Positions 1 to 64,000 of a stretch of DNA of 64,000 bases are shown here, piece by piece (the stretch's first letter is position 1; the number at the start of each line of letters is the position of its first letter). Position numbers and translations under genes: made by a program. Origin of the DNA: Octopus vulgaris. Taxonomy: Eukaryota. A model generated the notes under the pieces. That model saw nothing but the letters and a program-made list of their open reading frames with translations, was not told where the DNA came from and made no database searches. The stretch is from assembly GCA_951406725.2 (NCBI GenBank), contig OX597835.1, positions 21,204,001-21,268,000 on the forward strand. The letters run 5' to 3'.

Positions 1-269
1 GCGTGTGTGCACTCGCATGTATACCTGTGCTGTCATGGTCACAGACATACACACACATCAAACAGTATGTGCAAAGAGAACGAATCAAACGAATCGCTTT
101 TGTTTGTTTTTTTTTTACCTGGAATGAGAATTTAGTTTCATTTTAATTGATACACGACGTCACTTTCCGTTAATGAATCCATCTGATCTAGCAATGCGAA
201 ATTGTGTCTTCGCGTGATTAAATGTACAGCATTCCTGCTGCGATATACAATGATTAGCATCTCCATCTT

Positions 270-295
270 TTATATACATACATACATGCATATAC

Positions 296-378
<83 letters not shown>

Positions 379-876
379 TATATACATAATATATACACAC
401 ACACATAATATATATATAATATATACGTAAATATATATATACATGTGTATATACATATATATATACAATATATACATAATATATGTACACACACACATAT
501 ATATGCGATATATATATAATATATACGTAAATATATATATACATGTGTATATACATATATATATATCATATATATACATATGTATATATATATTATATAT
601 ACATATGTATATATATATATATATTATATGTACATATGTATATATATATATACATACGTGCATACATACATACATACAACATGCATATATCTCAAAGGAT
701 CTGCATGTATATATATGCATGTACATGCATCATACATGCATACATACATATAGATATATATATATATATATATATATGCGCATTACCATTCATTTATGCA
801 CACACACACTAACTTATATACATAAGTAACTATATATATATATGTAGTATTGATATATATTATATGCGTGTCTGTC

Positions 877-945
<69 letters not shown>
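270..945. repeat. (TA)n/(TACA)n and (TG)n microsatellite block
   Basis: Directly visible dinucleotide runs; source of the spurious YIYI ORFs. Confidence 0.95.
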
Positions 946-946
<1 letters not shown>

Positions 947-1339
947 TCCATATGTCTGTATAGGCACACCACACATCATATGGAAGCCTCTGCTGAAAGT
1001 AAGTAAAAGTGCTGTGAATATCATTAATTAATTGAGTTAATCTAATTTAACAGCCACATCACAATCCGATTTGTTTGACAATATCACATTCTGATCGGCA
1101 CCTTACCCAAAAAAAAAAATCTCTATCTAGAATCTATGATTAGATGCATGTTGCTTTGGAATTGGATAGCATCATTTGTTTTAATTATTTACCAAAATTA
1201 ATTAGATGTCTTTCCTCACTGAAAATTAACAGATCCTAATAATTTAGTTAAGCAACGACAATGTTTCGTTTTGTTATCTAATCTTTCTTTACTTTCCTTT
1301 TCTTTTGTTTCTGTCATCGCTTCTCATCCTTGTTGCCGT

Positions 1340-2702
1340 ATTGTTGCTGTTGTTGTTGTTGTTGTTGCTGTTGTTGTTGTTGTTGTTGTTCTTCTTCTTC
1401 TTCTTCTTCTTCTTCTTTTTCTTCTTTTCGTTCTTCTTCTTCTCCCTCTTCTTTTGTTTCTTCTTCCTTTTCTTCTTCTTCTTCCTCTTTTTCTTCTCCT
1501 CGTTCTTCTTCTTCTCGTTCTTCTCCTTCTCGTTCTTCTTCTTCTTCCTCTACCTCTTCTTCTTCTCCTTCTCGTTCTTCTTCTGCTTCTTCTTCTTTTA
1601 CTGCTCCTTCGTCTTCTTCTTCTTCTTCTTCTTTTTCTTCTTCTCGTTGTTTTTGTCCTTTTTCTTCTTCTCTTTTTCTCTCTTTTCCATCGTCTTCTAC
1701 ATCTTCCCCTCCTCCTCCTTCCCTCTCCTTCACCTCCACCTTCTCATCATCATCATCGTCGTCGTTCTCGCCGTCGCCATCGTGTTCGGTGTCGTCGTCT
1801 TCAGCTGCTGCTCCCCTTCTTCTTTCTCAACCTCTTTTTTTTTTGTCATCACGAACGTCGTCGTCGTTTTGAACATCATCATCATGATTATCATAATTGT
1901 CATCATTGTCATCGTCGTTATCATCATCACCACCATCGCTACCACCATTTTTGTAATCCTCACCATCATCCTCTTTTCTTTACCGACTTGTTCTTCCCTT
2001 TCTTCCTCCTGCTCCTCCTCCTATTCTTCATGCTGCTGCTGCACCTCCTCGTCGTTGTCATCCTCCTCCTCATTCTCATCATCGTCATCATCACCATCAC
2101 CATCATCACCATCCTCCTCCTCATCATCATCATCATTATCATCATCACCATCATCATCATCCTCATACTCAGTGTCATTAGCGACACCATCATCACCATC
2201 ACCATCATCACCATCCTCCTCCTCCTCATCATCATCATCATCACCATCATCATCATCCTCATACTCATTGTCATTATCAACACCATTATCACCATCACCA
2301 TCCTCCTCCTCATCATCATCATCATTATCATCATCACCATCATCATCATCCTCATACTCAGTGTCATTATCAACACCATCATCACCATCACCATCATCAC
2401 CATCATCACCATCCTCCTCCTCATCATCATCACCATCATCATCATCCTCATACTCATCGTCATTATCAACAACATCATCACCATCACCATCATCACCATC
2501 ATCACCATCCCCCTCCTCCTCATCATCATCATCACCATCATCATCATCCTCATACTCATCGTCATTATCAACACCATCATCACCATCACCATCATCACCA
2601 TCCTCCTCCTCCTCATCATCATCATCATCCTCATACTCATTGTCATTATCAACACCATCATCACCATCACCATCATCACCATCCTCCTCCTCCTCCTCCT
2701 CC

Positions 2703-2735
<33 letters not shown>
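1340..2735. repeat. Compound trinucleotide low-complexity tract (GTT, CTT, CAT/CAC/CCT) with a ~80-100 bp higher-order unit in its right half
   Basis: Visible triplet runs; CTCATACTCA recurs at about 2162, 2258, 2351, 2446, 2549 and 2630. Confidence 0.9.
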
Positions 2736-2736
<1 letters not shown>

Positions 2737-2885
2737 ATTCTTATCTTCCTAGGAATAGACTGATATTTCAGAACGGTTCGTCATGTCGATTATATTTTCA
2801 AGCGTCAGCTTACAAATGCTCCTATATATTCCTTTCACGTTTAACTTAACACAAATCCTGGGACGAAATTGTAGACCACGTTCAA

Positions 2886-3279
2886 TCTTTATATATAAAA
2901 CTGTAGTTGTGTGAGTGTCTGTCACCTTCGATTTAGATTCCTAACTACTCCCACATTTTGCGGTGCAGTTTAACCAAAACCGGATATCTTATAGTCGTGA
3001 TTTATATCGAGCCCTTCTGGGTATTAGCGCGCGTCTACAATGAGTCTACGATTTTAAAAATAATTTACCATCATTTTTTTCCATTTTCATGCATATTTTT
3101 TTTAAGGGATGTAACTCTCTAAAAATGTCTACGATGAGTCAACGATTTTTAAAAAAATTTACCATCATATTTTTTCCATTTTTAATGCATATTTTTGCTA
3201 TTTTTTGGCTATAACTCTCTAAAAATGCTGTATAGTTATTTCCCTTACAAACCCGAGCAACGCCGGGCGATACTGCTAG
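2886..3279 (+). mobile_element. Non-autonomous Helitron (copy 1)
   Basis: A|TC 5' end, CCCGAGCAACGCCGGG subterminal hairpin, CTAG|T 3' end, no TSD; both ends match the copy at 35962-36474. Confidence 0.85.
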
Positions 3280-3761
3280 TTTCTTATACAACACAAACCC
3301 TCGCAACCGGGAGAATAGAATTGATAGGAATATGTAATAACTAATCAACAGAATCTTTCTCATTCCTTCAGAAATATACATCGAAATATTATCCTGCTTT
3401 TATATGAAACACACCATAATTTTGAGTCTTGCTGCAGAATAGTCAAATGGTGAAGTATTATTAATAAGTCTTATGGGAGATTCGACAGACATTGGTTACA
3501 ATGGATGTATGAAGTTGAGTAAACAGTTTGGTCTATAAATAAACGAATCTGATTTAAAGTTATAAAGATAAGAAATTGCTACGTGTTGCTTATGTCTAGA
3601 GGTGTTATTATAAATAGTACATGACAGAAACGAAAGACTAGCGAATTTATTTTAAGATGATATATCTGCTTGATTAAAATGGGACGAGACATCTATGACT
3701 ACTGGAAAAATTAAGGAGTAATATAAGAATTTTAAAATCTCAGTATAGAATAATTTCTTTA

Positions 3762-3938
3762 AAAGTTGTGGTGAAAGAGTACAGCAGGGTTCGCCACCAT
3801 CCCCTGCTGGAGACTCTTGGAGCTTTAGGTGTTTTCGCTCAATAAACACTCACAAAGCCCGGTCTGGGAATCGAAACCGCAATCCCATGACCGCGAGTCC
3901 TCTGCCCTAGCCTAACCACTGGGCCATTGCGCCTCCAC
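3762..3938 (-). mobile_element. tRNA-derived SINE family A, 5' part
   Basis: Reverse complement of the GGAGGCGCAATGGCCCAGTGGTTAGG head of the full copies at 30295 and 62529. Confidence 0.85.
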
Positions 3939-4999
3939 TTTTGCATGAATTAATTATAGGAAAAAGGATTTCTCTCGGTGGTAGGTTTCTACTCCAAACT
4001 CGAGACTCATGGAAGAACGAATATCATCATTTCAACCTTGACTTGTCTCAGTAATTGTCACTGATTGATCATCCTTGAAGACACTCTCGGACAAAGTGAT
4101 GGTAGCGAACTGGTATTGGACTAATCGCACCACACGAAGTAAACGAATATTCTTTTCGACTAGATTTTGCACAGTTTCCTATCACATCATTTCACGTCCA
4201 AGTTTTTAGTCAACTCGAGGCTATAACTAAAAAAACTAAAAAAGCTATAACAACGATACCGCACTCTTGGATTGAACCAGCAATAGCATAGTTAGGAGGC
4301 AGAATTTTTAACTTACATATACTTGCGCTAGTAGACGTAGATATGCATTTGTTTTAATCTATTAGTAATATTTCTCCATCGATGTTTCTATGCAATTCCC
4401 AAAATTACATTTACAATAAATTTTCATATATTTTTCTTTGTCTTTAGCTACACCTGTTCACTGAGTTCGTATTGTTCAGTTAACTCATATTGTTATAAAA
4501 GTAAAACAATTCGGTGAATTTTTAACGGTATCAGATGTAAAACATCTTACATAATTCTGAGATACTTGTACAATGTAACAGTATAAACTTTTGACAATTT
4601 AGCAATATTAAGACATTGTTACAAAGAATCAAATTTAGCTGTGTTTTAATTTTTTTTTTTATTTTTTAGAAACCGATGGAAGTGTTTATTTAGCTGATAA
4701 AACAGAAGTTATGGTATTCCAAATATAACTCGTGCTAATACAAGCCGAATACATTATATGCACGTACGCTATAATCAAATTTTTACATTATTACGGTACA
4801 AAATGTAATAGAATTAGCTCATAAAAATAAGTAATATTTTTGTTTCTATTCCCAGTTTCAACGATAATTAACTGATGCTATCTTCGATAGTCGTTATATA
4901 TTCGAAGGAAAACTAAAGCTGCGCTTAAAATTCTTGTTCCTTCGTTATTCAGCTCATTGAAAATATATATGAATTTTCCCTCCAACCCATCATATTTTG

Positions 5000-5500
5000 T
5001 GCGCATTATTCCTAGGTGAGTCGTGGGTGTTGAATCATTAGGCACCTCTTCTATCGGGTCCTCTCAGAACAACCATAATTATAGTTTCCTGGTGGATTTT
5101 CCAAACGTGACCAACCATGTCTGTGAATGTTATCTAATTATCTCGTTCTTTGTTTATCCCTGGGTAACCTGCTGGTGGGCTCGGCCGGGATAATCCGTCT
5201 AACGTTTCTTTCCTGCTACATTGTAATCACGTCCGTAGTATCGGAATTGTGACCCCTTAATGTATAGAAGTAGAAACTTAACCTGGAGATATTCACTGAT
5301 CTCAAGAGACCCTTGGAGATTAATCTCATTTCGACCGCTTGTATTCGCGATCGCACACTGTCGGTCATTAACCAACATCCATGTATGTCGGTGAGGATAG
5401 ACACGAAACCCGGACTGGGGATAACGAATTTGACATTTTGCCAGGTTCTACTTTCATTTCAGTCTCCTGAATTCCATCATTCGCGAATATGTTCCCAAAG
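5000..5500 (-). pseudogene. Decayed RTE-clade LINE, C-terminal ORF fragment
   Basis: Minus-strand peptides SVRSRIQAVEMR and ERNVRRIIPAEPTSRLPRDKQRTR*LD resemble the RTE C-terminus (RIQAAEMRFLR...GRRPRGRPRTRWLD); contains stops and frameshifts. Confidence 0.65.
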
Positions 5501-5580
<80 letters not shown>

Positions 5581-5582
<2 letters not shown>

Positions 5583-5682
5583 TCCCGGGTTGAGTCGGGG
5601 TTAACCACAGTAAATAAGGTACTCAATACATAGAGTAAATTGAATGAAACAGTTCTAGTCCTGTAGAAGCTCCTTCTATAAA

Positions 5683-5690
<8 letters not shown>
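5581..5690. mobile_element. TA-embedded fold-back element family 1 (Penelope-like), short copy
   Basis: Inverted tail plus forward body of the element at 26606-26800; (TA)n on both sides. Confidence 0.7.
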
Positions 5691-5715
<25 letters not shown>

Positions 5716-6086
5716 CGAGCAAAACGTCCCCCCACCGTCCAATGAACGGTGCTGCCTTGTCAAACATTTAAACCGAATTTTCTCAAGCAACTTGTTCGAC
5801 AGTCCCATAGCCTTCTCCTTTGAGAAACACTGATTTAACCTAAATTTGAGACACCAGCAAAAGAAGAAATAAAGATAGACTTTTTTCTATTCCCAAGAAA
5901 AATGATTTTATTCACTTTATCGATCGATTTCTCACATGGAATCAATTTTTGTGAGTTTTCCAAGACTTATATACGCCCTGATGTCGTTGGTATCTACATG
6001 TCAAATTTGAGCGCAATCGGATGGAGGATGCCCGAGATCCTAGAAGACACACATACACAGACAGACAGAACGGACTTTATATAATA
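5716..6086 (-). mobile_element. Probable non-autonomous Helitron, second family
   Basis: Minus strand begins TATTATATAAAG...CTGTCTGTCTG and ends with the hairpin CACCGTTCATTGGACGGTG followed by CTCG|T (CTAG variant). Confidence 0.55.
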
Positions 6087-6470
6087 CTAGCAGTATCGCC
6101 CGGCGTTGCTCAGGTTTGTAAGGGAAATAACAATAAAGCATTTTTAGAGAGTTATAGCCAAAAAATAGCAAAAAAAATGGGAAAAAAATGATGGTAAATT
6201 TTTTTGAGAGTTAAAAAAGGTGGAGTTGCGTCCCCTAGACGGTCTGTGGTTTGGGTTTCTGATTCTCGACCCCATGTCGAATTTATCGATTTTTTTCAGA
6301 ACTGGGGGAACTTTTCAAAATTTTCGCTGCGTTAGTTTTGAATTATGACATTGGGCTATGTGTGTGTCAAGTTTCATCAGAATCGGTTGAAAGCCGTGGT
6401 CAGAGTGAGGGTACGAGAAAACAGACACACAGAAAACGCACAGACAAACTGCCGTTTATATAGAGAGAGA
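6087..6470 (-). mobile_element. Non-autonomous Helitron (copy 2; same 3' end, different 5' half)
   Basis: Minus strand A|TC...hairpin...GATACTGCTAG|T; the last ~100 bp match copies 1 and 3. Confidence 0.8.
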
Positions 6471-6474
6471 TATA

Positions 6475-6535
<61 letters not shown>

Positions 6536-6699
6536 ATCACGTGACCGAACAGACCATCAGATGTTACTACACATCGCTGGTCACAATGCATTCGCATTGT
6601 TTTAGCCCTCGAATGATGCCACCCCGCTGGCTAAGCAAGCAGGTCAACAGAAGAAAGAGTGAGAGAAACTGTGGTGAACATATATATATTAATGTTTGT

Positions 6700-6870
6700 A
6701 TTTTAGAAAACATCAAGGTCAAACAACTGACAAGCAAAACTAAGGTATTGAGCAGAATATTTGCCGTAGACCATCTTTTATACCAAGACAAAACAATGTA
6801 CATGATAACACTTCCAATCAGTTAAGATCAGAAGCCATGAGAGCCACTGCCTGGTACTGCATCAGAACAT
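6700..6870 (-). mobile_element. Fragment of the (AAT)n-associated SINE-like repeat also at 15631-16495
   Basis: Reverse complement matches CAGTGGCTCTCATGGCTTCTGATCTTAA...GTTATCATGTACATTG. Confidence 0.75.
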
Positions 6871-7180
6871 TACATCATCATTATTATTATTATTATTGTT
6901 ATTATTATTATTATTATTGTTATTATTATTATTGTTATTATTATTATTATTCTATGTTTGACTTTTGCTTTATATTTGTACAAGTTGGCTCCAAGTCTCA
7001 CCCAGAGACCTCAAGAGACAACAGGGTTGGAAGTTCATGTTGTTGTTATGCCTAGTGTGCCATATATTTGGGGGTGGGGATGTTGTACTAATGAATGTCT
7101 AAAAAGAAAAAAAAAAGGTGTTTTTTTTTTTTTTTTTTTTTTTTTTAAACCGAAAATTATGTTTGTTTTAAACCTTGAGA

Positions 7181-9059
<1,879 letters not shown>

Positions 9060-9540
9060 TTGTTATAATATATTATATATACGCATATCTGTATGTATCT
9101 ATACTTCTGTGAGTGCTTGTATACAGGGACAGAAATAACTCATATAAATAGGTTTAAATCATATCAACTCCTCTCTGCTGTCAATGATACCGGCTTCATT
9201 CATTTTATTTTTACTATTACTCACTCTCTTTATTTTTGGTAGCACTTTATTGCCACGACTTAGCCTTTAGTGGACGGTAAATAAGTAACGATTAGATGTG
9301 GATTGCCGTTCTGTCTTGATCTCTGCCTTCCAAATGTGAGAGTTGTTTTGAGTGTATTTTATACATGAATGGATCAGTTTCATTTAATTTCATTGTTTTT
9401 ATTTCTGCTGTCCTTGTTTTTCTTCTGTGGAAGTGATCTGATAAGATGTCCGAATCCTTGACAGGTTGTATTTTTGCAGCAACCAAAACAGCTTCCATGA
9501 GTTATGGCAGAGGATAATCCTAGAATGATCTAAAATAATC

Positions 9541-9777
9541 TAAATAAGGCGGCGAGCTGGCAGAAACGTTAGCACGCCGGGCGAAATGCTTAGCAGTATT
9601 TCGTCTGCCGTTACTTTCTGAGTTCAAATTCCGCCGAGGTCGACTTTGCTTTTCATCCTTTCGGGGTCGATTAAATAAGTACCAGTTACGCACCGGGGTC
9701 GATATAATCAACTTAATCCGTTTGTCTGTCCTTGTTTGTCCTCTCTGTGTTTAGCCCCTTGTGGGTAGTCAAGAAAT
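9541..9777 (+). mobile_element. SINE family C, flanked by a 78 bp direct repeat
   Basis: GGCGGCGAGCTGGCAGAAACGTTAGC head and GAGTTCAAAT B-box-like motif; related copies at 9965, 24210, 24600 and 51095. Confidence 0.85.
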
Positions 9778-9964
9778 AGGTTGTATTTTTGCAGCAACCA
9801 AAACAGCTTCCATGAGTTATGGCAGAGGATAATCCTAGAATGATCTAAAATAATCGGCTTCTAAATCAGCGTCAAATTAAACCTTAGCTCATTCGATAAT
9901 GGATATGCTATAATCTTTTCTACTATAGGTACGAGGCCTGAAATTTGGTGGGAGGGGGCCACTT

Positions 9965-10115
9965 GACTTCGGCCAAATTTGAACTCGGAGCGTAAAGGCA
10001 GACAAAATACCTATTTCTTTAGTACCCACAAGGGGATAAACACAGAAAGGACAAACAAGGACAGACAGACGGATTAAGTCGATTATATCGACCTCCAGTG
10101 CGTAACTGGCACTTA
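9965..10115 (-). mobile_element. SINE family C, partial
   Basis: Reverse complement of the 3' half of 9541-9777. Confidence 0.75.
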
Positions 10116-10361
10116 ATTTCCTTGGGTTCATTTAGCATCTGGGCAAGGCTTTCGGTTTGAATTTAACATCGGTTGATTGACTAGAAGCAAAACTACCAAA
10201 AGGTCTACAATTCTTTAAAAACATCACTTGCAAAACATCACTCCTCAACGACATCAGTAAATGTGAGCTTATTTTCATAATTAAATTTAGAAACCCACCC
10301 TACCTCCAGACCCAAACACGTCATCAAAAATTCACTTTGAACAAAACACTCTCGCCATCTT

Positions 10362-10424
<63 letters not shown>

Positions 10425-10702
10425 CTCTCTCGATAATTCTAAAGAGCCTCAACAAATACCTCACAGCAGAATCTCCGACGCTGTAACGACTCTGTCAGCT
10501 CGCCGCTTTACTCCTTAATAATTAATAAATGAAAAATGTTTCTCGCTAATTAATAAACAATTATTTCGGACACATGTGCACTGCCTCAACAATAAAACAG
10601 GAGACGCGACAGTGGTGTGTGTATACATACATATGTCACTATATTTCATACAGTAATTCGTAGTTAACACATGAAGCGCAAATGTTAGAGGCTATGTATG
10701 TA

Positions 10703-10750
<48 letters not shown>

Positions 10751-10855
10751 TATATTCATACACACACACGCATATATATATATATTTATATATATAGATA
10801 TATATATATTCATAGACACACACACATATATATATACATTCATAAATACATACAT

Positions 10856-10930
<75 letters not shown>

Positions 10931-10934
<4 letters not shown>

Positions 10935-11047
10935 TCCCGGGTTGATTCGGGGTTAACCACAGTAAGTAAGGTACTCAATACATAGCAGAAGATTTCTCTT
11001 GAATGAAACAGTACTAGTCCTGTAGAAGCTCCTTCTATATAATAAAT
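10931..11047. mobile_element. TA-embedded fold-back element family 1, short copy
   Basis: Inverted tail plus forward body, same layout as 5581-5690 but with a different junction point. Confidence 0.7.
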
Positions 11048-11429
11048 ATATATATATATATATAGGTATAATTAATAGAGGTTACTTAAGATAGTGCGTT
11101 TTGTGGCTTTGATTTAGTTTAACTCTTATCTTTAGCAAAAACGGTGCTAGTCAGTACCCTCTGTCGCTTTTCTGACCTCTATTAATATATATTTCTATTC
11201 TCCCGCGCGTGTGTGTAAAGATAAGATCTAAAGAACAAGGTGTAAGGTGCTAGTGAAATTCAAGCAGTGCACAGAATATATAAAAACAACTTTCAGAAAT
11301 GATAACGCTTTATTGGCGCAGAAGGTTGTGAATACGTCTCGTATCAAAGTACGATAATCTACTTTAGCCTCGGGTCGACCAAATCCTTGTGAGTGGATTT
11401 GGTAGACGGAAACTGAAAGAAGCCTCCCG

Positions 11430-11472
<43 letters not shown>

Positions 11473-11475
<3 letters not shown>

Positions 11476-11745
11476 CCGTAAATATAAGAGAGCCAACTTT
11501 GAGTATGTTAACTCTAGTGCTAGAAATAGCTCCACCGGTAGTCGCCAACGATAATTCCACATCGTTGGCGACTACCGGTGGAGCTATTTCTAGCACTAAA
11601 GTTAACATACTCAAAGTTGGCTCTCTTATATTTACGGATAAATATGAATTTGTATCCCCGGTTTATTGTGCTAGGTCGCTCGGTATTAAAATAAGGGTAT
11701 TATTGAATTAATATCTATAATTTTATTCACCCTCATTATTGAATG
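11473..11745 (+). mobile_element. Fold-back element: 80 bp inverted arms (11473-11552, 11561-11640) plus ~105 bp tail
   Basis: One mismatch seen between the arms, 8 nt loop, (TA)n flanks. Confidence 0.85.
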
Positions 11746-11760
11746 TATATATATATATAT

Positions 11761-11955
11761 ACATATTAGAGGGAAACCACTAGACCTTAGCAGATCTATT
11801 TCTAGCATAAGGGTGTCCACATAGTAGTTTCTCTCTAATATGTATATAATACAGTTTTATTAAACCTTCAGTTTTTTTTATATGCTAGACCACTGGTGTG
11901 AAATCGATGTTAATTAAATTAATATCTAATTTCTCACCCTCATTTTAAATTTAAA
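11761..11955 (+). mobile_element. Related fold-back element: ~22 bp inverted arms plus tail
   Basis: ACATATTAGAGGGAAACCACTA / TAGTAGTTTCTCTCTAATATGT; shares CTATTTCTAGCA and the tail motif TCACCCTCATT with 11473-11745. Confidence 0.65.
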
Positions 11956-12314
11956 TATATACATACATACATACATACATGTGTGTGTGTGTTTCTGTGT
12001 CTGTGTTTGTCTCCTCAATATCGCTTGACAACCGATACTGGTATGTTTGCGTTCCCGTGTCTTATCGGTTCGGCCAAAGAGACCCATGGAATAAGTACTG
12101 GGCTTACAAAGAATAAGTCATGGGGTCGATTTGCTCGACTACAGGCGGTGCTCCAGCATGGCTACAGTCAAATGACTGAAGCCAGTAAAAGAGTCAAAAG
12201 AGTAAAGAGCAGAGTTCACGGTTAGCAACCGGGGTTTGCTGTATATGCGAATACACATCTAAAATTAAGGAATGGAGAAGATAAAATCCAGGCTGCATGT
12301 GTTTCATAAGTAGT

Positions 12315-12735
12315 GGCGCAGGAGTGGCTGTGTGGTAAGTAGCTTGTTTACCAACCACATGGTTCCGGGTTCAGTCCCACTGCGTGACATCTTGGGCAAG
12401 TGTCTTCTGCTATAGTCCCGGGCCGACCAATGCCTTGTGAGTGGATTTGGTAGACGGAAACTGAAAGAATCCTGTCGTATATATGTATATATATATATGT
12501 ATGTATGTGTGTGTGTGTGTTTGTGTGTCTGTGTTTGTCCCCCTAGCATTGCTTGACAACCGATGCTGGTGTGTTTACGTCCCCGTCACTTAGCGGTTCG
12601 ACAAAAGAGACCGATAGAATAAGTACTGGGCTTACAAAGAATAAGTCCCGAGGTCGATTTGCACGACTAAAGGCGGTGCTCCAGCATGGCCGCAGTCAAA
12701 TGACTGAAACAAGTAAAAGAGTAAAGAGTAAAGAG
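12315..12735 (+). mobile_element. tRNA-derived SINE family B, full length
   Basis: GGCGCAGGAGTGGCTGTGTGGTAAG head, GGTTCAGTCCC B-box-like motif, internal microsatellite, (AAGAGT)n tail; further copies at 46055, 54570 and 58637. Confidence 0.9.
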
Positions 12736-13243
12736 AGAGTGGAGCCTAGGAAGTAGTAATTTTTTGTTCTACGCATTTCACTCAGATCCCCTGCTAGTTG
12801 GCACGGGATCTCCAAACGGCAATGTAAGCTTCATATAAACAAGTTGGCCAGAGGAGTAGCTTGCGATCTACCACTCGTTTGGATAACTACTAACACCGAG
12901 GGTTGGCTCGCTGTGAAACATATGTAGCCGTATGTGAAACATATGGATTTTATCCCCTCCTTTCTCTAATCTTACATACATACATAAGTACATACATATA
13001 TACATGCATGCATGCATAGATATGTGTGTGTGTTTGTGAGTGTAATATATATATATATAAAATAAGAAAATGGAGGAATAGATTTCTTTCAATCATCAAC
13101 TTCCAGATAATACCAATTCATATAATTTATTAACTAATTATTTAGATTAAATAGGAACATCCAAATCCAACAGAATAATACAGAATAAAACAATATACAT
13201 CAATAAGTAAGATAATACTATAAGGATAATACATATAAAATGG

Positions 13244-13385
13244 ATCTTACAGCTGTTTCAGCCTGTAGATAAGAGTATCTCATTATGCCCATATTAGTCA
13301 GATGTATTGAGGTAATATGCAGTTAAAAATGAGTTACTTATATATATATATATATATATATATATCTCAAGGCCTCGTCAGAGAT
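13244..13385 (-). ncRNA. Hammerhead ribozyme motif with long stem II containing a (TA)n run
   Basis: Minus strand: AUCU-CUGACGA-GGCC...GGCU-GAAA-CAGCUG-UA-AGAU; palindromic stem III ACAGCUGU. Confidence 0.7.
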
Positions 13386-13484
13386 TATAAAGTACAATTA
13401 TAAAGATGGGTACTTTACTGGCAGTATATTGGATAAATGATATCCCATAGTAGGTTACACTCATAACCCCTATCTCACTTTGTA

Positions 13485-13549
<65 letters not shown>

Positions 13550-13562
13550 GAGGGAGAGAGAG

Positions 13563-13800
13563 ATTATATAGAGGGCACTATTACACATAGATGCCTCACG
13601 CTAGGAGGGACTCTTAAAGTCAAAACTACTATGAGTTCCTCCTAGTGTGAGGCATCTGTGTGTAAGAGTGCCCCCTATATAATATAAATAAATAAATTTA
13701 AAGGAAAAAAATTCATGCTTTTTTTTTCACTTATGAAGTTTTTCACGATAACTACTTGATGAATTCTTACGAAGATTTTATCCTATTTTTAAATTGTATA
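13563..13800 (+). mobile_element. Fold-back element: ~51 bp inverted arms (13563-13613, 13633-13683) plus ~115 bp tail
   Basis: Arms are reverse complements with a few mismatches; lies between (GA)n and (TA)n. Confidence 0.75.
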
Positions 13801-14067
13801 TTTATATATATATATAAAGCAGATAACACGAAAGGGGTAAGTTTGTTTGGAAGTTATTTAATTTGATGTAACCCGACAATTTTGGGACAAACACTCCTGT
13901 CCTGTTTCGCCATATCTGTTGAAGATCAATGAAAGAGAATTCGGACTATAACACACAATTTTCTTTTCGATGATTTGCCTTTTTGGCTGTGTTAAAGATT
14001 GCACAGGAAGTTCAAGATATCGGTTATTTTCCATACACGTTAGATTACAATTTAGAACGCGCAGTAT

Positions 14068-14103
<36 letters not shown>

Positions 14104-14226
14104 ATATATACATACACACGCACAATTAGAGATTCACACATGTAGGCAGGTGTCGTAAATATCTATGCTATGAATGTATATTTATTAGCTGTTTGTACAA
14201 AACTATGATTATCTTGTATTATTGAA

Positions 14227-14281
<55 letters not shown>

Positions 14282-14282
14282 A

Positions 14283-14332
<50 letters not shown>

Positions 14333-14428
14333 CATTGTGTGAATATATATATATATATATATACATTGTGTGAATATATATATATATGTAGTGTGTGGTC
14401 CGTGTGTGTACGTGTATATGTGAGAGTG

Positions 14429-14475
<47 letters not shown>

Positions 14476-14951
14476 GTGCATGTCTGGGTATATAGATTTG
14501 ATGTCAAGTAAAAATATCTGTTGAAAATAGGATTAATGAGCTCCAATTGATAAATAGCCATTTCAACATGAAAATGTCAACCATTTTATATATTAGAACA
14601 TTATAAACAGCAGCCAAGAATTGTAGTAGCGACACTACAGCTGCTGACATCACGGCCACTACGACCGCCCCGGCCAACGCCTTCTCCATCAATACTAACG
14701 TCACCAGCACCACCCCTCACATATGCAATCATCATCTTCGCTATTAACATCAGCGTTATGATTAACACCAACAACGTGTCCGACATGTGCAAAATTATCG
14801 CAAATACACTAACATCGGAGACAATGAGGCTAATATGATAAAAACGCACCTCTGGCTGCGGCATTACCACAACCATCACCAACAACAACAACACCTTACC
14901 AACACTATCGCCAGAAATACCACCACCTTTTACCGCTACCACCGTCACCAC

Positions 14952-15060
14952 TTTAGGTGTTTTCGCTCAATAAACACGTACAACGCTCGGTCTGGGAATC
15001 GAAACCGCGATCCTCCGACCACGAGTCCGCTGCCCTAACCATTGGGCCATTGCGCCTCCA
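14952..15060 (-). mobile_element. SINE family A, head only
   Basis: Reverse complement of the tRNA-like head. Confidence 0.8.
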
Positions 15061-15597
15061 CTGTTGTTGTTGCTCCTGCTACTGTAGCTTCCGCCACTGC
15101 TGCAGATGACTCCCACTGCCGCCTTTACTGCAATACCTGCTTGTTTTGTCTCTTTGGATTCAATTTCTCTTTCTAAACTCTACTTTCGATAGTTGTTATT
15201 CTTCTTGTTGTCAGCTCATGGGATGTGGTGCTTTCGTTTGGACGTTCTTTTCTGCCTTTCTGCTCTGGGTCTGTGGGCAGAAAAACCGTAAAGGCCCGAA
15301 GAACCACAATCGTGGCACCTCGGCCTTCTGCCCTCCACGTTCATCTTTAGTTCTACTCCACTGAGCTCTGTATCCCCTGCCCCTCGGTCTTAAAAAGGAC
15401 CTCTACTAGGCCATACCGTCTCACTCCCACAATGTGGTGGACATCCTGCCGTATAACTTTCAAGGCTTTTTTTCACCAGCAGGGCAGTTGGCTTGAAAAA
15501 CGATTTAAACAACAAAATACAGTATTAGAACCTTTTAAAGAAGTGAATTAGTCATAAACCTACAGAGCTCCAAAAACACACCTCCAGCTATGGTGAA

Positions 15598-15599
<2 letters not shown>

Positions 15600-15632
<33 letters not shown>

Positions 15633-16043
15633 GGACCTGATACAATACCAGACAGTGGCTCTCATGGCTTCTGATCTTAATTCATTGGAATTGTTATCAT
15701 GTACATTGCTTTGTTTTGGTATAAAAGATGGGCTAAACAAATATTCTGATTAATACCACAGATTTGCTTGTCAATTGTTTGACCATAACCATTTGAGGTT
15801 ACAACCTTATTCGGGGACCTTTTGAGCGAGATGGGTTACTCGACCTGAAGAAAATTCTAACTGGGCCCCCACCTGCAAGGTCATGTGCTGTTTATTTTGA
15901 TATGAGATCACCATGTCGCGCACATATGGTTGTGATGCATGTGCCTAGTGTACCCTTATCAAACGAGTAGTCATGATGGGTATACTGGGCTTCGTATATT
16001 TTACCCCAGTGTCACTTTGATGGCATGCACTGCTCTCTCACTC

Positions 16044-16099
<56 letters not shown>

Positions 16100-16495
16100 G
16101 GACCTGATACAATACCAGACAGTGGCTCTCATGGCTTCTGATCTTAATTCATTGGAATTGTTATCATGTACATTGCTTTGTTTTGGTATAAAAGATGGGC
16201 TAAACAAATATTCTGCTTAATACCACAGATTTGCTTGTCAATTGTTTGACCATAACCATTTGAGGTTACAACCTTATTCGGGGACCTTTTGAGCGAGATG
16301 GGTTACTCGACCTGAAGAAAATTCTAACTCGGCCCCAACTACAAGGTCATGTGCTGTTTCTTGATATGAGATCACCATGTCGCGCACATATGATTGTGAT
16401 GCATGTGCCTGGTGTACCCTTATCAGACGGGTAGTCATGATGGGTATACTGGGCTTCGTATATTTGTACCCCAGTGTCACTTTGATGGCATGCCC
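15600..16495 (+). repeat. Tandem duplication (467 bp period) of an (AAT)n-bounded SINE-like unit
   Basis: AAGGACCTGATACAATACC at 15631 and 16098; near-identical units separated by (AAT)n. Confidence 0.9.
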
Positions 16496-16546
16496 TGAAA
16501 TCCCTTAATACATACACACATAAATACATGCATACATAGATACATT

Positions 16547-16588
<42 letters not shown>

Positions 16589-16594
<6 letters not shown>

Positions 16595-16766
16595 ATTTAG
16601 GAATGGTCATGTTGCCAGTTTAGCCAATAAAAACACACGCACTATATATTTGGTGTTACTTTGCTTCAGCGTTATTATTTTTTACATTAATCTTAATCTT
16701 ATTTCGGCCATTCCTAATTACAACAATATTTGTTTCAACACACGATTTCACATAAAAGAATCTTGC

Positions 16767-16774
<8 letters not shown>
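16589..16774 (+). mobile_element. Fold-back element: ~20 bp inverted repeat plus ~50 bp tail inside (TA)n
   Basis: TGTTGTATTTAGGAATGGTC (16589) versus GGCCATTCCTAATTACAACA (16706). Confidence 0.6.
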
Positions 16775-16814
<40 letters not shown>

Positions 16815-16869
16815 ACATATATATATATATGTATTTGTATATATATATATATATATATATATATAACAA

Positions 16870-16949
<80 letters not shown>

Positions 16950-16952
16950 TTG

Positions 16953-16984
<32 letters not shown>

Positions 16985-17512
16985 GCTTCGTATGTATATA
17001 GCTATACATTTATGTATGAATATACGTATAGCCATATATGCGGTAGTGCATTCATGTTAGCGTGTATATATGTAATCGCGTGCGTATTTGCCTGTGTGTG
17101 TATATATATATATATGTGGGGGGGGGGATTTTGTGTGATATTTTATGCTTGATTATGTGTCTACAATTTGAGGAATAAACATATACGTGTATACGTGAGA
17201 GCGTGATAAGGTATGAATGCGATTATGTGTATGTATGTGTGCTTGTCTGTGTCTGTTATTGTGACACTACGTGTTTGTGTGTCTGTGTCTGCTTCTGGCT
17301 ACATAGGTGTATTATCATGTGTATCTGCGCATATGTGCGTGTGTGTGAGTGTGTTATTGTTCGTGTATGTGTGAGTTTTAGAAAGCTGAAGAACAGCCAA
17401 ACAGTGAATTAGTGTAAAAATATTAAAATTAAATATTTTTTCGTTTTGGAGGAAATCGTTTTTTTTTTTTTTTCTGTGGCAAAAATAATTGATTTGTAAA
17501 TGAAGAACGAAA

Positions 17513-17564
<52 letters not shown>

Positions 17565-17750
17565 GAGAGGGAGAGAGAGAGAGAAAATTGAGAGTGAGGA
17601 GAAATAGGAAGTGATAGAGGAGTGAATAGGAGATAAAGAAAAAGAGAGGTGGAAAGTGTAAGACAGAGAGAGGTTGAAGGAGTGAGATAGATAGATAGAT
17701 AGATAGATAGATAGGTAGATGGATAGGTAGATTGATAGATAGATAGATAT

Positions 17751-17783
<33 letters not shown>

Positions 17784-17870
17784 AGCGATTTAATAGCAAC
17801 AACAGCAACGAAATTAAAGTGAAGATCAGTAACAAATGCCACGAGGACAAACACCACAAAAACGAGGAAA

Positions 17871-17902
<32 letters not shown>

Positions 17903-18339
17903 TAAGTGTAGTAGTTAAAGCAGCAGAAGCAGCAACAACAAAAAGAACAACGTCTGTAGCAAAAAAATCAACACCACCACCACCAACAACAACAACAACA
18001 ACAACAACAGCAACAAGTAGCTACTGTTTAAATCCATGACTAATGTTATTTCGCAGACCCTTCATCAAAGGCATTCCATCCATGACCACCCTACTCTGTT
18101 TCTGTGCACAGGTTTGCTAGCATCGCATAATGCGACATGTCAGTATGGAAAATATTCGAGGATGATTTTAATGAGATCTTTGGCTGTTAATTGAGGCAAT
18201 TCGAGGCTTCCTTGCTGGGTCTATTTATTGTTGTTGCTGTTGTTGTTGAGCCCAAGGTCACCGGAGGTCAAGCAAGTTGATGATCGTAATGATACCTCAT
18301 ATGACCAACCGGTCTTGGTTTGGCTTGTAAGGATGTAAG

Positions 18340-19680
18340 AGATTAAAGGTGGATAGAAGATATAGGAATATAAAAAGAACTGAGGAGAAATAAAGAGGAG
18401 TTGCTAGAAGTTTAGAGAATGAGGTGGAAGAGGATGAGAGAAAAAAGATGAAAATGACTTGAAAGAAGATGAGAGAAGGTGAACGAAAGCGAGTAAAGAT
18501 GAAAGAAAACGTGCGAGTGGGATCAAAGAGGAAAGGAAATTGAGTTGAAGCAAAGTAATCGAATCAGGTGAAAGAAGATGAGAGAATGAGGCGAAGGAAA
18601 ATAATAGAATTGAATGAATACGAAATAAAAATGTGAAAGAAGATAAAAGAAGGGGGTAGATGAAAGAAATTGAGAGAATGAGATGAAGAACAATAGTAGA
18701 AGAACGTGAATGACTACGAAATAATAGTGAGTTGAAAGAAGATAATCGAATGCGACGAAAGAAGATAAAAGGAGGTGAAAGAAAATGAGTGAATGAGATG
18801 AAAAATGACGAAAGAATGAGTTGAAAGAATACGAGAGAATGATTTGTAACGATAAAAGAAAGGAGTGAAAGAAGATAATTGAAGGAGGCGAAAGAAAACG
18901 AGAAACTGATGAGAGAATAGGATAAAGGAAGACAAGAGAATGAGGTGAAGGAAGATGAGAGAACGATTTGAAAGACGTTAATAGAAGGAAAATGATGAGA
19001 GAATGAATGAGGTGAAGGGAGGACGATAAGGAAATGAATTGAAAGAACATAATGGAGTGATTTGAGATAAGATGCGAAAGACTGAGAAAGATGTGAAAGA
19101 AGATAATGAAGTAAAGTGAATGAAAATAACAAAATAAGATGCATGAATAATTTGAAGCAGAGGCAAAAAGCTAGTAGGTATTGACTGGAGGAAATAAAGC
19201 TAATGAAAAATGTCAATAGAGAAATTTGAATTTTCATAAGAATGAATTGTAAGATAAGAAGATATGAAATGAATAAAAATAAATGTCAGGATTTAAAGAA
19301 ATTTCCTTAAAAAATGGTGACAGAATCAATGTCTTTTTTTTTTCTGTAGTGCAATTATAAGAATTAGTTGAAGTAAGGAATAAAAGGCCTTCTTGGGGCC
19401 AAAAATGATGAAATGAGATAAGAGATGAAGCAAAAGGAAATTTTGATGACTTGAAAATGGACAGGGTAGAAGTAAATGAGAGGAAGTGATGTTTAAGTTT
19501 ATAAAAATGGTGCGCAAAGGGCATGTACATACAGTAAAAGGAGTTCAATCATAACTATGAAGAGGAATAATTAGCAGAAGAAAAAAATTAGGCTTGAAGG
19601 CTTAAAGAATATTAAACTGAAATTAATCGAAAATGAGATGGGAAACGGAAAGATATAAAAGTGTATAAGCAAATAATAGG
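18340..19680. repeat. Degenerate purine-rich (GA/GAA) low-complexity tract
   Basis: Strong C depletion on the plus strand; produces spurious F/S/L-rich minus-strand ORFs. Confidence 0.8.
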
Positions 19681-20200
19681 AGTGGGTGTGATGATAACTT
19701 CAACACATAACGGCTTTAGAATATTTCACATCATGTTTGAAAGGTCATTCAGAGGGCGCTTGTACTATTATTTGCATGTCATGTTCACTAATTAAACTGA
19801 TATTTGGAACCAAATACGACTTAAGACCGCAAGCTTAAAGAATCATTAACGAGATTACACGTCTACCAGCACCTCACGTTCTAGTTTCAAACGCCGAAGA
19901 GTTCGACATTATCTCTATCCTTTAAGGATAAAATAAATACCAGTTGAAGACAGGGATCGGTGTAATCAAATCAACTTCACCGCTACCCTTCACCGACTTG
20001 AAATCGATAACCTTAATACCAAAAGGTGAAATCATATTTACATATATGTTTATATCTATATATACGCATCTACATATACCTATCTACATATATGATTATT
20101 AGCTGACGTACCCGATAACTCCCGGAAAAGCGGGGCTTATCCCTTGGTTTCGTTCTCATAATTGTTTCGCTAATCCAGTAACAACAATACATACAGGCAC

Positions 20201-20253
<53 letters not shown>

Positions 20254-20316
20254 CATAGATAGATAGATATATATAGATATATATATATATATACATAGAT
20301 AGATAGATAGATAGAC

Positions 20317-20409
<93 letters not shown>

Positions 20410-20646
20410 TCCAAATAATAATACAAAGAAATGTTTTGCCACATCTTTTATGATCTGTTACAAATATTTCTGAACCAACTCTGCTTGCAACGCCAGTTTA
20501 CGTAAAATGTCAAAATGAAGAGTTGCTTAATATTCTCGAATTTAGACAGAAGAGATATTCTTCTTCAGACTTACATCAACGGTGCGCGCATCCAGACTTT
20601 ATACACACAGACACATATACACACACAGATATATATATATATAAAT

Positions 20647-20881
20647 ATATAATAAAATATTAGGGAATAAATCCAAAGTTACAGGGAAAAATCAGATTTA
20701 GGATTAAATCCAATTTTATAGTAAAATATATTATATTATATCATATTAAATTAGAGATAATGAAAAACTAATACTTTTGATATATATTTAAAATAATATA
20801 AATTAATTAAGTTTATGTATTGGCTTATGTTTTTCATTGTTTGATTTGCCTAATAGTGGTTTTATCTCTAATTTAATATAT

Positions 20882-20886
<5 letters not shown>
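20647..20886. mobile_element. Fold-back copy of the element at 41765-42087
   Basis: 20647-20760 is the reverse complement of the 3' end and tail; 20776-20886 is a forward body copy lacking the tail. Confidence 0.75.
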
Positions 20887-20936
<50 letters not shown>

Positions 20937-21022
20937 GGATATAAATACACAAAGAATAAGTGCCGGGGGCGATTTATTCGACTTAAGATGTTGTCCCCGC
21001 ATGGCAGCAATGAGATGTCTGA

Positions 21023-21161
<139 letters not shown>

Positions 21162-21230
21162 GTATATATATATATATACATATATATATACATGTATATA
21201 TATATATATATATATTCGCATATATATATA

Positions 21231-21941
21231 ATTTAATTAGAGGATATGTTATCCTCGTGAATGGATGGTTGCATCCAAAGAAACACTGTATTGTTGGGTA
21301 ATGAAAATCCCTTCAAATATCTTCTCAAAAAGTTTAGCAAACGCCAGAATGTATACTAGGAAAACAAATGGAAGAAGACAAAATAAAACAATTAACTTCA
21401 TACCTTAAGATTTCGCTATTAATGATTGCTAACGTAATCATCTGTAGCTCGTCAGTGAAGTCGCTGAGAGATAATTAGTAAACGGAACAAGAAACAAATC
21501 GACTCTACGACAGAGAACTTGCATATAAAGTTCCGCCAATTATGTATCGAAAATATCCAACCAAATGTCTTCATGCTGGCGCTCTAAAACGGAAAGAACT
21601 CTGCAGCTAATAAAGTTCCACAGCGAATCTACCGACTAGAGGACATGGCTATTTAAAAATTAAACAATGAGGGTACAAATTAATATTATTACATAATATT
21701 AATTTAAACCAGTGGGTACCTAGTGCTCGGGTGGTACTATGAATTATATATTACATATATAAATAATATATATATCCACATACAGGTAACTAGCGACGCA
21801 TCAACAAATATCCATGCATTTTACATTCACATATAATTGCACGCATAAATTTATACGTAGAAGCATACTCGTAGATATGAATGCAAACTTAAATACATGA
21901 ATACTTACACATACAGACTGTTAAAGATAATTAGAAATAGG

Positions 21942-21998
<57 letters not shown>

Positions 21999-22785
21999 CA
22001 TGTATCGTTATTCATTGAAGCATACATACACCCAGGAATGTAATATAATTATACATGACACATAAATGACAAGAGATGCATAGACACGTTAATTTTACCG
22101 TTAATGTTTTTTTCATTTTGTAAAGTCACCATTTTATTTTATTACATTTACTGCTCGATCACATGATTAACTAAATATGCGCGTGAATAAACGTCTAACC
22201 CCTTGGGTTTTATACTAAATTATACGATAAGGGGATGTCGTACAATATTCGATGGAATTCTTTCGAATTTGACACTAATCTTTCCAAAAAGTTTTAAATA
22301 TCGTTTACGGTTCATTTTGTCTTTAATAACTTTTTTTTTGTTTTTAACATTGGAAATTTTCCCTTGAAGCTTTGGGATTACCTGTAAATTGAAGAGGAGG
22401 TTGAAGACCCCACCACCCCATAAAGAAAAAGAACAGTATAAAATATAAAATACTCAGACCAAGAAAGAAATACATGAATAAATATATAGTCTTGAACAAA
22501 ATTTCGAAAATTTGGATAAATGTTGAAAATAAAGCAAAGTACAAGTTGGAGTACTTAAGTACATGACAGAAAGATTTTTCTTTGGGGGCGGGGGCTGTAT
22601 TAGTTCATAGGAATTAATATCAGGAGTGCGTAGCCTTCAGCGACGAAAAGAATTATTCACGTTAAAATGATGAGCTCTCTTTAACTTCTACACATCTTAA
22701 ATTATTTAAGTTTTACGATTTTTTAAAAACTCCTAAGGTGTAATGTAGCATTGGAATCGAAATACTATGTCAACCATTTTGTTCT
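21231..22785. repeat. Inverted segmental duplication, left copy (partner 40238-41733)
   Basis: Colinear reverse-complement match with scattered substitutions; the ORF-track peptides at 22344 (-) and 40458 (+) differ by one residue. Confidence 0.93.
21395..21461 (-). ncRNA. Hammerhead ribozyme motif (intact core)
   Basis: Minus strand: ACUUCA-CUGACGA-GCUA...UAGC-GAAA-UCUUAAGG-UA-UGAAGU; 6 bp stem I, extended stem II (AUGAUU/AAUCAU), near-palindromic stem III. Confidence 0.85.
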
Positions 22786-23305
22786 CGTTCACATTCTTTT
22801 CTCTTTTCTCTCTTTTTTTTTTTTTTTTCATTTTTGTATGGCTGCTATTTGCCTGTAATTTATACAGATTCTTCTGCTTCAATTAAAATCAAATTCAGTT
22901 ATAAAGAAGGAGAACGCTATAATAAAATAAAAACTATTGCCATGACGATGACGATGATAACAACAACAACAACAACGCCGTTGCTTATTGTCGTTGTTGT
23001 TGTTGTTGTTGTTGTTGCTCTTAGCAAGCAAAAAGAAAATGTAATGCTTGTATCATTCATTAACGAAGAAGTATGACAATAGCAAAAGAGTGCTTGCGTT
23101 TTACTAGAGCTAGAAATATTCGGTGAATGAAGGTTAATTTTACTGCAATAAAACTTGAAAAACAGAAATGAGATATTAAAACACAAAAGCAAAAGAATGT
23201 CATAAGTAGATGCGTGGGATGAACATATTCATGGATTCCTTTTCTTGACAAGAATCAAGTATATGACTTCTCTTATTCTTCTCATCGGCCTGGATTCAAC
23301 TACAT

Positions 23306-23370
<65 letters not shown>

Positions 23371-23375
23371 TGATG

Positions 23376-23445
<70 letters not shown>

Positions 23446-23518
23446 TGATAATAATAATGATAATTATAATGATAATTATAATAATAATAATTATAATAAT
23501 AATAATAATGATAATAAT

Positions 23519-23732
23519 GTCTTAACTGGTACATCACACGTATTGAGAAGAGCATTGTCGATGTGAGAACTATTACTACCCATGTATTTTAATTTAACTT
23601 AAAAAAATAAAAAAATTAACGAATTATTGAGTTTAGTTTAATGGCCTACCAATGTATACTATGAGTTTCTTTGCCCTAGGAGTCGGGAAGAAACTCGGCA
23701 AGAAATGGAAGCAAATTTGAAAGAAAAAAAAA

Positions 23733-23733
<1 letters not shown>
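23519..23733 (+). mobile_element. Extremely 5'-truncated R4/Dong-type LINE (second subfamily) in (TAA)n
   Basis: Encodes VLTGTSHVLRRALSM*, matching the VLMGTAHILRKILSM* end of the 7181 ORF; (TAA)n on both sides. Confidence 0.8.
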
Positions 23734-23766
<33 letters not shown>

Positions 23767-23798
23767 TAATAATAATAATAATTATTATAATAATAATG

Positions 23799-23882
<84 letters not shown>

Positions 23883-24209
23883 TGTAAAATATAAACGAAA
23901 GAAAACCCGAATCAACATCACTTTATTTTGCTTACATGGGTGGTCCAATTATTAGTAACAGCAGCCAAATCTTCGGAAAATGATCACTCAACCACCGACG
24001 GAAGATAAGGAAGAATGACCATATATGATCAAATAATTCTAAATATTTACTCCCTTGTAATTAAAGAGGGAGAGTGGTCTCTGTTATTTAAGGAATTACA
24101 GCTGGTCAGGCGTCGAATGAATGCAACTCCCAACACAAACAACAGAAAATGAAACAATATGAAGAAAGAATCAGAACTCTTCAATTTATTAGTTGTGGTA
24201 AAATAAAAC

Positions 24210-24390
24210 GGTGTGCTGGCAGAAGCGTTAGCACGCCAGGCCAAATACATAGCGTTATTGCGTCCCCTCTTTACGTTCTGAGTTCAAATTCTGCCGAGGT
24301 CTCTTTTGCTTTTTATTACTTCAGTGTCGATAAAATAAGTACCAGTTGAGTACTGGGGTCGATGTAATCGACTTATCTCCTCCCACAAAA
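24210..24390 (+). mobile_element. SINE family C, diverged
   Basis: GCTGGCAGAAGCGTTAGCACGCC...GAGTTCAAATTCTGCCGAGGT. Confidence 0.75.
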
Positions 24391-24599
24391 TATCTAGGAA
24401 AAACTTCGTTAAATGTCAGTTGAATATGGAAGATGTATCTACATGATGTGTTCAGCATTCTGCTACTTTCACTATGTACCCAAATAATATTTTGGTAGTT
24501 CGTCCATGAATTCTACCATCCAATGGTGTAGTTATATAAACATTTTCAAGCATAAGCACAATAGTCCACACATTTTGAAGAGAAAATATATTGGTTTTA

Positions 24600-24810
24600 A
24601 TTGTTGGAACAAAGCCAGCAATTTTGAGGGAAGTGGTAAGTCGGTTACAACGACCCTTGTGATCAACTAGTACTTATTTTATCAACTCCGAAAAGGAGAA
24701 AGGCAAAGTGGACCTCAACGGAATTTGAACTCAGAACGTAAAGACAGACAAAATGCCACTAGGCATTTCGCTCTGAGTGCTACGATTTCTGCCAACTCAC
24801 CAACTTAAAG
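24600..24810 (-). mobile_element. SINE family C, diverged
   Basis: GGAATTTGAACTCAGAACGTAAAG, the reverse complement of the family C core. Confidence 0.7.
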
Positions 24811-25672
24811 AAAAAGTATACTAATTCGCGTAGCTGCGTGGTCAGAAGATTGCTTCTCAAACACATGGTTCCAGGTTCAGCCCCACTGCATGGCACGGAA
24901 AGCCAGTCCGTCCCAGTCTTACCTACTGAGGGGTGGACTAGAGCAGTAAAAAAAATGAAGTGATTTGCTCAAGAATATAACTCACTGCTAGTCTGGGATT
25001 CGAAACCACGTTCTTGTGATCGTAGGTGCAACACCACTGTCACAGAGCTACGGGCTATAGAACTATAATAGCACAATATATTTTCTCTTTGTTTTCATTT
25101 AGAAAAATCTCATTATCTATTTTGCTTAACTACTCACGTATATTCCACAAAATTCTTTCTGAAGTATTATATAACTTACTTTGTATTTCTTGAAGCAAAC
25201 AACAATGCTGTTATATAAAGTCTATATCAACGTCTAAATATAACATCTCACTATACAAAGACAGCAAATCTTGACGTATTGAGGTTATGTGTTAGTCTCT
25301 TACTTCTGTACCGATCCAGGGGTGCATATCTTTCAACTGTTTACCCCAGTCTTGCTACGTGTCTGTCTGGTGCACTCCGATTAGCAATAATTACGACTTC
25401 TAAACTAAAAGGAAAATACCAAGCACAACAACAACAATAGCAGTTAAAAATATTTTCCATTAAAAAATATTTTATATCTACTTCAATATCCTCCCGACAC
25501 AATCTAAAACTGATATGGTTTATTAAATACCAATAAATCATTTGAAATGCACACTGACAGAAATATTGCAGAGTTCGCCAAAATAAAGTGTTTATAAGTA
25601 TCTAGAAGCTATGTGTAAGCGACTGTTTCTGAGTATGTGTGTGTCTGTGCTCTTTTGTGTGTGTCTGTGCTC

Positions 25673-25711
<39 letters not shown>

Positions 25712-26231
25712 CTGTGATTGTCTCCGAGTGTGTTTGTGTATGTGCAGACGTAGAGAGTTAAGAGGTGAAATGAAATTAAATCATTTGATTTTGATCTCTA
25801 CGTAACCAAACATCGGTTGAAGTTATTTGAAAACGACCTCTGACTCTCCCCCACACCCCACACCCCAACCCGCAGTTAAATTTGATAATCTATTATTCTG
25901 ATACATTTTTATTGTTAACGTTAACAATTATTAGAATGACGACAATCAATGGCTTAGCGTGAAGAAGACTTGGACAGAAACATAGAGGAGACCATGTGTA
26001 AAAGGCCGTCAATTCCGGATATCGTCGTCACAAGCAAGCATAGCGAGACAGAGATCTCTCATTAGTTTCAGTCTAGTTGCCTGATTAACGTCTGATTAGC
26101 GAAAGGAAAGGAAGTCAGCAGCAGCAGCCGTGATTGTTGTAAGGAAATCATTAAGGCACAGTCATGTATGTAGGAAAGTGGCTACGTATTTATATTTATG
26201 TATACGTTTGAATGCATATACATACATATAC

Positions 26232-26343
<112 letters not shown>

Positions 26344-26348
26344 ATATG

Positions 26349-26379
<31 letters not shown>

Positions 26380-26458
26380 ACATATATACGCATATATATA
26401 TACATATGTATATCTATGTCTGCCTGTATGTATGAACATATGCATGTATGTATATCTT

Positions 26459-26494
<36 letters not shown>

Positions 26495-26550
26495 CCTATA
26501 TCTGCATCTCTGTATATATCTATCGCTTTCTATCTGTTTGTCTGTCTCTC

Positions 26551-26605
<55 letters not shown>

Positions 26606-26607
<2 letters not shown>

Positions 26608-26798
26608 TTATTTTATAGAAGGACTTCTAGGACTAGAACTGTTTCATTCAAAAGAAATCATCAGGAAGCTCCTGATGATTTCTTTTTGAATGAAACAGTT
26701 CTAGTCCTGTAGAACTCCTTCTATAAAATAAATTAATTTACTCTGCTATGTATTGAGTACCTTATTTACTGTGGTTAACCCCGACTCAACCCGGGACC

Positions 26799-26800
<2 letters not shown>
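26606..26800 (+). mobile_element. Fold-back element family 1, longest copy (arms 26606-26665 and 26671-26733, tail 26734-26800) with a degenerate hammerhead
   Basis: ~60 bp inverted arms; AGCUC-CUGAUGA-UUUC..GAAU-GAAA-CAG..CUG-UA-GAACU at 26667-26716; (TA)n flanks. Confidence 0.8.
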
Positions 26801-26848
<48 letters not shown>

Positions 26849-27349
26849 TATATACCAATATCTCTAACTATTTCTTTATCTATCCTTCTATCTCTCTCTC
26901 TCTTTCTCTCTCTCTCTTGTTCTTTCTTTGTTTCCATATCTATCTATCTATCTATCTAACTATATGTTTGTGTGTTTGAAAAGGAGACAGAGCGATAAGT
27001 CTCAGTTGCAAAACTAAGAAGAATATTAGATAAAGTACTTAAAACTTTTAATTCGTAAATTTTAGATACTATTGTCTCTCTACGATAGAAACTCCCAATA
27101 CAGATCTCCGATATCTTATAACTATTCATAAGCAATTGAAAGTGAGACATCTGACAGGGCACGAAAAAAAAGACAGAAATATATTTAAGTTTTACCAATT
27201 GTGATCGAGAGAATGAAATCACTGGACACTTTTGATGGGGATGAAACAGAACAAAACGAAGCAATAGCACAGATGCTGAAAGGAAGAAAAGAAAAGAATA
27301 TGAAATATTACGTTTTCGAAGCAATTATGGACAAGGAAATGTTATAGGA

Positions 27350-27745
27350 AATGCCTTTAGCTATTTGGTGGTAGTGTGAGAATTCCATCGATGGAGTAGT
27401 TTCTCCATGGCGCAAGCCTGGGCGGTAGAAACGAAGACACTGGGCTGCCCAGACACCAGAATCTCCCTCTCGGCCCCCCAGACATAATCCAAGGGAATGC
27501 AGTGCAGTACGTTTGGAGTCTGGTTGGCTGCAGGAGTTGCCGGAAAGGGGTCGAGATTCGACACCCTACCGCCTTCGGGGCTCCACTCCGAATAGAATAG
27601 AAAATAAATATCAACCTAAGTGATACGCAAGGAGAGAGGGCACAGAAAGTGTGCCTAAAGCCAGCTGGAGACGAGGATCTCCTGGGGCTACAAGCTACAG
27701 TAACACCCACCCTTAGTGGTTAGCCATATTAAGATGGCTAGTATA
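27350..27745. other. GC-richer island, probably an unclassified interspersed repeat
   Basis: Abrupt composition change only; no recognisable protein motif. Confidence 0.3.
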
Positions 27746-28331
27746 CTTTACATTGTCGTGCAGTTACTGTTTACATCTCGTTCAGAGATTTATTATTGCT
27801 AGAAAATAAATTGTTTTCTGGCAATATTTGTGTATGAGTTCATATGTGCAAGGCAATCTATCTTTCTACCCCTGTGAAGTTTAACGGATTATACCCGTTT
27901 GATAGTAAAGCTAGACAAGACCATAGCATAGAAAAATTGCACCTCAAGGGCGGTTGCTGTGTAATCTACAGTTCCACATTTTATCATAGTTTACAGCTGG
28001 TGCATTATTAGTTACGCAGAAGTCAGGAGAATAAGGATAATTGTAAGCCCTTTGATTAGAATTATAAATACGAATTATGAAATGTGAATTATTAATTATG
28101 AATACCTCATCGTTATTTGGCTGCAAAGAGTCACTAGACACTACTCAGTGTCTATTGAAAAAGAAATCTGTACAAATAATTCTTAATTTTATCCTTTATT
28201 TTTTCTAAAAACATATTACGGCTACTCTGCTTTTCTCTCTTTTCTGCTGACATTAACACACACATATGTATACAGAGCGTATTTGTGTATGAGTTTCTGG
28301 CAATATTTGTGTATGAGTTTCTGGCAATACA

Positions 28332-28994
28332 CAGCGTGCAGTAAATAAACTGTCGTGTAAATTAAGTAAAAATGAAAATGGCACTAACATCTCATTTTAA
28401 CAAATATATTTACCAAAATTACGTAAAAATATCTTGAAACACTAAAGAGTAAATTTATTCACCAAAATCGCCATCGGCTTCAACCACGACCTCCAGACGA
28501 CTTCGGAATCTTCTGCAACTCTTCTGGACAGTCTCCTTGTTTAAGCTGGTGAATGCTGCATAATCCTTGCCTTCAGTTGCTTAACTGCACCCCCACACCC
28601 ACCCACCCACACACAATAATGAAGTGAGTTGCAGTCTAGGGAGTTAGTTGACCAGATGTTAGGGGGTGATGTGGTCGCAGAAATTGTCTGACTATCATAA
28701 TTTGATTCTCCTGCTTGTGTGGCATGATTCGGAGTCATGTTACCAGACATAGGGTCTTCTAGAAGCCACCCTCTTGACTCAAGGCAGCACTACCTCCTCC
28801 AGGCACTTAATGACGGCCTCCGTGTTGAGTGTGAGGCCGTGTAGGATGGAGGCATAACGTCGCCATCACTAGTGATCACTCCAGAGGCAATGATCGTTAG
28901 CGGATGTCTGATTATTATCACTCTCGGTACATGTCCTCAGATTGCATTGTCCTCAGAGTGGCACTCAGTTACTCTGAAATGTTCGTACCGGAGT
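28332..28994 (-). mobile_element. maT (DD37D) mariner-like transposon, 3' part
   Basis: PYVW*HDS...ITPNIWSTNSLDCNSLHY (37 residues between the catalytic positions), C-terminal CRRFRSRLEVVVEADG, CAGCGTG TIR-like end. Confidence 0.75.
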
Positions 28995-29066
28995 AATTAG
29001 CGCTACAGTTTCTGCGCTCTGAGATCCATTAAGCAATATCAGACCTTAATATCTTAATAACATATA

Positions 29067-29812
29067 ACCAACTTCTCTTGTGGACAAGGAGAACATCAAT
29101 AGGTGGTCATAACCCTGCTAAATATTGCACCCAAATCTTTCTCAAATCTTTCGCAATCAGATTTGCTACACGGAAACTGTAGAAGGTTGCCAGAAGGACT
29201 GATTTTGTTTGTGTGTATCTGACTTCATTTGTCACCATCAGCATCAAAGCCAAATCCTGTGCCGCCGCTTCGCCGCCACCATCACCACCACCGACACAGC
29301 CACTAAAACTACTTCACTTGGATGATGGTTACATCCAGAGCACTCTACTCTACTGGAAATATTAAAGTCACTTTTCTCCGGTATTAAAATAATTTCAATT
29401 TTTCTTGCCTCTAAGGCCCTCGAAAGTGTCATTAGCGCTACGGTTTCTGCGCTCTGGGATACATTAAACAATACCAGACCTTAATATCTTTAAAACAGAA
29501 AGCACATAATGTAATCCTTGACACATTTCATTTGTAAATGAAGTGATGATGGTCAGAGCCTGTATGATTATGATCTTAGGCATGCACTAAGATCAAAATC
29601 ATCTTGAGCTTAAGTTGAACAACAAAGTCGACGTCGGGTTCATAATGCCAATTACATCATATATCGGATATTACAGAGCCTCGGTGAGTCAACGCGTGAG
29701 ATTAAATATTTGAGCTGGGAGACGAATTAACTGCGTCAGTAGAGCACCAAATTGGCGATACATTCGGCTCTGAGTTCAAATCCGACTGAGCACACCTTGT
29801 GGCAGCAGATCT
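29067..29812. repeat. Direct segmental duplication, left copy (partner 44206-44982)
   Basis: Colinear match with small indels; similar peptides at 29244 and 44405 in the ORF track. Confidence 0.92.
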
Positions 29813-30855
29813 CCCAGCTGAAGAAACCTTTATATATCCCTTTCAGTAACACCTGTCTGCAACTTCCACATCAGCGGAAGGCAAGATATTGGTCGGTAGT
29901 TACTTGTAATATTTCATTTCTTTTGCTCTTTCAATATCAGTTCAGTTCAGGAAAAATCACTTGTCTTAATACACTTCAGTCGTGTGTTCATTCAACCATG
30001 AAGCAACATAAGTCGTTTAAGTTCAAATTCCTAGGCCAAATCTGGTCCAGAAGATTTTCAGTTGGATATCCTGTGATCTCTATGTTTCTTCATTGTGACA
30101 AATCTAAGTTATTTATCATTATCTTGTTTTAACCATCCTGCATCACCTTTGGGTTTCACGTCGTTGATCCAAATGCTTCACCAGAATTTCTTCTTTCTTC
30201 CTTCTTATGTGGTATATTCACTGTAACGTTTCCATTTCGTTCCTTGAAAAATGTACTTTGTTGTGTTTCGAACAACACATTATATCAAAACTGTGGAGGC
30301 GCAATGGCCCAGTGGTTAGGGCAGCAGACTCGCAGTCGTAGGATCGCGGTTTCGATTCCCAGACCGGGCGTTGTGAGTGTTTATTGAGCGAAAACACCTA
30401 AAAAGCTCCACGAGGCTCCGGCAGGGATGGTGGTGATCCCTGCTGTACTCTTTCATCACAACTTTCTCTCACTCTTACTTCCTGTTTCTGTTGTACCTGT
30501 ATTTCAAAGGGCCTTGTCACTCTCTGTGTCACGCTGAATATCCCCGAGAACTGCGTTAAGGGTACACGTGTCTGTGGAGTGCTCAGCCACTTACACGTTA
30601 ATTTCACGAGCAGGCTGTTCCGTTGATCGGATCAACCGGCACCCTCGTCGTCGTTACCGACGGAGTGCTTCCCGTGTCAAAACTGTTCAATTCACAGTAT
30701 TAGCATAGCTTGTTGTGTATAAAGGTCCCAACACTGTCATGTCTGTGAAAATAGGCCTTCTTAACCAGAACTGAGCAACCAGAGAAAATATGGTTTATTT
30801 TTTCTTCACCATCACCACGAATTCTGCAGTGACTTACTGTATTCTAACTAATTAT
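29813..30855 (-). pseudogene. Scrambled fragments of R4-like RLE LINE, interrupted by a SINE
   Basis: SNYRPISCLPLMWKLQTGV and KSSGPDL (RT N-terminal region) at 29813-30290; HCRIRGDGEEKINHIFSGCSVL...HRHDSVG (CCHC/RHD) at 30690-30850. Confidence 0.75.
30295..30676 (+). mobile_element. tRNA-derived SINE family A, full length
   Basis: A/B-box-like head (TGGCCCAGTGG, GGTTTCGATTCCC); 10 bp TSD TCAAAACTGT at 30285 and 30677. Confidence 0.92.
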
Positions 30856-30866
30856 GTGTTACTGAT

Positions 30867-32174
30867 GGTTAGGGTTAGGGCTAGTGTTAGGGTTCGGGTT
30901 AGGGTTAGGGTTAGGGTCAAGGTTAGTGTTAGGGGTTAGTGCTAGGGTTAGGGTTAGGGTTAGGTTGGGGTTAGGGTAAGCGTTCATGTTAGGGTTAGCG
31001 TTAGGGTTAGGGTTAGGGATAGGGTTAGGGCTAGGGTTAGGGTTAGGGGGAGAGTTAGTTATAGGGTTAGGGTTAGGGACAGGGTTAGCGTTAGGGTTAC
31101 GGTGAGGGTGAGTGCTAGGGTCATGGTTATGGTAAAGGTTAGGGTTACGGTTAGGGTTAGGATTAGTGTTAGGGCTAGGATTAGGGTTAGGGTAGAGTGA
31201 TAGTGTTAAAGTTAGGGTTAGGGTTACTGCTTGGGTTAGCGTTAGGCTTCGGGTTACGGTTAGGGTGAGGGCTAGGGGTAGGTTTAGGGTTAGGGTTAGG
31301 GTTAGGGTTAGAGCTAGGGTTACGGTTACGGTTAGGGATGGGCTTAGGATTAGGGTAATGGTTAGGGTTAGAGTTAGTGATAGGGTTACAGATAGTGTAA
31401 GGGATAGTGTTTGGTTTATGGTTAGGGTTATTGTCAGGTTTAGGTTTAGCGTTAGGTTTAGGGTTATGGCTAGCATAAGTGTAAGGGTTGGGGTTAGGTT
31501 TAGGGTTAAGGTTAGGGTAAAGGTTAGGGTTATGTTTCGGGATATGGTTAGGGTAGGGGTAAGTGTAAGGGTTAGGGTAATGGTTATGGTTAGGGTTAGG
31601 TTTAGTGTTAGGGTTAGGGTTAATGTAAGGGTAACAGTTAGGTTTAGGGTTAGCGTTGGGATTAGGGTTAATGTGAGTGTTAGGTTAGTGTTAGGAGTAT
31701 GGTTAGGGTTAGTTTTAGTGTTCGGGTTAGGTTTAGGGTTCGGGTTACGTTAGGATAAGAGATAGGGTTATGATTAAGTTTAGAGTTAGGGTTAAGGTAA
31801 GGGTTAGAGTTAGGGTTATGGTTAGTTTTCGGGTTAGGGTTAGGATTAAGGTTAGGGCTAGGTTTAGGTTTAGGGCTAGGGTTAGGGTTAGTGTGAGGAT
31901 TTGTGTTAGGGTTAAGGTTAGGGTTAGGGACGGGGTTCGGGTTTGGTTAGGGCTATGATTAGGGTTAGGGTTAGGGATGGTGTTGGGTTAGAGTTACGAT
32001 TAGTGCTAGCGTTCGCTTTATGGTTAGGGCTAGGGTTAGCGATAGGGTTAGGGTTAGGGCTAGGGTTAAATTTAGAGTTAGGGTTATGGCTACGGCTAGG
32101 GTGAGGGTTAGGATTAGGGTTAGGGTTAGGGTTAGTGTTATGTGAGGGTTCGGGATAGGTTAAGGTACTGGGTA
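30867..32174 (+). repeat. Degenerate (TTAGGG)n telomeric array
   Basis: Hexamer periodicity with many single-base variants. Confidence 0.95.
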
Positions 32175-32178
32175 GAGA

Positions 32179-35022
32179 AAACCCTGACCCTAACCCTAAC
32201 ACTAATCCTAACCCTAATCCTAACACTAACCCTAACCCTAACCCTAAGCCTAACCCTAACCCTAAACCTAACCCTAACACTAACCCTGATCCTAACACCA
32301 AATCCTAACCCTAAACCTAACCCTAAACCTGAACCTGACCCTAACCATAAACCTAACCCTAACCCTAAAACCTTACCTCTAATCCTAATCCTAAACCTAA
32401 ACCTAACACTAACCCTAACCCTAACACTAACCCAAACCCTAACCCTAAACCCTAACACTAACAATAATCACTAATCTTAACCCTAACCCTAACCCCTAAC
32501 CCTAACCCTAACTCTAACCCTAAGCCTAAACCTAACCCTAACCCTAACCCTAGCCCTATCCCTAACCCTAACCCTCAAACCAAACCCTAACCCTAACCCT
32601 AACCCTAATCCTAAACCAAACCCTAACCATAACCCTAACCCGAACCCTGACTCTAACCATAAACCTAACCCTAACCATAACCCTAACCCTAATCCTAAAC
32701 CTGAACCTAACCCTAACCCTAACCCTAACGCTAACACAAACCCTAACCCTAACCCATAACACTAACAATAACCCCTAATCTTAACCCTAACCCTAACCCT
32801 AACCGTAAACCTAACCCTAACACTAATCCTAACCACTAACCCTAACCCTAAACCTAACTCTAACCCTAAAACTAAACCTAACACTAACATTAGCCCTAAC
32901 CCTAACCCTAACCGTAAGCCAAACCCTAACCCTAATCCTAACCCCAACCCTAACCCTAAACCTAACACTAACCCTAACCCTAAACGTAACCCTAACACAA
33001 ATAGTAGACCTAACACTAAACCTAACCTTAACTCTAAAACTAACCCTAAACTAACCCTAACCCTAACCCTAACCTAAACCTAACCCAAACCTACCCCCAA
33101 CCCTAACCCTAAACATAACCCTAACCCCAACCCTTACCCTAACCCTAAACCTAACCCTAAGCTTAACCCTAACCCTAACACTAACATTAACCCTTACCCT
33201 AAATCTAACCCTAACCCGAACCGTAAGTCTAAAACTAATCCTAACCCTAACCCTAAACCTAACATTATCTCTAAAACTAACCCTAACAATACCCTAAACG
33301 AAAACCTAATCCAAATACTAACACTATCCATAACCCTAAACCCTAACACTGACCCTAAACCTAACCCTAGCCTTAACCCTAGACTTAACCCTAAACCAAA
33401 GCCCTAACATTAAACTAACCCTAACGCTAACCCTAACACAAAACCTAAACCTAACCCTAACCCTAATTCAAACCCTAACACTAGCCCTAAAGCTAACCCT
33501 AACCCAAACCCTAACCCTAAACCTAACGCTAACCATAAACCTAACACTGACCCTAGCCCTAACACTAGCCCTAACCCTAACATTAACCATAACCATAACC
33601 CTAACCCTATCCCTAAGCCTAACCCAACCCTAAACCTAAACCTAACACTGACCCTAGCCCTAAAACTAGCCCTAACCCTAACCCCCTAACCCTAACCCAA
33701 ACTCTAATCCTAAACCAAACCCTAACCCTAACCCTAAACCTAAACCTAAAACTAACCCAAACCCTAAACCTAACCCTAACGCTAATAGTAAACCTAACCC
33801 TAAACCTACCCCTACCCCTAACCCTAACCCAAAAACCTAACCCAGACCCTAACCCTAACCCTAACCCTAAACCTAACCCTAAGATTAACCCTAAACCTAA
33901 CCCTAACACTATCCCTAACACTAACCCTAACTCTACCCTAACCGTAACCTTAAACCAAACCCTAACACTAACCCTAACCCTAACCCTAACCCTAACCCTA
34001 AACCAAAACCCTCAAATTAACCTAACCGTAACCCTATCCCTAATCCAAAACCTGACCCTAAACCTAACACTAACCCTAACCCAAACACTAACCCTTACCC
34101 TAACCCTAACCCTAACCCTAACTCTAACCCCTAACCCTAACCCTAACCCTATCCCCTAATCCTAACCCTAACTGTAACCCTAACCCCTAACCCCTAAGCG
34201 TAACGCTAACCCTATCCCTCACCCTAACCCAAACTCTAACCCCTAACCCCTAACCCTTACCCAAACCCTAACCCTAACCCTAACCCTAACCCTAACCCTT
34301 ATCCTAACCCTATCCCTAACCCTAACCTTAATCCTAACCTTAACCCCTAATCCTAACCCTAACCATAACCCAAACCCCTAACCCCTGACCGTAACGCTAA
34401 CCCAATCCCTAACCCTAACCCTAACCCTAACCCCCAATCCTAACCCTAACTAACCCTAACCCTAACCCTAACCCTAACCCTAACCCTAACCCTAACCCTA
34501 AATCCTAACCCCTAACCCTAACCCTAACCCTAACCCTAACCCTAACCCTTATCCTAACCCTATCCCTAACCCTAACCTTAATCCTAACCCTAACCCCTAA
34601 TCCTAACCCTAACCCCTAACCCTAACCCTAACCCTAACCTTAATCCTAACCCTAACCCTAACCCTAACCCTATCCCTAACCCTAACCTTAATCCTAACTC
34701 TAACCCCTAACCCTAACCCTAACCTTAATCCTAACCCTAACCCTTATCCTAACCCTATCCCTAACCCTAACCTTAATCCTAACCCTAACCCCTAATCCTA
34801 ACCCTAACCATAACCCAAACCCCTAACCCTTACCCAAACCCTAACCCTAACCCTAACCCCTAACCCTAACCCTAACCCTAACCCTAACCCTAACCCTAAC
34901 CCTAACCCCTAACCCTAACCCTAACCCCTAACCCCTAACCCTTACCCGAACCTAGCCCAAACCCTAACCCTAACCCTATCCCTAACCCTAACCCTAAATC
35001 TAACCCTAACCCTAACCCTAAC
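32179..35022 (-). repeat. (CCCTAA)n telomeric array, head-to-head with the preceding array
   Basis: Strand switch at about 32175 (..GGTACTGGGTAGAGAAAACCCTGACCC..); purest runs at about 34440-35022. Confidence 0.95.
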
Positions 35023-36548
35023 GAAGGTGAAGCGAAGTGGAACGCCACGAATATATTGAAAACGGAAAAATGGGTGTTTCTACCTAGCTATTGTGGAAAA
35101 AGGGCAGCGAGAATAAGAATCAGTAAAATTTCACCAGAACTGAACATGGAGAGAATTGTAGCGCCAACAATATTTAACTGAGCAGAGAATGTCGGGATAT
35201 TGAAGATAGAAAAGTCGAAAGAAGTAAAGTGGTGGGGTTATGCGGTGCAGGCTTTGGTTCACATAACCATGCCAGACCTGTATAACATCCCAGAGGTGTT
35301 GGTCTTCCCCGACGAGACACTTCTCAGAGTCGTGGTTGAGGGGAGACCCCCAGTGTGCTACAATTGCAAAATTAGAGGCCACATGAAGGATATGTGTCCA
35401 CAAAAAGAAGTACAAGAGAAAACGATTACACTGGAGGCTTTGACAGAGGAGTTACAAAAGACATATGTGGAATAGGAAATCGTGACTACAGATAATGTGG
35501 AAAGTGGTGACGAGTTGGAGAAAGAAAAGGAAAGAACAGAAGAAAAAGAGGATAGAAAGAGAACGCGGGTGGAATCACCACCTAAAGTACAAAAAAAAAA
35601 GAAAAAAAAAACGAAAAGAAGAGTACCGACGAGATGGAGGATCGAACACACGAAGAGGAAGATACAGAAACGAAAGCGAGTGAAGCTTCAAATTGTCAGA
35701 TAACGGAAGAATGGGATAGAAGAGTGGAAGAACAGCTGGAAAAATGTAAGGAAGGAGGAAGACCAAAAGGAAGAAATCTTAAAGCTATAATATTGTACAA
35801 GAAGGACAAGGAAATTGAAAAGTTGGCAAATATGAAAAGTCTAATTAGAGTGAAGTTAAATTCGAAAATTTTTGGTGACCAAGTGAAGGCGGCGATTGTA
35901 GAAAAAGTGACAGTAATGAAACTGAAAAATGCGTATACAGCTGTATGCGTAATGCATTACATCTATATATATAAAACTGTAGTTGTGTGAGTGTCTGTCC
36001 CCTTCGATTTAGATTCCTAACTACTCCCACATTTTGCGATGCAGTTTAACCAAATTCGGGTATCTTATAGTCGTGATTCATATCGAGCCCGTCTGGCTAT
36101 TAGCGCGCGTTTACGATGAATCTACGATTTTAAAAATAATTTAACATCATTTTTTTCTTCCATTTTAATGCATAGTTTTTCGTGTGTCGATGGCGGCGGA
36201 GTTGGCGTCCATGGTCACACCTGCACCTGTTTGCTTCTCCCCTTCTTCCCTCCCTCGTGAAGCTGTGGGGAAGGGAGTGTAAGGAAATCAACGTCGTAAA
36301 GCGTTGTCAAGGAGACCAGCGTTCTTTTAGAACAACGACTTCATGGCTTGAAGACACCAAAACAGAAATGGCTAAGAAAGCCCGAATTGACATCTATAAG
36401 GGAAGTAACTCTCTAAAAATGCTTATATAGTTATTTCCCTTACAAACCCGAGCAACGCCGGGCGATACTGCTAGTTAGGTATAAAAGTTTGCCAAGTATT
36501 ATAGAACAGATGTTACTCACGTACATAACGGATAAACGCCCTGACTAA
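35023..36548 (+). pseudogene. 5'-truncated gag/ORF1-like protein with CCHC zinc knuckle, interrupted by a Helitron
   Basis: VVVEGRPPVCYNCKIRGHMKDMC (CX2CX4HX4C, 35356-35397); frame open from the telomere junction with two stops and one poly-A frameshift; resumes in frame after the Helitron (HY-IRYKSLPSIIEQMLLTYITDKRPD*). Confidence 0.8.
35962..36474 (+). mobile_element. Non-autonomous Helitron (copy 3) with extra internal segment
   Basis: A|TC...hairpin...CTAG|T; removing it restores the host reading frame with no TSD. Confidence 0.9.
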
Positions 36549-38125
36549 CGCAATTGTAAGTGTAAATGAAATTGCGAGTTTGGGGGCTCGTAAGACATTC
36601 CATTTAATTCATTACAAATAATTCATTGTCATACCATACTTTTTGATTTTTTATTATATGTACCCCATGTCCTGTATTGTAATGTCCCCTCTTAATCCGG
36701 GCCATTGTGCCTATAATAAAGAGTTAATCTGCAGCTAGCAGGCCTTTTTGACTTTTTCCTCGTATTACGTCAAACTTTTTTCTGTTGCTGCAAGCCGTTT
36801 TGTGAGTTCGATTCCATTTGTCTTTTTGTTTTGTGTTACACGTGCAAATTTTTGAACGACAACGGGAAACTCAGAGTAACAGGTTTTGTTGAATTTTCTG
36901 CTGCTTTAAATAATGTATATATATGTGGGGGGGGGGGGGGCTGGTAACGATTAATTTGATTGTAATAATTAAATTTTGAGAAATTAGCAATTAATTAATA
37001 GTTAATTTCGATTAAAACAGAAAAATATGTCTGCAGTTGCATTCATTGGCAAGTTTATATTTCAATTACAATTCTGTTAAAAGCAAGAAAAAGCATAACC
37101 ATTTTTCTCCACTCAGATGTTGTTGGATAACCAGTTACGCAAACACACTTGTATGTTACCAGTATATAGTTCAAGTGATGGGCGCTTCTTGTTAGCAATG
37201 TAACCAGAGGAGCTAAATAATCGTTCACACAGAACCGAGGTAGCTGGTATGCACAGAACAGTCTTGGCAAAAAATTGCCAACTTCGGATATCGATGTTCA
37301 TTAAGTTTCCACCATTGTAGTGGATCAATTGATTCAGCAACATTTTTGCCCATTTTCTATCCCTGTACTTCACAAAAAGCGTTTCCGACACCCTCATCTA
37401 AATCTGAGTCAGTTTCCATCAGTTTAATACACTTTTCATTAGGTTAGCATATAGTTTTATTGTGCATTAGTCTTCAACCGATCATCATTAACATCAGCTG
37501 TTATTTGTTGTCTAATTAGTAACCAAGTTCGTTCTTTTGAATCGTCTGATAAACACTTCAAGTTTTTATATTATGGATCAAAAGCTGTTGCAATCTGTAA
37601 TATTTCAATACTTTTCATGTCAGCTAAACGTTTGCTGAAGTCATTAAGAGATGCTGCCTTGAATCTGGCTATATAAGCTGGATTATTATCATTTACAGTC
37701 ATGTGCTTTGTCAAAGACAACAACAGTGGCAATACACAGCTACATTTCACCGTCAAGCAGGGCCATAGCCTGACAAAATAAGTCTAAAACGTTGATGTAT
37801 TTTGAAATTTTTTCTCAATCATAATCGAACAGTTTTGGACTTCTATATTGCTTCTCTTCGTCTGACATGTAGATGGATATTACTTCTCTGGCCTGCAGCA
37901 GACTCTGCAGCATTAGAAAAGACTGTTCCTTCTTATTGGAACATCTTGTAGATTACGAAATGGTAAATCACTACAATTCTGCAATTCAATTATGTGGATA
38001 GGACTATGTTTAAAATGTCCTATGATTTTTCGACATTTGACAAATAATGTTTCTGTTTCTGCGGCTTTAAACCCATGCAATATGCTCAACTGCAGGCTAT
38101 GAGCCAAACACGGAATATGAGCAAT

Positions 38126-38511
38126 GTGGAAGCACTCCGTCGGTTACGACGATGAGGGTTCCGCTTGATCCGAATCAACGGAACAGCCTGCTCGTGAAAT
38201 TAACGTGTAAGTGGCTGAGCACTCCACAGACACGTGCACCCTTAATGTAGTTCTCGCGGATATTCAGGGTGACACAGAGAGTGACAAGGCCGGCCCCTTG
38301 AAATACAGGTACAACAGAAACAGAAAGTAAGAGTGAGAGAAAGTTGTGGTGAAAGAGTACAGCAGGGATCACCACCATCCCCTGCCGGAGTCTCGTGGAG
38401 CTTTAGGTGTTTTCGCTCAATAAACACTCACAACGCCCGGTCTGAGAATCGAAACCGCGATCCTATGACCGCGAGTCCGCTGCCCTAACCACTGGGCCAT
38501 TGCGCCTCCAC
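38126..38511 (-). mobile_element. SINE family A, full length, inserted in the hAT
   Basis: 11 bp TSD ATATGAGCAAT at 38115 and 38512. Confidence 0.92.
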
Positions 38512-39060
38512 ATATGAGCAATACCAGTTTGATTAACAGCTGAAACCAAATTTCGTGCACTGTCTCTTGCTAGAACCTGAATCTTCTTTGTTATATCCCA
38601 GTCTTTTACAAATTGTTTCTATAACTCAGCAACATGAACGTATTCAAAAAGTAACACTTATTAAATTCCAGTCACCAGCAATCCAATGGCCTGTGATTCC
38701 GCAATAAATTGCATTACCTACAGATGCCCAAAAATTAGATGCTAGTGCAATTGCCTTTCAATTTTTCACTGCTTCTTTACCACTTTCTCGTTTGATGCTA
38801 TAAATATCAGCCAACATTTCATCAGCGGTGCGCCGGCAAGGTCGTTTGTATTCGGCATTTTGAAGCCCTGTACTCTACACTTGCTGAAGACCATCATCTT
38901 CTAATATCGATGTTAGTCTGCCGTTATTAGCTATCCAGTTTGCAAGTGATATTTTAATGTCGCGTTGTACAGTAACACTCACCAAACGATCAGACAGACG
39001 ATGAAACTAATTCGAAGTAGTCTGCTTGGAAGTAGATGACACCACCGCTGTCTTTGTAAT

Positions 39061-39248
39061 TGTTTGTCTTGTGATGTCTAATTCTATGTAAAATCGCATG
39101 ATTTTAATAACGATTTCATCTTCAGCTAGCAGGCCTCTGCTACTCTAGACCGATGATGGACAAAGACCCTGAAACATGCGTGTCTCTAAATGCAGGCCTA
39201 GCTGTTGGGGGTATTTGTCTCCCCTTCGTAAATATCAGCCAATGACTA
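39061..39248 (+). mobile_element. ~190 bp insertion carrying a degenerate hammerhead motif
   Basis: Removing it restores the hAT frame (PHLAKLVI-TKTAVV); UCUAGA-CCGAUGA-..-GAAA-CAUGCGUG-UC-UCUAAA with outer pairing CAGCUAG/CUAGCUG. Confidence 0.7.
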
Positions 39249-39859
39249 AATGACTAACTTTGCGAGGTGAGGTTTCGAATACTGTAGCGAGTGTTTATTT
39301 TGAAGGTGGTAAGTAAGCGATGCGCTAGATCCATGGTTCGAGATCGATTTGTCGCAATAGATGTTTATAAAAGTTATCAGCAGTTTTGATATTACTGTCA
39401 GCCAGCAATTTAAATCCAAGATGTTCATGTAATCGACCTGACGTAGGTTTATATTTCATAACTCGATTCTTCTCCGCCGTCGCCATTTTACTGTTGTTAC
39501 TACTGCATCTCGCCTTCCGGCACATTTATTAACGATGGGCAGAAAATTCAATTTGAAACCGAGTAATAGAAATTTAATCGTTGAAATAAATTAACGATTA
39601 ATCGATTAATTAAACTTTGAAAGGCGAGATACAGTAAAGTGCGACCCACACTTATAATTTCTGAGTTTTGACATAGATCTTTATGAGACACTAGTGAGTT
39701 GAATGAATGATTGCTTAAAGTCGCTGTTTCTTGCGTAGCTTCTTCGGCTTTCTGCTCTAACGTGCATACGTTCTATAAAACTATGAATACTGCACTTGTT
39801 TTCCTCTTATCATATCTTTCCTCGTATCTCCTATATTTATATATATATATATATTTAGA

Positions 39860-40233
39860 CAGGGTGCGATGGGTAAAATGTTGCAATCTTATTTTCGCAC
39901 GTGCGCATTGCTTTTCTTGATTTTGCTGACTACACATTATTGTAGGGTCAGTCGGGCACCGTCTGTAAGAAAAATAGCACCTCGACACAATTCATTCTGC
40001 CAGAAATTTGGAAACGACACGCTCTGCTGCTTGGCGTTTTGCGCCGGAAACTCCGGTTCGAACATTTCAGAGTAACTAGGTGTCGCTCTGAGGACAGTAC
40101 AATCTGAGGACATCTACCGAGAGTGATAAAAATCAAACAACCGCTAAAGATCATTGCGTTTGGAGTGACCACTAGTGATGGCGACGTTATGCCTCCATTC
40201 ATCCTACACGGCCTCACACTCAACACGGAGGCC
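39860..40233 (+). mobile_element. maT mariner-like transposon, 5' part (internally deleted)
   Basis: CAGGGTGC TIR-like start; 40050-40233 is an inverted match to 28815-28994. Confidence 0.7.
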
Positions 40234-40237
40234 TTCA

Positions 40238-41731
40238 AGAACAAAATGGTTGACATAGTATTTCGATTCCAATGCTACATTACACTTAAAACTTAAATAA
40301 TTTAAGATGTGTAGAAGTTAAAGAGAGCTCATCATTTTAACGTGAATAATTCTTTTCGTCGCTGAAGGCTACGCACTCCTGATATTAATTCCTATGAACT
40401 AATACAGCCCCAGCCCCCAAAGAAAGATCTTTCTGTCATGTACTTAAGTACTCCAACTTGTACTTTGCTTTATTTTCAACATTTATCCAAATTTTCGAAA
40501 TTTTGTTCAAGACTATATATTTATTCATGCATTTATTTCTTGGTCTGAGTATTTTATATTTTATACTGTTCTTTTTCTTTATGGGGTGGTGGGGTCTTCA
40601 ACCTCCTCTTCAATTTACAGGTAATCCCAAAGCTTCAAGGGAAAATTTCCAATGTTAAAAACAAAAAGTTATTAAAGACAAAATGAACCGTGAACGATTT
40701 AAAAAACATTTTGGAAAGATTAGTGTCAAATTCGAAAGAATTCCATCGAATATTGTACGACATCCCCTTATCGTATAATTTACTATAAAACCCAAGGGGT
40801 TAGACGTTTATTCACGCGCATATTTAGTTAATCATGTGATCGAGCAGTAAATGTAATAAAATAAAATGGTGACTTGACAAAATGAAAAAAACATTAACGG
40901 TAACATTAACGTGTCTATGCATCTCTTGTCATTTATGTGTCATGTATAATTATGTTACATTCCTGGGTGTATGTATGCTTCAATGAATAACGATACATGA
41001 ACATATATATATATATATATTTCCTATTTCTAATTATATTTAACAGTCTGTATGTGTAAGTATTCATGTATTTAAGTTTGCATTCATATCTACGAGTATG
41101 CTTCAATGTATAAATGTATGCGTGCAATTATTTGTGAATGTAAAATGCATGGATATTTGCTGATGCGTCGCTAGTTACCTGTATATGGATATATATATTA
41201 TTTATATATGTAATATATAATTCATAGTACCACCCGAGCACTAGGTATCCACTGGTTTAAATTAATATTATGTAATAATATTAATTTGTACCATCATTGT
41301 TTAATCTTTAAATAGCCATGTCTTCTAGTCGGTAGATTCGCTGTGGAACTTTATTAGCTGCAGAGCTCTTTCCGTTTTAGAGCGCCAGCATGAAGACATT
41401 TGGTTGGATATTTTCGATACATAATTGGCGAAACTTTATATGCATGTTCTCTGTCGTAGAGTCGATTTGTTTCTAGTTCCGTTTACTAATTATCTCTCAG
41501 CCACTCCACTGACGAGCTACAGATGATTACGTTAGCAATCATTAATAGCGAAATCTAAAGGTATGAAGTTAATTGTTTTATTTTGTTTTCTTCCATTTGT
41601 TTTCCTAGTATACATTCTGGCGTTTGCTAACATTTTTGAGAACATATTTGAAGGGATTTTCATTACCCAACAATACAGTGTTTCTTTGGATGCAACCATC
41701 CATTCACGAGGATAACATATCCTCTAATTAA

Positions 41732-41733
<2 letters not shown>
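40238..41733. repeat. Inverted segmental duplication, right copy (partner 21231-22785)
   Basis: Reverse-complement match; ~20 bp deletion near 40285 and a shorter (TA)n run. Confidence 0.93.
41503..41569 (+). ncRNA. Hammerhead motif, duplicate of 21395-21461
   Basis: ACUCCA-CUGACGA-GCUA...UAGC-GAAA-UCUAAAGG-UA-UGAAGU; one stem I mismatch. Confidence 0.75.
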
Positions 41734-41764
<31 letters not shown>

Positions 41765-41770
<6 letters not shown>

Positions 41771-42082
41771 CATTGATTAAACCTCGCTAAGTTAAATATT
41801 TAAATCACCTGAAGAATGACTGTAAACGAAATTTTAAGAATTGGACAGCCATGAAACGATCGTAGTGTTATACTAATTATCTTTTTTTAATAATTTTGAT
41901 ATATATTTAAAATAATATGAATTAATTAATCTTATGTATTGGCTTAAGTTTTTCATTGTATGATTTGCCTAATAGTGGTTTTATCTCTAATTTAATATAA
42001 TATAATATTTTACTATAAAATTGGATTCAATCCTAAATCTGATTTTTCCCTGTAAGTTTGGATTTATTCCCTAATATTTTAT

Positions 42083-42087
<5 letters not shown>
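41765..42087 (+). mobile_element. Penelope-like terminal-repeat element in (TA)n with hammerhead at 41806-41867
   Basis: CAC-CUGAAGA-AUGACUGU...ACAGCCAU-GAAA-CGAUCG-UA-GUG; palindromic stem III ACGAUCGU; body and tail match 20647-20886. Confidence 0.75.
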
Positions 42088-42162
<75 letters not shown>

Positions 42163-42329
42163 TGTGTATACATATGTATACATATATACTTATTTATTTA
42201 TTTACTAAAATGACAATTACAAGAATATACATACATGTATAACATATGCTTTACATTTAAAATATATTAATATATAAAGATACGAGTAATTATTAAAATA
42301 TAACATACAGGAATATAAATTGGGAAAAT

Positions 42330-42453
42330 ATCTTACAGCTGTTTCAGGCAAGAGGCAAAAATACCTCATTCTAACTTTATTTCTCCACTCGACTGAAGTA
42401 ATAAGTAGGTGAAATTGAGGTACTTGGGTGTTTCTCTAGGCTTCGTCAGAGAT
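42330..42453 (-). ncRNA. Hammerhead motif with long stem II (same family as 13244-13385)
   Basis: Minus strand: AUCU-CUGACGA-AGCC...UACCUCA/UGAGGUA...GCCU-GAAA-CAGCUG-UA-AGAU. Confidence 0.7.
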
Positions 42454-42977
42454 TTTATAATTAAGTTGACATAATATAATGTCTAAAAGTTGATGAACCA
42501 CCTATTGATCCCTTCAATTTTCTTATTGCTCTATAAATCAATGGTAAAATATCTCTTTACCTTCACCCTTTTAGTACTCTAAATGCAAGAAAAAACACTT
42601 GTGTATTAATAATTGGGTATTCTACCAGCAGTATATTGGATAGATATTATCCCTCAGTTGGTTGGATTCACAACCTCTAACTTTCTTGAAACATATATAT
42701 ATATATATACACACATACATATATATACATATACATACATATATATATATACATATACATACATATATATATACATACATGTATATACATATACATACAT
42801 ATATATATACATATACATACATATATATACATACATACACACACACACATATATATATATACATACATATATATACATATACATACATACATACATATAT
42901 ATACATATACATACATATATATAGATATACATACATGTATATACATATACATACATATACATACATACACACACATA

Positions 42978-43077
<100 letters not shown>

Positions 43078-44205
43078 CGCACAACCACACACTTGTAGAA
43101 TGACGAGCTATTGACATAGACAACCGTGTCTGGTGAATTTCAGACCAAATGATAATGAGAAACTGTGTAAAATCATCAGAGAAAATGTCAAAATCTAGTG
43201 ACTTTAAATGTTAGTGTGTATGATAAATTTTGAATGGTTGAAATATCAAAATCTTAATTGATAATTTATAAAATGCACATATGTACACATTTGCGCATGT
43301 TTGTGTGTATTGTCCGCGTATGTTAGTGAATGCCAGTGTTAAATATGCAGCCATAGAAAGAACGTATTGCTCATACGTTTCTACGTGTGTATTTGTGTGA
43401 AAACACACATGCTCCTGTGAATGCGTTTATATGAAACCTTTTCTTCTGCACTACATATTAGTCTTGTTCAACTGAATACAACATTAATATTTATGTAGCG
43501 CAAATAATAAATAGCTGTATTAAACGTTGTAACACGTATTATTACACTGTGACAAAATGGCGACCGTTTGAACTTTTAGTAGACAACCGGACTTAAGATT
43601 TTTTTTTTTCGTGATCTGATAGAATTGCACCAAAATCTAAAATGCTGCCATTTACATATTCATATCACAACTATGAAGGTTTTGACATTTTCTCTGTTGA
43701 TTTTATATCTTTACTCGTTATTATTCTTTTTTTACTGATATTTCCTCAAACTGCAATTTTCTATGTCATCTGTTCATCAAATTTGTAAGTGTTTTTCTCA
43801 CACATTTTCTAAATTTCCATCTCTTTCTCCTTCGTTTTTCACCCCCTCCTCTCTGTACCCTTTCTTTCACCTTTCTTATTTCACATACATTCACACACGC
43901 ATACAGATATATAAACGACACACGCACACACACACACATACATGTACACAACCAACCCATGTACACACATATTCTGCATCTCTTTATCCTCAAATCTATT
44001 GAAATGAAAATTCGGACCTACGTAGAATTTTAAGTCTCTTGTGAGTGGAAGTTCATATGCAATTTGCATGCTGGGAAGAACCGAAACTATATAGAAATAT
44101 AATGGAGTTTTGTGTGACAGTTTTATTGCTTAACATTTGCAATTAACCTCTCTGTTCGAAGAAATGGTAGAAAACTTAAAGAAAATTATTAAATATTGGT
44201 TTCTT

Positions 44206-44982
44206 ACCAATATTCTCTTGGAGACAAGGAGGATATCAATAGGTGGTCATAAACCTGCTGAACATCGCACCCAATTCTTTCTCAAATCTTTCACAATCAG
44301 ATTTACTACACGGAAACTGTAGAAGGTTGTCAGAAGGACTGATTTTGTTTGTGTGTATATGACTTCATTTGTCACCATCAGCATCAAAGCCAAATCCGCC
44401 GCTGTCACCGCTGCCGCCGCTTCGCCGCCACCATCACCACCACCACCGACACAGCCACTAAAACTACTTCACTTGGATGATGGTTACATTCATAGCACTC
44501 TACTCTACTGGAAGTATTAAAGTCACTTTTCTCCGGTCTTAAAATAATTTCAATTTTTCTTGCCTCTAAGGCCCTCGAAAGTGTCATTAGCGCTACGGTT
44601 TCTGCGCTCTGAGATCCATTAAACAATATCAGATCTTAATATGTTTAAAACAGAAGGCACATAATGTAATCCTTGACACATTTCATTTGTAAATGAAGTG
44701 ATGATGGTCAGAGCCTGTATGATTATGATCTTAGGCATGCACTAAGATCAAAATCATCTTGAGCTTAAGTTGAACAACAAAGTCGACGTCGGGTTCATAA
44801 TGCCAATTACATCATATATCGGATATTACAGAGCCTCGGTGAGTCAACGCGTGAGATTAAATATTTGAGCTGGGAGACGAATTAACTGCGTCAGTAGAGC
44901 ACCAAATGCTTTGTATTGTAATTGGCGATACTTTACGCTCTGAGTTCAAATCCGACTGAGAGCACCTTGTGGCAGCAGATCT
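44206..44982. repeat. Direct segmental duplication, right copy (partner 29067-29812)
   Basis: Colinear match ending at GGCAGCAGATCT. Confidence 0.92.
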
Positions 44983-45171
44983 ATATATATACACACACAT
45001 GTGATTGTGTTTACATCTACACATGAATTTGGCGAGCTTTGTTGGAACGCTTAGTGTAAGGAACTCGAAATACTTGGTATGAGTGCCCGTATGTTAGGTG
45101 CATATATATATATATACATATGCGTTCATTCTCATTCTATATACATACATACATATGTGTGTGTATATATT

Positions 45172-45241
<70 letters not shown>

Positions 45242-46054
45242 TTTGCATCCCCACACATTGAAATTCCCAATGTATATCTGTTCCTTGAAGTCACAACGTA
45301 ATCAAACTGAACATCAACTGGAAATCTCGTGAGCGTGTAATTCAGAAGCAAGATATCTTTCATCTGAAACTATCTGAAATACCAAGAATTTTATTGAAAA
45401 TCCATGCTGACATGTTAGAGAAATTACTGTAAAAAAAATCAACATACTACGTTTCAAAAAACTTTCTTGATTTTGTTAATGTTACTGTCTTTTCTTTGAG
45501 GTCGAGATGAGCGTCCAAGTACCTTGATTGATTAGCAATTAATGTTGCTTTAGATATGTTTATTCCATCTTTTAATTGATACCGTACGTTATTTTATGTG
45601 GTACTTTCGTGTATAGATATTGTTTACCCTGAATGTAGGTATAATATAGCAAATATAACTATACGAATATATCTATACATGAATTAAAATTTTTTAATGG
45701 CATTATGTGTCTGAAAAAAAAAAGTTTGAGTTCCGAAGAAAAATGTAGCTAAAAACCTTGCCGATGCAAGTTGTTCATAATGTCACATTCTTCGATGTTT
45801 TCCTAGCAATTAAGCTTGATTTATCCACTATAGTAATCCACTATTGCTTTATTAAACTATAATAAACTATTTTAAAAGCATATATGACTTAGAGATGGGT
45901 TAGTGGGGCAAGAATAACTATTTTTTTAAGGATAAAGTGACGCTAAGTTGGCTATAGATACAACGGAATATCTTACCCATATTTTCTTAAAATTAATAAA
46001 ATCTTTAATAATGGAATGCTAATTTGTTTTTTTAGAAAGCAGAAACATTGAAAT

Positions 46055-46238
46055 AGGCGCAGGAGTGGCTGTGTGGTAAGTAGCTTACTTACCAACCACA
46101 TGGTTCTGGGTTCAGTCCCATTGCGTGGCATCTTAAGCAAGTGTCTACTGCTATAGCCCCGGGCTGACCAATGCCTTGTCAGTGGATTTGGTAGACAGAA
46201 ACTGAAAGAAGCCCGTCGTAAATATGTATATATATATA

Positions 46239-46280
<42 letters not shown>

Positions 46281-46495
46281 TGTGTCTGTGTTTGTCCCCC
46301 TAGCATTGCTTGACAACCGATGCTGGTGTGTTTACGTCCCCATCACCTAGCGGTTCGGCAAAAGAGACCGATAGAATAAGTACTGGGCTTACAAAGAATA
46401 AGTCCCGGGGTCGATTTGCTCGACTAAAGGCGGTGCTCCAGCATGGCCGTAGTCAAATGACTGAAACAAGTAAAAGAGAGAAAGAAAAAGAGAGT
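46055..46495 (+). mobile_element. SINE family B, full length
   Basis: Matches 12315-12735. Confidence 0.9.
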
Positions 46496-46559
46496 ATTGA
46501 AATGTTTAAGTTGTTTTTGAGGATCGAAGATGCTTTAAGTTACTTTGAAGCGTTGCGAA

Positions 46560-46700
46560 GGTTCACAGGAATTCTTAAGCAATTATCTAATGAAACTGTC
46601 ATCAGCTTTACACCACAAACTGTCAGGAACTGCTTAAAAGAATTTGGACTGTTCGACCGGATCGCTCGAAAGAAGCTGATAATTTCTCGGGCGAATCGTA
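46560..46700 (+). pseudogene. Tc1 transposase fragment
   Basis: KQLSNETVISFTPQTVRNCLKEFGL...ARKKLIISRANR, homologous to 49680-49805. Confidence 0.8.
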
Positions 46701-47365
46701 TATATGTGAGAAGATATGGTACTACCTCAACAAGAAATAATCGGTGTTTCACATTTTTAAACAGTTGTAATGCTTTAGATAAACGTCATGTGCTTTGGTG
46801 GTTTACATCAGAAACATATTATTTATGAATTCGTAGTGCGCAGGAGATCAAATAAATATGTTTATCTCACTTCGCAAGGTAAGTTTCCAAAAGCAACATC
46901 CAAAAGCAAAAGCGAATAAGACAAAAAGAAACAAACTGAACGCAAACAAAACAGTTTGAAGATTGAAGGGAAATGCATAGGAAATGTCTGCTTACGTGTG
47001 CATAACACACATCTGAAAATAATTTTTCAACGTGCTCACAAATTAATATGGATTTTCTATAGTTACAAATTATAATTTCAACAATATCTATGAGAAAAAT
47101 TGGTCCAAATGAATATGCTAAAGCATGCTATATAAAATGAATTATAGAAATAATTCTAGTTTAAAAAATCAAGATATTTGAAAAACAAGAAGGAATTATA
47201 CGAAATATTGCATGCCTGCCTCGTTATTCCTTAGAGGGTGAGTACGTTTCTAATACATGTATATATATATAACCAAAGCAATTACAAAGATTACGGAGAG
47301 TGATAGTTTCTCCATATTATGGTAGATTGCTTTAGTAGCTCTTCGTAATACGAAAATTAATACGA

Positions 47366-48918
47366 TGCCGGTAGCACGTAAAAGCACCATCCGTTCGTGT
47401 CCGTTGCCAGCCTCGCCTGGCCTCCGTGCCGGTGGCACGTAAAAACACCATCCGTTCGTGTCCGTGTCCAGCCTCGCCTGGCCCCCGTGCCGGTAGCACG
47501 TAAAAGCACCATCCGTTCGTGTCCGTGTCCAGCCTCGCCTGGCCCCGTGCCGGTAGCACGTAAAAGCACCATCCGTTCGTGTCCGTTGCCAGCCTCGCCT
47601 GGCCCCCGTGCCGGTAGCACGTAAAAGCACCATCCGTTCGTGTCCGTTGCCAGCCTCGCCTGGCCCCCGTGCCGGTAGCACGTAAAAGCACCATCCGTTC
47701 GTGTCCGTTGCCAGCCTCGCCTGGCCCCGTGCCGGTAGCACGTAAAAGCACCATCCGTTCGTGTCCGTGTCCAGCCTCGCCTGGCCCCGTGCCGGTAGCA
47801 CGTAAAAGCACCATCCGTTCGTGTCCGTTGCCAGCCTCGCCTGGCCTCCGTGCCGGTAGCACGTAAAAGCACCATCCGTTCGTGTCCGTGTCCAGCCTCG
47901 CCTGGCCCCCGTGCCGGTGGCACGTAAAAACACCATCCGTTCGTGGCCGTTTGCCAACCTCGCCTGGCCCCCGTGCCGGTGGCACGTAAAAACACCATCC
48001 GTTCGTGGTCGTTTGCCAGCTCTGTCTGGCACCTGTGCAGGTGGCACGTAAAAAGCACCCACTACACTCACGGAGTGGTTGGCGTTAGGAAGGGCATCCA
48101 GCCGTAGAAACACTGCCAAATCTGACTGGGCCTGATGAAGCCTTCCGTTCGTGTCCGTTGCCATCCGTTCGTGTCCGTGTCCAGCCTCGCCTGGCCCCGT
48201 GCCGGTAGCACGTAAAAGCACCATCCGTTCGTGTCCGTTGCCAGCCTCGCCTGGCCTCCGTGCCGGTAGCACGTAAAAGCACCATCCGTTCGTGTCCGTG
48301 TCCAGCCTCGCCTGGCCCCCGTGCCGGTAGCACGTAAAAGCACCATCCGTTCGTGTCCGTTGCCAGCCTCGCCTGGCCTCCGTGCCGGTAGCACGTAAAA
48401 GCACCATCCGTTCGTGTCCGTGTCCAGCCTCGCCTGGCCCCGTGCCGGTAGCACGTAAAAGCACCATCCGTTCGTGTCCGTTGCCAGCCTCGCCTGGCCT
48501 CCGTGCCGGTAGCACGTAAAAGCACCATCCGTTCGTGTCCGTGTCCAGCCTCGCCTGGCCCCGTGCCGGTAGCACGTAAAAGCACCATCCGTTCGTGTCC
48601 GTTGCCAGCCTCGCCTGGCCCCCGTGCCGGTGGCACGTAAAAACACCATCCGTTCGTGGCCGTTTGCCAACCTCGCCTGGCCCCCGTGCCGGTGGCACGT
48701 AAAAACACCATCCGTTCGTGGTCGTTTGCCAGCTCTGTCTGGCACCTGTGCAGGTGGCACGTAAAAAGCACCCACTACACTCACGGAGTGGTTGGCGTTA
48801 GGAAGGGCATCCAGCCGTAGAAACACTGCCAAATCTGACTGGGCCTGATGAAGCCTTCCGGCTTCACAGACCCCAGTTAAACCGTCCAACCCATGCTAGC
48901 ATGGAAAACGGACGCTAA

Positions 48919-48949
<31 letters not shown>

Positions 48950-48950
48950 G
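47366..48950 (+). repeat. GC-rich 60/61 bp minisatellite attached to an RTE-like 3' end, with a 713 bp higher-order duplication
   Basis: Unit TGCCGGTAGCACGTAAAAGCACCATCCGTTCGTGTCCG...; GGCGTTAGGAAGGGCATCCAGCCGTAGAAA motif occurs twice; (GAT)n tail at 48920-48950. Confidence 0.9.
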
Positions 48951-49078
48951 GATGAGTATATAAGGATACATTATTCCTATCTACTTGATGTGGTTAGCCA
49001 GAATCTAGACTATACCTGAGAGCTCTTACGGTACTCGACTGCGTAATTTATTCCCCTATACTCACCGTAGTATATACA

Positions 49079-49127
<49 letters not shown>

Positions 49128-49129
<2 letters not shown>

Positions 49130-50690
49130 TGGCCAAAATAAGTTTAAGACCGATAGTAACAGTTCTATTCCTTCAATATATTTTAAACAAAACTGTATAA
49201 AATTATCTTACTTTTTACAGTTTACGTAGAATTTTTTTCTGTTTCGAATGATATAGGCGTTATATTTCTTTCTACAATTCGAATAATTTCAATGCACAAC
49301 TAATTCAAATGATTAGAAATTGTCGGCAAAATATGTTTAAGACCGCACCAAGATTATGCAAATCAAATTAATAAACGAAATGGGTGGTCATAAGGCTGTT
49401 TGTACTGCATCGTTTTGTTTAATGTTCGAGGATTGTTAAACATTGATTCTCTATGGGAAAGTGTTGTATCAGCCCAGTTACTAGATTAAAGATCGTGTTG
49501 CTTCATCAGCAAAATGTGTCCTTCATGGACGTTAGCAAGCAATTAGGATGCTTGTGTTCAAGCATGGAAGTTTTATCAAGCCACTGACCAATACAGAGAT
49601 CGGCAAAAACAGCAGTATTGATCGATCGGCAAATTCATATACTCTCTGAATGTAACCGAATGCTAACAGCATTGGGCTTTTGCAAGCAATTATCTGATGA
49701 AACTGGCATCAGCTTTACACCACAAAGTGTCAGAAACTACCTAAAAGAATTTGGACTGTATTACCGGGTCGCTCGAAAGAAGCCGATAATTTCTGGGGCG
49801 AATCGGCGGAAGTGGATCAAGTTTGCTAAAAGCCATATTGAATGGACGGTTGAAGACGAATTCCGTTTCTGTATCTTTGGATCAGACGGAAAGACTTATG
49901 TTAGACGACGTCTAGCTGAAGAATTCCATCCTAAGTGTGCCGAGAAAACGTTGCAAGCGGGAAGTGGTAGGGTAATGGTGTGGGCCGCATTCAGCAGCTT
50001 AAGTGTTAGTTCAATTGTTAAAGGTGATGGCAGACTCAACAGTGTAGGCCAGCTGCAATTAGTTAATGAAAATGTGCTGCAATATCTAAATAATCAGATG
50101 CCACCAAGATCTATTTTCCAGCCCCGTTCATAAGGCTAGGAAAGTTTTGCAATATTTTGAGTGCAATAATATGGTGGTTATTGAGTGGCATCCGCAGAGA
50201 CCGGATTTGAATCCGATAGAGAATTTATGGAATTATATTTCTAAAAGAGTTCATGCTAAATAAAAAAATTAAAAAATTCGTGCCAAATATATAATTTTAT
50301 TGAAGAAATATAGCAGACCATTCCAAGTGATTTTTGTGTTCATTTGTCGAACTCCATGTCCCACCGTTGTAAGATCGTAATTGAAAATAATGGCTATGGA
50401 ACTAGATACTAATAATAACTTTTTGTTCGTTGATCATTTGTACCTTAAATTTCCAATTTAAACAAAATAATGTTGGCACGTTCTTAAACTTATCTTGCCG
50501 ACAATTTTCAATCGTTTGAATAAATGGCGAATTAAAATTATTCAAATTGCAAAAAGGTATATAACGCCTATATCATTCGAAAGAGAAAACAATTCTACAT
50601 AAACTGTAACAAGTATAATAATTTTACACTGTTTTGTTAAAAATATATTAATGAATAGATATAACTGTCTTAAGCTTACTTTTGGCCAGA
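49128..50690 (+). mobile_element. Tc1-like transposon with ~215 bp IR/DR-type TIRs and decayed transposase (about 49453-50412)
   Basis: CTGGCCAAAA...TTTTGGCCAG ends; inner direct repeat GGCAAAATATGTTTAAGAC; ARKKP, VMVWAAFS, WHPQRPDLNPIENLW, GYGTRY*. Confidence 0.9.
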
Positions 50691-50889
50691 TAATATATAG
50701 ATACTACAAATAATATAGGATAACATTTTTATCAGAAAACATTTCATCAAAACTAGCAGCATATTAAAATACCTATAAAGGTTACAATTATAAACTTATA
50801 AACAAGAGCAATAGAAAAATTATTTCAATGCCAATATGCTGGGAACATATTGGCATTGAAATAATTTTTCTATTCCCCTTGTTTATAAG

Positions 50890-51088
50890 TTGGTTTGTCG
50901 GTTGGTTCCTGGTTGGTTGGTTTGTCGGTTGGTGGATTGTTGGTTGGTTGGTTTGTCGGTGGGTCGCTGGCTGGTTGGTTTGTCGGTGGCTGGTTGGTTT
51001 GTCGGTTGGTTGACTGGTGTTGGTTTGTCGGTTGGTCAGCTGGTTGGTTGGTTTGTCGGTGGGTCGCTGGTTAGTTGGTTTGATGGTT
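50890..51088. repeat. Degenerate (GGTT)n tract
   Basis: Visible tetranucleotide periodicity. Confidence 0.85.
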
Positions 51089-51094
51089 GAGGAA

Positions 51095-51375
51095 AGACAA
51101 AGTCGACGTAAGTGGAATTTGATCCCAGAACCTAAAGACAGACGAAATACCTATTTCTTTACTACCCACAAGGGACTAAACACAGAGATGACAAACAAGG
51201 ACAGACAAACGGATTAAGTCGACTATATCGACCCCAGTGCGTAACTTATTTAATCGACCTCGAAATGATGAAAGGCAAAGTTGACCTCGGCGGAATTTGA
51301 ACTCAGGACGTAGCGGCAGACGAAATACCGCAAGTTATTTCGCCCGACGTGCTAACGATTCTGCCAGCTCGCCGC
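51095..51375 (-). mobile_element. SINE family C
   Basis: Reverse complement of 9541-9777. Confidence 0.85.
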
Positions 51376-51468
51376 AATAGTCTAAATTTTCTAACAAAAG
51401 TATTTTCTCGGATGTATAAACTAAAATAGCGGTGGATGGAAGTAAAAATGTGCCTTGATTCGCTTAAT

Positions 51469-51860
<392 letters not shown>

Positions 51861-52504
51861 TTACAGACGTGCAAACAAATGCCGAATACATACAGTAGTA
51901 TTCATATATTTCCAAGTGTCTAAAATGATGCACCACATCAAATCAGATTTCGGTGGTTACCTTCTGCTGTTTGAATCAGTACAAAATGGCAAAGAAAACT
52001 CTGACAAGCGACTGAACGAAGTTTCACTACCAAATATCTATTTGTTTCCCTTATTTTTCCAATGATACTGTTTTCTTCCATCTCTATCAATATATAGATA
52101 TTTCTTCAGTTTCAATTACCGAATCTGATCATATGTAATTTTTATCTTCTATTTCACAATCCACTTTGGATTTGCACTTTTCACTACAGACACACGTTTT
52201 GTACTTTTCTATGATTTTAATTGTTTAAATAACTGTGTGTATGTGTTTGTGTTTAAGATAGCGAATGGGAAGTGTTTTTAGATCATTGAATAAAATAAAT
52301 ACTCTGCAGTAAATGTTCCGACACTCCTAGCAGAAAATTCAAAACCCAATCAGGTCAAATCAAATTATTTTTTGCTCCATTCGGTTTGATAAAAAAGATT
52401 CTTCTTCTCAATCGCGCTCTTCCCCCTCTCTCTTTCTCTCTCCCTCTCTCCTCTCTCTCTCTCTCTCTCTCCCTCTTTCTGATTCACATAGATGCACTGT
52501 GATT

Positions 52505-52845
52505 AGGTTCGCATGGCTCAATGGTTAGAGCGTCGAGCTTACAATCGTGAGGTTGTGAGCTCGAATCCCAGACCGGGTTGCGTGTTGTGTTCTTGAGCAA
52601 GACACTTTATTTCACGTTGCTCCAGTTCACTCAGCTGTAGAAATGAGTTGCGACGTCACAGGTGCCAAGCTGTATCGGCCCTTGCCTTTCCCTTGGATAA
52701 CACTGGTGGCGTGGAGAGGGGAGGCCGGTATGCATGGGCGACTGCTGGTCTTCCATAATAAACAACCTTGCCCAGACTTGTGACTAGGAGTGTAACTTTC
52801 TAGGTGCAATCCCATAGTCAGTGTCGTGACCGAAGGGGGTCAACA
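52505..52845 (+). mobile_element. tRNA-derived SINE family D
   Basis: TGGCTCAATGGTTAGAGCG and GAGCTCGAATCCC boxes, followed by GTGTTCTTGAGCAAGACACTTT...CACTCAGCTGTA, resembling conserved metazoan SINE central domains. Confidence 0.8.
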
Positions 52846-53099
52846 ATACAACACTCCACGTCCCTTTCTGTAAACATGTAAAATGGTTGCACGGGCTGCT
52901 CCGAACCTTTCCTTCCAGAAACGATGACGCACTACTGGATCTAGTCAAGAGTTGGAAATGCGCAGTAATCTACGGTGAGGGACTAAATAATGGTGTGTGC
53001 GTTAGTAACCGTGGTGTGAGTGTATATGCGTTAGTGACAATGAGACGCTGTGGAATGTTCCTAATGTGTTTGTTGTGATATGTTTCTATTTATTTTATT

Positions 53100-53407
53100 T
53101 ATTTGTGCTCCCGTTTCAAGCCTAGCCAGGCTCATGAGCCCAGTGTCCCGGTTTCTGTGACGTATGTGTCCCCCCCCCCGCCCAGCTGGACGGGACGCCA
53201 GTCCATCGCAGCGTTACAGGAAGAAAGAGTGAGAGAATGTTGGGGCGAAAGAGTACAACAGGGGGTCGCCACCATTCCCTCCCGGAGCCTCGTGGAGCCT
53301 TCGGTGTTTTCGCTCAATAAACACACACAACGCCCGTTCTGGGAATCGAAACCGGGATCCTCCGAGCGCGAGTCCGCTGCCCTAACCACAGGGCCATTGC
53401 GCCTCCA
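53100..53407 (-). mobile_element. SINE family A variant with a different 3' end
   Basis: Head matches family A; the 3' part differs from the full copies. Confidence 0.75.
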
Positions 53408-54310
53408 TATGTTTCTATACAACTCTGTTTTTTTTTTAGTTGCTATAGAAACTTGATGTGCGAATGTGTATCTGTCCATATGGGCATTTGTATTTGAAAA
53501 TAAAATGGACGTGTCACGGCTAGAACGCTTTAATTAGAATATGCTTCCACTTTCTAGTCCGATGAAGAGTTAACCTGTAACAGAACCAGTTAAATAATAA
53601 GATCAAAACCCTTTGATATCCGATATGATAACAATGCTATTTGTATTCATTAATGTACGACAATGTCATCATCGTGGTTTCTATGTCCCTCACTTTCAAA
53701 CTAATTTAATAATCACACATCATTAAAACAAATCAAATATTGACATAGCGCTGCTTGTCTTTATTGATCCACACAACAATTCATTAACTAAAGCGAAAAA
53801 CGCTAGAAGTGCTGTATTGTAATACATTTAACACTTTCAGTGCCAGATAAAATAACTGGAATCCTAAGACTTTGGTGCTGGTCTGTGTCGATGTAAGTTA
53901 ATCCATAAATTTTGTGAAAAAGCACACACACACATACACACATATATATATATATATAAACTGTACTGGGAGAAAAATAAACGAAACGAAACGAAACGAA
54001 ACGAAACGAATCGAATCGACGCGACGGCGCTCAGTCATACAATAGTGTAATAAATAAAATATATGCATACACACATACATATATGTACGTACCTACATCT
54101 ACATGTATATATACATGCATAGATAAATATATATATACGTGAGTACAGGACACCACAAATAGACGCAGAACTCAACGAGAACGAAAACGTAAAAACAAGC
54201 ATGGAACGGACCTTTTTTTTACAACGAAAACAGAGTACAAGACAAACTACACAAGGAAAAATCCCCTTCATCAGCTGTCCCTAGTTCAACTCCAGCGTGT
54301 TTCGAAGGTG

Positions 54311-54339
<29 letters not shown>

Positions 54340-54341
<2 letters not shown>

Positions 54342-54520
54342 ACGCTAGCCACTGCACACTTTTTTTCTCTCCTTGTTTCTTTCTGTGTTCCTTTCTGTGG
54401 AAGAGCGTAGGCTCGAAACGTTAAGGACTTTTTCAATTTCTGAGCGTTATACTAATACATCTGTTTGTTTTCTACACCACCTGTCTTCGTCTTTTGTTGT
54501 TTTTTTTTGTGAATTCTCCC

Positions 54521-54525
<5 letters not shown>
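54340..54525 (+). mobile_element. TA-embedded repeat with a variant minimal hammerhead (54389-54427)
   Basis: UCCUUU-CUGUGGA-A-GAGC GUAG GCUC-GAAA-CG-UU-AAGGA; the core deviates from CUGANGA. Confidence 0.5.
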
Positions 54526-54569
<44 letters not shown>

Positions 54570-54570
<1 letters not shown>

Positions 54571-54727
54571 GAAGTGGCTGTGTGGTAAGTAGCTTGCTTA
54601 CCAATCACATGGTGCAGGGTTTAGTCCCACTGCGTGGTACCTTGGCCAAGTGTCTTCTACTATAGTCTCGGGCCGACCAAATCCTTCTGAGTGGATTTGA
54701 TAGACGGAAGCTGAAAGAAGCTCGTCG

Positions 54728-54761
<34 letters not shown>

Positions 54762-54975
54762 CGTGCGTGTCTGTGTCTGTGTTTGTCCCCCCAACATCGC
54801 TTGACAACCGATGCTTGTGTGTTTACGTCCCTGTAACTTAGAGGTTCGGCAAAAGAGAGACCGATAGAATAAGTACTAGGTTTACAAAGAATAAGTCCTG
54901 GGGGCGATTTGCTCGACTAAAGGCGGTGCTCCAGCATGGCAACAGTCACATGACTGAAAAAAGAGTAAAAGAGTA
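54570..54975 (+). mobile_element. SINE family B
   Basis: Matches 12315-12735. Confidence 0.88.
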
Positions 54976-55929
54976 TATATATTCGTGGATTTTGATTGCA
55001 GTGAGGAGTTCGACATTTCAGTCATTCTTCCTTCGTCGTGCACAATGAAAATATTACATTAACACCATGGTTCTGATGGTGTTATTCGCATCTATAATCG
55101 TTTTAACTTTCTCTGTTTCCCGAAGAACAACTATAGAAAAGGTAGGAATTTTTTTACTCCGTATGGATATTCAAATCAGAAATATTTTTTGATTTCATTC
55201 ATCTGATTAAGTGTGAGTAATAAAGATAGAGGGAGGTGGAGATAGTGAAAGATAGGTGGATACAATAACAGAGAAAGCAGATCAAGCATGCTTAGAAGAG
55301 AAGAAGAAATATAAGACTATAAAACTTATCTAAAATAAAACAAGCTAAAATATTTTATCTGGCGGCTAAAAATGATAATTTTGAAACAAAAACATGAAAA
55401 GGGTTTTGACAAGCTTAGCAAAACACAAGATGACAAAGTTAATTTATTAATTATATTAATTCTTAAAGTTGAAGTATATATTATTTCATTTTTTGCCCCT
55501 TTACTTGATTACGATATTCGGTTGAATTCATGTTGATATTTTTAAGGGTATATTTTTAAATTTAAATCGTTAAACACAAGGTTGGTCGAATATAAATAGG
55601 TTCCTAAGTAATCTGTTCGTAGAGAGGTAAAGTACGGCAGTTGCTGATGAAATTCCACAGTTCAAATCATTATGCTTGCAAGCATATTGAGCACATTGTG
55701 AGTATAACTGTATTATTTCTATCAGTAAAATAGAGTGTTGTAACAGAGGGCTGTAACATAGTGTTGTAACAGAGTACTGTAACATAGAGAGCGGTAATAT
55801 AAAGATTATTTTTACTGACTTTTCTCTTGACTTTGCTAGTATTTTCCTGCTATCATCATAGTATTGTTGTTGTTGTTGTTAGTGGTAGTTGTCGTAACAG
55901 TAGAAATAATACCTCTAAGTATTTGTATT

Positions 55930-56300
55930 ATTTTTTTATTTAGCTTGGGTTGGAATTTATTAATAAAGTTCTTTTCTCTGATTTGTCTCTCAATTTCACT
56001 TGGACTGTGTATTTTGTAGAATGGAAATATAAATATTTTCCAACAGCATGTTGCTAGATGGTTACTCAAAGGTATCAGACGGTGTACACGTGAACGTTCT
56101 GATAGTGCATTTCCAGTCTGATCTACATATAGTTCTTCACAATTAGTGCATTTGATGCAGTAAATTAAATTTCTGCTTTTGCAGTTCATATTCGGTTTTT
56201 GTGTTCATATATTGGCCGACATGTATGAATCGGCATGTGCCATATCGGCTATCATTGCATTTAGATACAGGGTATCTTTGCCTTTGTCAATAAATTTTTC
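55930..56300 (-). pseudogene. Penelope-like element GIY-YIG endonuclease (Neptune-like)
   Basis: CKSRNLIYCIKCTNCEELYVDQTGNALSERSRVH...RE..FI.KFQPKLN; upstream KCNDSRYGTC resembles the Cys linker motif of Neptune elements. Confidence 0.85.
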
Positions 56301-56579
56301 AGGTTTTTAGGCAATCTTTTACTAAGAACCATAGCTCGATTTGTGATTATATATTTCTATATATGTACATTTATATATATATATATATATAAACTTAGAT
56401 AAACTTAGATATGCTTCGACCAAAGATTGGTCCACGCCATGTCTAACTTAATAGCACCACCTAATAGGATTATCTAAATCCTGTTTAAGTCAAATTTTGT
56501 TTATGGTCCATTCATGTAGTGAGTTCTTGTTGGGTGAGTTGTATCCAATTATGGGTGGCTTATCCGGTATTCCTTGACG

Positions 56580-56651
<72 letters not shown>

Positions 56652-57121
56652 TATATATATATCTAACATGCATATATATGTGTGTGTATGTGTGTATATG
56701 TATGTATGTACGTATGTATTATGTATGTATGTGTTTATGTATGTATGTATTTATATACGTGTATATATTATGCAGTGTATAGTGCCACTTGAGAAAGACT
56801 TAGCAAATATTCTTTACAAGTAGTGTGAAAGTTCAACTTTTTCCTTGTTAGCGCGGTCATATATGGTTTCTGTAGTTAACTGTGATTTGAAATGAGAAAA
56901 GTAAAACAAATACATACTTAAATAAATAAATAAAAACAGAACACTTTAGTGATTATGTGCGTACATTCAATGTAAAGACATGATTCCATATTTGGTGTGT
57001 TTACTGAAGAACTATCAGAAGAATCATTTCTGGTGAAAATGATTCCCAGAATCGATTAGGAAATTGATTTTTATATGTCATTTCGTTCCTGTAATTGTTG
57101 GCTTTATACATTTCATATATA

Positions 57122-57156
<35 letters not shown>

Positions 57157-57331
57157 TTATACATGTATTACATGTATGTATTACATGTATGTATGTAAGT
57201 TCTTACGTATAAGTACACATGTATATGCATATATCTCTATATATACGTCTTAAAAGAAATAGCTCTCTATATATGCATATGTATATGTATGTTTGTATAT
57301 CTACATTCATATAGTGTTCAACTTCATATGT

Positions 57332-57384
<53 letters not shown>

Positions 57385-57548
57385 GCGTATGTATGCGTAT
57401 ATGTGTGCTCACGCGTATGGTGACTTTTCTGTGAAACGTATTTTTACATACATAAACCTATATCCTTGTTTATACTTATATTAAAATTATATATGTGAAT
57501 GCTCAGTTCTAATATTATCGAAGCATCAACAGCAGTACCATTAGTAGT

Positions 57549-57619
<71 letters not shown>

Positions 57620-58286
57620 CAAAAAACAACAAACAGGTAAAAATCGATCGGCAAGAAGTTACTTCTATAAATATTATCATAATTCTGGTGAATTCTGATA
57701 CGGCTTTGCGTTGGTTTAAATTCAAACCATTGATAATGTTTTCCCTTTCTAACATTAAGGAATAACAAACATCCCTTATCTCCTTCATAATCGTGATTAC
57801 TAAATGCGTTCCTTTATGCGTGCACGTCCCTATTTTCCTTATGCGTATGTATGTGTGTGTGTGTGTCAGGGAGATTGTCTGGGTTTCAGTATATAATGTA
57901 TGTGTGAATTATATATATACATATATATAATACGTGATAATTATTAAAACTATTATATCAGGATATACTTACGTATACATGTTTATATATGCATATATTT
58001 ATAAGTGCATATATACACATGGGTGTGTATATGTACGTGTGTGTTTGGTTTTTTTTTGTGGGGTGATGTTGTGTGTGTGTGTTATTGTGGTGTGTTCCTG
58101 TGACGGTGTGACACATACGCACATACACATCCACCATAATATACAAAGCATATTTCCAAAGCACAAAAATAGTACACATACACACGCATACATTCACAGA
58201 TTAGTATATTCCAAAGTCACACACACAAAAAAAAACACGCATCATATATTAACACGCACGTGGTAGCATATTAACCACACACACAC

Positions 58287-58328
<42 letters not shown>

Positions 58329-58636
58329 AACAAAATAAATTAATTCCTGCTAAATCCTTTGAATGACCATCCTTAACCACCGGCCGCATTCTCTCAATAG
58401 AATAAATGAAATGTTTTGACAATATATTCCAAAACACACACACAGCTGGCCATATTCTGAACAGAAACCGCCCCAGCACGGCCACAGCTCGTGAGCTGAA
58501 ACTAGAATCAATCAATCAATCATTCAATTCAAAGGGTTTCTTTTCAATAGAATTCCTTAAACTCTTGGTCCGCACCGAAAACTACACAGACAAACCGTAT
58601 ATAAGGTGTGCTTCTAAAGTAAAACTTCACTATACG

Positions 58637-58758
58637 TAGGAGTGGCTGTATGGTAAGTAGATTGCTTACCAACCCCATGGTTCCGGGTTCAGTCCCACTG
58701 CGTGGCACCTTGGGCAAGCCTTGTGAGTGGAAACTGAAAGATGCCCATCGTATATATG

Positions 58759-58809
<51 letters not shown>

Positions 58810-59160
58810 TGCGTGGCATCTTGGTCAAGTGTCTTCTGCTATGGCCCCGGGCCGACCAATGCCTTGTGAGTGGATTTGGTAGACGGAAACTGAAAGAAGC
58901 CTGTCGTATATATGTATATATATATATGTGTGTGTGTGTGTGTTTGTGTGTCTGTGTTTGTCCCCCTAGCATTGCTTGACAACCGATGCTGGTGTGTTTA
59001 TGTCCCCCGTTACCTAGCGGTTCGGCAAAAGACACCGATAGAATAAGTACTGGGCTTACAAAAGAATAAGTCCCGGGGTCGAGTTGCTCGACTAAAGGCG
59101 GTGCTCCAGCATGGCCGCAGTCAAATGACTGAAACAAGTAAAAGAGTAAAAGACTAAGAG
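58637..59160 (+). mobile_element. SINE family B with partial internal duplication
   Basis: TGCGTGGCA.CTTGG.CAAG...GCCTTGTGAGTGGA segment occurs twice, separated by (TA)n. Confidence 0.8.
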
Positions 59161-59243
59161 TATACATTATTTACATCATTTACATTATTTACATTTGACG
59201 GATATTTGTCCTCATCTTGTTTGTTGTTAACACAACGGTTCGG

Positions 59244-59283
<40 letters not shown>

Positions 59284-59295
59284 CGTACACACACA

Positions 59296-59372
<77 letters not shown>

Positions 59373-59399
59373 TGCAAACAACTTGCAGATGCAATTGCT

Positions 59400-60340
59400 A
59401 CCAGTTGAGCACTCCCCATACCGGAGGCTAGCAAATTTATGGGTTCCTCGGGAGAGAATGCGCGGCGTTTCGGAGCCTACTTCACGATGGCATCATTGCG
59501 CACCGCCCCCAACCCACTCACTGAAATAAGGCCCTGCTAGCCATTGCTCATCGTCTCTTTTTAACCAAATCCAGTGGCTTGCTTTTTCCTCCGTAGTTTG
59601 GATATTTCTCATGGTGGTATTTACTTTATGATGACTTAGGCCTAACAATAACAATAGTTGCCTCACACTATGTCAGACGAATCGTCTTCATCCAACTTCG
59701 ATTGGAAAATATTCTGCTTTCCAGCCTGCATCTTCACATTCCTCGAGTAGGTTTTCATAACGGTCAATCTTTCAAGTCCGAGAAGCGTCCATGTTATCTT
59801 CATGAGGAACGAACAACTCGACAAAATTGACCACTTTCTTTTTTTCACACAAAATGACGATATCCGTTTTTTTTTTTTTTTCGTAACTGGAATGGGAAAG
59901 AATCCTTGGCACCCTAGTAAATCTGCAGCCGCCTTCCAATAACCGTTCCATTTTCCATCGCTCGTAGAGAGTTTCTTCTTTTTCAATCAGATCTGTTGTT
60001 CTGAGTGCACGAAAGTAATGAAATCTCTGGTTGGTTCTTACAGTAGTTTTCTGTCACTGTTGATGACGGCAGGCTGGTTCTTTATAGCATTGAAGAAAAC
60101 CTTTAGCCCTAGGCTGTGTCTCCATGTATATCTATTCAATACCAGTAGACAGTTGGAAAGAATATGTTTCAGTGTTCCGACTTTTCTGTATATATCATCT
60201 GTATATATCCTTTTCTGATACGTTCCATCATATTAGCTTTGTAGGCGATGGAAAGACATCGTAGAATGAATGAATCGTGGTTTGAACCGATCTCTGCCAT
60301 ATCCAAGTCCCTATTTATGAATATGTGTTGAACCCACCAT
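59400..60340 (-). pseudogene. Decayed RLE-type LINE 3' part (HERO-like)
   Basis: GTLKHILSNC...RYTWRH; DIV..VELFVPHEDN..KIDRYENLLEECEDAGW...PIEVG; KASHWIWLKR; several frameshifts. Confidence 0.75.
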
Positions 60341-60374
60341 TTCTCGGTGTGTGTAAGAGAGAGAGAGAGAGAGA

Positions 60375-60409
<35 letters not shown>

Positions 60410-61091
60410 TGTGTATGTATGTATAAATACATATATATGTGTGTGTTTGTGCATATATATATATATATATACACACATACACATATACACACACACATAT
60501 ATATATATATATATATTATCCCTTTAGGCGCATTAACGTAACATAGACCAATGCTTAGGCTTAACTAGACCAATAATCCATCGTAGATAACATTATTCAC
60601 AAATCTACTACCGTTCATTATTTGTCTCTCGGTGCCGAAGCACCATAAAGCTACTCCTAATTTCAATTAATGTAAAATCTTCTTGATGTTTAATCACGTT
60701 TTCCTTTACTTATGCGATTAACTATGACGAAATGTTAATACAATTAGAAGAGCCTTATGAGTCGACAGCATGATACTACATGTATAGAGATTCTTGATAA
60801 GATGGTCGGTTAGATGGATGGATGGATGGAGGACCTGTTCAGTTTCGATTACAATTTTTTAAAATTATTATTGTGTTTTTTTAACTAAACAGTTTGAAAC
60901 TTCGTATACGGTGTAATTTCTTACGTTGAACACGGTTTACTTTCAACGTTTTTGACAAAATTTCATGTTTTAGAAGTTATTTCGTGTTAAAGTTGTCGTA
61001 TTTGAGTACTTTTAATCAATCAACGACGTGTATTCAGTATTGTGTTTAGTATACGCAATGTCACTTAAATCAATATACTACATATTTGTAA

Positions 61092-61174
<83 letters not shown>

Positions 61175-61379
61175 TACATGTGTGTGTGCGTGTGCAATAT
61201 ATATATATTAGAATACCTCATTAAGTATGTGGTATTAGCTGCTTTTGGTCCTCGAAAATTCCTTTTAAGGTCGTATATTGTTAAGTAAAGGAACAGAGCG
61301 AGATGACACGATATTGGCCCAAATGTTATGATGAGAATGGTAGATGCAGTATTTCGCTGCAGCACCAACAGCAGCTTGT

Positions 61380-61575
61380 AGTGGAGGCTCAATGGCCCTG
61401 TGGTTAGGGCAACGGGCTCGCGGTCGTAAGAATGCAGTTTCGATTCCCAGACCGGGCATTGCGAGTGTTTATTGAGCAAAAACACCTAAGCTTCACGAGT
61501 TTCCGGTGGGGGAGGGGTGAACCTCGCTGTACTCTTTCACCACAACTTTCTCTCACTCTTTCTTCTTACTTCTTC
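61380..61575 (+). mobile_element. SINE family A, diverged 5' part
   Basis: GTGGAGGCTCAATGGCCCTGTGGTTAGGGC head. Confidence 0.8.
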
Positions 61576-61855
61576 CACAAAGCAGAGGAACCATGGTGTA
61601 ACCCACTATGGTGTGGTAAACTTTCAGACTCTAGTCTAGATTGCGAATCCTCTGTACCCAGGATGATTCAGCTCTCCACCCGTTAAAAGCCACCGTTTAC
61701 CTAATGAGGATAACAACATAGCTTTCGCAACCCTGCAACCGCCAGTCTATCGCGTGTGGTAGGTGGATCTTCAAGTTGTCACACGCATTCTTAGTAGCTT
61801 AGAGTAGGCTCGAATTAGAGATTATTCTTTGTGGCTAATGGCGTGAGTCCTGATT

Positions 61856-62192
61856 GGAAGAGGAAGAAGAAGAAGAAGAAGAAGAAGAAGAAGAAGAAGA
61901 AGAAGAAGAGGAGAAGAATGTGGTGGGGGAGAGAAGTGGATGTGGCGGTGGAGGAGGGGGAGGGAGAAGAAGAAGTGGGGGCGAGGAGGAGGAGGAGGAG
62001 GAGGTGGAGAAGAAGAAGAGGGAGGAAGAAGAAGAAGAAGAGGAGAAGAATGTGGTGGGGAGGGGGGAAGAAGTGGATGTGGCGGTGGAGGAGGGGGAGG
62101 GAGAAGAAGAAGTGGGGGCGAGGAGGAGGAGGAGGAGGTGGAGAAGAAGAAGAAGGAGGAGGAAGAAGAAGAAGAAGAAGAAGAAGAAGAAG
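61856..62192. repeat. (GAA)n/(GGA)n tract with a ~130 bp tandem duplication
   Basis: GAGAAGAATGTGGTGGG...GTGGATGTGGCGGTGG appears at about 61911 and 62043. Confidence 0.85.
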
Positions 62193-62528
62193 GCAGCTTG
62201 TCAACGCTGAGAATGTGCTCCGCCTGCGAAGCGAAATTGGAATCTCTATTCTAAAATATTTTCATATAGTACTCAATCTATATATATATATAACCTAGTG
62301 TAATCGTGGAATACATCACGAATTTAGGTCATGACATCTGATAAATAGTGAAATGAAATTGTATTTTAATTAAACTATCTAATTGAAACGCATGTTCCTG
62401 ATGTTCAAATCTATCCGTACGTTTTTCTTTTTTATTTATGTGCTTCTGTTTGTGTGTGCATGAGTATGCGCAGGCATACGTATGTATATACATATGTGTG
62501 TGTTAGTGTGTGTGTATATATATGTGTC

Positions 62529-62914
62529 TGTGGAGGCGCAATGGCCCAGTGGTTAGGGCAGCGGACTCGCGGTCGTAGGATCGCGGTTTCGATTCCTAGA
62601 CCGGGCGTTGTGAGTGTTTATTGAGCGAAAACACCTAAAGCTCCACGAGGCTCCGGCAGGGGATGGTGGTGATCCCTGCTGTACTCTTTCGCCACAACTT
62701 TCTCTCACTCTTACTTCCTGTTTCTGTTGTACCTGTATTTCAAAGGGCCGGCTTTGTCATTCTCTGTGTCACGCTCTGAATATCCCCGAGAACTACGTTA
62801 AGGGTGCACGTGTCTGTGGAGTGCTCAGCCACTTACACGTTAATTTCACGAGCAGGCTGTTCTGTTGATCGGATCAACCGGAACCCTCGTCGTCGTAACC
62901 GACGGAGTGCTTCC
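62529..62914 (+). mobile_element. SINE family A, full length
   Basis: 11 bp TSD ATATATGTGTC at 62518 and 62915. Confidence 0.92.
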
Positions 62915-63709
62915 ATATATGTGTCACGCGTATTCGTCACTGTTTACGTCTGTATCTTTCGCTATACGTACACACCTCTTTGAATTTGTATACGCGATCG
63001 CTACCTCAGTTACATACAGACGGGATTGGCAGAGTAAAGTTATCATAATATCTCTTCCTTCCTTCCTTCCTTCCTTCCTTCAATCTCTTTGATTCTAAAA
63101 GTCTATCTATCTTATTTTCCTTTTATTTTATTTTAGACGTTTAAGATTTACTTTCGTTTCAATTGTGGGCTGAAGTAGTATTTGGTGAGCAGAATAAACT
63201 TGTGTATATATGTGCGTGTCTAGTTTAAGTGTTTAAGATCACACGTACATCGATTACTTGAGAACGCTGTTTCTGGATTAGTTGAATACAAAGATCAACA
63301 TTTCCTTCGTCAGCTCAAGTTTCTTTAGATACATATATATATATATGTATGTATGTATATATGTATGTATGTATTTCTTGTACATTATATGTGTTTGAAC
63401 CAATGTATACCATGTTGGCGTCGCAATGACAAATATTACATTTTATGCCATGATCAGGGAACTTTAATACATGGAGGCTCGGAATATTATAAATAGAAAC
63501 CAATGTAAATATCCATATGTGTGCGTATGCTTCTCCATTTGTATATGTCGCCTGTGTCTGTATATTTGTACACGCACACTCACTTTTATGAATATGCGTA
63601 TGTCTATCTATCTGGTCTCTGTGACCAATGTGGTGTATATATGCTTGCGTCTATCTCTTATATATCTTCGAGTTCCTCTCACTGCGAACACCTCATTTTA
63701 GATTGTCCG

Positions 63710-64000
63710 TCTCGGGATCTTTTCGGTTTGAACGGCAGTTTTTTCTAGCGGTGTCATATAAAATTGTCACCCATAATTATGACCCTAGAATCGATCTATT
63801 GCATTTCAATCTATTTTAGGGTTAGGGTTAGTTAGTGTTAGTTAGGGCTAGGATTAGGGTTAGGGGTGGGGGAAGGGTATATTTTTTCTTCACAAATGTA
63901 AATAAACCCAATCCGTTTCTTAAACGAGGGACATATTAATACGGCACAGAATGCTTTTTAACTCAATAGACGTCAGTGATTGGTTGAAATTGCAGAAATT
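63710..64000. mobile_element. Interspersed repeat with a short internal TTAGGG-like stretch (63816-63866), truncated by the window end
   Basis: Short imperfect TTAGGG run; GTGATTGGTTGAAATT resembles the reverse complement of ~61005-61025. Confidence 0.45.

Follow-up and report, generated by a model that had tools for sequence, protein, structure and literature searches.

Target-specific LINEs are known in the Tx1 clade, where families insert into particular multicopy repeats: Tx1L in Tx1D, Keno in U2, Kibi and Koshi in microsatellites and Tx1-Mar in Mariner-N4 (PMC4494074). These are APE-RT LINEs, they have non-autonomous partners that share their target, and a preference is recognized when more than 20% of flanks lie in one repeat. 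HAL1, or half-L1, is a non-autonomous LINE derivative that encodes ORF1 only (PMC5753468). Animal non-LTR retrozymes are tandem non-coding repeats with a type I hammerhead and a highly self-paired predicted monomer; target duplications, where they occur, are long (Cervera and de la Pena 2020, PMC7229834, with mussel repeats of ~350–390 bp). Hammerheads with a palindromic helix III and a U3-A8 variant also lie in the terminal repeats of Penelope-like elements, which use AT-rich insertion sites and show partial tandems and two preferred 3′ end zones (PMC4209133, PMC11167929, bioRxiv 10.64898/2026.07.22.740005). The components of the octopus locus (LINE, half-LINE and hammerhead retrozyme) are each of a known kind. 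In combination, they would make hammerhead retrozymes, themselves non-autonomous parasites, a new target class for site-preferring LINEs. Our favored reading of the 64,000-nt Octopus vulgaris stretch analyzed here (the window), which we hold with considerable confidence, is that a chimera of LINE tail and retrozyme was likely patched in by repair, and that the LINE lineage concerned repeatedly inserts upstream of hammerhead cores, likely by virtue of an endonuclease that prefers the site.

The gene interrupted by the chimera encodes a hAT transposase, lies on the minus strand and is decayed. That disruption, part of the original prediction, is borne out by a Pfam Dimer_Tnp_hAT match in the window, a zf-BED match in a related hAT copy and the existence of uninterrupted copies. 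The portion downstream of the insert covers 37187..39051 and is itself broken by another repeat at ~38125–38511; the 5′ part, including the BED-finger coding region, covers 39243..39621. The window hAT is ~83–86% identical to other copies, which are 82–88% identical among themselves, and is therefore old. Comparison with 11 uninterrupted copies, nine of them collinear across the insertion site with no indel, places the true arms at 39051 and 39243, not at 39060 and 39252 as first proposed. A TGACTAAATGA-like stretch is native in all 11, and TCTTTGTAAT, which precedes the proposed left boundary, is present in none. The apparent doubling of AATGACTA at the right junction proves to be native hAT sequence plus local decay and not a junction feature. 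Likewise, the reading frame that had seemed to be restored on removal of the insert contains a partly insert-derived TKT, where intact hAT copies read about ASFSQSTAAVSS. The AAT on both sides had been read as a duplication, yet comparison with uninterrupted copies reveals no target duplication and the loss of ~4 bp of hAT at the insertion point.

A search of the 2.8-Gb assembly with the insert gave 1379 first-look candidates, of which 40 were scored and 30 loci fetched, and across these 30 loci the pattern of matches splits at 39117/39118. On the plus strand, the left piece (39052..39117) comprises the final 66 nt of a LINE 3′ UTR. We call this element LINE A; the piece is 91–97% identical to the 3′ end of its full-length 5.4-kb copies and closes with a decayed AATAAA-type signal at 39106–39117. 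The right piece (39118..39235, plus strand) is a 118-nt fragment of a 365-nt retrozyme-type repeat that holds the ribozyme domain and is cut at an internal TA-rich site. Its first 18 nt (39118..39135, plus strand) are the LINE target site within the retrozyme, here the 3′ copy of a target-site duplication; the same sequence stands at both ends of full-length LINE A and of a second element, B. A 7-nt filler (39236..39242, plus strand), templated from native hAT sequence, completes the insert. By these matches the insert is a chimera of a LINE A 3′ tail scrap and a hammerhead-type repeat fragment, and no mobile cassette. A free unit with the two ends of the insert was found at none of the 29 other fetched loci: 18 begin in a LINE tail or beyond the upstream flank of the target site (17 of these in an A-type, B-type or partial tail), the remainder start at the target site itself, and every one of the 29 continues past 39235 into further repeat sequence.

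The junctions carry microhomologies of 1 nt and 7 nt. Positions 39229–39242 match native hAT sequence at 38801–38814 exactly over 14 nt (7 nt of microhomology and 7 nt templated), for which the chance expectation is 4e-5 within 1 kb and 1e-3 in the window. This template lies ~430 bp from the insert within the same hAT, in a region native in six of six hAT copies checked. The lack of a target duplication, the loss of ~4 bp and the filler copied from hAT together suggest break repair, and the insert was likely patched into the dead hAT by a microhomology-driven form of it. Templated insertions by polymerase theta likewise show microhomology and a slight loss of sequence, lack a target duplication and carry a short filler that matches neighboring DNA (PMC7165422); those are local, however, whereas here a main insert of 184 nt is combined with a filler template 430 bp off, and a different template-switching route is possible. 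A 10-nt microhomology at the left junction was considered and dropped, as that sequence is part of the LINE tail.

The insert was probably copied in one repair event from a LINE A copy of which the 5′ end is preserved 2.2 kb away. Two A pieces within 2.3 kb, for a family with a few hundred candidates, are improbable by chance (~1e-3, a rough estimate), which makes the nearby origin plausible. The two target copies in the window differ by one base (36731 versus 39122), and this weakens the case for a local source; one-base differences between duplication copies are also present at other loci. Contigs listed under other organism labels revealed no allele of this hAT copy without the insert. Three of those labels hold the repeat and an A tail, with no listed contig spanning their junction with 31 letters on each side. 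The insert itself is debris.

The ribozyme parts lie where the original prediction had placed them. The type I hammerhead-like motif spans 39144..39190 on the plus strand, as judged from alignment and pair counts; our own covariance model scores it at 86 bits, by construction. Helix I pairs 39144–39149 with 39185–39190, the core CCGATGA occupies 39150–39156 with C at position 4, helix II covers 39157–39170, GAAA follows at 39171–39174, helix III (CATGCGTG) at 39175–39182 and TC at 39183–39184, with cleavage predicted after 39184. The U4C change, weak stem II and outer pairing noted earlier are all seen in the window copy. Position 39160 is unpaired in helix II, and relative to close copies there is a private break in helix I at 39189. 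Given these two extra mismatches, the window copy is probably a poor or dead ribozyme; the complete insert is no more stably folded than its shuffled versions (z −1.4). U4C reduces activity in vitro, yet is compatible with viroid infectivity (PMC3088659).

At the level of the superfamily, covariation across families supports the hammerhead layout, with cleavage predicted. In an alignment of 16 natural variants, the core elements GA, A, GAAAC and GU do not vary, 93.8% of cells are paired, and both sides change in every one of the six pairs of helix I and in three of the four in helix II; C3-G8 becomes U3-A8 in 4/16. The covariation score is 0.595, compared with 0.278 shuffled and at most 0.18 slid. 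Compensatory change thus supports the three helices for the superfamily, with the window copy departing at its two mismatches. Outer pairing is weaker (64–71% of cells), and helix III is palindromic in most sister families. The CUGANGA/GAAA core varies among copies: a 46-nt version with the intact core has 27 exact copies in the genome and several sister families have the full core, but a 47-nt C4 version has 64 exact copies, and C at position 4 is the commonest core of the main family. A match to an Rfam hammerhead model, suggested earlier as a check, was found neither for the window region nor for the intact-core version. One sister family member matches Hammerhead_HH9 (E 1e-5) at 35 bits, under the gathering score of 52 bits. 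The genome would hold a strongly covarying superfamily of hammerheads, largely missed by Rfam, whose natural cores include C4, U3-A8 and long helix II variants.

Further hammerhead-like motifs were observed in passing. A fragment of another such family occupies 36857–36925 of the window, right after a broken LINE A 5′ end, with related motifs at L045:553–598 and L091:2337–2382. A second motif in the window, at 63236–63341 on the minus strand, has an intact core and a long helix II (17 bits with our own model, E ~0.002). Loci L183/L202, L300 and L035 (oriented ~2760–2850) carry motifs in which helix II is very long (50–65 nt). One long-helix-II family is struck both by element B and by a LINE family D described below.

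The repeat that carries the motif is non-coding and 365 nt long, and in AT-rich DNA its copies are arranged as partial, permuted tandems, as a trimer or inverted head to head. It is circularly permuted, its end being connected to its start through a 49-nt piece, and predicted cleavage sites in a natural trimer lie 366 and 365 nt apart. The monomer folds well below shuffles (z −8.3 linear, −10.5 circular). Among 50 loci, inversions are present in 19, at least two same-strand predicted cleavage sites in four, and a flanking direct repeat of at least 10 nt in eight, some within simple repeats; a TA or TC run lies within 40 nt of 35 of 92 free 3′ ends. The tandem unit, within the 150–450 bp range and with a type I hammerhead, and its highly self-paired monomer fit non-LTR retrozymes (PMC7229834) and the Penelope-dependent model of their movement (bioRxiv 10.64898/2026.07.22.740005, PMC11167929), by analogy with those systems. 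The earlier view of the motif as part of a retrozyme-like repeat stands. Compared with the repeats of PMC7229834, the octopus repeat, known from genomic DNA alone, is mostly dispersed as 1.2–1.5-mers with frequent head-to-head inversions; its commonest main-family core has C4, others have U3-A8, and it serves LINEs as a landing site. It shares the palindromic helix III, U3-A8 variant, AT-rich sites, partial tandems and two 3′ end zones of the Penelope-like hammerheads, and differs from them in having a helix I of 6 bp and a helix II of 4 bp, the lengths of canonical type I motifs.

A flanking Penelope ORF with RT and GIY-YIG, the other mark of those elements, was not found: none of 79 loci has a Penelope-like element with the repeat unit as its terminal repeat, and the Penelope-type ORF piece near one of them has its own 3′ end. 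Two elements, each beside a retrozyme copy, at a TA repeat and with its own 3′ end, are candidates for a mobilizer acting in trans: a near-complete Neptune-like element at L033:1–3200 (on the minus strand of that locus as stored) and, at L022:2300–3117, a partial one of Penelope type. A MITE with terminal inverted repeats was rejected as an identity for the repeat, since the unit is circularly permuted and tandem. A hint of expression, from contigs of four runs guessed to be RNA that cover the unit, one of which joins the unit's end to its start, was also set aside since genomic permuted copies give the same join.

LINE A is 5.4 kb long, with Pfam matches to Exo_endo_phos, RVT_1 and zf-RVT, and its closest solved structure is human L1 ORF2p (E 1e-41), with R2 at E 1e-22. 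It combines ORF1, an ORF2 with AP endonuclease, RT and C-terminal zinc finger, and a target duplication, as does the L1/Tx1 group; its Tx1-clade placement is by features rather than by a tree of named Tx1 elements, its nearest database homologues being unnamed. Full-length copies have the 18-mer target on both sides and lie inside the repeat. The gag-like element of the original prediction is element B, identified by sequence as an ORF1-only LINE derivative with a CCHC knuckle. In the window it covers 35020..36726 on the plus strand (85–89% identical to a full 1.67-kb copy, L033), is broken at its 5′ end and is interrupted at ~35963–36474. The interruption, which we take to be Helitron-like, has TC near its start and closes with a short hairpin and CTAG. 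Full B copies are 1.6–1.7 kb long and have target duplications. The B ORF1 has a zf-CCHC match and is 28% identical to that of LINE A over 106 aa (E 6e-13); neither A ORF1 nor the N-terminal portion of B ORF1 matched a Pfam family or a solved structure. With ORF1 only, LINE ORF1 homology, a LINE-type 3′ end and target duplications, B is a half-LINE. It resembles HAL1 (PMC5753468) as a non-autonomous derivative encoding ORF1 only, and differs in its invertebrate host, its CCHC-type ORF1, its several families with a common 3′ motif and its strong target bias.

The 18-mer shared by the insert and the gag-like element was indeed found, at 36727..36744 (plus strand). It does not end that element; it is instead one copy of a target-site duplication, preceded by the 3′ end of B and followed by the start of LINE A. 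The first 113 nt of A are present (36745..36857, plus strand; 92% to the 5′ ends of L031 and L037) before that copy breaks off. The B–target–A arrangement recurs at one other locus (L088/L179). The related view of the repeat as a terminal unit of the gag-like element also gives way: B and A are inserted inside the repeat with duplications, and 18 of 20 intact-core copies have no LINE, which makes the repeat the host and not a LINE end. Further ORF1-only LINE derivatives (L277, L282, L286, L279), with 22–32% ORF1 identity to A and B, carry B's terminal motif and also lie upstream of hammerheads.

To quantify the association, tails were sampled by exact pattern in genome order, taking the first 30 of 72 B-type tails (a pattern that also picks up other ORF1-only families) and 30 of 33 A tails. 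A hammerhead was found by covariance model directly downstream of 24/30 B-type and 9/30 A tails, where the model had 16 training sequences, about six of them from the tested loci, and the family labels are our own. The predicted linkage of motif and gag-like element is thereby confirmed at other loci. A strict descriptor found hammerheads downstream of 16/30 B-type and 8/30 A tails, compared with 0/60 on the reverse strand, 1/120 in distant windows and 1/1200 in shuffles. In the best 30 loci from tail-only queries, it matched within 220 nt in 16 (A) and 13 (B), with more recognized by eye. The model-based proportions exceed the 20% of flanks used for Tx1 families (PMC4494074), B-type well above it. 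Among the A tails, 21/30 lack a model match and two of the nine matches are one inverted duplication; by eye, 8/11 of a young A subfamily and 3/19 of an older one are on target. LINE A is only partly hammerhead-specific.

Extending 47 loci upstream, we find 22 insertions in hammerhead repeats with their own 13–20-bp duplication, scored with one mismatch allowed. Before counting, L181 (27 nt, ambiguous), L174 (an inversion), L043 (a tandem B) and matches of 8–11 nt were left out. The 22 duplications match the local family, at least seven divergent hammerhead families serve as targets, and four insertions are strongly 5′-truncated (L035, L180, L182, L278). As read from these junctions, A and B insertions at hammerhead repeats are repeated independent events. 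Three off-target B copies (L289–L291) also have duplications, of 15–18 bp.

A and B insert at a homologous position, with the hammerhead core 21–36 nt past the end of the AATAAAGA signal (61 nt in one family). Even so, the core distance varies within a single family (21 versus 30 nt), and the duplicated sequences have little in common beyond ATC/AGC; a sister LINE family, C, likewise ends at ATC(A). For these reasons a simple sequence-reading endonuclease is not a full explanation. On a tree of 33 B tails (13 of 46 rows, with less than 600 nt in common with B, were excluded), the target label changes nine times, relative to a minimum of seven and a shuffled value of 17.2. B lineages thus appear to follow target families and to switch among them, although kinship alone yields clustering and the tree is no proof of co-evolution.

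Sister families C and D have RT identities to A of 58% and 51–57%. None of their 60 tails is directly followed by a model match, the sole match sitting behind a B-type tail. A hammerhead 85 nt behind one C copy had hinted at wider targeting by that family and was discounted on finding other C loci without one; hammerhead targeting by D was dropped as well, since no D tail is directly followed by a match. About 17 of 30 D tails (L302–L323) are instead fused to an abundant SINE-like repeat, at a single fixed position inside it. Family D would on this pattern be a second target-specific LINE family, with no flanking duplication found within the SINE-like repeat. One genome would then hold sister LINE families that prefer hammerhead repeats, an abundant SINE-like repeat or no particular target, a natural series bearing on how APE-type endonucleases switch target and on whether target co-transcription sharpens specificity.

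These observations are consistent with the following course. The retrozyme repeat would be transcribed, cut as a dimer by its ribozyme with the palindromic helix III, circularized, and re-inserted by Penelope-like proteins acting in trans; the dimer-type layout and the U3-A8 variant are both described in PMC4209133. The A-lineage protein would insert by target-primed reverse transcription and mobilize B in trans, most likely through a loosely selective endonuclease that favors the base of the extended helix I. By analogy, this is most likely the pattern of Tx1L, Keno and Tx1-Mar (PMC4494074): like those families, A is an APE-RT LINE that inserts in a multicopy repeat with a non-autonomous partner sharing the target. 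In contrast to theirs, the target here is a ribozyme-bearing retroelement, hit at a homologous position in many diverged families. LINE lineages would follow related hammerhead families and change from one to another, and their transcription may come from the host repeat. In the window, a single repair event would have copied the insert, probably from the neighboring LINE A copy.

The alternative that survives best, though we regard it as unlikely, is that the LINE borrows the ribozyme: co-transcribed with the retrozyme, its read-through RNA would be trimmed by the hammerhead, and the retained target sequence or RNA structure would guide reinsertion. The constancy of the structural position despite sequence divergence speaks for it, as does a second target-like stretch at the 5′ junction of two B copies (L033, another subfamily, and L287), expected of transcripts that start in host sequence, and co-transcription with the target has been discussed for R2 and SINEU (PMC4494074). 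Template jumps can also yield extra 5′ target copies, however, and the 3′ duplication fits the local target family in every case examined. Among 120 loci from two partly overlapping samples, no tail was seen that carries retrozyme sequence ending at the predicted cut in a foreign flank; the duplications of off-target copies (L289–L291) are equally long; and most host loci have one ribozyme, whereas a palindromic helix III is thought to require a second copy (PMC4209133). A bolder form, to which we give equally little credence, would make the LINE lineage a hyperparasite of self-cleaving circular-RNA retroelements that homes to the helix I base and rides retrozyme transcription, with the ribozyme setting the end of the LINE RNA and target choice partly RNA-guided. 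Tandem hosts would then set both RNA ends, giving a LINE-sized circularizable RNA.

It is still less probable that a few ancestral LINE insertions were amplified as retrozyme cargo by Penelope-like machinery with no repeated targeting. Such amplification would account for the clustering of target families on the B tree and for the inverted, TA-flanked retrozyme-type ends frequent at LINE-bearing loci. It is largely refuted by the distinct 5′ junctions, with different truncation points each having an intact duplication, and is opposed also by the at least seven target families, the two or more LINE families involved, and the nested B-then-A insertions at the same site. Finally, an independently moving, discrete hammerhead cassette of ~190 bp, or a mobile solo terminal unit of the gag-like element, would suit a multi-copy motif linked to that element at many loci, but is highly improbable given the chimeric make-up, repair-type junctions with templated filler and no duplication, the absence of the exact unit from 29 other loci and the 18/20 LINE-free intact-core repeats.

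Repeated, endonuclease-driven insertion thus remains our preferred account, and in the openly accessible literature we found no report of a LINE targeting hammerhead retrozymes. The available portion of the Octopus vulgaris repeat annotation (PMC13282606) gives L1-Tx1 and Penelope families, with hammerhead, ribozyme and retrozyme absent from it. A tree legend in PMC4494074 gives unspecified "satellites" as targets, which might include hammerhead repeats.

Two other features of the window were observed. Copies of a ~1.5-kb repeat at 21198–22715 and 40287–41766 are inverted relative to each other and 95–99% identical, probably a young DNA transposon. Upstream of element B (30750–35020), a degenerate (TTAGGG)n array at ~30.8–32.15 kb abuts a (CCCTAA)n array at 32.19–35.02 kb head to head, a layout that resembles an end-to-end telomere fusion, and B is broken exactly at the array end (~35.02 kb).
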